From the sequence record ON528746: 64,000 nt of DNA; one strand, given 5' to 3'. A program made the translations under genes and the position numbers. The notes under the pieces are model-generated. The model made no database searches. It saw only the letters and a list, made by a program, of their open reading frames with translations, and was not told where the DNA came from. Source of the stretch: Shigella phage ESh36. Below are positions 1-64,000 of this stretch, one piece after another (within the stretch, counting starts at the first letter, position 1; each line of letters opens with the position of its first letter).

Positions 1-64
1 AAAGCAAAAACAACCGGCCATTCACACTTTTCGCAGTGGGCATTTTTAAGAATACTTGTTTGGC

Positions 65-277
65 TCATAACCATGTAACCTTTAAACAATATTCTTCTAC
101 GTGTTGTTTACGACCTTTCTTATCAATAAAGGTATATTCAACGAATGTTCCAATATAGTCTTTATCTACATCATGAGGACTATTAATTGGGCATTTAGTA
201 CGGCAAATGCGTTCCCATTGACGAATAATTTCCACTTTGTTTTTAGGATCAAACGGATGCGGGTAATGTACTTTCAT
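65..277 (-). CDS. hypothetical small protein (70 aa)
   Basis: ATG-initiated ORF in the minus-strand early block downstream of the macro-like ORF; no recognisable motif. Confidence 0.4.
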   Translation of the reverse strand: MKVHYPHPFDPKNKVEIIRQWERICRTKCPINSPHDVDKDYIGTFVEYTFIDKKGRKQHVEEYCLKVTWL

Positions 278-728
278 AATCCACCACTATTAAATCAATA
301 TCAGGAGTAAACATGTCGATTAATTTAGAAACCTTATCCCAATCGCCGCCAGCAATACCGCAACCTATGCGTGGAATGTAAATTACTGGTTTAAACAAAA
401 GGGTTTCTGCCTGTAGATTTAATTCTATCATGCAGTTTACTAAAGCACCATAATCAAGATTAGGACCCGGTTCATATTGCGTATACAGGTTATAGCATAT
501 ACCAAATCCTGTAGGATTATGTTTAAAAACAATAGACATATCGCCTAATTTATCACGAGAACCGTACTCGGTAGTGGTTTTATCTATTTCTAAAATTTTG
601 GGATAGGCTCTTGCTAATTGACCTGCTACGCCAGAGCCCATTGTGTGGAAGCAATTGCACCCGTGCGCAATAATATTACCTTGAAGAAATAGGGCGACAA
701 TATCGCCCTTGATATATTTTACAATCAT
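249..728 (-). CDS. macro-domain-like protein (possible ADP-ribose binding/hydrolase)
   Basis: 159 aa; N-terminal GDIV...NIIAHGCNC...MGSGVAGQLARA and C-terminal IPRIGCGIAGGDWDKV resemble the two conserved macro-domain blocks (GDIT...NAAN...GGGV.GAI and FPAIS.G.YG). Assignment by motif pattern only. Confidence 0.5.
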   Translation of the reverse strand: MIVKYIKGDIVALFLQGNIIAHGCNCFHTMGSGVAGQLARAYPKILEIDKTTTEYGSRDKLGDMSIVFKHNPTGFGICYNLYTQYEPGPNLDYGALVNCMIELNLQAETLLFKPVIYIPRIGCGIAGGDWDKVSKLIDMFTPDIDLIVVDYESTLPASV

Positions 729-1072
729 CTAGTACTCAATCCTCGATTATAAGAATCTACTAAACGGTCAACCATTGAATGACAAGCGGCTTTATCTTTC
801 TCCTCCGCAACTGAACATTCTAAGGTATTCCACTTTTTAGCATATCGTTTTAACAATGTATCATTTTTGTATCTGCTTGATTTATCTCTTTCTCCGTCTT
901 TATATGCATATATTAATTTCTGTGCAAATTCAGCTTGGCATGCTTTATTTTTCCCGCAATAATCCGCGGCAGTACGATTTACATACTCTCTAATTTCAGT
1001 ATATGATGTATCTGCTGATGCAGAAGCAGAAAATGAAATTAATCCTATACATAAAACCAAAATTTTAGTCAT
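725..1072 (-). CDS. small secreted protein with N-terminal signal peptide (115 aa); positional counterpart of T4 vs
   Basis: Hydrophobic leader MTKILVLCIGLISFSASASA followed by a Cys-containing polar domain; ATGA-type overlap with neighbours; sits where T4 has vs. Confidence 0.5.
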   Translation of the reverse strand: MTKILVLCIGLISFSASASADTSYTEIREYVNRTAADYCGKNKACQAEFAQKLIYAYKDGERDKSSRYKNDTLLKRYAKKWNTLECSVAEEKDKAACHSMVDRLVDSYNRGLSTR

Positions 1073-1610
1073 TTACTATTTCCAAAAGTTTATTATTTTT
1101 AAGGTAATTAGCCTTTTCTAGGACTTCAGAAGCATATTTAGAACCTGCTTTAACATTCCATCCCGAATTATAAGAGGATATTGCTTTTCTTATATCGCCC
1201 TTATGTATATTTAACCAATAAGAAAGTTCAATGTACGCCCAGGAAGCTGAATTGGACCGTTTATTCAACATTCTTTTTATTTCAGCATCGGTCATATTAT
1301 AACCAAGTTCCTTAACTCTTGCTCGCATAGTTGGCAAATAATTTTGGAACATTCCATAGGCATGATGCTTTGGTTTAGATTTTAAATTAACTCCGGCAGA
1401 GCTTTCTTGCCACAAAATAGCAGCCATTATATGACCCAATCCGCTCTTGTGGATATTTTTGTGTGTTTTATATTTTCCATCCTTAGAAAATTGTTCCCCG
1501 AATTGATATGCGTAACGCATGTTATCGAGTTGGACATTACTGAAAGTATGCTCGGAGCTATGCGCCATCATTGAAATGGCCAATAGACCAGCGAGTAGTG
1601 CTTTTCTCAT
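1065..1610 (-). CDS. SLT-domain lytic transglycosylase-like protein with signal peptide
   Basis: 181 aa; leader MRKALLAGLLAISMMAHS; family-1 lytic transglycosylase motifs WQESS (catalytic Glu), GMFQ and SYNSG. Confidence 0.6.
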   Translation of the reverse strand: MRKALLAGLLAISMMAHSSEHTFSNVQLDNMRYAYQFGEQFSKDGKYKTHKNIHKSGLGHIMAAILWQESSAGVNLKSKPKHHAYGMFQNYLPTMRARVKELGYNMTDAEIKRMLNKRSNSASWAYIELSYWLNIHKGDIRKAISSYNSGWNVKAGSKYASEVLEKANYLKNNKLLEIVND

Positions 1611-1617
1611 GCTTACC

Positions 1618-2079
1618 TCATTGAGTTTTAATTACTGCTTTAGAAGCCTTTCCTGGTAAACGACGACTGTTGATAATTGCCATCCTGCATTGAAGCGACG
1701 GGTCTTTGAACTTCGCATTAGGTTTACAAACTGTAAATCCAAGCCAAAGATTTCCATCTGTAATTTCTAAACGTCCAGGACGGTATTCAACCCCATCAAT
1801 AAAATCCTCGTCAATGTCAGGACGCGGAGGCATACTCAGGAATTCATTAACTTCTAAAACATGGTCTTTTATTTTGTGGAATAATTCAAAAACATATGTC
1901 TCATCAATCTCCCGTTGAATTGCACGATCAAGAAGATGCTGAGAATATTTTAGATGAAACGATGAGACCCCTGCTGCTTTTGATGCCTCACGAATCTCAT
2001 TGTTAATTTGACGAAACTCCGACTCAAAGTGACGACGAAGCTTATTTCGACGGATAAAAACTTCTGTGTTGATAGTCAT
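1618..2079 (-). CDS. regB: RegB site-specific endoribonuclease
   Basis: 153 aa starting MTINTEVFIRRNKLRRHFESEFRQ, matching T4 RegB sequence and length as recalled. Confidence 0.85.
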   Translation of the reverse strand: MTINTEVFIRRNKLRRHFESEFRQINNEIREASKAAGVSSFHLKYSQHLLDRAIQREIDETYVFELFHKIKDHVLEVNEFLSMPPRPDIDEDFIDGVEYRPGRLEITDGNLWLGFTVCKPNAKFKDPSLQCRMAIINSRRLPGKASKAVIKTQ

Positions 2080-2138
2080 GTTATTCTCCTCTTAACTGAT
2101 AGAAAAATTATACCACAGTCAAGAGGAAAAGTAAACAG

Positions 2139-2417
2139 TTATTCTTTAAATCTAATCAATTTATTCATAGACTTTGAAACTTCTGCACGGACCTCATGCA
2201 GGTTTTTAAGCTGTTCAAGACGTTGCTCATAGTAAGCAATTTCATCTTCTTCAAGACAGTCCTGTGAATCTTCTTTAAGATAACGCGCATAGTCCTGGAA
2301 AGCTTTACGGACTACTTCTTGGAAGTCATCAAGACTTTGAATTTTCTTAGGAGCAACAGATACACGACGAGGGGCAGTATAATACTCATAACCAAACCCT
2401 GCGCTTAATTGAGCCAT
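2139..2417 (-). CDS. hypothetical protein (T4 vs.3 position)
   Basis: Track ORF starts at GTG; first ATG ([10 protein letters not shown]) at 2417 gives a TAATG overlap with the upstream gene, so the start was moved. Confidence 0.45.
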
Positions 2418-2683
2418 TAATATTTTTCCTCTGGTTGGAACACAGCACGACAAGCCCACATACTGGCTTCTTTGAGTTTCGTTTTAGCAATAGTTAACTG
2501 ATCGAGGCTTTCAGCATAATTCTTCGCGAATTCACAGTCTTCACAATTATCTAGTGCTTCCCAAAATTCATCGTATAAAGCGTCAAAGATAAGTCCTAAA
2601 CGAACTTCAGCATCTTTGATAGCATTCACTTTACTGATTTTATCGTCAGTATGTGGCTTATAACCTTTAATATCTTCAATCAT
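2417..2683 (-). CDS. hypothetical protein (T4 vs.4 position)
   Basis: Track start is TTG; in-frame ATG at 2683 (MIEDIKGY) is preceded by GAGGAAG Shine-Dalgarno. Confidence 0.45.
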
Positions 2684-2897
2684 ATTTGACTTCCTCACCA
2701 GTACATAAATCATATTCAACTAAACGAATAGGTTCATGAATGCCATATCCTTGAACAGAAATTTCTGTCGTAGGATAAATTCCATCAATATCACCCATGG
2801 TCCATGCTTCATTAAATTGCTGTTCGCCTGAATTACTAAACCACTCGGCGAAAGCATTTAACACATCTTTAGAACCTTCAATAATTATCTTTGCCAT
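2676..2897 (-). CDS. hypothetical protein (73 aa)
   Basis: ATG-initiated ORF tightly packed between neighbours. Confidence 0.5.
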   Translation of the reverse strand: MAKIIIEGSKDVLNAFAEWFSNSGEQQFNEAWTMGDIDGIYPTTEISVQGYGIHEPIRLVEYDLCTGEEVKYD

Positions 2898-3259
2898 TAC
2901 AAGCTCTCAGTAAAGGTACGAGCGATAACGTCGCGCTGCTGTTCCGGAGTCAGAGAGTTAAAGCGAACTGCATAACCGGATACACGGATGGTCAGCTGCG
3001 GATATTTTTCCGGATGCTTAACTGCATCTTCCAGAGTTTCACGACGCAGAACGTTAACGTTCAGGTGCTGACCACCTTCAATTTTAACGGTAGGCTGTGA
3101 TTCAATTTCAATTTCACGGGCATGCAAACCGTAGAAAATTTCTGGGTCTACAAAAGAGTCCTCTTTAAAGGTTTTAGAAACAATAATTCGTGCTTGAATA
3201 CCATCTTCAAAATAAATAGTACCTTTATGTGTGCCTTCAAGAATTTGATATGCTTTCAT
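2897..3259 (-). CDS. autonomous glycyl-radical cofactor (GrcA/YfiD-like; T4 Y06I family)
   Basis: 120 aa; C-terminal ~60 aa [61 protein letters not shown] carries the glycyl-radical motif RVSGY and matches E. coli GrcA as I recall it. Confidence 0.9.
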
Positions 3260-3265
3260 ATAACC

Positions 3266-3595
3266 TCAATTAGAAAATAAATTTATCCAAGATTGTTCTT
3301 TAATTAAAAATGGCTCAGAATCATATGCCATTAAACTTTGTGTGATTAGTCCTTTAAAAGGCCCATCAATAAATTCCATGGTAAAATATGGAATTTTATT
3401 CATTAATCTTGCATTAGGAGCAGTACACAAAACTCTGCATCCTTTGAATACACCTTTTTGTAATTTGTATTGCTTAGGATAAAATTCGCTCAAGACGTTG
3501 TTATTTGCCAAAATTTCAAAATGATTCACCAATTTATTTTTAATAGTTTTTGGTGAAAAATAAAGATATTCGAAAAGTTGCGTGTCTGTCATCAT
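3266..3595 (-). CDS. hypothetical protein (T4 vs.7 position)
   Basis: Start moved to the internal ATG (MMTDTQ) that forms an ATGA overlap with the upstream stop; the track's longer start would overlap the upstream gene by 55 nt. Confidence 0.45.
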   Translation of the reverse strand: MMTDTQLFEYLYFSPKTIKNKLVNHFEILANNNVLSEFYPKQYKLQKGVFKGCRVLCTAPNARLMNKIPYFTMEFIDGPFKGLITQSLMAYDSEPFLIKEQSWINLFSN

Positions 3596-4098
3596 TGCAT
3601 TCCAATCACAAAAAATTGAGGACGAGTAATACCGCCAATGCAGCATTTACTATTGCAGCAGTGTTGCACAGTTTCAATATGAATATCATAAATTTTATCC
3701 ATATCAGGAGATTTAACAGGCTCATCGATTATATACAAAATCCGCGAAAGCGATAAACCTCTGAACTTGCTACCTCTATTACCAACAAAACTACGGATAG
3801 AATCGGTAAATAAGCGGAATCGAATATCATCGCTAGAATAACGAGAAAATTCTTTTTTAATGTGGCCCGCAGAAATTTTAGCGTAAGCTGAAGTATTAGA
3901 AAGAACAATAACTGTTCCACCATTATACAGCCAATTAGCAGCAAAGTTAGTCACAGCAGTTGATTTACCTGATTGACGTCCACCATCTAAACGAAGTGTA
4001 CAATATTCTTTAAATAAATGTGACGAATAAGGTACATAAAATCCACTATTACAAATTTCTTCTACTCTAGCATCAGAATGGTGTGTAAAAGCATTCAT
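3592..4098 (-). CDS. small P-loop NTPase with C-terminal Cys cluster
   Basis: 168 aa; Walker A GGRQSGKST, Walker B-like ILYIIDEP, C-terminal HCCNSKCC. Confidence 0.55.
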   Translation of the reverse strand: MNAFTHHSDARVEEICNSGFYVPYSSHLFKEYCTLRLDGGRQSGKSTAVTNFAANWLYNGGTVIVLSNTSAYAKISAGHIKKEFSRYSSDDIRFRLFTDSIRSFVGNRGSKFRGLSLSRILYIIDEPVKSPDMDKIYDIHIETVQHCCNSKCCIGGITRPQFFVIGMQ

Positions 4099-4286
4099 CA
4101 GGATAGATAAGGACCAGTTAAAAATGTTCTCATTTTATTCTCTCTAAATTTGGGCCATTCCATGGCACATGAATTGTCCATTTCTGTATTTACCCATTAC
4201 CGCACTTGGGCTCGACCTTATTACAGGTTGGCGGGAATCCCTCATAGAATCATGAGGTCCAGCTTGTTCCCATATTTCTTATTTGC

Positions 4287-4760
4287 TTATTTGAATGATT
4301 TGACGTACTGAATAGAGCCTTTGCTATTCACGAAAGCGATTTTACCATTTTTGTTATACATGGTAGCAGTACGCTGATAACCATAAGTTTGTTTACCAGA
4401 TTGATAACCAACTAATGCGAAATTATCTTCACCCATTTTATTCTGCTTCGCGCGGATACGTTCATGACCATGTGCCATAAGAACCTTAGCGTCGCCAGTT
4501 GCAATGGATCTACGAGTTTTTTCATCTTCAACTGTATTAACAAAGTCGTCAAATGAATCAAATTTAGCGTGAGATTTATTATACAGTTTTCCATCTACTG
4601 CATAATTATATCCCTGTACATCCATCTCAACTTCTGTACCATCATCCAATACAGCAGTGATTTTTTGACCTTTTTTAAATTTCAAAAGATCAGTAAAAGA
4701 TTCAGCGATAATTTGAGAATTAATAGCTGCTTCAGTGATAAATTCTTGATATGTTTTCAT
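4287..4760 (-). CDS. internal-protein-like head protein with capsid targeting sequence
   Basis: 157 aa; N-terminus MKTYQEFITEA is the T4 IP capsid-targeting leader (consensus MKTYQEFIAEA) with a downstream IAE prohead-protease-type site; mature part basic. Confidence 0.6.
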   Translation of the reverse strand: MKTYQEFITEAAINSQIIAESFTDLLKFKKGQKITAVLDDGTEVEMDVQGYNYAVDGKLYNKSHAKFDSFDDFVNTVEDEKTRRSIATGDAKVLMAHGHERIRAKQNKMGEDNFALVGYQSGKQTYGYQRTATMYNKNGKIAFVNSKGSIQYVKSFK

Positions 4761-4769
4761 GTGTTTCCT

Positions 4770-5186
4770 TTAAATGTAAATAGTTTTACCGTAGTATTTA
4801 TACCAGTGTGGCTTCATTAAAATTTTTTCATCGAGTCGTTGTTGACTCAACTTAATAGCTGATTTGCATGGATTATAATCATTTTTCCATTCTGCTGAAA
4901 TATCGCTGATGTCAGGAACTTCAGTATCTTTTATACTGAACCCACGTTTTAAGCATTCCGTTATAATGTCTGATTGACGCTTTCGCAAAAATTCTAACTT
5001 ATCGTAAAAGAACGTAACATGACCAGAACCTAAAATAAACTCGGAAGATATTTTAAAATCTTTAACCCGTTTACCATTTGCCACATGTTTACGAACTATA
5101 CCAAAAACACGTGGCAATTCACGGTATTCTGCGATTAAATGTTGATCAGCAAGTTCAGATACTAAAGTCAAATTAATACGAGTCAT
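4770..5186 (-). CDS. denV: endonuclease V (pyrimidine-dimer DNA glycosylase)
   Basis: 138 aa, [17 protein letters not shown]...WYKYYGK matches T4 DenV in sequence and length. Confidence 0.9.
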
Positions 5187-5201
5187 TTTATCCCTCCAAG
5201 T

Positions 5202-5776
<575 letters not shown>

Positions 5777-6232
5777 TTAAAAGAGGCTGTTCATTATTCG
5801 GTAAAGTGAAGGACCCATCACATATTGCCACTGAGTGCGAGGAATAAGAGCAAAAGCATCCATCTCTGGAATCATAACTCCATCTTTATTTTCAAAATAG
5901 GACTCGCAATGGCAATTTCTAAACATCTCATGCTCTACCGGAATCGTATAATAAAATAACTGTAAGTCTTTATTACTGGAATATTTAAATACACCTAGGT
6001 CTTCTAGAAGGTCTGGATTATAATTGCTAAAGCCAGTCTCTTCTAAACATTCTCTTTTTGCAGCTTCCAGTGCGCTTAAGTCAGAACTTTCTACACGGCC
6101 CTTTGGAATATCCCAGCGATGTGCCATCATTCCAGGCTTACGAGAACCAGTAACCCGACCCATAAATAAATCTTTATCTTCTGTCATAAAGATAATACCA
6201 GCTGATAATGTTTTCATTTTAATTTCCTGCAT
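5777..6232 (-). CDS. nudE: Nudix hydrolase
   Basis: 151 aa with Nudix box GRVESSDLSALEAAKRECLEETGF; directly upstream of e on the minus strand as in T4. A second in-frame Met (MKTLSAG) with better SD spacing is an alternative start. Confidence 0.8.
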   Translation of the reverse strand: MQEIKMKTLSAGIIFMTEDKDLFMGRVTGSRKPGMMAHRWDIPKGRVESSDLSALEAAKRECLEETGFSNYNPDLLEDLGVFKYSSNKDLQLFYYTIPVEHEMFRNCHCESYFENKDGVMIPEMDAFALIPRTQWQYVMGPSLYRIMNSLF

Positions 6233-6702
6233 TCAGTGATAAAGTTATTTAAATTTTGAGCATATTTCTTTTCATCATAAATCTTTTGCTGTCTGCGTAA
6301 ACGCCATGGCATTTCAATGAACGTGTACCATATCCCAGATAATATTGCTGCTGTAAAAATATTAACAAGTATGGTTAAAATAATCCAATCTCCCGTTCTG
6401 TCTACTGGACTTTCTCCAAAGAAGCAAAATACAAATGATGTCACAGGAAAACTAATAATATACCACAGAATCATAATCTTATCTGTGAACCAATCAGTGT
6501 TCGTTAATTTAGCGCGACCGTTATGAATACACACGAATTTATCGTCTGTTATAGTAGATGGCTTAACTGGTTGATATCCCATTCTAAACTCCCTAATCAA
6601 CAAATTTTTCATATCTTCGGAACAGCCATTCCAGTCAACTCTATCAACTGAAATGCCATCATCCCCATCATCTAAATCATACCAGCGAGTTTTTAAAATC
6701 AT
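6214..6702 (-). CDS. predicted membrane protein (T4 e.2 position)
   Basis: 162 aa, two hydrophobic helices in the C-terminal half; ATGA overlap with the upstream gene. Confidence 0.5.
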   Translation of the reverse strand: MILKTRWYDLDDGDDGISVDRVDWNGCSEDMKNLLIREFRMGYQPVKPSTITDDKFVCIHNGRAKLTNTDWFTDKIMILWYIISFPVTSFVFCFFGESPVDRTGDWIILTILVNIFTAAILSGIWYTFIEMPWRLRRQQKIYDEKKYAQNLNNFITECRKLK

Positions 6703-7061
6703 TTGATTTTCCTACAATCATTCACGAATTCTTTCATTGATTCATTTTCAATATAAGACATGTAGTTATTATATTCTTTTAATTGTATTTTGTAATCCTT
6801 TTTTCTTTGCCAATTTATTTTAAAATTATCATAATGAAAATATAAAATAATACCAAAGAATGAAAATAATGAAATAATTTTAGTATAACAAAGCTCACTC
6901 CAAACTTCTGTTATATTTACTGTGCCGTCGATGTTTAAAATAAGACAGTCAATTAACAATCCAAAAAGACTACCCGCAAGAGCTGCAGCCAACGCTACAG
7001 CAAAAATTAAAAATGACTCAGAAAACGAATATTTGACTTTATTTAGTTTTGGCTTTTGCAT
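6699..7061 (-). CDS. predicted membrane protein (T4 e.3 position)
   Basis: 120 aa, hydrophobic helices (LIFAVALAAALAGSLFGLLI, IISLFSFFGIILYF). Confidence 0.5.
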   Translation of the reverse strand: MQKPKLNKVKYSFSESFLIFAVALAAALAGSLFGLLIDCLILNIDGTVNITEVWSELCYTKIISLFSFFGIILYFHYDNFKINWQRKKDYKIQLKEYNNYMSYIENESMKEFVNDCRKIK

Positions 7062-7435
7062 CGTGATTCCTTAACAAATTTCATAATTTCATTAAATTCA
7101 TACATATCAAGTTTAAGCTGGTGTTCCTTTTTAATCTTTTCACACTGTGCTTTCCAATCACGTACACGTTTACGATAATGTCTTCCTTGATACCAATATC
7201 CTATCCAATTTACAGGTACTAATAAAAGTGGAACTATTAATGGAAGAATTAGCATTAACACAAGTATTTCGCCAGAATCAATATCAGTCATAACATCTAA
7301 AACACCTCCAATAATCAATAGAATTACAAATGATATGAGTATAACAGGACCTATTAACACATCAGTAGAAATTATCTGGCGCTTTAATTCATACTTTAAG
7401 GGTTTACTTGGAAGATACATTGATGGCTTTGACAT
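7043..7435 (-). CDS. predicted membrane protein (T4 e.4 position)
   Basis: Track start is TTG; ATG at 7435 (MSKPSMYLP) preceded by AAGGAA. Two hydrophobic helices. Confidence 0.5.
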   Translation of the reverse strand: MSKPSMYLPSKPLKYELKRQIISTDVLIGPVILISFVILLIIGGVLDVMTDIDSGEILVLMLILPLIVPLLLVPVNWIGYWYQGRHYRKRVRDWKAQCEKIKKEHQLKLDMYEFNEIMKFVKESRCKSQN

Positions 7436-8012
7436 ATTCTCTACATTCCTTAACAAATTTTTCTAGTAATAAATCGCTTTCAAAACTAGGATTTTCCACG
7501 AATTTATCAAAAAGATCATCAACAATAGTTAAGATATTCTTTTTACTAAGAATACGTTTATTTTCATGCTTTGTTTCAGAATCAATTATAAGAGTAAAGA
7601 AATATTTCTTTCCCTGAAATTTTACCGTAGTATCAATATAGAACAAATTTGACTTTTGTAAATTACGTTTAAACCATGCGTCACTTAAACTATAAACGCC
7701 AAGATAATCATAATCGTCATTTAAATAACAAACCGTCCATTCAGGAGAAATGAAATCAGTAAATTCAACATCAAAATCACACGTCAATGAATGAATTGAT
7801 TCAATACTGTTAATGAGTATTCCAGGACGTATTAAAGACTTTTTACCTCTAGAAAATCTTCCAGAAAGACTTTCAACAGTTTCATATGAAGAACCCCAAT
7901 AATAATTACGTCCTTCTGCCATACGTTTAAGAGCATTTAATAATTGGTCTGGAACATCAACCTGTCTTTGGAACTCTTCAAACATTGAATTGAAATCACT
8001 TTGCATTTTCAT
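7404..8012 (-). CDS. hypothetical protein (202 aa; T4 e.5 position)
   Basis: ATG-initiated; no recognisable catalytic motif. Confidence 0.5.
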   Translation of the reverse strand: MKMQSDFNSMFEEFQRQVDVPDQLLNALKRMAEGRNYYWGSSYETVESLSGRFSRGKKSLIRPGILINSIESIHSLTCDFDVEFTDFISPEWTVCYLNDDYDYLGVYSLSDAWFKRNLQKSNLFYIDTTVKFQGKKYFFTLIIDSETKHENKRILSKKNILTIVDDLFDKFVENPSFESDLLLEKFVKECREYVKAINVSSK

Positions 8013-8033
8013 TCCTACTTACTCCAAGTAATA

Positions 8034-8047
8034 GGGGCCGAAGCCCC
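8034..8047 (-). terminator. UUCG-tetraloop hairpin between the e.6- and e.5-position ORFs
   Basis: Minus-strand GGGGC-UUCG-GCCCC, same sequence as the hairpin after hoc; T-tract weak, so it may be an RNA stability or processing element rather than a terminator. Confidence 0.35.
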
Positions 8048-8053
8048 TTATCA

Positions 8054-8647
8054 TTATTTCAGAGAATTAATATATTCCTGAACATCGGCAGAGGTAGTTT
8101 CAACCCCAGAAATATTACCATTAAAGGTTTCAACTCGAGCAAGAGTATCTTCAATATCAACCTTAGTCAGTGCTGCAATTTCAACTACATCATCAGCAGT
8201 ACTAATTCCAAGGGCATTCGCGGCGCGAGTTTCACGGATATATTCCAATTTAACTGCAAGTTCTTGGCGAGCATCATCTAACTCAACTACTTTCTTGGCA
8301 ATTTCAATTCGCATTTCAGCATAACCATCAGCTTTAGTAGTCAACTGCTCAGCTGTTCGACGATATAGTAAGCCGAGTTTAGCATGCATTGTTACATCTT
8401 GACCTTCGGAAAGAAGCTTGCGAATTTCACGCTCTTTTGATTCAGCCTGTTTATTCTTTTCAATAACAAGTTCACGAATACGCTTTTCTTCATTAATAGA
8501 TTTAACAGAAGCGGTTTTTAGATCTTTAATTTTATCAAGTAGTTTTGCTGCTGCAGCAGTATACTGTTCTTCAACAGATAGATTTTTAGCCATAGCAGAA
8601 CCAAGTTTAGTGCGAATAAACTCAACAATTTTCTTCAGTGTGTTCAT
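8054..8647 (-). CDS. coiled-coil protein, possibly PspA/IM30-like (T4 e.6 position)
   Basis: 197 aa, long heptad-rich K/E/R-rich region; the PspA-like call is from composition only. Confidence 0.45.
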
Positions 8648-8703
8648 AGTATTTCCTTAGGTTGGTATAATTAGATAATATCACGTTTTAATAGATGGTA
8701 AAC

Positions 8704-9039
8704 TTATTCTTCGTCTAGCTCGTCGATAAAGACGTTGATGGCCTCGATAACGGCATCATTGATAGCTAATAAAATAAAATCATCGTCAGTACCTTTAGAA
8801 GATTCTAAAGCATTGATATATGCTTGGTTGGCGAGTTCCCAAGCCTTTTTAAAATAAGGAGCTTCATCATCAGGACAAATATCCCGCACGCCTTCAAAGA
8901 TACGTTTGGCATAATCTAACACCCATTGTACAGGCATGTTTTGAGAACGTTCGTTAAACTCTTTAAAGTCCTTAGATTCAAAAAGCTCTTCAGGATAATT
9001 ATTTCTATTACAAAAAGCTTTACTAAAGTTACGTTTCAT
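8704..9039 (-). CDS. hypothetical protein (111 aa)
   Basis: ATG-initiated ORF in the e.x block. Confidence 0.5.
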   Translation of the reverse strand: MKRNFSKAFCNRNNYPEELFESKDFKEFNERSQNMPVQWVLDYAKRIFEGVRDICPDDEAPYFKKAWELANQAYINALESSKGTDDDFILLAINDAVIEAINVFIDELDEE

Positions 9040-9095
9040 AATGTTTTCCTCATTTGTATAGGCTCATAATATCTCAGTCATGAGCCTATGTAAAC

Positions 9096-9359
9096 TTATT
9101 TCATATTATTGAAATATTCTTCTGCGATTTCGTCGTTATCATGGTAAACTTTAGAAGACAGTTTAACATAACCTTCAGCAGTGAACATGTTAATCACAAC
9201 CTTTACAGTATACCACTGACCGTCTTCATTACCCATTACTGCATAAGTTTCAAACATCGGATGGTCAGGACCGATAACTTTAATATCATTCACTGTACGA
9301 CCAAAATCTTCTGAAACACATTTCATAAAGAAGTTGAACAGTTCACCGTAATTATCCAT
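9096..9359 (-). CDS. hypothetical protein (T4 e.8 position)
   Basis: Track ORF starts at TTG; start moved to ATG at 9359 (MDNYGELF) preceded by GGAGAA and lying just downstream of an early-promoter-like element. Confidence 0.45.
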   Translation of the reverse strand: MDNYGELFNFFMKCVSEDFGRTVNDIKVIGPDHPMFETYAVMGNEDGQWYTVKVVINMFTAEGYVKLSSKVYHDNDEIAEEYFNNMK

Positions 9360-9379
9360 TTCATTCTCCAAGTTGTTTT

Positions 9380-9460
9380 CTGTATCAGTAGTTGATAGTT
9401 GTATAGTACCATGGAAGAACAGAGATGTAAACAGTTTTGTGAAAAAATTTTTAGGGAATT
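9380..9460 (-). promoter_or_regulatory. early-promoter/stem-loop element (PeSL-like) upstream of the e.8-position ORF
   Basis: Minus strand: TTTCACAAAACTGTTTAC, 18-nt spacer, TACTAT; weaker inverted repeat. Confidence 0.45.
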
Positions 9461-9553
9461 CTAGGGCAGGGATGGGCAATTAAAGGATAGGATAATATAT
9501 TATAAAGGGTATAAACTAAATGATGCCTAGAGAGGCCCGGAAAGGCCTAGATA

Positions 9554-9580
9554 CCAAAAAGCCCTATCATTTAGATAGGG
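9554..9580 (-). terminator. rho-independent terminator after the IP-like gene
   Basis: Minus-strand hairpin CCCTATC-TAAAT-GATAGGG followed by CTTTTTGG. Confidence 0.55.
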
Positions 9581-9588
9581 ATTTAAAA

Positions 9589-10152
9589 TTATTTACCTAG
9601 TTTACTTATTATAGCTTCTGCAGCAGCTTTTAGCTTAGATGCAGTGTTAATACGATTTTTAATTTCAGTATACGCATCGCCAAGAACATCAAGGCTATCA
9701 GAATAAACACTTACACTATTGCGTTCGCTATTTGAAATAGAACCTTTAGTTTTGCGGTCAAAATCGGTGTACACGTCTTGAAGATCGCGGGCTGCCTTCT
9801 TTGCATCATCCAATGCATCAAGAGCTTTATTCAAAGCATTAACGTATTTTTTAGTGTCGAACATATTCTTAGAAATTTTAACAGGTGCGCGTTCAGGAGT
9901 AGCTAACACAGATTTAGGAACCTGAGCGCCAGATGCCAATTTCTTAGAAATTTTGAAAAATGCTTTATTGAATTTATTTTCTTGACTCATTGTAAAAGAA
10001 CTATTATCGATGTTGTACATTTCAATAGCTTTAGCTTTCCACTTAAGAAAATCGCCGCGGTCTTTTGGGTCCAATTGGAAGAATACTTTAGTAAGATCTG
10101 CTTCAGATGGTAATTTTGCTGCTTCGGTTAAAAATTCGGCATAGGTTTTCAT
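9589..10152 (-). CDS. internal-protein-like head protein with capsid targeting sequence
   Basis: 187 aa; N-terminus MKTYAEFLTEA (IP capsid-targeting leader); followed by a rho-independent terminator. Confidence 0.6.
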   Translation of the reverse strand: MKTYAEFLTEAAKLPSEADLTKVFFQLDPKDRGDFLKWKAKAIEMYNIDNSSFTMSQENKFNKAFFKISKKLASGAQVPKSVLATPERAPVKISKNMFDTKKYVNALNKALDALDDAKKAARDLQDVYTDFDRKTKGSISNSERNSVSVYSDSLDVLGDAYTEIKNRINTASKLKAAAEAIISKLGK

Positions 10153-10240
10153 TTAAAATCCTTGAAATAATTTATCGGTTGGTTATTAATTATTTATTAC
10201 TTTGTTACTATCCGTAACAGCGTTATCCGAGTGATTCAAA

Positions 10241-10270
10241 CTAAAAAGCCCCAACCTTTCGGTCGGGGCT
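10241..10270 (-). terminator. rho-independent terminator closing the tRNA/small-RNA transcription unit
   Basis: Minus-strand hairpin AGCCCCGACC-GAAA-GGTTGGGGCT followed by TTTTTAG. Confidence 0.6.
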
Positions 10271-10275
10271 AAGCC

Positions 10276-10586
10276 TTGCGGCAACCTTGTCGGGGTTCCA
10301 CCTGCTAAGGCAAGTGTTTGTACGAAACGCCGGGACTTGAACCCGGTTATTAAGTAGTTGACGCTACTCAATATTTTTAAAAGGCCATATCTCGACCATA
10401 TCCGAACGTTCCGTCAAAAACGCTACTCGGCTTACGGCAAAGATATTTCCTCGAATCGATAATTCGGTGCGCCGTTTCTGCTGTGATATAAGGGGACATT
10501 AACAAAACATAAAGATTTATTAATGCCAGTCCTTAAACAGGGAACATCAGTCCGACGACTTACCGGTAGCGACCCGGTTTCTTGTC
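10276..10586 (-). ncRNA. candidate stable small RNA region downstream of tRNA-Arg (tRNA-like fragment)
   Basis: ~310 nt with no convincing ORF between tRNA-Arg and a terminator; contains hairpin AGTAG-CGTCAAC-TACTT followed by a canonical T-arm CCGGG-TTCAAGT-CCCGG but no acceptor stem. Confidence 0.3.
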
Positions 10587-10662
10587 TGGTCGAGGCAGTA
10601 GGGATCGAACCTACGACCCAGGACTTAGAAGGTCCTTGCTCTTCCTTCTGAGCTATGCCTCG
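10587..10662 (-). tRNA. tRNA-Arg (anticodon UCU)
   Basis: Manual fold of reverse complement: acceptor CGAGGCA/TGCCTCG, D-arm GCTC..GAGC, anticodon loop CUUCUAA, T-arm GTAGG-TTCGATC-CCTAC, CCA encoded. Confidence 0.8.
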
Positions 10663-10666
10663 TATT

Positions 10667-10741
10667 TGGCGGACGTGATAGGATTCGAACCTATAACCAA
10701 TCGCTTAACAGGCGATCGCTCTGCCATTGAGCTACACATCC
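10667..10741 (-). tRNA. tRNA-Asn (anticodon GUU)
   Basis: Acceptor GGATGTG/CACGTCC, perfect anticodon stem ATCGC/GCGAT, loop CUGUUAA, T-loop TTCGAAT, CCA encoded. Confidence 0.75.
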
Positions 10742-10745
10742 AAAT

Positions 10746-10832
10746 TGGTGGGGAGTGATGGAGTCGAACCACCCGAGTCGCAATGACAATGAATTTACAG
10801 TCCACACCGCTACCTCTACGGGATAACTCCCC
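10746..10832 (-). tRNA. tRNA-Tyr (anticodon GUA), long variable arm
   Basis: Acceptor GGGGAGT/ACTCCCC, anticodon loop CUGUAAA, long variable arm, T-arm GGTGG-TTCGACT-CCATC, CCA encoded; D-arm pairing irregular. Confidence 0.6.
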
Positions 10833-10845
10833 TTAATTCTTAATT

Positions 10846-10920
10846 TGGTGGCCCTGGGTGGAATTGAACCACCATCTGGCGATTATGAGTCGCTTGCTTG
10901 AACCTTCCAGCTACAGGGCC
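10846..10920 (-). tRNA. tRNA-Ile (anticodon CAU; formally Met-type anticodon, as for the T4 AUA-reading tRNA-Ile)
   Basis: Acceptor GGCCCTG/CAGGGCC, anticodon loop CUCAUAA, T-arm GGTGG-TTCAATT-CCACC, CCA encoded. Confidence 0.7.
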
Positions 10921-10921
10921 T

Positions 10922-10997
10922 TGGTGCTGATTGACGGAATCGAACCGCCGACCTTCTCATTACAAGTGAGTTGCTCTACCTACTGAGCTAAATCAGC
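10922..10997 (-). tRNA. tRNA-Thr (anticodon UGU)
   Basis: Acceptor GCTGATT/AATCAGC, D-arm AGCTCAGTAGGTAGAGC, anticodon loop CUUGUAA, T-loop TTCGATT, CCA encoded. Confidence 0.8.
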
Positions 10998-11002
10998 AAA
11001 AC

Positions 11003-11092
11003 TGGCGGAGGCGATAGGATTTGAACCTATGAGTCGCCGGAGCGACTGCCGGTTTTCAAGACCGGTGCATTAAACCACTCTGCCACGCCTCC
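11003..11092 (-). tRNA. tRNA-Ser (anticodon UGA)
   Basis: Reverse complement GGAGGCGTGGCAGAGTGG...CTTGAAA...TTCAAATCCTATCGCCTCCGCCA; type II tRNA with long variable arm. Confidence 0.85.
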
Positions 11093-11094
11093 AG

Positions 11095-11168
11095 TCTCCA
11101 TACAAGGATTTGAACCTTGGACCTCCTGATCCCAAATCAGGCGCTCTACCAAACTGAGCTACACGGAG
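11095..11168 (-). tRNA. tRNA-Pro (anticodon UGG)
   Basis: Acceptor CTCCGTG/TATGGAG, D-arm GCTCAGTTTGGTAGAGC, anticodon loop UUUGGGA, T-loop TTCAAAT; CCA not encoded (abuts tRNA-Ser). Confidence 0.8.
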
Positions 11169-11178
11169 TAAATTAAAT

Positions 11179-11252
<74 letters not shown>

Positions 11253-11257
11253 AAATT

Positions 11258-11344
11258 TGGTGCGAGAAGTGGGACTCGAACCCACAAGGAAATCATTCCG
11301 CAGCATTTTAAGTGCTGTGCCTTTACCAATTTGACCATTCTCGC
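11258..11344 (-). tRNA. tRNA-Leu (anticodon UAA)
   Basis: Reverse complement GCGAGAATGGTCAAATTGGTAAAGGCACAGCACTTAAAATGCTG...GGTTCGAGTCCCACTTCTCGCACCA; type II. Confidence 0.85.
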
Positions 11345-11345
11345 G

Positions 11346-11418
11346 CTGGGAATAAAGGACTCGAACCTTTGCATCTAGCAGTCAAAGTGCTATGCCTTAC
11401 CAACTTGGCTAATTCCCA
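11346..11418 (-). tRNA. tRNA-Gln (anticodon UUG)
   Basis: Reverse complement TGGGAATTAGCCAAGTTGGTAAGGCATAGCACTTTGACTGC...GGTTCGAGTCCTTTATTCCCA; CCA not encoded. Confidence 0.8.
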
Positions 11419-11487
11419 ATTATTAACAAAGGCTCTCAAACAAGAACCCTTGATGATAGAGGGTATTAATCAGTGCGATATGAGTTA

Positions 11488-11513
11488 ATAATAACAAATA
11501 ATTCTTAAAGCAA
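11488..11513 (-). promoter_or_regulatory. candidate MotA-dependent middle promoter upstream of the tRNA cluster
   Basis: Minus-strand TTTGCTTTA (MotA-box-like) then a 12-nt spacer and TATTAT -10, about 60 nt upstream of tRNA-Gln. Confidence 0.3.
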
Positions 11514-12020
11514 ATTAAACATTTTAACTGTCGGCAAAACAATTTCTTCTTCGATATAAGCAAATTCTACATGTTCAACTACACGCAAGAAATCATATTC
11601 ATAGTATTCAGAAGCATGACCAAGAATATCAATGAGGCCTTCAGATATCTTATTACCATTCACAAAGAATAAGTCAAATACACGTTCTTCATCTTCTTCG
11701 GATTTATTACCAAGGTCAACTTCTATATCAAAAACTTTTTTAATGAATTCTGGATAAAGTTGGTCTGAGAACAGTCCTTCAACCAAATATTCATATATAA
11801 AAAGCTCCTGCTCGCTGAACAAACCATTACCACAATAACGGTCAGCTTTAGTGCTAGAATGACGACTCTTAAACTTCTTCAAGAGATATTTAAATTGCTG
11901 GAGCTCATGCTCTTCTACACCAAATAGTGTTTTGGTTTTATAGTTGTCACCATCATTTTCATAGGTAGTGACATCAATTACGTAGCCCTTAGGAATTGTG
12001 CTGCCTAAACGAATATACAT
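11505..12020 (-). CDS. hypothetical strongly acidic protein (171 aa)
   Basis: ATG-initiated ORF between the tRNA cluster and the ipI-position gene; D/E-rich, no catalytic motif. Confidence 0.5.
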   Translation of the reverse strand: MYIRLGSTIPKGYVIDVTTYENDGDNYKTKTLFGVEEHELQQFKYLLKKFKSRHSSTKADRYCGNGLFSEQELFIYEYLVEGLFSDQLYPEFIKKVFDIEVDLGNKSEEDEERVFDLFFVNGNKISEGLIDILGHASEYYEYDFLRVVEHVEFAYIEEEIVLPTVKMFNLL

Positions 12021-12316
12021 TTGCTCACCATATTAATGTAAGTATATTTAATACATTCAAGACCCAAAGGATTCTTGAAAATATCATATTCAAGAGGACC
12101 TTTTTCTGTTTCAATAAAGAAATCAAAATTTACTGTATTAAATTTGCGGTCTTCCTTTACTAATTTAACTTGAGAAGATGAACGGCCAATGTAAACCTTT
12201 TCAACTTCAAAATATGTTAAAATACCATAATCATCAATCAAGGATTTAGCTGCTTCTTGATCATATTTATATCCATTTTCAATGGATGATACTTTCGCAT
12301 AAAGAATCATTATCAA
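12005..12316 (-). CDS. hypothetical protein (103 aa)
   Basis: ORF in tight array with its neighbours. Confidence 0.4.
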   Translation of the reverse strand: MIMILYAKVSSIENGYKYDQEAAKSLIDDYGILTYFEVEKVYIGRSSSQVKLVKEDRKFNTVNFDFFIETEKGPLEYDIFKNPLGLECIKYTYINMVSKCIFV

Positions 12317-12702
12317 CCTTCATCAACAATAGTGTGCGTATTGGCATTAACTATTTGCCACCAATCAAAGCGATTAGAACCATACATCGGTTTGTTTTCA
12401 TTTTCTTTGATAATGTCACGGAGTTCATCTTCGGTAGCGGCTTTCGCTATTAAATCAGCATATCCACCACGAGGATAATAATTATCACCTGCAAAAAGTA
12501 AAAAGTTTGGTTTAATGTTATTGAACTCTTCAAGAGTAATAACTTTTCCTGACGGTTGAACAATCTCTACATATTTATATCCCAATTTTTGAGCAGCATC
12601 TACTGCTTCAAGCAAAGTATCATGAGCCCATCCAATTTGACAACCTGGCTTTTCAGATGGATTCGCCTGATAATCCGCATACACTTTATACATTCTATTC
12701 AC
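12313..12702 (-). CDS. hypothetical protein (129 aa)
   Basis: ATGA-type overlap with the downstream gene; no recognisable motif. Confidence 0.5.
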   Translation of the reverse strand: MNRMYKVYADYQANPSEKPGCQIGWAHDTLLEAVDAAQKLGYKYVEIVQPSGKVITLEEFNNIKPNFLLFAGDNYYPRGGYADLIAKAATEDELRDIIKENENKPMYGSNRFDWWQIVNANTHTIVDEG

Positions 12703-12880
12703 CTTTAGAAATTTTATCCATAACGATAGCGATTAAACCAATTAAAAATGCTACTACAAGTGAAAACACATTTTCTGCTGTAGTTAATAATCCACATATA
12801 AATCCAACAAACATTGAAAAACTAAAAGCAGAAGCAGAAATTGCAATAGCAACATTTCGAATTAATTCACAACGTTTCAT
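12695..12880 (-). CDS. small membrane protein (about 61 aa, two predicted TM helices)
   Basis: Start moved to the internal ATG (MKRCELIRN) preceded by GAGGAG and placed just downstream of an early-promoter-like element. Confidence 0.4.
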   Translation of the reverse strand: MKRCELIRNVAIAISASAFSFSMFVGFICGLLTTAENVFSLVVAFLIGLIAIVMDKISKGE

Positions 12881-12902
12881 TTTTATTCTCCTCAGTAGTT
12901 GA

Positions 12903-12963
12903 TAGGGTAATAGTATCACAACTAAAACCCTATGTAAACAACTTTGTGAAATTATTTTAAATC
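12903..12963 (-). promoter_or_regulatory. early-promoter/stem-loop element (PeSL-like) upstream of the small membrane ORF
   Basis: 32-bp block ATGTAAACAACTTTGTGAAATTATTTTAAATC identical to the copy at 13262-13293; inverted repeat ATAGGGT/ACCCTAT encloses the -10 TACTAT; GTTTAC -35 at an 18-nt spacing. Confidence 0.55.
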
Positions 12964-13209
12964 TTCTAATCGTTTCTTCATCTTAGAACCATTTTTAGCA
13001 ATTTCTCCTGCATCGGAGCATAATGCTAAAAGCGCTTTAACTTTAGTTTGATCTCCTTTAAAAGACGAAGGATCGACTGCAGCAGCAAGTTCTTTAATAC
13101 GAGAGAAAAGACGCTCAGCTTCAGCTAAAGCCATTCCAAGCTTTACTTCCATACCGTGGGAAGATTCAATGATAGTAGTTTTTGTAGCAAACTCTTTGAA
13201 AGTTTTCAT
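12952..13209 (-). CDS. internal-protein-like small head protein at the T4 ipI position
   Basis: 85 aa; N-terminus MKTFKEFATK resembles the IP capsid-targeting leader, with IIE site nearby; directly downstream of 57B as ipI is in T4. Confidence 0.5.
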   Translation of the reverse strand: MKTFKEFATKTTIIESSHGMEVKLGMALAEAERLFSRIKELAAAVDPSSFKGDQTKVKALLALCSDAGEIAKNGSKMKKRLEDLK

Positions 13210-13230
13210 TTTATTTTCCTAATTAATTTT

Positions 13231-13978
<748 letters not shown>

Positions 13979-13979
<1 letters not shown>

Positions 13980-14704
13980 TATAGTACCTTTAGTGTATTT
14001 TTAATTTTAGAAAAAAGTTCTTCAAGAGAACCATCGTTTGTAATTACTAAATCGCCATCACGAATTGGCAATCCAGCTTCTGTAATATGTGTATCATTGG
14101 ATTTTTGGCCAGGACGAACTACATGAATTACTGTAGCACCCATCGCCCTAGCCGCATCCATTTCATGATCTTGACGGGTATCAGGAACGATATAATAATC
14201 ATAACCTGAGTTAAATTTATCAAGATAATCTAAAGCAAATAATTTTACCCAGTACATGCGGTCGAAGTTATTAACAATCAAATCCGTACCTAGGGCTTGC
14301 ATCAGACGACGGACTGACCATTGATCTTCAATATTATTTATAACGTCAGCAATCTTATTAAATGCTACGAAAGTAACTGATTCTTTTCCTTCGTCATCAA
14401 AAACAAACACGCCTTTAATTGGGCTTTTACTATTAAGATAGCAAAATGCTTGTTCCATAATCGTAATTACTTCTAATTTAGTCAGATTTAAATTAGTCTC
14501 ACGATCATAATCAATTCCTTCAAACTCTTTACGAGTTAAGCAAGGATAATCATTGTTTGCTGCAAATACACCCCATGCATAAGCCAACGCATCTTTAATA
14601 GGACCAGCAAGTTGATATTTAGCTGCAGAATAATTATTCATGATAAAATCTGCAGTAGTATCTTTTCCACTACGCTTTACACCGCTTAAAAAGATTAGTT
14701 TCAT
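13979..14704 (-). CDS. 1: deoxynucleoside monophosphate kinase
   Basis: Track start is TTG; ATG at 14704 gives 241 aa MKLIFLSGVKRSGKDTTADFI (Walker A), matching T4 gp1; GAGGAG Shine-Dalgarno. Confidence 0.9.
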
Positions 14705-14753
14705 GTGTTTCTCCTCAAATTTAATTAAGATTATAACACACAAAACTGAAGCA

Positions 14754-15284
14754 TTAAACTTCTGCTATAATTTTTCCATCTTTTTCTACTTGAAAATAGG
14801 TGTAAGGAATCGTTGCAGTACATACTAAAGCCGGGTCTGAATCTTCCGTGTAGCTAAATTCTACTTCAGATAGGTCAGAAACCCAAGGCTTATAAAAATT
14901 TATTGACATCACGATTTCAGTTTTGCTATTATCTAAAATGTAAAGCGTAATGTATTCAGGACCTGTTTTTTGGGCAGTATTTTCACCTGTAAGATAGTTG
15001 CTAGTTCCTAGCATCCATTCATACATTCCTATCCACGACTTAAGCTCTTCATCAACTATAAATCTCACGATGAGTGGATCGTACTCAAATGTAACTCCTG
15101 GACGTTGTGCTCTGCCTAGTCCAAACGGCCCAGTCACGGTATCAGTAACAGGTATCCTAATTCCCGGAATAGGAACTGACTGAGCATTTAAAGTAAAAGC
15201 AGATGTAGTATTACTATGTGGTATTGATACTACAAAGTTAGTTGTATTTGCTTGGTTAAAAATTTGTTGCAGTGCTTGCGACAT
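14754..15284 (-). CDS. 3: tail completion / sheath stabiliser protein gp3
   Basis: Track start is TTG; ATG at 15284 gives 176 aa MSQALQQIFNQANTTNF..., matching T4 gp3 length; GAGGAA Shine-Dalgarno. Confidence 0.85.
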   Translation of the reverse strand: MSQALQQIFNQANTTNFVVSIPHSNTTSAFTLNAQSVPIPGIRIPVTDTVTGPFGLGRAQRPGVTFEYDPLIVRFIVDEELKSWIGMYEWMLGTSNYLTGENTAQKTGPEYITLYILDNSKTEIVMSINFYKPWVSDLSEVEFSYTEDSDPALVCTATIPYTYFQVEKDGKIIAEV

Positions 15285-15390
15285 ATATTCCTCATAATGC
15301 TTTATAAATGTTGGTGGTATAATGGGTCTAAGTCCCTTCCATTCAATTCCAATTAGAACAAACAATAGAAAAGAATGGAAGATAATAGAA

Positions 15391-16215
15391 TTAGATATTT
15401 GACCAGACTTTGTTTGCAGAGAAACGTTTTCCTTTTGAAACGAACTGCTGAAGTGGCATTAACACAACGTTCGCCCAGTCTTTCGGGGCGATTTCAACAA
15501 GGCTACCCATAATATTACCGGGTATATATGCCTTAATCATTTGGTCTGCACCCCTAAATCCTTTCACTTGACTCCAATCAATTTTTAATTTCGTTTTATT
15601 AGTAATAGTAGGTGTATTTGAATATTGCTTTAAAAGCTCTTCTAGAAATTGCTGACGAGCTTTAGGTGGAATATAGTGCAAGTTCAATCCGTACATTAAA
15701 TTATGTTTACCTAAACCAAGGTAAATTATCAAAGGAAATTTATCCCAGTAAGGAAGAGTTTCCTTGTGTTTAGCATCATAAGCAAAAGCATATATTCGTC
15801 CCGGCTGCGGGCGAACAACCTTATGTCCTTTTACTTGCTTAATAGTTTCAGCAAACCACTTTCTGGTTTTATTATTAATTGCTGCGCCTTCATTACGAAT
15901 TTTATCGCGCAATGTTTGTCTGAATGAATTTATCATAAGCAGTTGTCTTTCTTGCTTATTGAGTTTATTCATTGGTTTTGATTCAAGCTTTTGAATCTTT
16001 TCAGCCGTTTTAATTCCTGAAGCATATTTTGACATTGCTGAAGTAAACGTAGAGTATTTGATTCCTCTTTCTTCAGCAAATTGCTTTCCTGTCATTCCTT
16101 TTGCTTTGGCCTTTTTATATTCAAGACCTATTTGAATCCATTTCTTTTCGTTTAATGATTGCTTAACCTTTGGAACTTGGGGAGTGCTTTCATTAATTAT
16201 TTGAAAAATAGCCAT
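15391..16215 (-). CDS. 2: DNA end protector gp2
   Basis: 274 aa, same length and position as T4 gp2 between genes 3 and 4. Confidence 0.85.
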
Positions 16216-16667
16216 TATGCCCCCTTAAAGCCAAGAGCTCGTAATCCATCTTCTGTCAGAATTCTAAATTTTATTCCACGCTTTTCAGCTAAAGCTTGCG
16301 CTGCTTTCCATTTGTCGGTATTAACAGAATATGTATAAATTTCATTCATAAATCTTTTCTTCGCTGCGGTTGTTAGATGTGCTGGTTTAACTGGTGGTTG
16401 TGTTTCTTTTTTAGGTTTTATTTCAATAAAAAATTCTTGTCCAGAAGAATCTTTCATCCAAATATCCATGAAGTATCTACGTTTTTTCCCTTCTGCATTA
16501 CAAAAATAAGGAATTACTGCTGTTTCACTACCCCATGCAATAATTTCTGGATTTTTATCTAACCATTCAAAAAAGAATTTTTCCCAATTTGATCTATACG
16601 TAATTTTTTTAGGGTCACCTCTATACTTTGATATATTTTTAGGAACCCATTTTCCAGAATATGCCAT
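16215..16667 (-). CDS. 4: head completion protein gp4
   Basis: 150 aa [21 protein letters not shown], matching T4 gp4. Confidence 0.85.
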
Positions 16668-16678
16668 TGGATTCTCCT

Positions 16679-16686
16679 TATAAATA
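16679..16686 (+). promoter_or_regulatory. late promoter (TATAAATA) for gene 53
   Basis: Exact TATAAATA about 30 nt upstream of the gene 53 ATG. Confidence 0.55.
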
Positions 16687-16693
16687 GATAATA

Positions 16694-16701
16694 TATTTAT
16701 A
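16694..16701 (-). promoter_or_regulatory. late promoter (TATAAATA on minus strand) for gene 4
   Basis: TATTTATA on plus strand, equal to TATAAATA on minus, in the divergent 4/53 intergenic region. Confidence 0.5.
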
Positions 16702-16714
16702 AACAGGAGGGCCC

Positions 16715-17305
16715 ATGCTCTTTACATTTTTTGATCCGATTGAATATGCGGCCAAAACGGTGAATAAAAACGCGCCGACTATTCCTATGACAGATATTTT
16801 TAGAAACTATAAAGACTATTTTAAACGCGCTCTTGCGGGATACCGCTTACGTACTTATTATATCAAAGGTTCACCACGCCCGGAAGAATTAGCAAATGCT
16901 ATATATGGAAATCCACAGTTGTATTGGGTTTTATTGATGTGTAATGATAATTATGATCCGTATTATGGATGGATTACTTCGCAAGAAGCTGCTTATCAAG
17001 CATCTATACAAAAATACAAAAACGTAGGTGGAGACCAAATAGTATATCATGTGAATGAAAACGGTGAAAAATTTTATAATTTAGTATCATATGATGATAA
17101 TCCATATGTTTGGTATGACAAAGGCGATAAAGCTAGAAAATATCCTCAATATGAAGGAGCACTTGCTGCGGTCGATACGTATGAAGCTGCTGTTCTTGAA
17201 AATGAAAAACTTCGTCAAATAAAAATAATAGCAAAATCAGACATCAATTCATTTATGAACGACCTTATACGTATAATGGAGAAATCTTATGGAAATGATA
17301 AGTAA
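16715..17305 (+). CDS. 53: baseplate wedge protein gp53
   Basis: 196 aa, T4 gp53 length and position ahead of gene 5. Confidence 0.85.
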   Translation: MLFTFFDPIEYAAKTVNKNAPTIPMTDIFRNYKDYFKRALAGYRLRTYYIKGSPRPEELANAIYGNPQLYWVLLMCNDNYDPYYGWITSQEAAYQASIQKYKNVGGDQIVYHVNENGEKFYNLVSYDDNPYVWYDKGDKARKYPQYEGALAAVDTYEAAVLENEKLRQIKIIAKSDINSFMNDLIRIMEKSYGNDK

Positions 17306-19019
17306 TAACCTTAATTGGTTTGTTGGTGTTGTTGAAGATAGAATGGACCCATTAAAATTAGGTCGTGTTCGTGTTCGTGTAGTTGGTCTGCATCCACCTC
17401 AAAGAGCACAAGGCGACGTAATGGGTATTCCAACCGATAAATTACCATGGATGTCAGTTATTCAACCCATAACTTCCGCAGCAATGTCTGGAATTGGAGG
17501 CTCCGTTACTGGTCCAGTAGAAGGAACTAGAGTTTATGGTCATTTTTTAGACAAATGGAAAACTAACGGAATTGTTCTTGGCACGTACGGTGGAATAGTT
17601 CGCGAAAAACCGAATAGACTTGAAGGATTTTCTGACCCAACTGGACAGTATCCTAGACGTCTAGGAAATGATACTAACGTATTAAACCAAGGCGGAGAAG
17701 TAGGATATGATTCGTCTTCTAACATTATCCAAGATAGTAACTTAGACACTGCAATAAATCCTGATGATAGACCGCTATCAGAGATTCCAACTGATGATAA
17801 TCCAAATATGTCAATGGCTGAAATGCTTCGCCGTGATGAAGGATTAAGACTAAAAGTTTATTGGGATACTGAAGGATATCCGACAATTGGTATTGGTCAT
17901 CTTATCATGAAGCAACCAGTTCGTGATATGACCCAAATTAATAAAGTTTTATCAAAACAAGTTGGTCGTGAAATTACCGGAAATCCAGGTTCTATTACAA
18001 TGGAAGAAGCGGTAGCTTTATTTGAACGTGATTTGGCTGATATGCAACGTGACATTAAATCGCATTCTAAAGTTGGCCCAGTTTGGCAAGCAGTTAATCG
18101 TTCTCGTCAAATGGCATTAGAAAATATGGCATTTCAGATGGGTGTTGGTGGTGTAGCTAAATTTAACACAATGTTAACTGCTATGTTAGCCGGAGATTGG
18201 GAAAAAGCATATAAAGCTGGTCGTGATTCATTGTGGTATCAACAAACAAAAGGCCGTGCATCCCGTGTTACCATGATTATTCTTACAGGGAATTTGGAAT
18301 CATACGGCATTGAAGTGAAAACACCGGCTAGGTCTTTGTCAGCAATGGCTGCTGCTGTAGCAAAGTCTTCTGATCCAGCTGACCCTCCTATTCCGAATGA
18401 TTCTAGAATTTTATTCAAAGAGCCTGTTTCTTCATATAAAGGTGAGTATCCGTATGTTCACACAATGGAAACTGAAAGCGGTCATATTCAGGAATTTGAT
18501 GATACCCCTGGGCAAGAACGATACAGATTAGTTCATCCGACTGGAACATATGAGGAAGTATCACCCTCAGGAAGAAGAACAAGAAAAACTGTTGATAATT
18601 TGTATGATATAACAAATGCTGATGGTAATTTTTTGGTAGCCGGTGATAAAAAGACTAACGTCGGTGGGTCAGAAATTTATTACAATATGGATAATCGTCT
18701 CCACCAAATAGATGGAAGCAATACAATATTTGTACGTGGCGATGAAACTAAGACAGTTGAAGGTAATGGAACTATCCTAGTTAAAGGTAATGTTACTATT
18801 GTAGTTGAAGGTAATGCTGACATTACAGTTAAAGGAGATGCTACCACTTTAGTTGAAGGTAATCAAACTAATACAGTAAATGGAAACCTTTCTTGGAAAG
18901 TTGCCGGGACAGTTGATTGGGACGTTGGTGGTGATTGGACAGAAAAAATGGCATCTATGAGTTCTATTTCATCTGGTCAATACACAATTGATGGTAGCCG
19001 TATAGACGTAGGTTTATAA
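17289..19019 (+). CDS. 5: baseplate hub / tail lysozyme gp5
   Basis: 576 aa MEMISNNLNWFVGVVEDRMDPLKLGRVRV; central T4-lysozyme-like domain (MLRRDEGLRLKVYWDTEGYPTIGIGH) and C-terminal VEGN beta-helix repeats. Confidence 0.95.
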   Translation: MEMISNNLNWFVGVVEDRMDPLKLGRVRVRVVGLHPPQRAQGDVMGIPTDKLPWMSVIQPITSAAMSGIGGSVTGPVEGTRVYGHFLDKWKTNGIVLGTYGGIVREKPNRLEGFSDPTGQYPRRLGNDTNVLNQGGEVGYDSSSNIIQDSNLDTAINPDDRPLSEIPTDDNPNMSMAEMLRRDEGLRLKVYWDTEGYPTIGIGHLIMKQPVRDMTQINKVLSKQVGREITGNPGSITMEEAVALFERDLADMQRDIKSHSKVGPVWQAVNRSRQMALENMAFQMGVGGVAKFNTMLTAMLAGDWEKAYKAGRDSLWYQQTKGRASRVTMIILTGNLESYGIEVKTPARSLSAMAAAVAKSSDPADPPIPNDSRILFKEPVSSYKGEYPYVHTMETESGHIQEFDDTPGQERYRLVHPTGTYEEVSPSGRRTRKTVDNLYDITNADGNFLVAGDKKTNVGGSEIYYNMDNRLHQIDGSNTIFVRGDETKTVEGNGTILVKGNVTIVVEGNADITVKGDATTLVEGNQTNTVNGNLSWKVAGTVDWDVGGDWTEKMASMSSISSGQYTIDGSRIDVGL

Positions 19020-19045
19020 ATTTACATCATTAGAGAATTCAACAA

Positions 19046-19582
19046 TTGGCTAATATACTTCCAATGAGCGCTGATTTAGGAGAATCCATGGAAGGTTCTT
19101 CTATCGACGTCACCTTTACCGCTCAATTAGAAACAGGTGAAACGTTAGTATCTATAAATATAACTAGTTACGAAGAAACTCCTGGGGTTTTAGTAGAAGA
19201 AAATCGCTTATATGGAACATATGAATCTGTATTTGGTTTCGGAAATGACGCGTTGAAATATCGTTTAGGCGATGAATTTAAAACTGCTGCTTCATGGGAA
19301 GAACTTCCAACTGATTCTAATACTCAGTTGTATTTGTGGAAAGCTCCTCAAAATCTCCAGAAGACATTCACTTACGAAGTAACATTAATATATGACTATC
19401 AAGAACAAAGTGAATCTGGAGGTTCTGGCAGTAATTCTAGGTCATCTTCTGATACTACTGAACCAACCGATCCTCCAGCTCCAATAAGAAAAACTCTTGT
19501 TAAAAATTACACAAAAACTATAGTTGGAAATTGGAGTCGTTGGGCTAATAAATTAAGAAGCTACGTGTATGAGAGGCAATAA
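19046..19582 (+). CDS. 5.1: gp5.1-like protein
   Basis: ORF between genes 5 and 5.4; track start is TTG, and an in-frame ATG at 19064 (MSADLGES) is an alternative start. Confidence 0.55.
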
Positions 19583-19876
19583 ATGTCAGGATTAAGTTAT
19601 GATAAGTGTGTTACTGCTGGCCATGAAGCGTGGCCTCCAACAGTTGTGAATGCTACACAAAGTAAAGTATTCACTGGAGGAATTGCTGTTCTCGTAGCAG
19701 GCGATCCAATTACAGAACATACAGAAATTAAAAAGCCATATGAAACACATGGCGGAGTGACACAACCTAGAACTTCTAAGGTATATGTCACAGGAAAGAA
19801 AGCTGTTCAAATGGCTGATCCAATATCATGCGGTGATACTGTGGCTCAGGCATCATCTAAAGTATTCATTAAATAG
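19583..19876 (+). CDS. 5.4: gp5.4 PAAR-like spike tip protein
   Basis: 97 aa, T4 gp5.4 size and position. Confidence 0.8.
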
Positions 19877-19884
19877 GATTTAAA

Positions 19885-21867
19885 ATGGCAAATACCCCTG
19901 TAAATTATCAATTAACAAGAACAGCAAATGCTATTCCCGAGATATTCGTCGGGGGTACATTTGCTGAAATAAAACAAAACCTCATTGAATGGCTTAATGG
20001 TCAAAATGAATTTTTGGATTATGATTTTGAAGGCTCAAGATTAAACGTTCTGTGCGACCTTTTGGCTTATAATACATTGTACATTCAGCAGTTTGGTAAT
20101 GCTGCCTTGTATGAAAGCTTTATGCGTACTGCTAATTTGCGTAGTTCAGTAGTTCAAGCTGCACAAGATAATGGATATTTACCTACTTCAAAATCAGCTG
20201 CTCAAACTGAAATTATGCTAACTTGCACAGACGCATTGAATAGAAATTACATTACTATTCCTCGTGGTACTCGCTTTTTAGCATATGCAAAAGATACTTC
20301 CGTTAATCCTTACAACTTTGTATCTACCGAAGATGTTATTGCTATTCGCGATAAAAATAACCAATATTTTCCGCGTTTAAAATTAGCCCAGGGACGTATA
20401 GTAAGAACTGAAATCATTTATGATAAATTAACACCTATTATCATTTATGATAAAAATATTGATAGAAACCAGGTTAAATTATACGTTGATGGAGCAGAAT
20501 GGATTAACTGGACAAGAAAGTCAATGGTTCATGCTGGTTCTACCTCGACAATTTACTACATGCGTGAAACTATTGATGGAAATACTGAATTCTATTTTGG
20601 TGAAGGTGAAATTTCTGTTAATGCTTCTGAAGGAGCATTGACTGCTAATTATATTGGAGGTCTTAAACCTACTCAGAACTCTACGATTGTTATTGAGTAC
20701 ATCAGTACTAACGGTGCGGATGCGAATGGCGCAGTCGGATTTTCATATGCAGATACATTAACAAATATAACTGTCATCAATATTAATGAAAATCCAAACG
20801 ATGACCCAGATTTTGTTGGGGCAGATGGCGGCGGCGATCCAGAAGATATTGAACGTATTCGCGAATTGGGTACTATTAAACGTGAAACCCAGCAACGCTG
20901 TGTAACTGCGACTGACTATGATACATTCGTTTCAGAGAGATTTGGTTCTATTATTCAAGCAGTTCAGACGTTCACTGATTCTACTAAACCTGGTTATGCA
21001 TTTATTGCTGCTAAACCTAAATCAGGATTGTATTTAACTACCGTACAGCGTGAAGATATTAAAAATTATCTCAAAGACTATAATTTAGCTCCTATTACGC
21101 CATCAATTATTTCTCCTAATTATCTTTTTATTAAGACTAATTTAAAAGTCACATATGCTTTAAATAAGCTGCAAGAATCCGAACAGTGGCTCGAAGGTCA
21201 AATAATTGATAAAATTGATCGTTATTATACCGAAGACGTAGAAATTTTTAATTCATCTTTCGCTAAATCTAAGATGTTGACATATGTAGATGATGCAGAT
21301 CATTCTATCATTGGCTCATCAGCGACAATTCAAATTGTTCGTGAAGTACAAAACTTCTATAAAACGCCTGAAGCAGGTATTAAATACAATAATCAAATAA
21401 AAGATCGTTCTATGGAATCTAATACGTTTTCATTTAATTCTGGACGAAAGGTTGTAAATCCTGATACTGGTTTAGAAGAAGATGTATTATATGACGTTCG
21501 CATAGTATCAACAGACCGAGATTCTAAAGGAATTGGTAAAGTTATTATTGGTCCATTTGCTTCTGGCGATGTTACAGAAAATGAAAACATTCAGCCATAT
21601 ACAGGCAACGATTTTAACAAATTAGCAAATTCTGATGGACGCGACAAATACTATGTTATCGGTGAAATAAATTATCCAGCTGATGTGATTTATTGGAATA
21701 TCGCTAAAATTAATTTAACATCTGAAAAATTTGAAGTTCAGACCATCGAATTATATTCTGACCCAACCGATGATGTTATCTTTACTCGCGACGGTTCACT
21801 GATTGTATTTGAAAATGACTTACGTCCACAATACTTAACTATCGATTTGGAGCCTATATCACAATGA
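19885..21867 (+). CDS. 6: baseplate wedge protein gp6
   Basis: 660 aa, T4 gp6 length and position. Confidence 0.9.
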   Translation: MANTPVNYQLTRTANAIPEIFVGGTFAEIKQNLIEWLNGQNEFLDYDFEGSRLNVLCDLLAYNTLYIQQFGNAALYESFMRTANLRSSVVQAAQDNGYLPTSKSAAQTEIMLTCTDALNRNYITIPRGTRFLAYAKDTSVNPYNFVSTEDVIAIRDKNNQYFPRLKLAQGRIVRTEIIYDKLTPIIIYDKNIDRNQVKLYVDGAEWINWTRKSMVHAGSTSTIYYMRETIDGNTEFYFGEGEISVNASEGALTANYIGGLKPTQNSTIVIEYISTNGADANGAVGFSYADTLTNITVININENPNDDPDFVGADGGGDPEDIERIRELGTIKRETQQRCVTATDYDTFVSERFGSIIQAVQTFTDSTKPGYAFIAAKPKSGLYLTTVQREDIKNYLKDYNLAPITPSIISPNYLFIKTNLKVTYALNKLQESEQWLEGQIIDKIDRYYTEDVEIFNSSFAKSKMLTYVDDADHSIIGSSATIQIVREVQNFYKTPEAGIKYNNQIKDRSMESNTFSFNSGRKVVNPDTGLEEDVLYDVRIVSTDRDSKGIGKVIIGPFASGDVTENENIQPYTGNDFNKLANSDGRDKYYVIGEINYPADVIYWNIAKINLTSEKFEVQTIELYSDPTDDVIFTRDGSLIVFENDLRPQYLTIDLEPISQ

Positions 21868-24800
21868 CAGTAAAAGCACCTTCAGTCACTAGTCTCAGAA
21901 TTTCCAAGTTATCCGCAAATCAGGTGCAAGTACGCTGGGATGACGTTGGTGCTAATTTCTACTATTTTGTAGAAATCGCTGAGACAAAAACGAACTCGGG
22001 GGAAAATCTCCCGAGTAATCAATACAGATGGATTAACTTAGGATATACTGCAAATAACAGCTTCTTTTTTGATGATGCTGACCCATTGACATCATACATT
22101 ATCAGAGTAGCTACAGCTGCGCAAGATTTTGAGCAGTCTGATTGGATTTATACCGAAGAGTTTGAAACTTTTGCTACAAATGCTTATACATTTCAAAACA
22201 TGATTGAAATGCAATTAGCCAATAAATTCATTCAGGAAAAATTTACTCTTAATAATTCTGATTATGTTAATTTTAACAATGACACTATAATGGCTGCATT
22301 GATGAATGAATCATTTCAATTCAGCCCATCGTATGTTGATGTTTCATCAATAAGTAATTTTATTATTGGTGAAAATGAGTATCATGAAATACAAGGTTCT
22401 ATTCAGCAAGTATGTAAGGATATTAACCGAGTTTATTTGATGGAATCAGAAGGAATTCTATATCTTTTTGAGCGCTATCAACCTGTAGTTAAAGTATCCA
22501 ATGATAAAGGACAAACCTGGAAAGCCGTAAAGCTCTTCAATGACCGTGTAGGATATCCTTTATCTAAGACAGTATATTACCAATCTGCGAGCACAACATA
22601 CGTTCTAGGATACGACAAGATTTTCTATGGCCGTAAATCGACTGACGTTAGATGGTCAGCAGATGATGTCAGATTCAGTTCGCAGGATATAACATTTGCT
22701 AAACTTGGCGACCAGTTACATTTAGGATTTGATGTAGAAATCTTTGGTACTTATGCTACATTACCTGCAAATGTATATCGTATAGCTGAAGCCATTACTT
22801 GTACGGATGATTATATCTATGTTGTTGCCAGAGATAAAGTTAGATATATAAAAACGAGCAATGCACCTATAGATTCTGATCCATTATCTCCAACATATTC
22901 GGAAAGGCTATTTGAACCTGATACAATGACTATAACTGGAAATCCTAAAGCAGTATGCTATAAAATGGATTCTATTGGTGATAAAGTTTTTGCTCTTATT
23001 ATCGGTGAAGTTGAAACATTAAATGCTAATCCTAGAACGTCAAAAATAATTGATTCTGCTGATAAAGGAATATATGTTTTAAATCATGACACAAAAACGT
23101 GGAAAAGAGTTTTTGGCAACACTGAAGAAGAAAGAAGACGTATTCAACCTGGATATGCGAATATGTCAACTGATGGTAAATTAGTTTCTCTGTCTTCGAG
23201 TAATTTTAAATTTTTAAGTGATAACGTTGTTAATGACCCTGAAACTGCAGCGAAATATCAGTTAATCGGTGCTGTTAAATATGAATTTCCTCGTGAATGG
23301 CTAGCCGATAAGCATTATCATATGATGGCATTTATAGCAGATGAAAAATCTGATTGGGAAACTTTTACACCTCAGCCAATGAAATACTACGCAGAACCGT
23401 TCTTTAACTGGTCTAAAAAATCTAACACACGGTGCTGGATAAACAACTCTAATAGAGCTGTAGTAGTTTATGCTGATTTAAAATACACTAAAGTTATAGA
23501 AAATATTCCGGAAACATCGCCAGATAGATTAGTTCATGAATACTGGGATGATGGTGATTGTACGATAGTAATGCCAAATGTTAAATTCACAGGATTTAAA
23601 AAATATGCGTCTGGGATGCTTTTTTATAAATCTTCTGGTGAAATAATTTCTTACTATGATTTTAACTATCGAGTGAGAGACACGGTTGAAATAATTTGGA
23701 AGCCAACTGGAATATTTTTAAAAGCATTTTTACAAAACCAAGAGCGTGAAACTCCTTGGTCACCAGAAGAAGAGCGTGGATTAGCTGACCCTGATTTAAG
23801 ACCATTGATTGGCACAATGATGCCTGATTCTTATTTACTACAAGATTCGAATTTTGAGGCATTTTGCGAAGCATATATTCAATATCTTTCTGATGGATAT
23901 GGAACTCAGTATAACAATTTACGAAATTTAATTCGTAACAAATATCCACGAGAAGAGCATGCATGGGAATATTTGTGGTCAGAGATATATAAAAGAAACA
24001 TTTATTTAAATGCTGACAAACGTGATGCTGTTGCAAGATTTTTCGAATCACGTAGCTATGATTTTTATTCTACTAAAGGAATTGAAGCATCATACAAATT
24101 TCTTTTTAAAGTTCTTTATAATGAAGAGGTTGAAATTGAAATTGAATCTGGGGCTGGTACTGAATATGATATAATCGTTCAATCTGATTCTTTGACTGAA
24201 GATTTAGTAGGACAAACGATTTATACAGCCACAGGAAGATGTAATGTTACTTATATAGAAAGAAGTTATTCTAATGGTAAATTGCAATGGACCGTAACTA
24301 TTCATAATCTTTTGGGAAGATTAATTGCTGGTCAAGAAGTTAAAGCAGAAAGACTCCCTAGTTTTGAAGGCGAAATTATTCGTGGAGTTAAAGGAAAGGA
24401 TTTGCTTCAAAACAATATAGACTATATTAATAGAAGTAGATCATACTATGTAATGAAAATTAAATCCAATTTACCTTCTTCCCGCTGGAAATCTGACGTT
24501 ATTCGTTTTGTTCATCCAGTAGGATTTGGATTTATAGCAATTACCCTTTTAACGATGTTTATTAATGTTGGTTTAACTCTTAAACATACAGAGACTATAA
24601 TTAATAAATACAAAAACTATAAATGGGATTCTGGATTGCCTACTGAATATGCTGATAGAGTAGCTAAATTAACTCCAACCGGTGAAATTGAGTATGATTC
24701 AGTAACAGGCGAAGCAATTTATGAACCTGGCCCAATGGCTGGTGTAAAATATCCTCTTCCTGATGACTATAATGCTGAAAATAATAATTCAATATTTCAA

Positions 24801-24962
24801 GGTCAATTGCCATCTGAACGACGTAAATTAATGAGTCCTCTATTTGATGCATCTGGAACAACATTTGCACAATTTAGGGATTTAGTTAATAAACGTCTAA
24901 AAGATAATATAGGAAATCCAAGAGACCATGAAAATCCAACACAGGTTAAAATAGATGAATGA
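21864..24962 (+). CDS. 7: baseplate wedge protein gp7
   Basis: 1032 aa, T4 gp7 length and position; ATGA overlap with gene 6. Confidence 0.9.
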   Translation: MTVKAPSVTSLRISKLSANQVQVRWDDVGANFYYFVEIAETKTNSGENLPSNQYRWINLGYTANNSFFFDDADPLTSYIIRVATAAQDFEQSDWIYTEEFETFATNAYTFQNMIEMQLANKFIQEKFTLNNSDYVNFNNDTIMAALMNESFQFSPSYVDVSSISNFIIGENEYHEIQGSIQQVCKDINRVYLMESEGILYLFERYQPVVKVSNDKGQTWKAVKLFNDRVGYPLSKTVYYQSASTTYVLGYDKIFYGRKSTDVRWSADDVRFSSQDITFAKLGDQLHLGFDVEIFGTYATLPANVYRIAEAITCTDDYIYVVARDKVRYIKTSNAPIDSDPLSPTYSERLFEPDTMTITGNPKAVCYKMDSIGDKVFALIIGEVETLNANPRTSKIIDSADKGIYVLNHDTKTWKRVFGNTEEERRRIQPGYANMSTDGKLVSLSSSNFKFLSDNVVNDPETAAKYQLIGAVKYEFPREWLADKHYHMMAFIADEKSDWETFTPQPMKYYAEPFFNWSKKSNTRCWINNSNRAVVVYADLKYTKVIENIPETSPDRLVHEYWDDGDCTIVMPNVKFTGFKKYASGMLFYKSSGEIISYYDFNYRVRDTVEIIWKPTGIFLKAFLQNQERETPWSPEEERGLADPDLRPLIGTMMPDSYLLQDSNFEAFCEAYIQYLSDGYGTQYNNLRNLIRNKYPREEHAWEYLWSEIYKRNIYLNADKRDAVARFFESRSYDFYSTKGIEASYKFLFKVLYNEEVEIEIESGAGTEYDIIVQSDSLTEDLVGQTIYTATGRCNVTYIERSYSNGKLQWTVTIHNLLGRLIAGQEVKAERLPSFEGEIIRGVKGKDLLQNNIDYINRSRSYYVMKIKSNLPSSRWKSDVIRFVHPVGFGFIAITLLTMFINVGLTLKHTETIINKYKNYKWDSGLPTEYADRVAKLTPTGEIEYDSVTGEAIYEPGPMAGVKYPLPDDYNAENNNSIFQGQLPSERRKLMSPLFDASGTTFAQFRDLVNKRLKDNIGNPRDHENPTQVKIDE

Positions 24963-25959
24963 TTCAAGTGTTATCTATCGTGCGATAGTTACTTCAAAAT
25001 TTAGAACAGAAAAAATGTTGAATTTTTATAATTCAATTGGAAGTGGTCCGGATAAAAACACTATCTTTATTACATTTGGAAGATCAGAACCGTGGTCATC
25101 AAACGAAAATGAGGCGGGATTTGCCCCACCTTATCCCACCGATTCTGTGTTAGGTGTAACTGACATATGGACGCATATGATGGGAACAGTAAAGGTTCTT
25201 CCATCAATGCTTGATGCAGTTATTCCTCGTCGAGATTGGGGAGATACTAGATATCCGGATCCGTATACATTTAGAATTAACGATATTGTAGTGTGTAACT
25301 CAGCTCCTTACAACGCTACTGAATCAGGCGCAGGCTGGTTAGTATATCGTTGTTTAGATGTTCCTGATACTGGAATGTGTTCAATCGCATCTTTAACTGA
25401 TAAGGATGAATGCCTTAAATTAGGCGGAAAATGGACACCTTCTGTTAGGTCAATGACTCCTCCTGAAGGTCGAGGAGATGCTGAAGGAACAATTGAACCT
25501 GGGGACGGGTATGTATGGGAATATCTTTTTGAGATTCCACCCGATGTATCTATAAATAGATGCACGAATGAATATATCGTGGTTCCTTGGCCTGAGGAAT
25601 TAAAAGAAGATCCAACTAGATGGGGGTATGAAGATAATCTCACTTGGCAACAAGATGATTTTGGATTAATTTACCGGGTTAAGGCAAATACTATCCGTTT
25701 TAAAGCATATTTAGATTCAGTTTACTTTCCTGATGCTGCATTGCCAGGAAATAAAGGATTTAGACAAATATCAATAATCACAAATCCTCTTGAAGCTAAA
25801 GCTCATCCAAATGACCCAAATGTTAAAGCTGAAAAGGATTATTATGATCCAGAAGATTTAATGAGGCATTCGGGCGAAATGATTTATATGGAAAATAGGC
25901 CACCTATTATCATGGCAATGGATCAAACAGAAGAAATCAATATTCTGTTTACATTTTAA
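24955..25959 (+). CDS. 8: baseplate wedge protein gp8
   Basis: 334 aa, T4 gp8 length and position. Confidence 0.9.
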   Translation: MNDSSVIYRAIVTSKFRTEKMLNFYNSIGSGPDKNTIFITFGRSEPWSSNENEAGFAPPYPTDSVLGVTDIWTHMMGTVKVLPSMLDAVIPRRDWGDTRYPDPYTFRINDIVVCNSAPYNATESGAGWLVYRCLDVPDTGMCSIASLTDKDECLKLGGKWTPSVRSMTPPEGRGDAEGTIEPGDGYVWEYLFEIPPDVSINRCTNEYIVVPWPEELKEDPTRWGYEDNLTWQQDDFGLIYRVKANTIRFKAYLDSVYFPDAALPGNKGFRQISIITNPLEAKAHPNDPNVKAEKDYYDPEDLMRHSGEMIYMENRPPIIMAMDQTEEINILFTF

Positions 25960-25964
25960 ATTAA

Positions 25965-25990
25965 GGGAGCCCATGGGCTCCCTTTTTCTT
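25965..25990 (+). terminator. rho-independent terminator after gene 8
   Basis: Hairpin GGGAGCCC-ATGGGCTCCC followed by TTTTTCTT. Confidence 0.6.
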
Positions 25991-25998
25991 TATAAATA
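25991..25998 (+). promoter_or_regulatory. late promoter (TATAAATA) for gene 9
   Basis: Exact TATAAATA 25 nt upstream of the gene 9 ATG. Confidence 0.55.
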
Positions 25999-26022
25999 CT
26001 ATAAACTCATAAGGAAACCGCT

Positions 26023-26889
26023 ATGTTCATTCAAGAACCAAAGAAATTGATTGATACCGGCGAAATTGGTAACGCTTCTACTGGTGATATCTTATTCGAC
26101 GGTGGTAATAAAATTAATAGTGATTTTAACGCAATTTATAATGCGTTTGGCGATCAGCGCAAAATGGCAGTAGCAAATGGCACTGGAGCAGATGGCCAAA
26201 TTATTCATGCTACGGGATATTATCAAAAACATTCTATAGCAGAGTACGCAACTCCAGTAAAAGTTGGCACTAGGCATGATATTGATACCTCTACTGTAGG
26301 TGTTAAAGTTATCATTGAAAGAGGCGAACTTGGTGACTGTGTTGAATTTATTAACTCAAATGGATCTATATCAGTTACTAATCCTTTAACGATTCAAGCA
26401 ATTGATTCAATTAAAGGTGTTTCAGGCAATTTAGTAGTAACTAGCCCATATAGTAAAGTAACTTTACGCTGTATTTCATCTGATAATTCTACATCGGTTT
26501 GGAATTATTCTATTGAAAGTATGTTTGGACAAAAGGAATCACCAGCTGAAGGTACATGGAATATTTCTACATCCGGATCAGTTGATATTCCATTATTTCA
26601 TCGTACTGAATACAACATGGCTAAATTGCTAGTTACGTGCCAATCAGTAGATGGAAGAAAAATTAAAACAGCAGAAATAAATATTCTTGTAGATACCGTT
26701 AATTCAAAGGTCATTTCTTCTGAATATGCTGTCATGCGGGTCGGCAATGAAACCGAAGAAGATGAAATCGCTAATATTGCATTTAGTATTAAAGAAAATT
26801 ATGTAACAGCGACTGTAAGTTCTTCTACTGTTGGCATGAGAGCAGCAGTTAAAGTTATCGCTACGCAGAAAATCGGGGTGGCTCAATAA
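26023..26889 (+). CDS. 9: baseplate wedge / long-tail-fibre socket protein gp9
   Basis: 288 aa, T4 gp9 length and position. Confidence 0.9.
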   Translation: MFIQEPKKLIDTGEIGNASTGDILFDGGNKINSDFNAIYNAFGDQRKMAVANGTGADGQIIHATGYYQKHSIAEYATPVKVGTRHDIDTSTVGVKVIIERGELGDCVEFINSNGSISVTNPLTIQAIDSIKGVSGNLVVTSPYSKVTLRCISSDNSTSVWNYSIESMFGQKESPAEGTWNISTSGSVDIPLFHRTEYNMAKLLVTCQSVDGRKIKTAEINILVDTVNSKVISSEYAVMRVGNETEEDEIANIAFSIKENYVTATVSSSTVGMRAAVKVIATQKIGVAQ

Positions 26890-28694
26890 TGAAACAAAAT
26901 ATTAATATCGGTAATGTTGTAGATGATGGTACCGGTGACTACCTGCGTAAAGGTGGTATAAAAATAAATGAAAACTTTGATGAACTTTATTATGAGCTTG
27001 GTGATGGGAATGTTCCATATTCAGCCGGTGCCTGGAAAACTTATAATGCTTCATCTGGGCAAACACTAACGGCAGAATGGGGGAAATCATACGCTATTAA
27101 TACTTCGTCTGGGAGAGTAACACTACAACTTCCTAAAGGAACTGTTAATGATTACAACAAGGTAATTAGAGCTAGAGACGTATTCGCTACATGGAACATC
27201 AATCCAGTTACTTTAGTAGCTGCTTCCGGAGATACAATTAAAGGGTCGTCATCGTCAGTTGAAATTAATATTCAATTTAGTGATTTGGAGCTAGTTTATT
27301 GTGCTCCAGGACGTTGGGAATATGTCAAAAATAAGCAAATTGACAAAATTACCAGTTCAGACATTAGTAATGTAGCTCGTAAAGAATTTTTAGTTGAAGT
27401 TCAAGGACAAACTGACTTTTTAGATGTTTTCAATGGAACTAGTTATAATGTTAATAACATCAGAGTAAAACACCGCGGTAATGAATTGTATTACGGCGAT
27501 GTTTTTAGCGAAAACAGTGACTTTGGCTCTCCGGGCGAAAATGAAGGCGAATTAGTTCCTCTTGATGGATTTAATATTCGATTAAGACAGCCTTGTAATA
27601 TTGGTGACACTGTTCAAATTGAAACATTTATGGATGGTGTATCACAATGGAGAAGTTCATATACAAGACGCCAAATAAAAGTACTGGATTCAAAACTAAC
27701 ATCAAAGACTTCTTTAGAAGGAAGCATTTATGTTACTGATTTATCGGCGATGAAATCAATTCCATTTTCTGCATTTGGATTAATTCCTGGTGAACCAATT
27801 AATCCGAACTCTCTTGAGGTTCGTTTTAATGGAATTTTGCAGCAGCAGGCTGGAACAGCTGGATATCCTCTGTTTTTGTGTGAAGGCGCTAATTCAGATA
27901 CGCAAGAAGGATGTATATCTCTTGGTGGCGAATGGAAAGAATCAAACACCGATTATTCTATAGAATATGAAGACGGAAAACCTATCAGTCTTTTATTTGA
28001 TAGAAAATTTGAATCCGGTGACATTATCGTTATAACATGGTTCAATAATGATTTAGGAACTCTTTTAGAAAAAGATGACATTATTGAATTAACTGATGAC
28101 CGTTATGTTAGTAAAGGATCATCTACTGAAGTTACTGGTGATGTAGCCTTAACAGATTTTGATAAAATCGGTTGGCCAAATGTTGAAAAAGTTGATTCTT
28201 ATACTAGAACGTATAATTCAATATCATCTATTTTCGATAGCATTTATCCCGTAGGTTCAATTTATGAAAATGCTATAAACCCAAATAATCCGGTGACTTA
28301 TATGGGATTTGGTTCATGGAAATTATTTGGTAAAGGACAAGTTTTAGTAGGATGGAATGATGATGTTACGGATCCAAACTTTGCTTTAAACAATAATGAT
28401 TTAGATTCTAGCGGAAATCCTTCACATACGGCAGGTGGAACGGTTGGAACAACATCAGTAACGCTTGAAAACGCAAATCTTCCTGCAACTAAAACCGACG
28501 AAAGAGTTTTAATTGAAGACGAAAATGGATCGGTTATTATTGGAGGTTGCCAATATGACCCAGATGAAACTGGTCCTATATATACAAAATATCGTGAAGA
28601 TTACGCAACAACAAACTCTTCACATACTCCTCCTGCTAATATTAGTAATATTCAACCGTCTATTACTGTATACCGTTGGATAAGGATTGCATAA
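26889..28694 (+). CDS. 10: baseplate wedge protein gp10
   Basis: 601 aa (T4 gp10 about 602). Confidence 0.9.
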
Positions 28695-29353
28695 TGAGTT
28701 TACTTAATAATAAAGCGGGAGTTATTTCCCGCTTAGCAGATTTTCTTGGTTTTAGAACTAAGAAAAATGATATTTCGGTTATGAATAATCAGCCAGTAGG
28801 TGCTGTAACAATTTCACAAATAGCAAAAGGGTTTTATGACCCAAATGTAGAATCTGCTATTAATGATGTTAGAAATATGGCAGAGCAACAGGTTGGAGCT
28901 GTATTAGTTAATATAAGTGGCGTATCTCCTACTGGCGTGCAGCAAACAGACTATTGGTCATTTGAAGGAACTGTTACTGATACTTCAGCCAAACCAGGTG
29001 ACCCAGTTATTGTTAACATGTTTGGTATTCCAGTTAAAGCTACTAATGGAATGACTTCAATCGAATTCACGAGTGCCGTTAGAACAGCTCTACAGGAAAT
29101 GGTTGCAAAATTTATTGCAATTGATTCATTTGAAGACCATCCTACTATAGGAAATAAAATACAAGTTAAGTATTTAGATAACCAAGAACATATCTTAGAA
29201 CAATACTCTGATAAAGGAATTACTTTCAAACAAGAAATAATTTCTCCTTCTAAACCTGGGTATGGAACTTGGCAATTATTAGGTGCGCAAACTGTTACGC
29301 TAGATAGTCACACACAACCTACAGTATTTTATTATTTTGAGAGAATAGCATGA
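28694..29353 (+). CDS. 11: baseplate wedge protein gp11
   Basis: Start moved to the ATG overlapping the gene 10 stop (TAATG), giving 219 aa [17 protein letters not shown] as in T4 gp11. Confidence 0.9.
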
Positions 29354-30900
29354 GTAACAATACATATCAGCACGTATCAAATGAATCAAAATATGTTAAA
29401 TTCGATCCTACTGGATCGAATTTTCCTGACACTGTCACGACAGTGCAGTCTGCATTATCAAAAATAAGTAATATTGGCGTAAATGGTATTCCTGATGCAA
29501 CTATGGAAGTTAAAGGAATAGCAATGATTGCGTCAGAACAAGAGGTTTTAGATGGAACTAATAATTCTAAAATCGTTACACCAGCTACATTAGCAACAAG
29601 ATTATTGTATCCAAATGCTACTGAAACTAAATATGGTTTAACGCGTTATTCAACAAATGAAGAAACATTAAAAGGCTCAGATAATAATTCATCAATAACA
29701 CCACAAAAACTGAAATACCACACTGACGATGTGTTCAAAAATAGATATTCGTCTGAGTCATCAAACGGGGTTATTAAAATATCATCTACACCTGCAGCTT
29801 TGGCTGGAGTTGATGATACTACTGCGATGACTCCGCTAAAAACCCAAAAACTTGCAATAAAATTAATTTCGCAAATAGCTCCTTCAGAAGACACTGCAAC
29901 AGAATCGGTGAGAGGAGTAGTTCAATTATCTACTGTTGCACAAATTCGTCAAGGAACTCTTCGCGAAGGATATGCAATTTCTCCGTATACCTTTATGAAT
30001 TCTGTTGCAACACAAGAATATAAGGGTGTTATACGTTTAGGAACACAATCGGAAATTAACAGTAATTTAGGAGATGTTGCAGTAACAGGTGAAACATTAA
30101 ATGGTCGAGGAGCTACTGGTTCTATGCGCGGTGTAGTAAAATTAACGACGCAAGCCGGTATTGCCCCCGAAGGTGATGGCTCTGGAGCATTAGCATGGAA
30201 CGCAGATGTAATTAATACTCGCGGTGGACAAACTATTAACGGTTCTTTAAATTTAGACCATCTTACAGCAAATGGAATTTGGTCACGCGGCGGTATGTGG
30301 AAAAATGGCGATCAACCTGTTGCCACTGAAAGATATGCGTCTGAAAGGGTTCCAGTTGGAACTATTATGATGTTTGCAGGTGATTCTGCACCTCCAGGTT
30401 GGATTATGTGCCATGGTGGAACCGTGTCAGGAGATCAATATCCTGATTATAGAAACACAGTTGGAACAAGATTTGGTGGTGATTGGAATAACCCTGGCAT
30501 TCCTGATATGCGAGGTCTTTTCGTCAGAGGAGCTGGCACAGGAGGTCATATTTTAAATCAACGAGGACAAGATGGTTATGGAAAGGATAGACTTGGCGTA
30601 GGATGTGACGGAATGCATGTTGGCGGTGTTCAAGCACAACAAATGTCATACCATAAACATGCTGGTGGCTGGGGAGAATACCAAAGACATGAAGCTCCAT
30701 TTGGCGCGTCCGTTTATCAAGGATATCTTGGAACTAGAAAATATGCCGACTGGGATAACGCTTCATACTTCACTAATGATGGATTTGAATTAGGTGGACC
30801 GAGAGATGCCCTTGGTACACTTAATCGTGAAGGATTAATTGGTTATGAAACTAGACCATGGAATATATCATTAAACTATATTATTAAAATTCATTACTAA
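29350..30900 (+). CDS. 12: short tail fibre protein gp12
   Basis: 516 aa, position between 11 and wac; T4 gp12 about 527 aa. Confidence 0.9.
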
Positions 30901-30909
30901 GGATTACAA

Positions 30910-32367
30910 ATGATTGAATTAAAAGAGTTACCTTTTGTTGATAGCGTTCCTGACGAAGGTCAGGAACGTATTTCATGGATTAAAAATGGTGAAGAAATAT
31001 TAGGAGCTAGTACTAAGTATGGAAATGATGGATCAATGAATAGACCAATTGTTTCCGTGTTTAAAAACGTCGAAGTTCTTGATGAAAATGTGGGAATTCT
31101 TAAAACTGCCATTGAAACATCACAGAAAGATATTAAAACAATTCAAGGAGTTTTAGATGTATCAGGAGATATAGAAGCGCTATCACAGATCAGCGTTAAT
31201 AAAAATGATATATCAAGTTTAAAGACGCTCACAAGTGAACATACTGATATATTAAATGGTACAAATACTACGGTTGATAATATTCTTTCTGATATTGGTC
31301 CATTTAATTCGCAAGCAAATTCAGTTTATAGAACAATTAGAAATGATTTATTGTGGATTAAACAGGAATTAGGACAATATTCTGGCCAAGACATTAACGG
31401 TCTTCCTGTTGTTGGTAATGCTAGCACAGGAATGAAGCACCGTATCATTAATAATACAGATGCTATAACTTCCCAAGGAATACGTCTAAGTGATTTGGAA
31501 GAAAAATTTATTGAATCTGATGTAGGTTCGCTTACAATCGAAGTAGGAAATCTTAGACAGGAATTAGGACAAAGACCGCCTTCATTTAGTGAAAGTATAT
31601 ATTCACGTGTGCATAATTTAGATCAATCACAAATTAATCTTAATTCCGAAATTAAATCTATCAAAACTTCTATTGGATATCCAGGAAATACTTCAATAAT
31701 CACAGATGTTAACACTAATACACGAGAAATTTCAGCTTTAACTGATGAGCTAAATAAAAGCGGAGGTGTTAAACAGCGATTAACTGTCATTGAAACATCA
31801 ATTGGCTCAGATGATATTCCTTCTAGTATTAAAGGTAAAATTAAAGATAATACAACATCTATTGAGTTTTTAAATGGAATTGTTGGTGAAAACACTTCAT
31901 CTGGACTACGAGCAAACGTTTCGTGGTTAAACCAAATTGTTGGAACTGATTCTAGCGGTGGACAACCTTCTCCTCCTGGGTCTCTTTTAAATAGAGTTTC
32001 AACAGTTGAAACTTCCGTTAATAGACTGAATAATGATGTTCAAAACTTGCAAGTTGAAATTGGTAATAACAATTCCGGAATTAAAGGACAGGTTGTAACA
32101 TTAAATAAATTAGTAAATGGAACAAATCCAAATGGTTCAACTGTCGAAGAACGTGGATTAACTAATTCAATAAAAGCTAATGAAACTAACATTTCTTCTA
32201 TTAATCAAGAAATGCGTAGTATTAAAAGTAATGTATCTTCATTACAGGCGGATGTTCAGACTTTACAGGAAGCAGGTTATATTCCTGAAGCTCCAAAAGA
32301 TGGTCAAGCTTACGTTCGTAAAGACGGCGAATGGGTATTACTTTCTACCTTTTTATCACCAGCATAA
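30910..32367 (+). CDS. wac: fibritin (whisker) with C-terminal foldon
   Basis: 485 aa coiled-coil protein ending [30 protein letters not shown] (foldon). Confidence 0.95.
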
Positions 32368-32371
32368 CATG

Positions 32372-32398
32372 GGGGCCGCAAGGCCCCAAAGGATTTTT
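32372..32398 (+). terminator. rho-independent terminator after wac
   Basis: Hairpin GGGGCC-GCAA-GGCCCC followed by an AT-rich tract with TTTTT. Confidence 0.55.
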
Positions 32399-32400
32399 AA

Positions 32401-34911
<2,511 letters not shown>

Positions 34912-34952
34912 TAAATATTATAAACTAATTAAAGCCCAGATTAGGAGAAATC

Positions 34953-38090
<3,138 letters not shown>

Positions 38091-38121
38091 ATATATTAAA
38101 GCATATTAAAGAGGATTAAAA

Positions 38122-40101
38122 ATGACTTTATTATCTCCGGGCATTGAGCTCAAAGAAACTACGGTTCAAAGCACCGTGGTTAATAACTCTACTGGTACAG
38201 CAGCTTTGGCCGGTAAATTCCAGTGGGGTCCTGCTTTTCAAATTAAACAGGTTACAAATGAAGTAGATTTAGTTAATACTTTTGGTCAACCTACAGCTGA
38301 AACTGCTGACTATTTTATGTCTGCAATGAATTTCTTACAATACGGAAATGATTTGCGAGTTGTACGCGCTGTCGATAGAGATACCGCTAAAAACTCATCT
38401 CCGATTGCTGGTAATATTGAATACACTATTTCTACCCCAGGTAGTAACTACGCGGTTGGAGATAAAATCACGGTTAAGTATGTTTCAGAAGATGTTGAAA
38501 CAGAATGTAAAGTTACCGAAGTAGATGCTGATGGAAAAATTAAGAAAATTAATATTCCTACCGCAAAAATTATCGCTAAAGCGAAAGAAGTAGGCGAATA
38601 TCCAGCATTAGGTTCTAACTGGACCGCGGAAATTTCTTCGTCTTCCTCTGGTTTAGCCGCAGTAATAACTCTTGGAAAAATTATTACTGATTCTGGTATT
38701 TTATTAGCTGAAATTGAAAATGCCGAAGCTGCTATGACAGCTGTTGACTTTCAGGCAAATCTCGAAAAATATGGAATTCCAGGAGTAGTAGCTCTTTATC
38801 CAGGCGAGTTGGGCGATAAAATCGAAATTGAAATCGTATCTAAAGCTGACTACGCAAAAGGTGCTTCTGCATTACTCCCAATTTATCCAGGTGGCGGAAC
38901 ACGCGCATCTACTGCCAAAGCAGTGTTTGGATATGGACCACAAACTGATTCACAATATGCTATTATAGTTCGTCGCAATGATGCTATTGTTCAAAGCGTT
39001 GTTCTTTCGACAAAGCGAGGTGAAAAAGATATTTACGATAGTAACATCTATATTGACGACTTTTTCGCAAAAGGTGGTTCAGAATATATTTTCGCAACTG
39101 CACAAAACTGGCCAGAAGGCTTCTCTGGAATTTTAACTCTGTCTGGTGGATTATCATCAAATGCTGAAGTAACAGCAGGAGATTTGATGGAAGCTTGGGA
39201 CTTCTTTGCTGACCGTGAATCTGTTGATGTTCAGTTGTTTATTGCGGGTTCTTGTGCCGGTGAATCTTTAGAAACAGCATCTACTGTCCAAAAACACGTC
39301 GTTTCAATTGGGGATGCTCGCCAAGATTGCTTAGTACTGTGCTCGCCACCGCGTGAAACTGTAGTTGGAATTCCTGTAACTCGTGCTGTTGATAACTTAG
39401 TCAATTGGAGAACTGCAACAGGTTCATACACTGATAATAACTTTAATATCAGTTCAACCTACGCAGCAATTGATGGTAACTACAAGTATCAGTATGACAA
39501 ATATAATGATGTAAATCGTTGGGTTCCATTAGCAGCTGATATTGCTGGTTTATGCGCGAGAACCGATAACGTTTCTCAGACTTGGATGTCTCCAGCTGGT
39601 TATAATCGCGGCCAGATTTTGAACGTTATTAAACTTGCTATTGAAACTCGCCAGGCGCAGCGCGACCGTTTATATCAAGAAGCTATCAACCCAGTAACTG
39701 GTACAGGTGGTGATGGTTACGTATTGTATGGTGATAAAACAGCTACTTCTGTTCCTTCTCCATTTGATCGTATTAACGTTCGTCGTCTGTTTAATATGTT
39801 GAAAACGAATATCGGACGTAGTTCAAAATATCGTTTGTTCGAATTAAACAACGCGTTTACTCGTTCATCGTTCCGCACAGAAACTTCCCAGTACTTGCAG
39901 GGAATTAAAGCTCTCGGTGGAATTTATGAATATCGTGTAGTTTGCGATACAACAAATAACACTCCGTCAGTAATTGATAGAAATGAGTTTGTTGCAACAT
40001 TCTACATCCAACCGGCTAGAAGCATTAACTACATTACCTTAAACTTCGTAGCAACTGCTACTGGTGCAGATTTCGATGAGTTAACTGGTCTTGCAGGTTA
40101 A
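38122..40101 (+). CDS. 18: tail sheath protein gp18
   Basis: 659 aa, T4 gp18 length and sequence. Confidence 0.95.
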   Translation: MTLLSPGIELKETTVQSTVVNNSTGTAALAGKFQWGPAFQIKQVTNEVDLVNTFGQPTAETADYFMSAMNFLQYGNDLRVVRAVDRDTAKNSSPIAGNIEYTISTPGSNYAVGDKITVKYVSEDVETECKVTEVDADGKIKKINIPTAKIIAKAKEVGEYPALGSNWTAEISSSSSGLAAVITLGKIITDSGILLAEIENAEAAMTAVDFQANLEKYGIPGVVALYPGELGDKIEIEIVSKADYAKGASALLPIYPGGGTRASTAKAVFGYGPQTDSQYAIIVRRNDAIVQSVVLSTKRGEKDIYDSNIYIDDFFAKGGSEYIFATAQNWPEGFSGILTLSGGLSSNAEVTAGDLMEAWDFFADRESVDVQLFIAGSCAGESLETASTVQKHVVSIGDARQDCLVLCSPPRETVVGIPVTRAVDNLVNWRTATGSYTDNNFNISSTYAAIDGNYKYQYDKYNDVNRWVPLAADIAGLCARTDNVSQTWMSPAGYNRGQILNVIKLAIETRQAQRDRLYQEAINPVTGTGGDGYVLYGDKTATSVPSPFDRINVRRLFNMLKTNIGRSSKYRLFELNNAFTRSSFRTETSQYLQGIKALGGIYEYRVVCDTTNNTPSVIDRNEFVATFYIQPARSINYITLNFVATATGADFDELTGLAG

Positions 40102-40195
40102 TACGGTGCATTCTAAAGGCCTGTTTCGGCAGGCCATATAAATACACTATATCCTTAATTCTTTAATTCTATATGCCCTAGGTTAAACATAGGGA

Positions 40196-40203
40196 TATAA
40201 ATA
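40196..40203 (+). promoter_or_regulatory. late promoter (TATAAATA) for gene 19
   Basis: Exact TATAAATA 15 nt upstream of the gene 19 ATG; a second TATAAATA lies at 40137-40144. Confidence 0.5.
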
Positions 40204-40217
40204 CTACAGAGGCTAAT

Positions 40218-40709
40218 ATGTTTGTAGATGATGTAACACGAGCGTTTGAATCTGGTGATTTTGCTCGACCTAACTTATTCCAAGTAGAAATTTCTTATCT
40301 TGGTCAAAATTTTACGTTTCAATGCAAAGCCACTGCTTTACCAGCTGGTATTGTAGAAAAAATTCCAGTCGGATTTATGAACCGTAAAATTAACGTAGCA
40401 GGCGATCGTACATTCGATGACTGGACTGTTACAGTAATGAACGATGAGGCACATGATGCTCGCCAGAAGTTTGTTGATTGGCAAAGCATTGCTGCTGGGC
40501 AAGGGAACGAAATTACTGGTGGAAAACCAGCAGAGTATAAAAAGAGCGCTGTTGTTCGCCAATACGCTCGTGACGCTAAAACTGTAACAAAAGAAGTCGA
40601 AATTAAAGGCCTGTGGCCTACTAACGTGGGTGAACTTCAATTAGATTGGGATTCAAACAATGAAATCCAAACATTTGAAGTAACTCTTGCTCTCGATTAT
40701 TGGGAATAA
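40218..40709 (+). CDS. 19: tail tube protein gp19
   Basis: 163 aa, T4 gp19 length and sequence. Confidence 0.95.
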   Translation: MFVDDVTRAFESGDFARPNLFQVEISYLGQNFTFQCKATALPAGIVEKIPVGFMNRKINVAGDRTFDDWTVTVMNDEAHDARQKFVDWQSIAAGQGNEITGGKPAEYKKSAVVRQYARDAKTVTKEVEIKGLWPTNVGELQLDWDSNNEIQTFEVTLALDYWE

Positions 40710-40716
40710 AATGAAT

Positions 40717-40730
40717 GGGGAGAAATCCCC
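40717..40730 (+). terminator. GNRA-tetraloop hairpin after gene 19 (terminator or RNA stabiliser)
   Basis: GGGGA-GAAA-TCCCC immediately after the gene 19 stop. Confidence 0.4.
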
Positions 40731-40741
40731 ATCCTGCTTAA

Positions 40742-42366
<1,625 letters not shown>

Positions 42367-42367
<1 letters not shown>

Positions 42368-42609
42368 TGGAAGGTTTAATTGAAGCTATTAAATCAAACG
42401 ACCTCGTAGCCGCTCGTAAATTCTTTGCTGAAGCCATGGCTGCAAGAACGATTGATTTAATTAAAGAAGAAAAAATCGCTATCGCTCGTAATTTCTTAAT
42501 CGAAGGTGAAGAACCTGATGATGAGGATGATGATGACGAAGATAGCGATGATAAAGACGACAAAAAAGACAAAGACTCTGACGAAGATGACGAAGACGAG
42601 GATGAATAA
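42367..42609 (+). CDS. 67: prohead core protein gp67
   Basis: 80 aa with poly-acidic C-terminus ([15 protein letters not shown]...). Confidence 0.85.
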
Positions 42610-43034
42610 TGCTTCTGATCCCTGAAACTCATGAATTAGTTCTCGAGAATGTCGAAGCACTTATTCCTGAAGCACAGGGTCGCTTTGACGAATTGTCTTC
42701 TGCTTTAAATAAAGACGATATAAATACAATTGTCGAGAATATGCTTGATGATGAAACTGATTTAGCGATTGCATTAGCTTCTATTAATGAAGATATGCCG
42801 CTAAATGAATTCATCGTTAAACATGTTTCTGCTCGTGGTGAAATTACACGTACTAAAGACCGCAAGACGCGTGAACGTAATGCATTTCAAACCACCGGGC
42901 TGTCTAAAGCAAAACGTAGACAAATTGCTCGCAAAGCTACCAAAACGAAGATTGCCAACCCAGCAGGTCAATCTCGTGCTCAGCGTAAGCGTAAAAAAGC
43001 TCTTAAACGCCGTAAAGCATTAGGATTAAGCTAA
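42609..43034 (+). CDS. 68: prohead core protein gp68
   Basis: 141 aa between 67 and 21. Confidence 0.8.
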
Positions 43035-43672
43035 TGAATGAACCCCAATTACTAATTGAAACTTGGGGTCAACCTGGCGAAATTATTGATGGTGTGCCAA
43101 TGCTTGAATCTCATGATGGAAAAGACCTCGGTTTAAAACCTGGTTTATACATCGAAGGAATATTCATGCAAGCGGAAGTCGTCAATAGAAATAAACGTCT
43201 TTATCCAAAACGCATATTAGAAAAAGCGGTAAAAGACTATATCAATGAGCAAGTTTTAACTAAACAAGCTCTCGGAGAATTAAATCATCCTCCACGCGCT
43301 AATGTTGACCCGATGCAAGCCGCTATCATTATAGAAGATATGTGGTGGAAAGGAAATGACGTATACGGACGAGCTCGTGTTATTGAAGGTGACCATGGTC
43401 CTGGAGATAAATTAGCAGCTAATATTCGTGCCGGATGGATTCCAGGAGTTTCTTCTCGTGGATTAGGTTCATTGACTGACACAAATAAAGGTTATCGTAT
43501 CGTAAACGAAGGATTCAAATTAACTGTAGGTGTTGATGCAGTATGGGGTCCAAGTGCTCCAGATGCATGGGTAACTCCTAAGGAAATTACCGAATCACAG
43601 ACGGCGGAAGCCGATACAAGTGCCGATGACGCCTATATGGCTCTCGCAGAGGCCATGAAAAAAGCGTTATAA
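43034..43672 (+). CDS. 21: prohead core scaffold protein and protease gp21
   Basis: 212 aa, T4 gp21 length and position. Confidence 0.9.
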   Translation: MNEPQLLIETWGQPGEIIDGVPMLESHDGKDLGLKPGLYIEGIFMQAEVVNRNKRLYPKRILEKAVKDYINEQVLTKQALGELNHPPRANVDPMQAAIIIEDMWWKGNDVYGRARVIEGDHGPGDKLAANIRAGWIPGVSSRGLGSLTDTNKGYRIVNEGFKLTVGVDAVWGPSAPDAWVTPKEITESQTAEADTSADDAYMALAEAMKKAL

Positions 43673-43702
43673 ATATTATTATCTAAACAACAGGACTACA
43701 AA

Positions 43703-44512
43703 ATGCTTAAAGAACAACTGATTGCCGAAGCGCAGAAAATTGATGCTTCCGTTGCTCTTGATAGTATTTTCGAATCAGTTAATATTTCTCCGGAAGCAAA
43801 AGAAACTTTCGGCACTGTATTCGAAGCTACCGTCAAGCAGCACGCCGTTAAATTAGCTGAATCTCATATCGCTAAAATTGCTGAAAAAGCAGAAGAAGAA
43901 GTAGAAAAAAATAAAGAAGAAGCCGAAGAAAAAGCTGAGAAGAAAATTGCTGAGCAAGCTTCTAAATTCATCGACCATCTTGCAAAAGAATGGCTCGCTG
44001 AAAATAAATTAGCAGTTGATAAAGGCATCAAAGCCGAACTGTTTGAATCCATGCTAGGTGGATTAAAAGAGCTCTTTGTTGAACACAACGTTGTTGTTCC
44101 AGAAGAATCAGTTGATGTTGTAGCTGAAATGGAAGAAGAGCTGCAAGAACATAAAGAAGAATCAGCTCGTCTGTTCGAAGAACTCAATAAGCGTGACGCA
44201 TATATCAATTATGTGCAGCGTGAAGTGGCATTGAGCGAAAGTACTAAAGATCTGACTGAGTCTCAAAAAGAAAAAGTCTCTGCTCTGGTCGAAGGTATGG
44301 ATTATTCAGATGCATTCTCAAGTAAATTGAGTGCAATCGTAGAAATGGTGAAGAAATCTAATAAAGATGAAAGCACTATTACTGAGAGTATAAATACTCC
44401 TGATACTGAAGCAGCCGGACTGAATTTCGTCACTGAAGCTGTAGAAGATAAATCTGCACCTGGTGCAGAAGATATTGTAAGTGTATATGCGAAAGTCGCA
44501 TCTCGTTTCTAA
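43703..44512 (+). CDS. 22: prohead core scaffold protein gp22
   Basis: 269 aa acidic coiled-coil protein. Confidence 0.9.
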   Translation: MLKEQLIAEAQKIDASVALDSIFESVNISPEAKETFGTVFEATVKQHAVKLAESHIAKIAEKAEEEVEKNKEEAEEKAEKKIAEQASKFIDHLAKEWLAENKLAVDKGIKAELFESMLGGLKELFVEHNVVVPEESVDVVAEMEEELQEHKEESARLFEELNKRDAYINYVQREVALSESTKDLTESQKEKVSALVEGMDYSDAFSSKLSAIVEMVKKSNKDESTITESINTPDTEAAGLNFVTEAVEDKSAPGAEDIVSVYAKVASRF

Positions 44513-44530
44513 TTTTAAAGGTTAACACAA

Positions 44531-46096
44531 ATGACTATCAAAACTAAAGCTGAACTTTTGAACAAATGGAAGCCATTACTGGAAGGTGAAGGTTTACCGG
44601 AAATTGCTAATAGCAAACAAGCGATTATCGCTAAAATCTTTGAAAACCAGGAAAAAGATTTCCAGACAGCTCCGGAATATAAAGACGAAAAAATTGCTCA
44701 GGCATTCGGTTCTTTCTTAACAGAAGCTGAAATCGGTGGTGACCACGGTTACAATGCTACCAACATCGCTGCAGGTCAGACTTCTGGCGCAGTAACTCAG
44801 ATTGGCCCAGCTGTTATGGGTATGGTACGTCGTGCTATTCCTAACCTGATTGCTTTCGATATTTGTGGTGTTCAGCCGATGAACAGCCCGACTGGCCAGG
44901 TATTCGCACTGCGCGCAGTATACGGTAAAGACCCAATCGCTGCCGGCGCTAAAGAAGCATTCCACCCAATGTATGGTCCAGATGCAATGTTCTCTGGTCA
45001 GGGTGCTGCTAAGAAATTCGCAGCTCTGGCTGCTAGCACACAAACCACAGTAGGTGATATCTATACTCACTTCTTCCAGGACACTGGTACTGTGTATCTG
45101 CAAGCTTCTGCTCAAGTAACAATTAGTGCAAGCGCAACTGATGCAGCTAAATTAGATGCTGAAATTAAGAAACAAATGGAAGCTGGTGCACTGGTAGAAA
45201 TCGCTGAAGGTATGGCTACTTCTATCGCTGAACTCCAGGAAGGTTTCAATGGTTCTACCGATAACCCATGGAATGAAATGGGCTTCCGTATCGATAAACA
45301 AGTTATCGAAGCTAAATCTCGTCAGTTGAAAGCTGCTTACTCTATCGAATTAGCACAGGATCTCCGCGCTGTTCACGGTATGGATGCTGATGCTGAACTG
45401 TCTGGCATTCTGGCTACAGAAATTATGCTGGAAATCAACCGTGAAATTGTTGATTGGATTAACTACTCAGCTCAGGTTGGTAAATCTGGTATGACCCTGA
45501 CTCCGGGTTCTAAAGCTGGTGTATTTGACTTCCAGGATCCGATTGATATTCGTGGTGCTCGCTGGGCAGGTGAATCCTTTAAAGCTCTGTTGTTCCAGAT
45601 TGACAAAGAAGCAGTTGAAATTGCTCGTCAGACTGGTCGCGGCGAAGGTAACTTCATTATCGCTTCCCGTAACGTAGTTAACGTTCTGGCTTCAGTTGAT
45701 ACTGGCATTTCTTATGCTGCACAGGGTCTGGCTACCGGCTTTAACACTGATACTACCAAGTCAGTATTTGCTGGTGTTCTGGGTGGTAAATACCGTGTAT
45801 ATATCGACCAGTATGCTAAACAGGATTATTTCACTGTAGGTTATAAAGGTCCGAATGAAATGGATGCTGGTATTTACTACGCTCCATATGTAGCTCTGAC
45901 TCCGCTGCGTGGTTCCGATCCGAAGAACTTCCAACCGGTAATGGGATTCAAAACTCGTTACGGTATCGGTATCAACCCATTTGCAGAATCCGCTGCTCAG
46001 GCTCCGGCTTCTCGCATCCAGAGCGGTATGCCTTCTATTCTGAATAGCCTTGGTAAAAACGCTTACTTCCGCCGTGTATATGTTAAAGGTATCTAA
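44531..46096 (+). CDS. 23: major capsid protein gp23
   Basis: 521 aa MTIKTKAELLNKWKPLLEGEGLPEIANSKQAIIAKIFENQEKDFQTAPEYKDEKIAQAFGSFLTEAEIGGDHGYNATNIAAGQTSGAVTQIGPAVMGMVRRAIPNLIAFDICGVQPM. Confidence 0.97.
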   Translation: MTIKTKAELLNKWKPLLEGEGLPEIANSKQAIIAKIFENQEKDFQTAPEYKDEKIAQAFGSFLTEAEIGGDHGYNATNIAAGQTSGAVTQIGPAVMGMVRRAIPNLIAFDICGVQPMNSPTGQVFALRAVYGKDPIAAGAKEAFHPMYGPDAMFSGQGAAKKFAALAASTQTTVGDIYTHFFQDTGTVYLQASAQVTISASATDAAKLDAEIKKQMEAGALVEIAEGMATSIAELQEGFNGSTDNPWNEMGFRIDKQVIEAKSRQLKAAYSIELAQDLRAVHGMDADAELSGILATEIMLEINREIVDWINYSAQVGKSGMTLTPGSKAGVFDFQDPIDIRGARWAGESFKALLFQIDKEAVEIARQTGRGEGNFIIASRNVVNVLASVDTGISYAAQGLATGFNTDTTKSVFAGVLGGKYRVYIDQYAKQDYFTVGYKGPNEMDAGIYYAPYVALTPLRGSDPKNFQPVMGFKTRYGIGINPFAESAAQAPASRIQSGMPSILNSLGKNAYFRRVYVKGI

Positions 46097-46111
46097 TCTT
46101 TGACGATTTAA

Positions 46112-46141
46112 GGGACCTTCGGGGTCCCTTTAGTTGTTTTT
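46112..46141 (+). terminator. rho-independent terminator after gene 23
   Basis: Hairpin GGGACC-TTCG-GGGTCCC (UUCG-type loop) followed by TTTAGTTGTTTTT. Confidence 0.65.
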
Positions 46142-46145
46142 ATGG

Positions 46146-46153
46146 TATAAATA
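46146..46153 (+). promoter_or_regulatory. late promoter (TATAAATA) for gene 24
   Basis: Exact TATAAATA 28 nt upstream of the gene 24 ATG. Confidence 0.55.
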
Positions 46154-46180
46154 AATCATATAAACCAAAAGGAAAGCGCA

Positions 46181-47464
46181 ATGGCTAAAATCAACGAACT
46201 TCTGCGCGAATCAACCACAACGAATAGCAACTCAATCGGTCGCCCAAATCTCGTTGCTTTGACTCGCGCTACCACTAAATTAATATATTCTGACATTGTA
46301 GCAACGCAAAGAACTAATCAACCTGTTGCTGCTTTTTATGGTATCAAATACCTTAACCCGGATAACGAATTTACATTTAAAACTGGTGCTACTTATGCTG
46401 GCGAAGCTGGGTATGTAGACCGAGAACAAATCACAGAATTAACAGAAGAGTCTAAATTAACTCTCAATAAAGGCGATTTATTCAAATATAATAATATCGT
46501 TTATAAAGTATTAGAAAATACACCATTTGCTGATATTGAAGAAAGTGATTTAGAATTAGCTCTTCAGATTGCAATTGTTCTTTTAAAGGTTCGTCTATTT
46601 TCTGATGCTGCAGTAACAAGCAAATTTGAAAGCTCTGATAGTGAAATTGCGGATGCTAGATTCCAGATTAATAAATGGCAAACCGCAGTTAAATCTCGTA
46701 AACTTAAAACTGGCATTACAGTTGAATTAGCACAAGATTTAGAAGCAAATGGATTCGATGCTCCTAATTTCTTGGAAGATTTGCTTGCAACCGAAATGGC
46801 AGATGAAATCAATAAAGATATTCTGCAGTCTTTGATTACAGTGTCAAAACGCTATAAAGTTACAGGAATTACTGATACTGGATTCATTGATTTGAGTTAT
46901 GCATCTGCACCTGAAGCTGGTCGTTCATTATACCGAATGGTGTGTGAAATGGTTTCACATATTCAGAAAGAATCAACTTATACAGCAACGTTCTGTGTTG
47001 CTTCAGCTCGTGCTGCTGCGATTCTTGCTGCATCAGGTTGGTTAAAACATAAACCAGAAGATGACAAATATCTTTCACAAAATGCCTATGGGTTCTTAGC
47101 TAATGGTTTACCGCTTTATTGCGATACTAACAGCCCATTAGATTATGTAATCGTTGGCGTAGTAGAAAATATTGGTGAAAAAGAAATTGTTGGATCAATT
47201 TTCTATGCTCCGTATACAGAAGGTCTTGACTTAGATGACCCTGAACATGTAGGTGCATTTAAAGTTGTAGTTGATCCAGAAAGTTTGCAGCCATCTATCG
47301 GTTTATTAGTTAGATATGCTTTATCTGCAAATCCTTACACTGTAGCAAAAGATGAAAAAGAAGCAAGAATAATTGACGGTGGAGACATGGATAAAATGGC
47401 GGGTCGTTCAGATTTGTCTGTTTTATTAGGTGTTAAGCTACCAAAAATTATCGTTGATGAATAA
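46181..47464 (+). CDS. 24: capsid vertex protein gp24
   Basis: 427 aa gp23 paralogue. Confidence 0.95.
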   Translation: MAKINELLRESTTTNSNSIGRPNLVALTRATTKLIYSDIVATQRTNQPVAAFYGIKYLNPDNEFTFKTGATYAGEAGYVDREQITELTEESKLTLNKGDLFKYNNIVYKVLENTPFADIEESDLELALQIAIVLLKVRLFSDAAVTSKFESSDSEIADARFQINKWQTAVKSRKLKTGITVELAQDLEANGFDAPNFLEDLLATEMADEINKDILQSLITVSKRYKVTGITDTGFIDLSYASAPEAGRSLYRMVCEMVSHIQKESTYTATFCVASARAAAILAASGWLKHKPEDDKYLSQNAYGFLANGLPLYCDTNSPLDYVIVGVVENIGEKEIVGSIFYAPYTEGLDLDDPEHVGAFKVVVDPESLQPSIGLLVRYALSANPYTVAKDEKEARIIDGGDMDKMAGRSDLSVLLGVKLPKIIVDE

Positions 47465-47470
47465 AACAAA

Positions 47471-47492
47471 GGGACCTTTCGGTCCCTTTTTA
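47471..47492. terminator. bidirectional rho-independent terminator between gene 24 and rnlB
   Basis: Hairpin GGGACC-TTTCG-GTCCC flanked by A-run upstream and T-run downstream, between convergent genes. Confidence 0.65.
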
Positions 47493-47493
47493 T

Positions 47494-48498
47494 TTAACTT
47501 ACCAATTCAATCCAAGCCGGACGAAGTACATCTTGTACCATTTTAACTAATTCCTTCTTAATCAAAGAAGGATTATCCGCTTGAGCTAAAGTAATACCTT
47601 CACGAGAAGTTTCTTCCAAAATATCTTGAACAGTTAGTCCCATCACCTTTCCAAAATCCTTTGGACCAATTTCGCCAATTTTAGAAATAACGTTATTTAC
47701 TCGATTCAGTGTAACGTAACAAGCTAAAATTCCAACCAATTTGTTATCAGCTTCTGACAGTTCAACTTTAGCTTTAATAGGCTTATCAGACTTTTTCTTT
47801 TCACTAAATTTAGAGTTCTTGCATTTGATGGCTACACGATTGCGATTAGGCAGCCAAGAAGGATAACAAGGTTTCAATACATATCCTTCAGCGGTAAATA
47901 CTTCGCCTTTTGCTTCGGCATTCCAAACGCATTTATTTGCATCAACTAATCCAGCGTGGTCTACCGTAAAATTATAATCTTGGACGACGGAATCTAAATC
48001 ATTTGGCAATTTAATAAGTTCTTCAAATTTACCGCGACCTAAAAGTGGAGCCATTTTAAATTTAAATGTATTGCAGAATGATTCCATCATATAATCATCG
48101 ACATAAGTTACATCACCACTTTCGGTAGTAACAATAATGTCAAATACATAAAAATCTTTATCGCCATAATCAACATTCTTCTGAATGCCAGGTCCAGCGA
48201 ATTCGCCAAAAACTTGATAAGTCACAACAGCTGAAGTTTCCATAATTTCTTGGACAGCTTTAATAGAATCTTCGTAATTCTTTAAAATAATTTCATAACC
48301 GAAGAAATCTTCAGCAGGAAGAATTGGTCCAGTACGTTTAGCGCAAGTTACTTTATCACGCTCAATAATCAATGAGAAATTTGTGCCATGAATCTTTTCA
48401 CGAGCTACCCATTCGCCGCCAGTCAATCCTAAACTGTAAAGTTTTTCAATGAATTTAGAATTGTAATGATTTTCAAGACTGCTATACTTTTTAAACAT
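47494..48498 (-). CDS. rnlB: RNA ligase 2
   Basis: 334 aa [23 protein letters not shown]...; nucleotidyltransferase lysine motif KIHGTNF. Confidence 0.9.
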
Positions 48499-48507
48499 AA
48501 TTAATCC

Positions 48508-48786
48508 TCAAAATGTAATTTCTAACCAATCACCATCACGCTGATCACTATTAACTTTAAAGCTGAATCCTTCTTTTCTCAGCCAATCACCAATTTCTTC
48601 AGTAATCAATTTATCGCGAGCAGTACAATAATAACTAAAATATGTTTTACCTTGTTCAGCTGCTTTATTAGCAAGTTCCGAAAAATCTTTAATAAAACAC
48701 TCTAGCTTAAACTGTTTACTTTTAAGTGCTTTTTCACGTAATTGATTAGCAAAAGATTCATTTTCATAAAAATCATACTGTTCCAT
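48508..48786 (-). CDS. hypothetical protein (T4 24.2 position)
   Basis: 92 aa ORF downstream of rnlB on the same strand. Confidence 0.5.
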   Translation of the reverse strand: MEQYDFYENESFANQLREKALKSKQFKLECFIKDFSELANKAAEQGKTYFSYYCTARDKLITEEIGDWLRKEGFSFKVNSDQRDGDWLEITF

Positions 48787-48988
48787 TTTTCACCTTTTTA
48801 TTAATATGTCTTTTTCTATAGACAACTTTTTCTCGAGTCTCAAATTTATTCTTAGCAGTCATAGCTCGAGCCCATAATACAGCCACTTCTTTTGCCTGTA
48901 AATTCAATTCACGAGCAATTTCAATGAATGACTTTCCAGACTCATGAAGAGTAAACACCACAACCTCAGTTCTCATAATCAATCTCAT
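48773..48988 (-). CDS. hypothetical small protein, possible HTH (T4 24.3 position)
   Basis: 71 aa; segment ESGKSFIEIARELNLQAKEV resembles a helix-turn-helix. Confidence 0.45.
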   Translation of the reverse strand: MRLIMRTEVVVFTLHESGKSFIEIARELNLQAKEVAVLWARAMTAKNKFETREKVVYRKRHINKKVKNGTV

Positions 48989-49057
48989 GTTATCGAGTTG
49001 GTGCCATTATATACATCATTTTCTGAGTGTGTTTTGTGTGCTTTCAAAATGAAGAAA

Positions 49058-49071
49058 GGGGCCGAAGCCCC
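49058..49071 (-). terminator. UUCG-tetraloop hairpin terminator after hoc
   Basis: Minus-strand GGGGC-UUCG-GCCCC followed by TTTCTTC. Confidence 0.5.
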
Positions 49072-49076
49072 TAAGA

Positions 49077-50783
49077 TTATGGATAGGTATAGATGATACC
49101 AGTTTCTAAAGCAGTTTTATGAATGATGTATCCATTACGCGATTCTTGGACATCAACTTCTGGATAGTCTTTCATCATCTTCTGAAGAGTGTAACGATGC
49201 AGGTAGTATTTACTATCTGGATCTTCAGTTTTCCAATCTTTACCTTCTTCAGTCATTTTTTGGATTTCATCCATAACCCACCAACCGCACCAGATATAAG
49301 CTGAAGTACGATGTGGAAGAGGATGAACATAAGGCAATTCACCTTCTGGTTCTGGAGCAACTTTATCAGTTACCTGAACTTGGCCTTCTGCTGTGATAGT
49401 TTTGCTATCATAATCAGTAGCGGTAACAGTTGCAGTAACTTCAATAGTTTGACTTCCAATAGATGATGTATCAACGGTGTATACATTAGTTGACCCTTCT
49501 ACAGGAGAAGAATCTTTCTTCCATGAGTATTCGATTTGTGCTTCTTCTGGAGCATCCGTAACATTAGCCGTAAATGTAGCCGAAGCATCTTGCTGAACGT
49601 TAATAGAAGGAGGAGTCAATGTAACCTGTGGATTCATTGTTTTCTTATTAACTGTCAATGATACTTCATTAGAAGTAACTTCCTTTTCATTGTAATTTTC
49701 TGCAGTTACTTGCGCTACACACTTAACTGTTTTAGCTCCAACTGTGGTAGGAGTATAGTTAAATGTAGTAGTAGTTTCTCCATCGACCAGAGAACCGTCA
49801 ACATACCACTGATACGTAGCAGACGCTCCTGGTGGCTGTGAAGCCAAGGCAGCAGTAAATTGAACTGGGGTTCCAATTACTCCGGCAGCAGGATTAGCAG
49901 GAGTTACGGCTAACGTAGTTGTCTGTGTCTTCTTATTAACTGTTAATGATACTTCATTAGAAGTAACTGTTTTTGCGTCATAATCTGTTGCTGTTACTTG
50001 CGCTACGCATTTAATTCTTTTTACTCCACTTGTAGTTGGAGTATAGCTAAATGTAGCAGAAGTCGCTTCACCAATTTGAGAATCATCTACATACCACTGA
50101 TACGTAGCAGATGCCCCATCAGGTTGAGAAGCTAAGGCAGCAGTAAATTCAACGGCTGTTCCAATCACTCCAGCTGGAGGACTATCAGGAGTTACTGCCA
50201 AGGTAGTCGTCTGCGTCTTTTTATTAACAGTCAGTGACACTTCATTAGAAGTAACGCTCAATGTATCGTAATCAGTCGCGGTTACTTGAGCTATACACTT
50301 GATTTTTTTAACTCCGCTTGTGGCAGGAGTGTAATTGAATGTAGCAGAAGTTGCTTCGTCTACAGGAGAACCGTCAACGTGCCATTGATACGTAGCGTTT
50401 GCACCTGATGGCTGTGAAGCTAAGGCAGCGGTAAATTCAATTGGAGTTCCAATCACTCCAGCATCAGGGCTACCAGGAGTTACAGCTAAAGTAGTTGTTT
50501 GTGTCTTATTTTGAACTGTGATAGTTGTACTAATTTCTGCTGTTTCAGGTTCAGATTCTGCAACTTGATTGGTTGCAACTACTTTAATAGTCTTTTGACC
50601 GGCAGGTCCTTTTAGTACATAACTAAAAGTTGCTGACGTTTCTTCCTGTGGAGCGTCGTCTACAGTCCAAGCATATGTAATAGGTCCATCTCCAGTTTGA
50701 CCACTGGGTGTAGCAGTAAACTGCTGAGTCTGATCTATAACTCCAGTAGGTGTTTTAGGAGTTATATCAACTGTAAAAGCCAT
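49077..50783 (-). CDS. hoc: highly immunogenic outer capsid protein Hoc with five Ig-like domains
   Basis: 568 aa; four N-terminal ~96-aa Ig-like repeats plus a fifth divergent one, then a C-terminal capsid-binding region (LPYVHPLPHRTSAYIWCGWWV...). Confidence 0.85.
   Translation of the reverse strand: MAFTVDITPKTPTGVIDQTQQFTATPSGQTGDGPITYAWTVDDAPQEETSATFSYVLKGPAGQKTIKVVATNQVAESEPETAEISTTITVQNKTQTTTLAVTPGSPDAGVIGTPIEFTAALASQPSGANATYQWHVDGSPVDEATSATFNYTPATSGVKKIKCIAQVTATDYDTLSVTSNEVSLTVNKKTQTTTLAVTPDSPPAGVIGTAVEFTAALASQPDGASATYQWYVDDSQIGEATSATFSYTPTTSGVKRIKCVAQVTATDYDAKTVTSNEVSLTVNKKTQTTTLAVTPANPAAGVIGTPVQFTAALASQPPGASATYQWYVDGSLVDGETTTTFNYTPTTVGAKTVKCVAQVTAENYNEKEVTSNEVSLTVNKKTMNPQVTLTPPSINVQQDASATFTANVTDAPEEAQIEYSWKKDSSPVEGSTNVYTVDTSSIGSQTIEVTATVTATDYDSKTITAEGQVQVTDKVAPEPEGELPYVHPLPHRTSAYIWCGWWVMDEIQKMTEEGKDWKTEDPDSKYYLHRYTLQKMMKDYPEVDVQESRNGYIIHKTALETGIIYTYP
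49635..50498 (-). repeat. three tandem ~288-bp near-identical direct repeats inside hoc
   Basis: Repeats each encode TTTLAVTP..PAGVIGT..EFTAALASQP..ATYQW.VDGS..ATSATF.YTP.TSGVK.IKC.AQVTATDYD..VTSNEVSLTVNKKTQ. Confidence 0.8.
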
Positions 50784-50792
50784 AAGTTATCC

Positions 50793-51473
50793 TTATTTTA
50801 ATGTTACGAAAGAAGAATTACGTGTTTCACGAATTAGAACTGATCCGTCGCGATTAATGTAATAAATTAAGCTAAATAAAGTTTGGTGTGCAGACGCATG
50901 TTCAAAACTAGTTGGGTGAGATTTCCAATCTGGAGTTTCAGCAATCCATTGGTAAATCCACCAAGGAACAGTGCAGAATCCTGGATTTTTTCCAATCAGC
51001 TGAAGATTTGGGCTAAAGTTTTCCGGAAGAGTAAATACGGACGGCTTTTCAGATTCAATAATCTCAGCTACAGCCTGCTCGAATTTTTCTTCAACAAAAG
51101 GAGTATCTTCAATCAAAACATCGGTATTTTCAGGAATTTTATCCGTTTCTACTACTTCAATTTTAATGTCAGATTTAACCGGAGAATCAATCAGAAGTGC
51201 TGCCTCTGGATTGACTTCTTCATCGTCATATTTTAATCCGTCTGCAGCATCAGCAGCATCAATTAAGTCTTTAATAGATAACCCATCAGTCTCTGGCATA
51301 GGTTCACTAGCGAGCTTCTGGAGGGCTTCTTCAATATCATTAACGATATTATCAAAAGATTTATTCTTTTTGACTTTTATACCAAACTGTTCAGCATATT
51401 CAGCTAATTTAGCTTTAGCTTCTTTATTATCATCAAGAGCCTTCAGCTCTGCAATATAATCTTTATCTATCAT
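50793..51473 (-). CDS. inh: inhibitor of prohead protease
   Basis: 226 aa, position between hoc and segD as in T4; assignment by length and synteny. Confidence 0.7.
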   Translation of the reverse strand: MIDKDYIAELKALDDNKEAKAKLAEYAEQFGIKVKKNKSFDNIVNDIEEALQKLASEPMPETDGLSIKDLIDAADAADGLKYDDEEVNPEAALLIDSPVKSDIKIEVVETDKIPENTDVLIEDTPFVEEKFEQAVAEIIESEKPSVFTLPENFSPNLQLIGKNPGFCTVPWWIYQWIAETPDWKSHPTSFEHASAHQTLFSLIYYINRDGSVLIRETRNSSFVTLK

Positions 51474-51486
51474 AATATTTCCTCAG

Positions 51487-51494
51487 TATAAATA
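51487..51494 (+). promoter_or_regulatory. late promoter (TATAAATA) upstream of the segD-like gene
   Basis: Exact TATAAATA 29 nt upstream of the ATG. Confidence 0.45.
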
Positions 51495-51522
51495 TAGATA
51501 TATTTATTACTCGGAAAATAGT

Positions 51523-52140
51523 ATGTACCACTTTGTATATGAAACAACAAATCTAATAAATGGTAAAAAGTATATAGGAAAGCACTCTACTGACGACCTG
51601 AATGATGGCTACCTTGGTTCCGGTAAGGCAATTCAGCAGGCTATAAAGAAATATGGTGAAAACAATTTCTCTAGAAAAATACTAAAAGAGTTTAAAACTT
51701 CCGAAGAAGCGTACATGTATGAAGAAGAAATTATAACTCCTGAACTGATAAAAAGCAAAAATTATTATAATATGAAACCTGGTGGAATTGGTGGAATTGT
51801 TATGACTACAGAGGTTATAGCAAAGATGAAAGAATCTTCCGCTAAGAGATTTGAAAACTCACCGGGCACGGTATTAGGTACAACTTGTTACACTAATGGA
51901 ACTAAAAATATTTTTATTAAGCCTGGAGAACTTGTTCCAGAAGGATTTGTAAAAGGGATGGTTCATCCTAATAGAAAGTCCAGAAAAGGATGTAAAGTCA
52001 AACCGACTACAACAGGAACTTTTTGGGTCAATAATGGCGCAATAAATAAATTAATACAACCAGACGGTATTATTCCCGACGGATTTATTAAAGGTCGTCT
52101 CATGAAAAGAGATTCTAAAGGCAAATTTAGTAAGGCATAA
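51523..52140 (+). CDS. segD: GIY-YIG homing endonuclease (SegD-like)
   Basis: 205 aa; N-terminal GIY-YIG module YHFVYETTNLINGKKYIGKHS; between inh and uvsW as T4 segD is. Confidence 0.75.
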   Translation: MYHFVYETTNLINGKKYIGKHSTDDLNDGYLGSGKAIQQAIKKYGENNFSRKILKEFKTSEEAYMYEEEIITPELIKSKNYYNMKPGGIGGIVMTTEVIAKMKESSAKRFENSPGTVLGTTCYTNGTKNIFIKPGELVPEGFVKGMVHPNRKSRKGCKVKPTTTGTFWVNNGAINKLIQPDGIIPDGFIKGRLMKRDSKGKFSKA

Positions 52141-52142
52141 TT

Positions 52143-53651
52143 ATGGATATTAAAGTACATTTTCACGACTTCAGTCATGTACGCATCGATTGTGAAGAGA
52201 GCACGTTCCACGAATTAAGAGATTTCTTTTCGTTTGAGGCCGATGGATATAGGTTTAATCCTCGCTTCAGATATGGCAACTGGGATGGACGAATCCGTCT
52301 TTTAGATTATAATCGCCTTCTTCCATTCGGCTTAGTTGGGCAAATTAAAAAGTTCTGTAATAACTTTGGCTATAAAGCCTGGATTGACCCGCAAATTAAC
52401 GAAAAAGAAGAATTATCAAGAAAAGATTTTGATGAATGGCTTTCTAAATTAGAAATCTATTCAGGAAATAAAAGAATTGAACCACACTGGTATCAAAAAG
52501 ATGCAGTGTTCGAAGGATTAGTTAATCGTCGTAGAATTCTTAATCTTCCAACATCTGCAGGTAAATCTTTAATTCAAGCTTTGCTTGCTCGATATTATTT
52601 GGAAAATTATGAAGGTAAAATTCTTATCATTGTTCCAACAACTGCTCTGACAACTCAGATGGCTGATGACTTTGTTGACTATCGTTTATTCAGTCATGCA
52701 ATGATAAAGAAAATTGGCGGTGGAGCATCAAAAGATGATAAATATAAAAATGATGCACCAGTCGTTGTTGGTACATGGCAAACTGTAGTAAAACAACCAA
52801 AAGAATGGTTCTCACAGTTTGGAATGATGATGAATGATGAATGCCATCTTGCTACAGGAAAAAGTATTTCATCTATCATATCAGGTTTAAATAACTGCAT
52901 GTTTAAATTTGGTCTATCTGGTTCATTACGTGATGGCAAAGCCAATATCATGCAGTATGTTGGAATGTTTGGTGAAATATTTAAGCCAGTAACGACCTCT
53001 AAATTAATGGAAGATGGACAAGTAACTGAGCTAAAAATTAATAGTATTTTTCTTCGCTATCCCGATGAGTTCACTACTAAATTAAAGGGAAAAACTTACC
53101 AAGAAGAAATAAAAATTATTACTGGGCTCAGTAAAAGAAATAAATGGATCGCTAAATTAGCTATTAAGCTTGCACAAAAAGATGAAAACGCTTTTGTCAT
53201 GTTTAAACATGTGTCACATGGTAAAGCTATTTTCGATTTAATTAAAAATGAATACGATAAAGTTTATTACGTATCAGGGGAAGTTGATACCGAAACCCGC
53301 AATATAATGAAAACCTTAGCTGAAAATGGCAAAGGAATAATTATAGTAGCTAGTTATGGTGTATTTTCTACTGGTATTTCAGTTAAAAATCTGCACCACG
53401 TTGTTTTAGCACACGGTGTTAAATCAAAAATCATTGTATTACAAACAATCGGTCGTGTATTACGTAAGCATGGTTCTAAGACAATCGCAACAGTCTGGGA
53501 CCTCATAGATGACGCGGGCGTAGTTTCTAAATCAAAAACATCTTCTAAAAAATACTCGCATTTAAACTATCTTTTAAAACATGGACTTGATCGTATTCAG
53601 CGTTATGCTGATGAAAAGTTTAATTATGTGATGAAAGAGGTTAAACTTTGA
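52143..53651 (+). CDS. uvsW: UvsW RNA-DNA and DNA-DNA helicase
   Basis: 502 aa MDIKVHFHDFSHVRIDCEESTFHELRDFFSFEADGYRF; SF2 helicase motifs (PTSAGKS, DECH). Confidence 0.95.
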   Translation: MDIKVHFHDFSHVRIDCEESTFHELRDFFSFEADGYRFNPRFRYGNWDGRIRLLDYNRLLPFGLVGQIKKFCNNFGYKAWIDPQINEKEELSRKDFDEWLSKLEIYSGNKRIEPHWYQKDAVFEGLVNRRRILNLPTSAGKSLIQALLARYYLENYEGKILIIVPTTALTTQMADDFVDYRLFSHAMIKKIGGGASKDDKYKNDAPVVVGTWQTVVKQPKEWFSQFGMMMNDECHLATGKSISSIISGLNNCMFKFGLSGSLRDGKANIMQYVGMFGEIFKPVTTSKLMEDGQVTELKINSIFLRYPDEFTTKLKGKTYQEEIKIITGLSKRNKWIAKLAIKLAQKDENAFVMFKHVSHGKAIFDLIKNEYDKVYYVSGEVDTETRNIMKTLAENGKGIIIVASYGVFSTGISVKNLHHVVLAHGVKSKIIVLQTIGRVLRKHGSKTIATVWDLIDDAGVVSKSKTSSKKYSHLNYLLKHGLDRIQRYADEKFNYVMKEVKL

Positions 53652-54340
53652 ATTATAAATTAATATATGATAATTTAATTAATAGAGCCCAGAATCGGGC
53701 TCGCCTTAATGGATACACTGAAACGCATCATATAATTCCTAGATGTATGGGTGGTACAAATGATAAGTGTAATTTAGTAGAACTAACGGCTGAAGAACAT
53801 TTTATAGCCCATAAACTTTTAGCTAAAATTCATCCAAACCATTACGGTATAATTAAAGCCGTTATATGTATGGGAATGAACTCAAAGACTCATGAAAGAC
53901 ACGTTAATAAATCTTACGCATGGGAACGTCGTAAAATGGCAGAACTTCAATCCGGTGAAGGTAATCCATTTTACGGAAAACACCATACGGAAGAACATAA
54001 ACAATATATGTCAAAACTCATGAAAAGTCGTCCAATTACATGGGGAAATAAAATTAGTAAAACTAAAAGAATGAACCCAACGAAATGGACCGAAGAAGCT
54101 AAAAGATTACATTCAATCAATCAATCGGGTAAAAATAACGGCATGTATGGAAGGAAACATTCCGCTAAATCTATTCAGAAAATTAAAGATAACATGCCAG
54201 ATAATTCAGGAGCTAATAACCCAGCTGCTAAACCTATAGAAGTAAATGGTGTTAAGTATAAATGTATGAAAGACGCTTCTAAAGCTACTGGATTATCAAT
54301 GTACAAACTAAGAATACTTAGAAAAACAGTTAATTTATAA
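53648..54340 (+). CDS. free-standing HNH homing endonuclease with NUMOD3-like repeats (TTG start)
   Basis: 230 aa; HNH core YTETHHIIPRCMGGTNDKCNLVELTAEEHFIAHKLL paralogous to the 33327 HNH; C-terminal NPFYGKHHTEEHK and NNGMYGRKHSAKSIQK repeats. No in-frame ATG near the N-terminus; TTG overlaps the uvsW stop 7 nt after AAAGAGG. Confidence 0.7.
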   Translation: MNYKLIYDNLINRAQNRARLNGYTETHHIIPRCMGGTNDKCNLVELTAEEHFIAHKLLAKIHPNHYGIIKAVICMGMNSKTHERHVNKSYAWERRKMAELQSGEGNPFYGKHHTEEHKQYMSKLMKSRPITWGNKISKTKRMNPTKWTEEAKRLHSINQSGKNNGMYGRKHSAKSIQKIKDNMPDNSGANNPAAKPIEVNGVKYKCMKDASKATGLSMYKLRILRKTVNL

Positions 54341-54356
54341 GGGCTTCGGCCCTTTG
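54341..54356 (+). terminator. UUCG-tetraloop hairpin after the HNH gene
   Basis: GGGC-TTCG-GCCC followed by TTT, immediately before uvsW.1. Confidence 0.4.
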
Positions 54357-54365
54357 GAGAAAAAG

Positions 54366-54596
54366 ATGTTACTAGGATTTAAACAATTTCTTTATGAAGC
54401 TTCTATTGATGAATTTATGGGTAAAATTGCCTCTTGTCAAACATTAGAAGGTTTAGAAGAACTTGAAGCTTATTATAAGAAAAGAGTTAAAGAAACTGAA
54501 TTAAAAGATACTGATGACATCTCTGTGAGAGATGCTTTGGCAGGAAAAAGAGCTGAATTAGAAGATTCAGACGATGAAGTAGAAGAAAGTTTTTAA
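54366..54596 (+). CDS. uvsW.1: UvsW.1
   Basis: Track start is TTG; ATG at 54366 gives 76 aa MLLGFKQFLYEASIDEFMGKIASCQTLEGLEELEAYYKK, matching T4 UvsW.1. Confidence 0.8.
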   Translation: MLLGFKQFLYEASIDEFMGKIASCQTLEGLEELEAYYKKRVKETELKDTDDISVRDALAGKRAELEDSDDEVEESF

Positions 54597-54628
54597 ATTA
54601 AAAAAGGCCCAACCAAAAAGGAAGGGCC
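54597..54628 (-). terminator. rho-independent terminator closing the minus-strand uvsY operon
   Basis: Minus-strand hairpin GGCCC-TTCCTTTTTGGTT-GGGCC followed by TTTTTTAA. Confidence 0.5.
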
Positions 54629-54651
54629 AAAACTATAGACTAAAGGTCACA

Positions 54652-54819
54652 CTATAGCAAAAGTTGTGTTTCATTTAATTGTTCTTCCGAACTTTCTGAA
54701 ACTGGTAGTTCTTTAATGTAATTATAACAAGGCCCAGGATGTACAGGACCTTTGTCTGTTTCAACAACCAATGCAGAATCGATTGGAGTTTTACAGACAA
54801 CGCAAATCTTATCTGACAT
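54652..54819 (-). CDS. small Cys-containing protein (about 55 aa; T4 uvsY.-2 position)
   Basis: Hand-translated ORF below the track's 60-aa cutoff: MSDKICVVCKTPIDSALVVETDKGPVHPGPCYNY...; CxxC...C pattern. Confidence 0.4.
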   Translation of the reverse strand: MSDKICVVCKTPIDSALVVETDKGPVHPGPCYNYIKELPVSESSEEQLNETQLLL

Positions 54820-54847
54820 GATTGTCTCCTCTAAATTATATATCTAT

Positions 54848-55072
54848 TTATATAACTCTCATATGCATATCAATGCCCATATCTTTGGAATAAAAATATT
54901 CATCAAGATATCCGGCAAATTTTCCTTTAATATAAAGTACATCTTCACCGCATGGGTGGTCGGCCAGGATACGAATATCCTGACGCTTGAGATTATACTT
55001 TTTCATTAAGAATTGAATTTCCGTTTCAAATTCTTCTTCATAATTAAAAGCATCATCAATGCTATATCTCAT
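54848..55072 (-). CDS. hypothetical protein (T4 uvsY.-1 position)
   Basis: 74 aa ORF whose start overlaps the uvsY stop. Confidence 0.6.
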   Translation of the reverse strand: MRYSIDDAFNYEEEFETEIQFLMKKYNLKRQDIRILADHPCGEDVLYIKGKFAGYLDEYFYSKDMGIDMHMRVI

Positions 55073-55485
55073 TATTTTCCAGCCTCAAATGCTCGCATGT
55101 CTTGAATATGCTTAATAGCAAATCCTCGTGATTTGATAGCATCAAGAGCTCCGCTACAGAAATCTAATAAAATTCCCCAATATTGTAATGAAGTATCAAC
55201 CTTTAAAACATCCTTATCAGCTGATAGAACTGTCTTCATTTCTGATTTCTCGTAACGATCCATACTAAATTCATCACCATCTCCTCGTCCCGAGTAGTAG
55301 TCTAATCTAGCTTTAAGAGCAACTTTTTTCTGTGCATCAATTCTAAGCATTTCCTTTTTAATACTTGAATGCTTATTAAGCCATTTACTATATAACATCA
55401 CATTATTAGCTGCTTCATACTGTAATTTAGTCGAATCTATAAACACATCTTTCTTCAATTCTTCTTGAAGATCTTCTAATTTCAT
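55072..55485 (-). CDS. uvsY: UvsY recombination mediator
   Basis: 137 aa MKLEDLQEELKKDVFIDSTKLQYEAANNVMLYSKWLNKHSSIKKEMLRI, near-identical to T4 UvsY. Confidence 0.95.
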   Translation of the reverse strand: MKLEDLQEELKKDVFIDSTKLQYEAANNVMLYSKWLNKHSSIKKEMLRIDAQKKVALKARLDYYSGRGDGDEFSMDRYEKSEMKTVLSADKDVLKVDTSLQYWGILLDFCSGALDAIKSRGFAIKHIQDMRAFEAGK

Positions 55486-55525
55486 ATTGTTCTCTATTCA
55501 ATTGTTATTGGATGGACTTAGATTC

Positions 55526-55553
55526 ATTATACCACGTTTTAACGTGAAGCATT
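55526..55553 (-). promoter_or_regulatory. MotA-dependent middle promoter for uvsY
   Basis: Minus-strand AATGCTTCA (MotA box), 13-nt spacer, TATAAT -10; overlaps the end of gene 25. Confidence 0.55.
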
Positions 55554-55950
55554 ATACCCTATTACTCGAAGCCAGTTGCAGTTTCATCTGCTCAATATCA
55601 TCAGGGTTATCGATGACCGAAAAGCGTATTTCTACTATTAGAGTATAATCATCATAAACTGGTATTACATTAACTGCTAATTTATCAATACGTGGCTCGT
55701 AGTTTCTTACTGCGCTTTCAATGTTACGCTCAACAGTATCAGCAGTAAGAGGAGTCATATTCTCAAAAAGCTGATCAGATAAATCGCATCCAAATTCTGG
55801 GTCAAATGGCCTTGACCCTTTCCTGGTTGTAATAATTCCTAAAAGGCTATTTTTAATTGACCTTAATCCAAGAGATCTTGAAACATCTTTGTCCCAATCC
55901 ATTTTCATTTCTGGGTCAATGTCAGAATAAAGCTTATTAATATTTGCCAT
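55552..55950 (-). CDS. 25: baseplate wedge protein gp25
   Basis: 132 aa [55 protein letters not shown]4 gp25. Confidence 0.95.
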   Translation of the reverse strand: MANINKLYSDIDPEMKMDWDKDVSRSLGLRSIKNSLLGIITTRKGSRPFDPEFGCDLSDQLFENMTPLTADTVERNIESAVRNYEPRIDKLAVNVIPVYDDYTLIVEIRFSVIDNPDDIEQMKLQLASSNRV

Positions 55951-56576
55951 TACAATAGCTCAAAGAATTCTTTGAGTCCTCTTATTACATGAGCGTGAGT
56001 TTTTCCACACTCTGGACACTTAATTGGAACAGCCAAATAAACAGTAGGCTTTAAAAGCATATCTTTTATAGCTACAATATCTGACTCTGTGATGATAGAA
56101 TATAAATCTTCCAGTTCTTTTTCATTTAAGTCTTCAACTGGAATGCTTTCACCGTTAGCATGAATCGTTTCTATACATGATACTATCATGTGGGCTATAT
56201 TTTTATCATCAAAAATTTTAGGGTAATGGAACTTAATTTTAATGCCACCCAGTGTATACCAGAGGTCTTCTGGTGCATCTATTTGTGTATGTAATAGATT
56301 TATATGGGTTGGTATTTCAGTTTCACAGGTGCACTTCCAGGAGTTTTCATGATTAACTTCTCCAAGAGAATGCGCCCATAAATGAATCAGCAGTAGTTCT
56401 GATTCTTGGCGGTTTAAATCTTTTGCATTTGTGCAGTCTTTAATTAGCTTTTTAACGATCTCTTCTACTGAACCGTTCTTTTTAGCAGTAATAAGCTCTA
56501 GATATTCTTTAAGAGTAAATGCGCGACAGTTGATTATTTTAGAACCAACTCTCACATCAAATTTGTATTCATACAT
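55950..56576 (-). CDS. 26: baseplate hub protein gp26
   Basis: 208 aa, T4 gp26 length and position. Confidence 0.9.
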
Positions 56577-56597
56577 ATTTAGCTCCTTTATTTATCA

Positions 56598-56605
56598 TAT
56601 TTATA
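56598..56605 (-). promoter_or_regulatory. late promoter (TATAAATA on minus strand) for genes 26/25
   Basis: TATTTATA on plus strand in the 26/51 divergent intergenic region. Confidence 0.5.
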
Positions 56606-56609
56606 AATA
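56602..56609 (+). promoter_or_regulatory. late promoter (TATAAATA) for gene 51
   Basis: Exact TATAAATA 18 nt upstream of the gene 51 ATG, overlapping the divergent minus-strand promoter by 4 nt. Confidence 0.5.
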
Positions 56610-56626
56610 GAATAAAAGGAGCATCT

Positions 56627-57376
56627 ATGGCAAACATTATTCGTTGTAAATTACCAGATGGTGTTCATCGTTTTAAACCATTTACGGTAGAAGATTATCG
56701 AGATTTTTTGTTAGTTCGAAACGATATAGAACATCGGTCACCACAAGAACAAAAAGAAATAATTGCTGATTTAATTGCTGATTATTTTGGAGACTATCCG
56801 AAGACTTGGCAACCATTTATATTTTTACAGGTATTTGTAGGGTCAATAGGCAAAACTAAAGTACCGGTCACATTTGTATGCCCAAAATGTAAAAAAGAAA
56901 AGACAGTTCCATTTGAAATATATCAAAAAGAATTAAAGGAACCTATTTTTGACGTAGCTAATGTTAGAATTAAATTAAATTTTCCTTCTGAGTTTTATGA
57001 AAATAAAGCAAAGATGATTACTGAAAATATTCATTCTGTTCAAGTAGATGAAATATGGTATGATTGGAAGGAAATTAGTGAATCAAGTCAAATAGAACTT
57101 GTTGACGCCATTGAGATAGAAACATTAGAAAAAATTCTCGATGCAATGAATCCTATTAATTTAACACTGCATATGTCGTGTTGTAATAAGTATGTAAAAA
57201 AATACACTGATATAGTAGATGTGTTTAAGCTATTAGTTAACCCAGATGAAATATTTACTTTTTATCAAATTAATCACACACTTGTAAAAAGTAATTATAG
57301 CTTAAATTCAATAATGAAAATGATTCCTGCTGAGCGCGGATTCGTATTAAAACTGATTGAGAAGGATAAACAATAA
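56627..57376 (+). CDS. 51: baseplate hub assembly protein gp51
   Basis: 249 aa, T4 gp51 length and position. Confidence 0.9.
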
Positions 57377-58551
57377 TGAGTATGTTGCAACGCCCCGGAT
57401 ATCCAAATCTCAGCGTTAAATTATTTGAGAGTTATGACGCTTGGAGTAATAATAGATTTGTTGAATTAGCTGCTACTATTACCACATTAACTATGCGGGA
57501 TTCTCTTTATGGTCGAAATGAAGGAATGCTACAGTTTTATGATTCTAAAAATATCCATACAAAAATGGATGGAAATGAAATAATTCAGATTTCTGTAGCT
57601 AACGCAAACGATATTAATAATGTTAAAACACGAATTTATGGATGTAAGCATTTTTCTGTATCTGTAGATTCAAAGGGCGATAACATCATTGCTATTGAAT
57701 TGGGAACTATTCATTCCATAGAAAATCTTAAATTTGGCAGACCGTTTTTCTCTGATGTAGGTGAATCTATAAAGGAAATGCTTGGCGTCATTTACCAGGA
57801 TCGCACATTATTAACTCCAGCAATAAATGCTATAAATGCTTATGTTCCTGATATTCCATGGACTAGCACATTTGAAAACTATTTGTCATATGTCAGAGAA
57901 GTTGCTCTAGCTGTAGGAAGTGACAAATTTGTATTTGTATGGCAAGACATCATGGGAGTTAACATGATGGACTATGATATGATGATAAATCAAGAACCAT
58001 ATCCAATGATTGTCGGTGAGCCATCTTTAATAGGTCAATTCATCCAAGAATTAAAATATCCATTAGCATATGATTTCGTTTGGTTGACTAAATCGAATCC
58101 TCACAAACGTGACCCAATGAAAAATGCTACTATCTATGCTCATTCATTTTTAGATTCTTCATTGCCAATGATTACTACAGGAAAGGGCGAAAACTCTATT
58201 GTAGTGTCAAGGTCAGGTGCTTATTCTGAAATGACTTATAGGAATGGCTATGAAGAAGCTATTCGTCTTCAAACTATGGCGCAATATGACGGCTATGCTA
58301 AATGTTCTACTGTCGGTAATTTTAACTTGACTCCTGGCGTTAAAATTATTTTTAATGATAGTAAAAACCAATTTAAAACAGAATTTTACGTTGATGAAGT
58401 TATCCATGAATTATCCAATAATAATTCAGTAACTCATCTATATATGTTCACTAATGCAACGAAACTGGAAACAATAGACCCAGTTAAGGTTAAAAATGAA
58501 TTTAAATCTGATACTACCACTGAAGAAAGTAGTTCTTCCAATAAGCAATAA
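57376..58551 (+). CDS. 27: baseplate hub protein gp27
   Basis: 391 aa, T4 gp27 length and position. Confidence 0.9.
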
Positions 58552-59029
58552 AGAAGTTTCTATTCCTAAAATGGGTCTTAAACATTATAACATTTTAAAA
58601 GATGTTAAAGGTCCTGATGAAAATTTAAAACTTCTTATTGATTCTATTTGTCCGAATTTATCACCAGCAGAAGTTGATTTCGTTTCCATTCATTTATTGG
58701 AATTTAATGGAAAGATTAAATCCCGTAAAGAAATAGATGGTTATACTTATGACATTAATGATGTTTATGTGTGCCAAAGATTAGAATTTCAATACCAAGG
58801 AAATACATTTTATTTTAGACCTCCTGGAAAATTTGAGCAATTTTTGACAGTAAGCGATATGTTATCTAAATGCTTGCTTAAGGTCAATGATGAAGTTAAA
58901 GAAATTAATTTTCTTGAGATGCCAGCATTTGTATTAAAATGGGCAAATGATATTTCTACAACTTTAGCAATTCCTGGCCCTAATGGTCCAATAACTGGAA
59001 TTGGCAATATTATTGGATTATTTGAATGA
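58496..59029 (+). CDS. 28: baseplate hub distal protein gp28
   Basis: 177 aa; start overlaps the 3' end of gene 27. Confidence 0.8.
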
Positions 59030-60798
59030 AAAAGCCACAAGAAATGCAAACGATGCGTAGAAAAGTTATTTCAGATAATAAACCAGTTCAGGAAGCGGCT
59101 AAATCCGCTTCTAATACTTTATCTGGACTTAACGATATATCTACGAAATTGGATGATGCTCAAGCTGCTTCAGAATTAATTGCTCAAACTGTCGAAGAAA
59201 AATCGAATGAAATAATTGGAGCAATTGACAATGTAGAAAGCGCAGTGAGTGATACTACTGCTGGTTCTGAGTTAATTGCTGAAACTGTTGAAATTGGCAA
59301 TAATATTAATAAAGAAATCGGCGAATCGCTCGGGAGCAAATTAGATAAATTAACAAGTTTACTAGAGCAAAAAATTCAGACAGCTGGAATTCAACAGACT
59401 GGAACTAGTTTAGCCACGGTTGAAAGCGCTATTCCTGTTAAAGTTGTTGAGGACGATACAGCTGAATCTGTGGGTCCTTTATTACCGGCTCCTGAAGCAG
59501 TTAATAATGATCCTGATGCTGATTTTTTCCCTACCCCTCAGCCAGTTGAACCCAAACAAGAATCGCCAGAAGAAAAACAGAAAAAAGAAGCATTTAATTT
59601 AAAATTATCTCAAGCTTTAGATAAATTAACAAAGACTGTTGATTTTGGATTTAAAAAATCCATTTCAATTACTGATAAAATATCAAGTATGCTATTTAAG
59701 TATACTGTCAGTGCTGCTATTGAAGCTGCTAAAATGGTTGCATTAATAATGGCTGTTGTTATTGGAATAGACCTACTGATGGTTCATTTTAAATATTGGT
59801 CAGATAAATTTTCAAAAGCCTGGGATTTGTTTAGCACTGATTTTAAAACTTTTTCAAGCGAAACCGGAACTTGGGGTCCTTTATTACAGAGCATCTTTGA
59901 ATCTATTGATGAAATTAAAAAGTTCTGGGAAGCTGGAGACTGGGGTGGATTGACAGTAGCTATTGTGGAAGGACTTGGAAGTGTTCTTTATAATTTAGGA
60001 GAACTTATTCAACTTGGAATGGCTAAATTATCAGCAGCAATTCTTCGAGTTATTCCTGGTATGAAGGATACCGCTGATGAAGTAGAAGGAAGAGCATTAG
60101 AAAATTTCCAAAATTCTACTGGAGCATCTCTCAATAAAGAAGACCAAGAAAAAGTAGCAAATTATCAAGATAAACGAATGAATGACGATCTTGGTCCAAT
60201 AGCAAAAGGATTAGATAAAATTGCTAATTGGAAAACCCGTGCATCTAACTGGATTCGTGGTGTTGATAATAAAGAAGCATTGACAACCGATGAAGAACGC
60301 GCAGCAGAAGAAGAAAAATTAAAGCAACTTTCACCAGAAGAAAGAAAAAACGCTTTAATGAAGGCTAATGAAGCTCGTGCTGCGATGATTCGTTTTGAAA
60401 AATATGCCGATTCAGCTGATATGAGTAAAGACTCAACAGTTAAATCAATTGAAGCCGCTCATGAAGACCTTAAAAAACGGATGAATGACCCGGATTTAAA
60501 TAATTCACCGGCAGTTAAAAAAGAACTTGCTGCTAGATTTTCTAAAATTGATGCTACTTATCAAGAGCTTAAGAAAAATCAACCTGAGGCCAAACCTGAA
60601 ACTTCTGCTAAATCGCCAGAAGCAAAACAAGTCCAGGTAATAGAAAAGAACAAAGCGCAACAAGCTCCTGTTCAACAAGCATCTCCTTCAATCAATAATA
60701 CTAATAATGTTATTAAGAAAAATACTGTCGTTCATAATATGACACCTGTTACGAGTACAACTGCTCCTGGTGTATTTGGCGCGACTGGAGTTAATTAA
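59026..60798 (+). CDS. 29: baseplate hub / tail length determinator gp29
   Basis: 590 aa, T4 gp29 length and position. Confidence 0.9.
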   Translation: MKKPQEMQTMRRKVISDNKPVQEAAKSASNTLSGLNDISTKLDDAQAASELIAQTVEEKSNEIIGAIDNVESAVSDTTAGSELIAETVEIGNNINKEIGESLGSKLDKLTSLLEQKIQTAGIQQTGTSLATVESAIPVKVVEDDTAESVGPLLPAPEAVNNDPDADFFPTPQPVEPKQESPEEKQKKEAFNLKLSQALDKLTKTVDFGFKKSISITDKISSMLFKYTVSAAIEAAKMVALIMAVVIGIDLLMVHFKYWSDKFSKAWDLFSTDFKTFSSETGTWGPLLQSIFESIDEIKKFWEAGDWGGLTVAIVEGLGSVLYNLGELIQLGMAKLSAAILRVIPGMKDTADEVEGRALENFQNSTGASLNKEDQEKVANYQDKRMNDDLGPIAKGLDKIANWKTRASNWIRGVDNKEALTTDEERAAEEEKLKQLSPEERKNALMKANEARAAMIRFEKYADSADMSKDSTVKSIEAAHEDLKKRMNDPDLNNSPAVKKELAARFSKIDATYQELKKNQPEAKPETSAKSPEAKQVQVIEKNKAQQAPVQQASPSINNTNNVIKKNTVVHNMTPVTSTTAPGVFGATGVN

Positions 60799-60806
60799 GG
60801 AATAAT

Positions 60807-61910
60807 ATGGCAATTGTTAAAGAAATAACTGCTGATTTAATTAAAAAGTCTGGCGAGACAATTTCAGCTGGACAGAGTACTAAATCAGAAGTAGGAACTA
60901 AAACATACACAGCCCAGTTTCCAACTGGGCGTGCTAGTGGTAATGACACTACAGGGGACTTCCAGGTAACAGATCTATATAAGAATGGATTATTATTTAC
61001 TGCATACAATATGTCATCTAGGGATTCTGGAAGTCTCAGATCGATGAGATCTAACTACTCTTCTTCATCTTCGAGTATTTTACGTACAGCCAGAAACACT
61101 ATTAGTAGTACAGTATCAAAACTATCAAATGGATTAATATCAAATAATAATAATAATAATTCAGGAACAATAAGTAAAGCTCCTATCGCAAATATTCTTT
61201 TACCGAGATCTAAATCCGATGTTGACACATCATCACATAGATTTAATGATGTTCAAGAAAGCCTTATTAGTAGAGGCGGAGGTACTGCTACTGGTGTGCT
61301 AAGTAATATTGCTTCAACCGCAGTATTTGGGGCACTGGAAAGTATAACACAAGGTATAATGGCTGATAATAATGAACAGATTTATACGACAGCCAGAAGT
61401 ATGTATGGTGGTGCTGAAAATAGAACTAAAGTGTTTACATGGGATTTGACTCCACGTTCAACAGAAGATTTAATGGCTATTATTAATATCTATCAATATT
61501 TTAACTATTTTTCTTATGGTGAAACGGGTAAATCTCAATATGCTGCTGAAATAAAAGGATATCTAGATGAGTGGTATCGCTCTACTTTTATTGAGCCATT
61601 AACTCCAGAAGATGCAGTTAAAAATAAGACGTTATTTGAGAAAATGACATCGAGTTTAACTAACGTTCTTGTAGTTTCAAACCCGACAATTTGGATGGTG
61701 AAAAACTTTGGCGCAACATCTAAGTTTGATGGAAAAACGGAAATATTTGGTCCATGCCAAATACAGAGCATTAGATTTGATAAAACACCTAATGGTAACT
61801 TTAACGGATTAGCTATTGCTCCAAACCTCCCTAGTACATTTACTCTCGAGATTACTATGAGAGAGATTATCACGTTAAACCGTGCTTCTTTATATGCGGG
61901 GACTTTTTAA
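60807..61910 (+). CDS. 48: baseplate tail-tube junction protein gp48
   Basis: 367 aa (T4 gp48 about 364). Confidence 0.9.
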   Translation: MAIVKEITADLIKKSGETISAGQSTKSEVGTKTYTAQFPTGRASGNDTTGDFQVTDLYKNGLLFTAYNMSSRDSGSLRSMRSNYSSSSSSILRTARNTISSTVSKLSNGLISNNNNNNSGTISKAPIANILLPRSKSDVDTSSHRFNDVQESLISRGGGTATGVLSNIASTAVFGALESITQGIMADNNEQIYTTARSMYGGAENRTKVFTWDLTPRSTEDLMAIINIYQYFNYFSYGETGKSQYAAEIKGYLDEWYRSTFIEPLTPEDAVKNKTLFEKMTSSLTNVLVVSNPTIWMVKNFGATSKFDGKTEIFGPCQIQSIRFDKTPNGNFNGLAIAPNLPSTFTLEITMREIITLNRASLYAGTF

Positions 61911-62875
61911 TGTATTCTTTAGAGGAATTTAATAATCAAGCAATAAACGCAGATTTCCAACGTAATAATATGTTTAGCTGCGTTTTTGCAACAACTCCAT
62001 CAACTAAAAGCTCTTCGTTGATAAGTTCAATTAGCAACTTTTCTTATAATAACTTGGGCCTAAATTCAAATTGGTTAGGATTAACTCAAGGTGATATTAA
62101 TCAGGGAATTACCACGCTAATTACAGCTGGCACACAAAAACTGATAAGAAAATCAGGGGTTAGTAAATATCTTATTGGTGCAATGAGTCAACGCACAGTT
62201 CAAAGTTTATTAGGTTCATTTACAGTTGGTACATATTTAATTGACTTCTTTAACATGGCATATAACTCATCTGGATTGATGATATATTCTGTAAAAATGC
62301 CAGAGAATAGATTATCCTATGAAACTGACTGGAACTATAACTCTCCTAATATTCGTATAACTGGGAGAGAATTAGACCCTTTGGTTATTTCATTTAGAAT
62401 GGATTCAGAAGCTTGTAACTATCGTGCAATGCAAGACTGGGTTAACGCTGTTCAAGACCCAGTAACTGGACTGCGTGCTTTGCCACAAGATGTCGAGGCA
62501 GATATTCAGGTTAATCTTCATGCTCGTAATGGATTACCTCATACTGCGGTGATGTTCACCGGATGCATTCCAGTGTCAGTGAGCGCTCCTGAGTTATCAT
62601 ATGATGGAGATAACCAAATAACTACATTTGATGTTACTTTTGCGTATAGAGTGATGCAGGCTGGAGCAGTTGATAGGCAAGCTGCGCTTGAATGGCTTGA
62701 ATCTGCTGCCATAAACGGTATTCAAAGCGTTCTCGGAAATAGTGGAGGTGTTACTGGACTATCTAATTCGCTTTCACGACTCAGTAGATTAGGTGGAACT
62801 GCAGGAAGCATTTCAAACATTAATACTATGACAGGAATTGTCAATTCGCAAAGTAAAATATTAGGAGCAATATAA
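61910..62875 (+). CDS. 54: baseplate tail-tube initiator gp54
   Basis: 321 aa, T4 gp54 length and position. Confidence 0.9.
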   Translation: MYSLEEFNNQAINADFQRNNMFSCVFATTPSTKSSSLISSISNFSYNNLGLNSNWLGLTQGDINQGITTLITAGTQKLIRKSGVSKYLIGAMSQRTVQSLLGSFTVGTYLIDFFNMAYNSSGLMIYSVKMPENRLSYETDWNYNSPNIRITGRELDPLVISFRMDSEACNYRAMQDWVNAVQDPVTGLRALPQDVEADIQVNLHARNGLPHTAVMFTGCIPVSVSAPELSYDGDNQITTFDVTFAYRVMQAGAVDRQAALEWLESAAINGIQSVLGNSGGVTGLSNSLSRLSRLGGTAGSISNINTMTGIVNSQSKILGAI

Positions 62876-62879
62876 CAAT

Positions 62880-62910
62880 GGGGACCTTTCGGTCCCCATA
62901 TTTTTATTTA
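62880..62910. terminator. bidirectional rho-independent terminator between gene 54 and the convergent minus-strand ORF
   Basis: Hairpin GGGGACC-TTTCG-GTCCCC followed by ATATTTTTATTT; A/T-rich on both sides. Confidence 0.6.
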
Positions 62911-63194
62911 CGGAATGAAATAAAAGCAGCAACTGAAGCAACTAAACTGTCTTCAATATAAACTTCAATTTTTACCGGAGCTTCTGACTCAAATTTACCT
63001 GTTACTACACCCTGAAAAATACTTTCAGTCTGTTCTGGCTTTGAAAAATTTTCAGAAGGAAAAATTCCAAACTTTTTATCTGTTCCGAAAATTTTGATAA
63101 ATTCATCATAAACTGCTTCATTAAAAGCATTATCAGCAGGAATAACGCCTTCAACTACAAGTTCTTGACCTAAAAAGCGTAAAGAAGATTTCAT
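62904..63194 (-). CDS. hypothetical protein (T4 alt.-3 position)
   Basis: 96 aa ORF convergent with gene 54. Confidence 0.5.
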   Translation of the reverse strand: MKSSLRFLGQELVVEGVIPADNAFNEAVYDEFIKIFGTDKKFGIFPSENFSKPEQTESIFQGVVTGKFESEAPVKIEVYIEDSLVASVAAFISFRK

Positions 63195-63226
63195 TTTGTG
63201 TTCCTCATGTTATGTCAGTAAGACTA

Positions 63227-63430
63227 CTATAACACAACACGAGGGACTTGTAAACTACATTTTGAACTTTTTAGTACGCGTAATAGGCATGCGTCGATTT
63301 TATACTGTTTCATTGTTTGAAGAGCAGTATCAAAAACAGCATTAATGACACCAATTGGATTTCCACTCAAGTTTTTAAGCTTAACTAATGATAGTTTCTC
63401 ATTAACACCTATCATTACGATATGCATCAT
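63227..63430 (-). CDS. hypothetical small protein (T4 alt.-2 position)
   Basis: 67 aa ATG-initiated ORF. Confidence 0.4.
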   Translation of the reverse strand: MMHIVMIGVNEKLSLVKLKNLSGNPIGVINAVFDTALQTMKQYKIDACLLRVLKSSKCSLQVPRVVL

Positions 63431-63615
63431 TTTATCGCCTGGTTTAACGTTTTATTTGTATCACCGCCAGAGGTGTATGTACAAAATCTAAATCCAGGAA
63501 GCACGCTTTCTTCGCCGGCTTGAATAGCAAAAATTTGAGGTATTTTATGCTTAGGATTTAAGTTAATAACCGGCGCCGAAGCGCCGTCAAATAATTATGT
63601 AATAAGTTCCATGAT

Positions 63616-64000
63616 TTATCCTTGAACGAACTTGTAAGGCATGTTTGCAATATCTATGCAAGACGCAATAATTCCAAGAGATGATTCTACTTTCTGTTTA
63701 ACATTTGATGAAACAAATGATGCAAAGTCAACTCTGTCTTCTATATCACCTGTCATTGTAACCAATTCACCAGTTTCCATTAAATGGTCTCCGTCATAGA
63801 TTACCGATTCGGTGAGTTCTTCTGTGGTCATAACTTCAGCTTGAATAAGCTTGTTGTTAGTTCTAACTGTTCCATCGTTGTAAGATGCATCGGTTATTTT
63901 ATTAACTTTGACCATTAATCCACGTGGCAAAATGACTTCCATTTCATTTGAAGGCGCTAAACTTCCACCGGGTAAAACAACATTAACCTTATCAGCCCCA
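63616..64000 (-). CDS. 3' portion of a longer minus-strand ORF running off the window (possibly alt.-1 or alt)
   Basis: Reading frame stays open upstream of the track's Met to the window edge; identity not determinable from this fragment. Confidence 0.35.
   Translation of the reverse strand, partial: GADKVNVVLPGGSLAPSNEMEVILPRGLMVKVNKITDASYNDGTVRTNNKLIQAEVMTTEELTESVIYDGDHLMETGELVTMTGDIEDRVDFASFVSSNVKQKVESSLGIIASCIDIANMPYKFVQG

Follow-up and report, generated by a model that had tools for sequence, protein, structure and literature searches.

Introduction

The 'bacteriophage adherence to mucus' model rests on Hoc, a fibre of the T4 capsid; the protein is highly immunogenic and serves as the anchor in T4 display and vaccine platforms. 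[quoted passage not shown] The number of Ig-like domains varies among Hoc homologues and reaches 10 (PMC10385173). Among the distant homologues, the Hoc of Serratia phage Muldoon has 1174 aa and 10 Ig-like domains, that of PNJ-9 is devoid of domain 3, and that of Klebsiella phage PMBT63 has one extra Ig-like domain (PMC10385173, PMC11853027, PMC13435897). MUC2 binding by PNJ-9 Hoc requires three residues that lie at the end of domain 2 (S183, L184 and T185); this site is based on modelling and co-immunoprecipitation, in a Hoc whose gene is only about 65-70% DNA-identical to the hoc genes of T4 and PNJ-6 (PMC11853027).

Variable Ig-domain number in Hoc is already published, and the long Hoc form described below is already catalogued. 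Like the proteins of Muldoon, PNJ-9 and PMBT63, Hoc of Shigella phage ESh36 combines a conserved C-terminal capsid binder with a variable Ig-like string. Whereas in those three phages different domains were gained or lost, the T4-like phages of the genus Tequatrovirus present a copy-number series of one domain within one genus. The literature searched contained general statements on varying Ig-domain number; the copy number of domain 2 in Tequatrovirus Hoc was not specifically described there. Here we analyze the hoc locus in a 64,000-nt stretch of the ESh36 genome (record ON528746), referred to as the window.

The hoc gene and its surroundings

The open reading frame under study is a genuine and intact hoc gene of a Tequatrovirus phage, as an earlier note on this DNA had proposed. 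Its product matched PHROG 1149 ('Hoc-like head decoration') with an E-value of 2.8e-173 and, in a search of the PDB, T4 Hoc (5vf3, 8t1x) with an E-value of 9.4e-249. According to the open reading frames and PHROG matches compared with the T4 annotation, the T4 late-gene block is kept in the order 24, rnlB, 24.2, 24.3, hoc, inh, segE-like and uvsW, and T4 hoc (NP_049793.1) occupies the same locus between 24.3 and inh. The list of open reading frames and the T4 record also bear out the difference in length: 568 aa (61 kDa) in ESh36 against 376 aa (40 kDa) in T4. Both proteins are acidic (pI 4.5 against 4.7).

The coordinates of the gene, its signals and its domains are collected in Table 1. The terminator-like hairpin lies 5 nt past the hoc stop codon. 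The minus strand upstream of inh and hoc was searched for the late promoter TATAAATA and did not contain it; hence no promoter could be assigned to hoc.

Table 1. Features of the ESh36 hoc locus in window coordinates
Feature	Position	Strand	Basis or remark
hoc CDS	49077..50783	minus	single ORF, 568 codons plus TAA stop
Shine-Dalgarno AAGGA	50790..50794	minus	6 nt 5' of hoc ATG; overlaps inh stop codon; read from sequence
Intrinsic terminator-like hairpin, AGGGGC-TTCG-GCCCCT plus T-rich tail	49046..49072	minus	sequence and terminator scan
Ig-like domain 1, residues 1-92	50508..50783	minus	T4 Hoc domain 1 orthologue by alignment; beta-sandwich, pLDDT 81-94
Domain-2 unit A, residues 93-188	50220..50507	minus	repeat finding; Pfam PKD
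Domain-2 unit B, residues 189-284	49932..50219	minus	repeat finding and DNA comparison
Domain-2 unit C, residues 285-380	49644..49931	minus	repeat finding and DNA comparison
Fifth Ig-like domain, residues 381-476	49356..49643	minus	T4 Hoc domain 3 orthologue
C-terminal capsid-binding domain, residues 477-568	49080..49355	minus	T4 Hoc 285-376 homologue

Three tandem copies of T4 domain 2

The extra length of the protein was accounted for by T4 domain 2 being present three times, as in-frame units of 288 bp (96 residues) at 49644-50507. Tandem Repeats Finder reported a 288-bp period repeated 3.1 times over 49638-50519 without indels (score 1016, 77% matches), and a separate repeat search likewise returned three copies spaced by exactly 288 bp. 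When Hoc was compared with itself, an offset of 96 residues gave 177 identities, against 27-61 at all other offsets between 80 and 119; self-similarity at this offset is far beyond chance. The in-frame repetition of one Ig module that the earlier note had put forward is supported, and the coordinates it gave for the repeat (49635-50498) describe this array in another valid register. The register used here runs from KTQ to VNK. The first 11 and last 12 residues are invariant in every unit. A tblastn search with a unit over the 64-kb window found no further copies outside hoc.

With T4 domain 2 present as three tandem units, the protein therefore reads D1-A-B-C-D3-capsid-binding domain. In agreement with the five Ig-like domains expected, AlphaFold predicted five beta-sandwiches over residues 1-475 with a pLDDT of about 83-95, and Pfam PKD matched three stretches of the product with 54.6 bits against a cut-off of 23.5. 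Pfam PKD_4 and Ig_2 also exceeded their own cut-offs, and Ig_3 and I-set matched residues 385-469 in the fifth domain. The pTM of 0.48 means that the model gives no reliable inter-domain geometry, and the C-terminal domain was modelled poorly (pLDDT <55). When the complete model was compared with PDB structures by Foldseek, the only matches were generic chains of the multi-domain Ig, cadherin and complement MG kinds, with E-values down to 5e-15 and low TM-scores. On the predicted model these matches confirm the fold class and nothing more specific; low TM-scores are expected of a flexible bead string.

The domains flanking the array are more divergent from the units than these are from each other. 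Domain 1 is ca. 45% identical to unit B over 69 aa, and for the fifth domain the identity is 36-41% over about 64 aa. The fifth domain aligns with T4 Hoc residues 189-284 and keeps the Asp equivalent to T4 D246. The capsid-binding C-terminus is strongly conserved: 90 of its 92 residues agree with T4 Hoc 285-376, T493/S and E520/D being the two exceptions, and the counterparts of T4 W306 and W310 are still tryptophan. Furthermore, PHROG 21694 matched this domain at residues 504-568 (E 1.8e-41).

Occurrence and copy number among relatives

The exact protein was already present in GenBank under URY11495.1 and URY16167.1 for Shigella phages ESh16 and ESh36, and a three-copy hoc occurs in at least 12 phages. 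The layout D1-A-B-C-D3-Cterm was found at 94.5-97.5% DNA identity in YUEEL01, TOPO13, OMNI12, ESh26, ESh34, KMB26, EC101, ECML-123-2, T4_ev151, UGKSEcP1 and UGKSEcP2. These eleven proteins of 568-570 aa do not differ in kind from those of ESh16 and ESh36. In the three-copy records the annotation of hoc is limited to 'capsid and scaffold protein' or 'Hoc-like head decoration'. Four of them state a country of origin: USA, South Korea, Australia and Slovakia.

Comparing domain counts among relatives, as the earlier note had advised, gave one, two, three or four domain-2 units, with hoc lengths of 1131, 1419, 1707 and 1995 bp. Roughly 650 Tequatrovirus records matched hoc. T4 has one unit, which is the commonest form. 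The 472-aa proteins of ime09, HP3, PP01 and phiD1 have two and the 664-aa proteins of slur03, slur08, slur14, vB_EcoM_FJ1 and Sfk20 have four, in each case with the same module at the same place between the same flanking domains. Among the best 120 cluster representatives, 81 had 376 aa, 29 had 472 aa and eight had 568-570 aa, and 664-aa members were placed in the same cluster. No array of five or more units occurred among the matches listed. The three-copy hoc is a minority allele of this known, variable protein and was found in ca. 2% of sequenced relatives.

Divergence and age of the units

In pairwise comparisons, units A, B and C shared 75.7-79.2% of their bases and 74-81% of their residues, and the longest exact repeated word within hoc was 24 nt. 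The earlier note had described the units as nearly identical; that part of its description does not agree with these values, whereas the ORF, the five domains, the 288-bp in-frame array, the divergent flanks and the conserved C-terminus all stood. The dS between units was 0.58-1.42, against 0.17-0.38 for domain 1, domain 3 and the C-terminal domain of this hoc compared with T4 hoc, a comparison that assumes similar rates and ignores recombination. The dN/dS between units was 0.09-0.29, and all three copies are under purifying selection.

Each unit has a counterpart at the same position in other phages. For the seven three-copy phages compared (ESh16, YUEEL01, OMNI12, ESh26, KMB26, UGKSEcP2 and T4_ev151) same-position units were 92-100% identical at the DNA level, the sole exception being unit 2 of T4_ev151 with 88.9%. 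Unit A was 100% identical to the first unit of ESh16, 92-95% to that of the other three-copy phages, and 94% to that of ime09. Unit B shared 96-100% of its DNA with unit 2 of ESh16, YUEEL01, KMB26, OMNI12, ESh26 and UGKSEcP2, and 90% with the single domain 2 of T4, including stretches of 97-100%. Unit C matched unit 3 in the remaining three-copy phages at 98-100% DNA identity, the second ime09 unit at 97% and the only vB_Eco_Geo unit at 93%.

Since the dS between units exceeds that to T4 hoc and since positional counterparts exist in other phages, we consider the duplication to be old. Our main reading, with a probability of about 0.85, is that the three domain-2 units of a genuine, intact hoc are an old paralogous series that has diverged to ca. 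77% DNA identity and has positional orthologues in other phages. Unit B may have entered from a different phage instead of diverging in place. A recent in-frame tandem duplication in this phage lineage, which would have left nearly identical units prone to expansion or collapse, is highly improbable: the exact 288-bp spacing without indels and the conserved unit ends would suit it, but near-identical DNA and a dS near zero would be expected, only 76-79% of bases are common to the units, and their dS is several times the divergence from T4 in the rest of hoc. The 92-100% same-position identity in the seven other phages, one unit apart, argues against it as well. We likewise see a negligible chance that the array is an assembly artefact, inflated from one or two units or collapsed from more. 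Tandem repeats are liable to misassembly and several related records are short-read assemblies marked UNVERIFIED, but units that differ at about one in four bases, with no exact repeat longer than 24 nt, allow reads to be placed uniquely, and the reading frame is intact with dN/dS below 0.3. Moreover, the 1707-bp three-copy architecture recurs in 13 GenBank records and in eight protein clusters at 90% identity (NCBI, ENA and Logan, metagenome included). Of the interpretation offered earlier, the identification of hoc, its Ig domains and the in-frame module repeat were retained, and the recent duplication and the serious assembly-collapse hazard were abandoned. The ESh36 hoc is real, intact and correctly assembled, and needs no special explanation.

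Mosaicism of the units

The order of the units varies among relatives. Units were assigned to A, B or C according to the highest identity, a crude procedure that gave A-B-C, A-C-B and A-C-C in three-copy proteins and A-B, A-C, B-B, B-C and C-C in two-copy proteins; since the units are mosaics, these architecture counts are approximate. When 164 other units were compared with those of ESh36 at 30 variable columns, 90% of their residues were states that also occur in ESh36. All four combinations were seen in 443 of 666 column pairs. The minimum number of recombination events was 19, a count that used protein columns of pooled paralogues and may be inflated by recurrent mutation. The single unit of vB_Eco_Geo is an A/C hybrid, that of T4 is mostly B-like, and the slur08 array consists of A, a B/C hybrid, B and C. 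Copy number would most likely shift via unequal homologous recombination at the conserved unit ends, by which roughly 30 polymorphic residue positions would also be shuffled among units.

The same mechanism would serve a different history, in which no ancestral duplication diverged in place, one- and two-copy genes are ancestral and the array was built by unequal recombination of single-copy alleles from co-infecting phages (a T4-like B, a Geo-like C and an A type). The 90% identity of unit B to the only domain 2 of T4, with its stretches of 97-100%, the 93% identity of unit C to the only unit of vB_Eco_Geo, the varying unit orders and the pervasive mosaicism are all in line with such an origin. 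However, the A-type unit stands alone in only two of 82 typed single-copy proteins (T4 counted) and is nearly always first in arrays, which an old array with later deletions fits at least equally well, and an A/C hybrid such as the vB_Eco_Geo unit is what a deletion inside an array would give. Both histories rely on one mechanism and are compatible with the present data; we regard construction from single-copy alleles as unlikely, and we retain the old paralogous series.

A broader and tentative proposal, which we hold to be somewhat doubtful, is that domain 2 of Tequatrovirus Hoc may be a recombination-driven variable cassette array, with a copy number of 1-4 and ca. 30 residues reshuffled in co-infection and kept by selection for glycan or bacterial-surface targets or for antibody escape. 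If this is true, a capsid adhesin would have a means of generating diversity at the population level. Such an array was not described for Tequatrovirus in the literature searched. The variable positions were not significantly enriched in loops of the predicted Ig fold (15 of 41 columns in loops and 15 of 55 in strands; p = 0.38), so no loop-targeted diversification is claimed. Judged by this test on a predicted fold, the inter-unit differences give no structural sign of targeting a binding surface.

Implications for the capsid fibre

Because the C-terminal domain is nearly identical to that of T4, we infer that it would place a single Hoc at the center of every gp23* hexamer, just as the T4 domain does. 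With two additional Ig domains the fibre would project roughly 27 nm, compared with about 18 nm in T4, and would carry two more copies of the domain-2 surface to which binding of mucin glycans and bacterial surfaces has been ascribed, which may increase reach and avidity. A longer and more multivalent adhesive fibre is plausible. For mucin-glycan binding by a BAM-type Ig adhesin the sequence offers leads only, namely the equivalent of T4 D246 and the SLT motif of the MUC2-binding site in PNJ-9 domain 2, which ends all three units here as well (residues 183-185, 279-281 and 375-377). The natural Hoc series, in which the number of domain-2 modules (1-4) is the only difference, is a ready reagent set suited to examining effects of fibre length and valency on mucus retention, bacterial surface binding, virion aggregation and immunogenicity.

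Domain architecture and genomic setting

Database matches and gene order bear out the earlier note's identification of the gene as hoc. The product matched PHROG 1149 ('Hoc-like head decoration', E 2.8e-173) and PDB chains of T4 Hoc (5vf3, 8t1x and others, E 9.4e-249), and the gene order of gp24 vertex protein, RnlB RNA ligase, 24.2, 24.3, hoc, inh, GIY-YIG homing endonuclease and helicase is that of the T4 annotation. The helicase lies in the uvsW position; its product is named 'DNA helicase' in ESh16 and uvsW in T4. The segE-position endonuclease gene is a presence/absence polymorphism adjoining hoc: it occurs in T4 and ESh16 and is absent from ime09 and vB_Eco_Geo (Geo), where inh is followed directly by uvsW. 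The small ORF that immediately follows hoc, the 24.3 homologue, is of variable length (71 aa here, 56 aa in T4, 67 aa in ime09). The T4 late-promoter core TATAAATA occurred 23 times in the 64-kb window against about 10 expected, a count reached in no shuffle; no minus-strand copy immediately precedes inh or hoc, and the hoc promoter was not located.

Features of the hoc region and position of the tandem units
Feature	Position	Strand	Remarks
hoc ORF	49077-50783	minus	uninterrupted, 568 residues
Shine-Dalgarno AAGGA	6 nt upstream of hoc ATG	minus	read in sequence
GC-rich hairpin with T-rich tail	49072-49046	minus	starts 5 nt past hoc stop; terminator scan
24.3 homologue	48773-48988	minus	71 aa
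GIY-YIG homing endonuclease gene	51523-52140	plus	T4 segE position, between inh and uvsW
Unit A	50220-50507	minus	residues 93-188; domain-2 copy
Unit B	49932-50219	minus	residues 189-284; domain-2 copy
Unit C	49644-49931	minus	residues 285-380; domain-2 copy

The proposed architecture of five Ig-like domains and a capsid-binding C-terminus was confirmed by structure prediction, Pfam, Foldseek and comparison with T4 Hoc. An AlphaFold2 model, for which 28 homologues were used, contained five beta-sandwich domains in residues 1-475 with block pLDDT values of about 83-95. The C-terminal domain was modeled poorly (pLDDT < 55), and the pTM of 0.48 makes the inter-domain geometry unreliable. Pfam PKD matched in three stretches (54.6 bits, cut-off 23.5), Ig_3 and I-set matched residues 385-469, and Foldseek matches of the model in the PDB were strings of Ig-like, cadherin-like and complement MG domains. 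In T4 Hoc the C-terminal domain attaches to the gp23* hexamer at its centre (PMC10385173). The last 92 residues of the window Hoc differ from T4 Hoc at two positions (T493/S, E520/D) and retain tryptophan at the positions of T4 W306 and W310. With a pI of 4.5 the protein is acidic like T4 Hoc.

The tandem array

At 49638-50519 Tandem Repeats Finder reported 3.1 copies of a 288-bp period (score 1016, 77% matches and no indels); in a second repeat search, three copies followed one another at intervals of exactly 288 bp, with 78-79% identity to the reference copy. Comparison of Hoc with itself yielded 177 identities at an offset of 96 residues and 27-61 at each other offset from 80 to 119. This signal and the 288-bp spacing show that the repeat is real, in frame and far above chance. 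Pairwise identity among the three copies (units A, B and C) is 75.7-79.2% in DNA and 74-81% in protein, and exact words that recur in the gene reach 24 nt at most. The in-frame 288-bp array described in the earlier note therefore stands, but its near-identity does not.

Alignment of the window Hoc with those of T4 and Geo (376 aa each), ime09 (472 aa) and ESh16 (568 aa) showed that all five proteins are collinear in the first Ig-like domain (D1), the last one (D3, orthologous to T4 domain 3) and the C-terminal domain. The whole length difference sits in T4 domain 2, which is present as a single unit in T4 and Geo, two units in ime09 and three in the window. A search of the 64-kb window found no further copies of the unit outside hoc. 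All five Ig domains of the window Hoc are detectably related to one another; identity is about 45% between D1 and unit B (69 aa) and 36-41% for the fifth domain (about 64 aa). This makes the domain-2 amplification the most recent step in an older duplication series.

Age of the duplication

The duplication had been proposed to be recent, which is contradicted by its divergence. The dS between units was 0.58 (A-C), 0.64 (B-C) and 1.42 (A-B), whereas dS between window and T4 hoc was 0.32 for D1, 0.38 for D3 and 0.17 for the C-terminal domain. Each unit is much nearer to a unit of another phage than to its own neighbours: unit A has 94% DNA identity to ime09 unit 1, unit C 97% to ime09 unit 2 and 93% to the sole unit of Geo, and unit B 90% to the sole unit of T4, rising to 97-100% in some 36-nt windows. 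Units 1, 2 and 3 of seven other three-copy phages (ESh16, YUEEL01, OMNI12, ESh26, KMB26, T4_ev151 and UGKSEcP2) were 92-100% identical to A, B and C, respectively, with the exception of T4_ev151 unit 2 (88.9%), and only 75-82% identical to the two non-corresponding units. Four of these seven records give a country (USA, South Korea, Australia, Slovakia). The dS values and the positional counterparts indicate that the duplication is old by comparison with the divergence among these phages. The dN/dS of 0.09-0.29 between units indicates that purifying selection holds all three.

The array had also been called an assembly-collapse hazard. With a difference at one base in four and no exact repeat longer than 24 nt, the units are not expected to collapse in ordinary assemblies. 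A hoc of 1707 or 1713 bp is present in 13 GenBank phage records from 12 phages, and the best 120 representatives of clusters at 90% identity include 8 whose Hocs are 568-570 aa long, with sources in NCBI, ENA and Logan assemblies. The exact window Hoc is deposited as URY11495.1 (Shigella phage ESh16) and URY16167.1 (ESh36), and is found in GenBank and UniRef under the names Hoc-like or highly immunogenic outer capsid protein. At the DNA level the window hoc matches those of ESh16 and ESh34 with 99.8% identity, and the surrounding 24-kb stretch matches the same two phages with 98.9% over 97% of its length. Of the earlier description, identity and architecture are retained; recency, near-identity and assembly risk are not.

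Copy number and mosaicism

Among 678 phage records matching hoc, sampling at even steps down the ranking gave 53 informative ones. One unit (hoc about 1131 bp) was present in 30, two (about 1419 bp) in 19, three (1707 bp) in two and four in two (slur08 and Sfk20). Hoc lengths in the best 120 cluster representatives were 376 aa (81), 472 aa (29), 568-570 aa (8), 439 aa (1) and 468 aa (1). The three-copy hoc is a minority allele, carried by roughly 2% of sequenced relatives. With the slur08 gene as query, a 1995-bp hoc encoding 664 aa, with four domain-2 units, was found in slur03/slur08/slur14 (the same genome), vB_EcoM_FJ1 and Sfk20. The window gene is therefore not the longest allele of the genus, and domain-2 copy number in Tequatrovirus ranges from one to at least four. 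The four slur08 units (L011:1501-3495) are A, a B/C hybrid, B and C.

Units were typed by the nearest window unit. Three-copy Hocs had the orders A-B-C, A-C-B and A-C-C, and two-copy Hocs A-B, A-C, B-B, B-C and C-C; the 81 single-copy units (82 with T4) were B-like (69), C-like (10) or A-like (2). Painting by diagnostic columns identified the majority of units as mosaics, including the sole Geo unit (A/C hybrid), slur08 unit 2 (B/C hybrid) and the T4 unit (B-like with C-like patches). The mosaic analysis covered 164 domain-2 units, 121 of them distinct, from other proteins of the 120 representatives (P0001-P0120). At the 30 columns varying in the window, 90% of their residues reuse a window state; across phages, roughly 30 polymorphic positions draw on a small shared set of states in many different combinations. 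All four combinations occurred in 443 of 666 informative column pairs, and the Hudson-Kaplan minimum was 19 recombination events within 96 residues, a value from protein columns of pooled paralogues that recurrent mutation may inflate. The first 11 and last 12 residues are invariant in every unit, providing short conserved stretches where unequal recombination could act. Unequal homologous recombination at these ends could add or remove whole units in frame.

Probable consequences for the capsid fibre

The near-T4 capsid-binding domain suggests one Hoc per gp23* hexamer, as in T4. The four domains of T4 Hoc form a 180-Angstrom fibre, and binding to the E. coli surface is attributed mainly to Ig domains 2 and 3 (PMC10385173). 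Two extra domains of similar size would give a fibre of roughly 27 nm if the string is linear. In the variant Hoc of PNJ-9, binding of MUC2 and fucose has been assigned to S183, L184 and T185, which close domain 2, and a change of T4 D246 alters mucin glycan binding (PMC11853027 and work cited there). The SLT motif is found at the end of all three window units (residues 183-185, 279-281 and 375-377), and the Asp equivalent to D246 is kept in the fifth domain. Given the T4-like capsid-binding domain, the five Ig domains and the published binding roles, the most likely consequence of the extra units would be a longer, more multivalent adhesive fibre. Positions varying between units were not significantly enriched in loops of the predicted fold (p = 0.38), which gives no structural pointer to functional specialisation.

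Relation to known Hoc proteins

Variation in Ig-domain number among Hoc homologues is already published. A survey of 650 homologues by Fokine et al. (2023) found up to 10 Ig-like domains (Serratia phage Muldoon) and great variability even among close T4 relatives (PMC10385173). The PNJ-9 Hoc lacks domain 3 (PMC11853027); PMBT63 Hoc has one extra domain, and its authors call the domain number widely variable (PMC13435897). The long Hoc is real and already known. Our literature search found no paper on the one-to-four domain-2 copy series in Tequatrovirus or on its mosaic shuffling, which are a modest addition in population genetics rather than a system of a new kind.

In five records hoc is split in two parts or has a span off by 1-2 nt (MZ501066, FriedrichMiescher; MZ234018; MZ234042; NC_019399, ACG-C40; LC348380, T2), with lengths of 1420, 1418, 1132 and 1117 bp. 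Frameshifted or split hoc is not rare among sequenced relatives, which fits a laboratory-dispensable gene or sequencing errors. T4-type hoc with 88-91% identity also occurs in MG010123 (Staphylococcus phage SAJK-IND, 32 kb) and PV654520 (Pseudomonas phage vB_PSGBLB0006), which are probably mislabelled or contaminated records.

Follow-up and report, generated by a model that had tools for sequence, protein, structure and literature searches.

The homing endonuclease SegE of phage T4, a GIY-YIG enzyme encoded between inh and uvsW, targets the uvsW gene. A second T4 gene, mobE, is a free-standing HNH endonuclease cassette at the nrdA/nrdB site; it is promoterless, overlaps the nrdA stop codon and has a terminator within its ORF, 27 nt past the AUG (PMC2790892), and its product nicks the nrdB gene of T2 at a site where the mobE-carrying phages are polymorphic (PMC2988022). 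In Aeh1 the mobE insertion splits nrdA, as the latter paper reports from Friedrich et al. 2007. Two further enzymes that bear on the present locus are intron-encoded: I-TevI, a GIY-YIG enzyme (DNA-binding domain, PDB 1i3j), and I-HmuI, an HNH nicking homing endonuclease of Bacillus phage SPO1 (PDB 1u3e).

In the T6-like Shigella phage ESh36 a further endonuclease gene stands at the opposite end of uvsW, at its junction with uvsW.1, in the window analysed here (the whole stretch of 64,000 nt from record ON528746; Table 1). We consider it likely that this is a free-standing, promoterless member of the Mob family, co-transcribed with and coupled to uvsW, which homes into the uvsW 3' end. The gene is already annotated publicly, at identical coordinates in the T6, PYPS2T and PST records and with the same TTG start in T6, and judged by its sequence it is an ordinary member of the well-known Mob (MobE-like) HNH family; our literature search found no description of an endonuclease gene at the uvsW/uvsW.1 site. 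The current understanding of homing endonucleases is left unchanged, and what is added is a MobE-like endonuclease with a testable candidate target at the uvsW 3' end. With the gene present in T6 and missing from T2 and T4, the classic T-even crosses are directly usable.

Table 1. Features of the uvsW/uvsW.1 region of phage ESh36 (positions in the window; residues are those of the endonuclease).
Feature	Position	Strand	Evidence
segE, flanking the other end of uvsW	51523-52140		
uvsW helicase gene; upstream coupling partner and probable target	52143..53651	+	Pfam UvsW_N, ResIII, Helicase_C
Endonuclease-linked substitution block at the uvsW 3' end; candidate target/immunity region	53505..53647	+	
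uvsW tail, left copy: MKEVKL*, a recoded form of native MKTVNL*	53631..53651	+	alignments
Initiation module: AAAGAGG 53634-40, TTG 53648-50, uvsW TGA 53649-51	53634..53651	+	read from sequence
MobE-like HNH homing-endonuclease gene, free-standing, TTG start	53648..54340	+	ORF, PHROG 655, T4 MobE identity, pN/pS
Hairpin in the 5' coding region, 37 nt past the start: GAGCCC-agaatc-GGGCTC	53685..53702	+	
HNH (beta-beta-alpha metal) nuclease core, residues ~23-55: H27, H28, N42, H51, H55	53714..53812	+	alignment, AF2
First NUMOD3 motif, residues 94-122	53927..54013	+	Pfam PF07460
Second NUMOD3 motif	~residues 155-185	+	Pfam PF07460
I-TevI-like DNA-binding region (NUMOD3 helix and helix-turn-helix), residues 157-216	54116..54295	+	phmmer, Foldseek
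Right copy of the uvsW tail; last endonuclease codons KTVNL* = native uvsW 3' end	54320..54340	+	
CUUCGG hairpin 54341-52, GGAG Shine-Dalgarno 54356-59, uvsW.1 ATG 54366, uvsW.1 end 54596	54341..54596	+	

The open reading frame is intact and is the first start-to-stop ORF of its frame. Its 230-aa product matches PHROG 655 ('homing endonuclease') at 3e-60, a family that it has in common with T4 MobE, to which it is 41% identical over 181 aa (E 2e-33) and, in the N-terminal HNH domain, likewise 41% identical. In an alignment of 60 homologues H28, N42, H51 and H55 are invariant, and an AF2 model of the protein (mean pLDDT 90.9) folds strands 25-28 and 43-46 and helix 48-61 into a beta-beta-alpha core with a pLDDT of ~96. 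Pfam HNH (PF01844) gives 16.3 bits, below its gathering cut-off of 21.4; the protein is placed in the HNH superfamily by motif and modelled fold, as a predicted nuclease. The Mob subgroup is divergent, and the paralogue at gene 13/14 of the same genome passes HNH_4.

Toward the C-terminus two stretches match NUMOD3 (PF07460; E 7e-14, 51.8 bits against a cut-off of 20.4), and the I-TevI-like region matches PDB 1i3j both in phmmer (E 0.006) and as the best match in Foldseek (1i3j_A, probability 1.0, target-normalised TM-score (TMt) 0.54); the match to Pfam I-TevI_DNA-bd (PF20987) is weak and by itself below its cut-off. These matches identify an I-TevI-type module, NUMOD3 helices followed by a helix-turn-helix, with a predicted DNA-binding function. 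Likeness to I-TevI in sequence and fold is confined to this module, and it is here that the protein departs from MobE, which has a CPHCG zinc finger at its C-terminus. The match to I-HmuI, at 18% identity, falls below the usual significance level. Family membership is argued for by the MobE identity, PHROG 655, the invariant catalytic residues, the AF2 core, NUMOD3 and the I-TevI domain match taken together, and the first-pass annotation, which had described a 230-aa HNH protein with NUMOD3-like C-terminal repeats, was right in both respects. TIGR01453 was rejected as an assignment for the protein (29.7 bits against a cut-off of 56.05), as was the label 'group I intron endonuclease' that some public records carry: Rfam finds no intron in 53000-55000, and an intron-encoded reading also fails on the position of the gene between two separate ORFs.

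That the TTG is the start codon is well supported by sequence comparison. Two codons before it the frame is closed by a TAA at 53642, the next in-frame ATG (53747, residue 34) lies beyond the HNH His-His pair, and in all of at least 11 lineages with an orthologue in the same slot the start overlaps the uvsW stop, being TTG in five, GTG in one and ATG in five, with the same MNY... N-terminus whichever codon is used. An overlap with the stop codon of the upstream gene is found in mobE too, where the start is ATG instead of TTG. The GAGG 7 nt upstream is kept in all 48 endonuclease-positive records, and the initiation junction as a whole is 100% identical in 37 of these, with one mismatch in each of the other 11 (that of ZN18, which alone among the 11 was read, is a synonymous change in codon 7). 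A TTG start at the uvsW stop, a Shine-Dalgarno sequence AAAGAGG 7 nt before it and the absence of an early in-frame ATG had all been proposed from the sequence at the outset, and all are borne out.

TTG is a weak initiator, and the uvsW and endonuclease ORFs overlap in different frames, circumstances that would favour a start at the downstream ATG or a fusion to UvsW through frameshifting. Either is extremely improbable in our view, because initiation at 53747 would lose H27, H28 and the conserved MNY...LI helix, because the orthologues with ATG at the overlapped position have the same N-terminus, and because the TAA leaves only two codons for a frameshift, with no slippery heptamer in them; the UvsW-endonuclease fusion is rejected on account of this TAA. 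The TTG is not forced by the uvsW coding sequence, since a silent change of the last uvsW codon to one ending in A (CTA or ATA) would create an ATG, and as about half of the lineages do have ATG, selection specifically for TTG is not demonstrated.

The first-pass annotation had also taken the gene to be an insertion between uvsW and uvsW.1 (the latter matching Pfam UvsW-1 at 1.7e-30), in agreement with our comparison, in which presence and absence are precise at the junction and T4, T2, PD112 and OES_C-3, where the gene is absent, join uvsW directly to uvsW.1. Both the Shine-Dalgarno sequence and the TTG belong to the left copy of the uvsW tail, which is 86% identical to the left copy of Dhakavirus ESCO10 and 67% to the native Tequatrovirus tail. 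At the other end of the cassette, starting 19 nt before its stop, the endonuclease gene matches the T2 uvsW tail without a difference, and the junction 3' of it is identical to that of endonuclease-less phages. The same native-tail identity is seen in ESCO10 against JS10 and in TH40 against VR7, over 22 nt each, which makes three genera (19-22 nt), each compared with endonuclease-less relatives of the same genus. The cassette thus supplies a substitute uvsW tail comprising Shine-Dalgarno sequence, start codon and uvsW stop, and the endonuclease ORF ends by running in frame through the native tail, so that uvsW retains a near-normal C-terminus and uvsW.1 its original upstream context. Such read-out through a duplicated host-gene tail shows a way for a cassette of this kind to insert and spare both neighbouring genes.

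One might go further and suppose that the uvsW/uvsW.1 split itself arose by an ancient Mob-type insertion that was later lost in most lineages, the boundary being an ancient homing-endonuclease landing site and the present cassette its surviving form. 'Genes in pieces' such as Aeh1 nrdA and T4 gene 39/60 offer parallels for such a split. In Aeh1, as cited in PMC2988022, a Mob-type gene likewise marks the border between two ORFs that formerly were read as one; uvsW and uvsW.1, by contrast, are two genes in all endonuclease-less phages that we examined, and among 75 clusters, all of 52-96 aa, no UvsW-UvsW.1 fusion protein is found, so the gene-splitting idea is without support and we hold it to be very unlikely.

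Relative to endonuclease-less phages, the substitution block at the uvsW 3' end shows 14-17 mismatches per 50 nt, against mostly 0-4 per 50 nt in the rest of uvsW except its segE-linked 5' end, and no comparable cluster is found 3' of the endonuclease gene. Of four genus pairs, three show substitutions concentrated in the last ~150 nt of uvsW, and the endonuclease-positive form of a 96-nt query (53505-53600) occurs in 49 records, compared with 48 endonuclease-positive records. The endonuclease-type form of positions 53493-53592 is also found in OES_C-3, which has no endonuclease gene, and it may be no more than a natural allele. Gaprivervirus shows hardly any difference between uvsW alleles with and without the endonuclease, so flanking substitutions would not always be needed for immunity. 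A Val codon 16-18 nt before the uvsW stop, GTA, is GTG, GTC or GTT in three endonuclease-positive genera, and we would expect a strand-specific nick near TACGTA^ATGAAAAC, ~15-20 nt ahead of the uvsW stop, from which the recoded allele would be spared. Where a carrier of the gene meets an endonuclease-less relative in mixed infection, the enzyme would introduce a nick or break close to the uvsW 3' end, and repair from the endonuclease-carrying genome would copy the gene together with ~150 nt of flanking uvsW. As with SegE, carriers and non-carriers differ by clustered uvsW substitutions, although SegE belongs to another nuclease family and acts on the opposite end of uvsW. A sporadic distribution combined with polymorphisms in a neighbouring target gene (here a candidate target) is also a trait of mobE (PMC2790892), with the difference that the polymorphic block lies downstream of the mobE insertion and upstream of the uvsW-site gene. 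MobE has been characterised experimentally as a nuclease, whereas the uvsW-site gene is known from sequence, from which we infer its nuclease activity, target site, homing, expression level and the role of its hairpin.

On the + strand the nearest exact late-promoter consensus is at 51487, 5' of segE, and from there to the endonuclease gene no exact match to TATAAATA occurs on that strand; one-off variants stand at 53654 (TATAAATT) and 54257 (TATAAATG), and sigma-70-like sites are not above chance. Most likely the gene would be co-transcribed with uvsW, and ribosomes terminating at the uvsW TGA would re-initiate at the overlapping TTG, aided by the GAGG. A stable hairpin ~30 nt into the ORF is a further likeness to mobE: it lies at +31 to +37 in 11 orthologues, T4 mobE and the gene 13/14 paralogue (13 genes). 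Assessed by per-sequence finding, a synonymous-codon shuffle and a hand-registered pair count, the hairpin occurs as 10 distinct stems in which 78 of 78 hand-registered stem cells are canonical pairs, and its stability is beaten by just 0 to 10 of 500 synonymous-codon shuffles. RNAalifold predicted no structure on the MAFFT alignment of the region, in which loop lengths differ and the arms are out of register. In T4 mobE the equivalent hairpin has been mapped as an intrinsic terminator (PMC2790892), and by position the covarying hairpin corresponds to it; in contrast to mobE, no U-tract follows the uvsW-site hairpin, so a terminator role remains uncertain. The analogy with T4 mobE makes low, coupled expression of the endonuclease a reasonable supposition, and the weak start codon, the coupling and the conserved hairpin together would keep the enzyme scarce. 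The shared slot in at least five genera, the ATG, GTG and TTG starts and the covarying hairpin make up a comparative series on low endonuclease expression.

The gene is present in 48 of the 762 phage records that match the 2-kb region (~6%), T6 among them, and of the Jiaodavirus-type records in just 13. The uvsW/uvsW.1 slot holds orthologues of 54-70% identity in Dhakavirus, Gaprivervirus, Jiaodavirus, a Morganella phage and six metagenome contigs, and at least five genera have it in common. The orthologue set was drawn from a protein search and contig look-ups, a scan of IMG/VR having given two close orthologues, the rest being distant members of the family. Among Tequatrovirus alleles pN/pS is 0.03-0.06 and none has an internal stop; the low pN/pS indicates strong purifying selection and, by that token, a retained function.

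Such selection, together with the retention of the slot across genera, might be expected of an active nuclease whose main role is something other than its own homing, be it marker exclusion of uvsW alleles from competing phages or a host-phage function, with mobility as a by-product. We think this unlikely: the sporadic presence is the pattern of a selfish element and not of a beneficial gene, and no sequence features distinguish such a role from homing. The gene could also be defunct or decaying, its TTG a mutated ATG and its ORF merely not yet deleted, given that the ATG at the same position in five orthologous lineages could be ancestral and that homing endonucleases often decay after fixation, as in the defunct T4 I-TevIII (PMC2790892). 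Decay is highly improbable, however, in view of the pN/pS values and stop-free alleles, the invariant catalytic residues, the strong GAGG at ideal spacing in 48 of 48 records, the TTG or GTG starts of six separate lineages, and the fact that the gene is far from fixed.

The gene 13/14 paralogue (33327-34139) is 39% identical to the uvsW-site protein over 114 N-terminal residues (E 1e-22), with no similarity of the two proteins beyond these residues, and the N-terminal paralogy claimed at first pass therefore stands. The accompanying claim, that one endonuclease family had spread within the genome, is not supported in the form given: the nuclease domains are only ~39% identical, the DNA-binding modules are unrelated, and the uvsW-site gene has orthologues at its own site in other phages. 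In YUEEL01 a homologue is annotated beside a neck-protein gene, at what may be the gene 13/14 site. The low identity of the paralogues, the own-site orthologues and the YUEEL01 homologue point to two genes that each came in separately, by homing from other phages, and not to a recent intragenomic copy. The distance between the two paralogues is as great as that of either from T4 MobE, and the gene 13/14 protein is, on its sequence, a distant member of the family.

The window is a genome segment of a Tequatrovirus (T4-like), its best 2-kb matches, at 98.8% identity, being Yersinia phages of the PYPS2T group and Shigella phage ESh30, and T6 is 98.3% identical to its 2-kb region. The local gene order is inh (-), segE, uvsW, the uvsW-site ORF and uvsW.1 (+), then uvsY.-2, uvsY.-1, uvsY and gene 25 (-). 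The first-pass annotation had described the uvsW-site ORF as an HNH gene read from a TTG that overlaps the uvsW stop downstream of AAAGAGG, and every one of its sequence-level statements on this ORF is correct. The gene is an insertion: in T4, T2, PD112 and OES_C-3, uvsW runs directly into uvsW.1.

Features of the uvsW-uvsW.1 region and of the gene 13/14 paralogue (window positions)
Feature	Position	Remark
Left copy of uvsW tail	53631-53651	
Shine-Dalgarno AAAGAGG	53634-40	
In-frame TAA	53642	two codons ahead of TTG
uvsW-site ORF	53648-54340 (+)	230 aa
Start codon TTG	53648-50	overlaps uvsW TGA, 53649-51
Late-promoter core (T4), one-off variant	53654-53661	TATAAATT; directly past TTG
Internal hairpin	53685-53702	GAGCCC-agaatc-GGGCTC; within uvsW-site ORF
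Next in-frame ATG	53747	residue 34
Second one-off late-promoter core variant	54257-54264	TATAAATG; about 100 nt 5' of uvsW.1
Right copy of uvsW tail	54320-54340	
uvsW.1, mechanical ORF list	54354-54596	TTG start at 54354
uvsW.1, homologous start	54366	ATG; Shine-Dalgarno GGAG at 54356-59
Gene 13/14 paralogue hairpin	about 33362-33383	

At a threshold of at least 95% protein identity, the gene is present in 48 of the 762 phage records that match the 2-kb region. T6, PST and PYPS2T are among these carriers and annotate it as 'homing endonuclease' (mobD/MobE in PST) with exactly the same TTG start, so that the gene is already in public annotation; literature searches found no paper describing it. 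Orthologues with 54-70% identity occupy the same slot in Dhakavirus ESCO10, Gaprivervirus TH40, Jiaodavirus Roth77, Morganella phage Rgz1 and six metagenome contigs, and 13 Jiaodavirus-type records carry a same-slot gene.

The protein matches PHROG 655 'homing endonuclease' at 3e-60 and T4 MobE with 41% identity over 181 residues (E 2e-33); among the Mob endonucleases, MobE alone has in vivo evidence that it nicks and homes (PMC2790892). Pfam finds two stretches of NUMOD3 (7e-14), with sub-threshold matches to HNH and to the I-TevI DNA-binding domain, the latter also being the best PDB match. Four residues (H28, N42, H51 and H55) are invariant in a 60-sequence alignment, and the AlphaFold model built from it (mean pLDDT 90.9) places the beta-beta-alpha core in residues 25-61; a series of short helices comes next, and a beta-hairpin with a helix-turn-helix makes up the C-terminus. 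On these comparisons it is a genuine gene for a predicted MobE-like HNH homing endonuclease. The label 'group I intron endonuclease' in some public records is wrong, as there is no Rfam intron and TIGR01453 falls under its cut-off. The N-terminal ~55 residues (RAQ.R, PRCMGG..DK.NLVELTA; 53648-53800) seem to resemble T4 MobE more than they do the orthologues found at this site in other genera, a hint that Mob paralogues have exchanged sequence within Tequatroviruses in the past.

Initiation at the TTG, as claimed in the first-pass annotation, has strong comparative support. Across all eleven same-slot lineages the uvsW stop and the first codon share bases (NTGA or, in one case, TAATGA, the arrangement of T4 mobE) and the N-terminus reads M-N/K-Y, with TTG in five, ATG in five and GTG in one. 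The alternative named beforehand, a start at the downstream ATG, falls past the His-His of the catalytic motif, and the orthologue starts favour the TTG. The start codon takes its first base from the third position of the final uvsW codon; CTA or ATA there, synonymous in UvsW, would create an ATG, so the non-ATG starts are not imposed by uvsW coding. Of the 48 records, 37 share the 65-nt junction without a change, and in ZN18, the one record read of the other 11, its lone mismatch is silent (codon 7). Among Tequatrovirus alleles pN/pS is 0.03-0.06; the protein is therefore under purifying selection rather than a decaying remnant. In T4, every free-standing endonuclease gene but mobA (GUG) begins with AUG, and a start that overlaps the preceding stop has been interpreted there as expression-limiting coupling (PMC2988022). 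By this close precedent, initiation at the TTG would be coupled and weak, and a UUG start would be in keeping with the same theme.

The borders of the insertion are informative. The gene closes with AAA ACA GTT AAT TTA TAA (KTVNL*); these codons and all sequence beyond are identical to the uvsW 3' end of endonuclease-less Tequatroviruses, whereas uvsW in the window ends GAG GTT AAA CTT TGA (EVKL*) instead. The 3' end of the ESCO10 gene shares 22 identical nt with the uvsW tail of JS10, and that of TH40 22 nt with the tail of VR7, the ends of the TH40 insert forming a 17-nt perfect direct repeat, ATTAAACAGGTGGAAAT; Roth77 has 6 nt in common. These matching tails in the window and in other genera indicate that the element has a copy of the uvsW tail on either side, the gene ending in frame within the native one. 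As judged by this comparison, the right copy is the native tail, giving the element its stop codon and leaving the upstream context of uvsW.1 (CUUCGG hairpin, GGAG) intact, and the left copy moves with the element, recoded, providing the uvsW stop, GAGG and the start codon. The left copy of the window has 86% identity to that of ESCO10, against 67% to the native Tequatrovirus tail.

In the last ~150 nt of uvsW, Tequatroviruses with the endonuclease gene are 14-17 substitutions per 50 nt away from those that lack it, against 0-4 in most other parts of uvsW, and no comparable block was found 3' of the insert in this comparison. Nine silent changes lie within the last 90 nt; three carrier genera have GTG, GTC or GTT in place of the Val codon GTA 16-18 nt 5' of the uvsW stop, and the TAC beside it is changed to TAT. 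The upstream clustering recurs in Dhakavirus and Jiaodavirus pairs but is absent in the Gaprivervirus pair. The same signature is mirrored at the uvsW 5' end (52143-52290), where segE carriers (the window, T6, PST, T4) are 11-15 substitutions per 50 nt away from non-carriers (T2, OES_C-3, PD112). Given this segE-linked block, the targeting of uvsW by SegE (PMC2988022) and the polymorphism of the MobE nick site among MobE-carrying phages (PMC2790892), we infer by analogy a target in the uvsW tail, either at the point of insertion or immediately upstream of it, so that the enzyme would home into the uvsW 3' end. Two endonuclease genes from different families bracket uvsW.

For the 96-nt query 53505-53600, 49 records have the endonuclease-type form, against 48 carriers. 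OES_C-3 has that form of 53493-53592 though it is without the gene; co-conversion in the past may have left this block there, or the block may be an ordinary allele. The same phage (record positions 1480-1600) also lacks segE, and the last 60 nt of its uvsW are those of phages without the endonuclease; recombination or a past loss of the gene may account for this.

All eleven orthologues, T4 mobE and the gene 13/14 paralogue (33327-34139) have a stable hairpin that lies 31-37 nt past the start codon. These 13 Mob-family genes have ten different stem sequences, position being conserved and sequence not, with canonical stem cells throughout (78/78) and frequent GAAA or GTAAA loops; the observed stability was reached in 0-10 of 500 synonymous-codon shuffles. 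The T4 mobE counterpart is a mapped intrinsic terminator (PMC2790892) that stops ~30% of transcripts (PMC2988022), but the window hairpin has no U-tract after its stem; attenuation, an RNA end or a processing site are candidate roles. Should it terminate, the TATAAATG variant could in principle restore uvsW.1 transcription.

The claim that two paralogues imply spread within the genome is not supported as worded. The uvsW-site and gene 13/14 proteins are paralogous at the N-terminus (39% identity, first 114 residues only), but recent copying is not indicated, because uvsW-site orthologues keep their own site elsewhere and a homologue in the YUEEL01 record is annotated beside a neck-protein gene. 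The gene 13/14 protein resembles T4 MobE over its whole length (33% identity), C-terminal CPHCG zinc finger included, where the uvsW-site protein has NUMOD3 and helix-turn-helix instead. The two belong to one family, are of old divergence with modules shuffled between them, and sit at separate sites.

PYPS2T and PST annotate uvsW.1 from the ATG, and T6 (AP018814) in the longer form; the T6 record also carries names wrong by transfer, calling segE 'tail tape measure protein', uvsY 'ribonucleotide reductase large subunit' and uvsY.-2 'endonuclease'. Since the element sits at the exact point where uvsW and uvsW.1 were formerly read as a single gene, a fused form was sought; none was found, all 75 UvsW.1 clusters being 52-96 aa without a helicase domain, and Nolan et al. 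found two ORFs in all five T4-like genomes examined (PMC1524935). The splitting of an ancestral uvsW gene by the insertion thus finds no support in these sequences. The T4 reference NC_000866.4 (record positions about 3680-3700) still has uvsW as one ORF of 587 aa, a consequence of a junction that reads TTAATAAGCTTCGG there and TTATAAGGGCTTCGG in T2 and the others; two ORFs were reported on resequencing (Nolan et al. 2006, PMC1524935).
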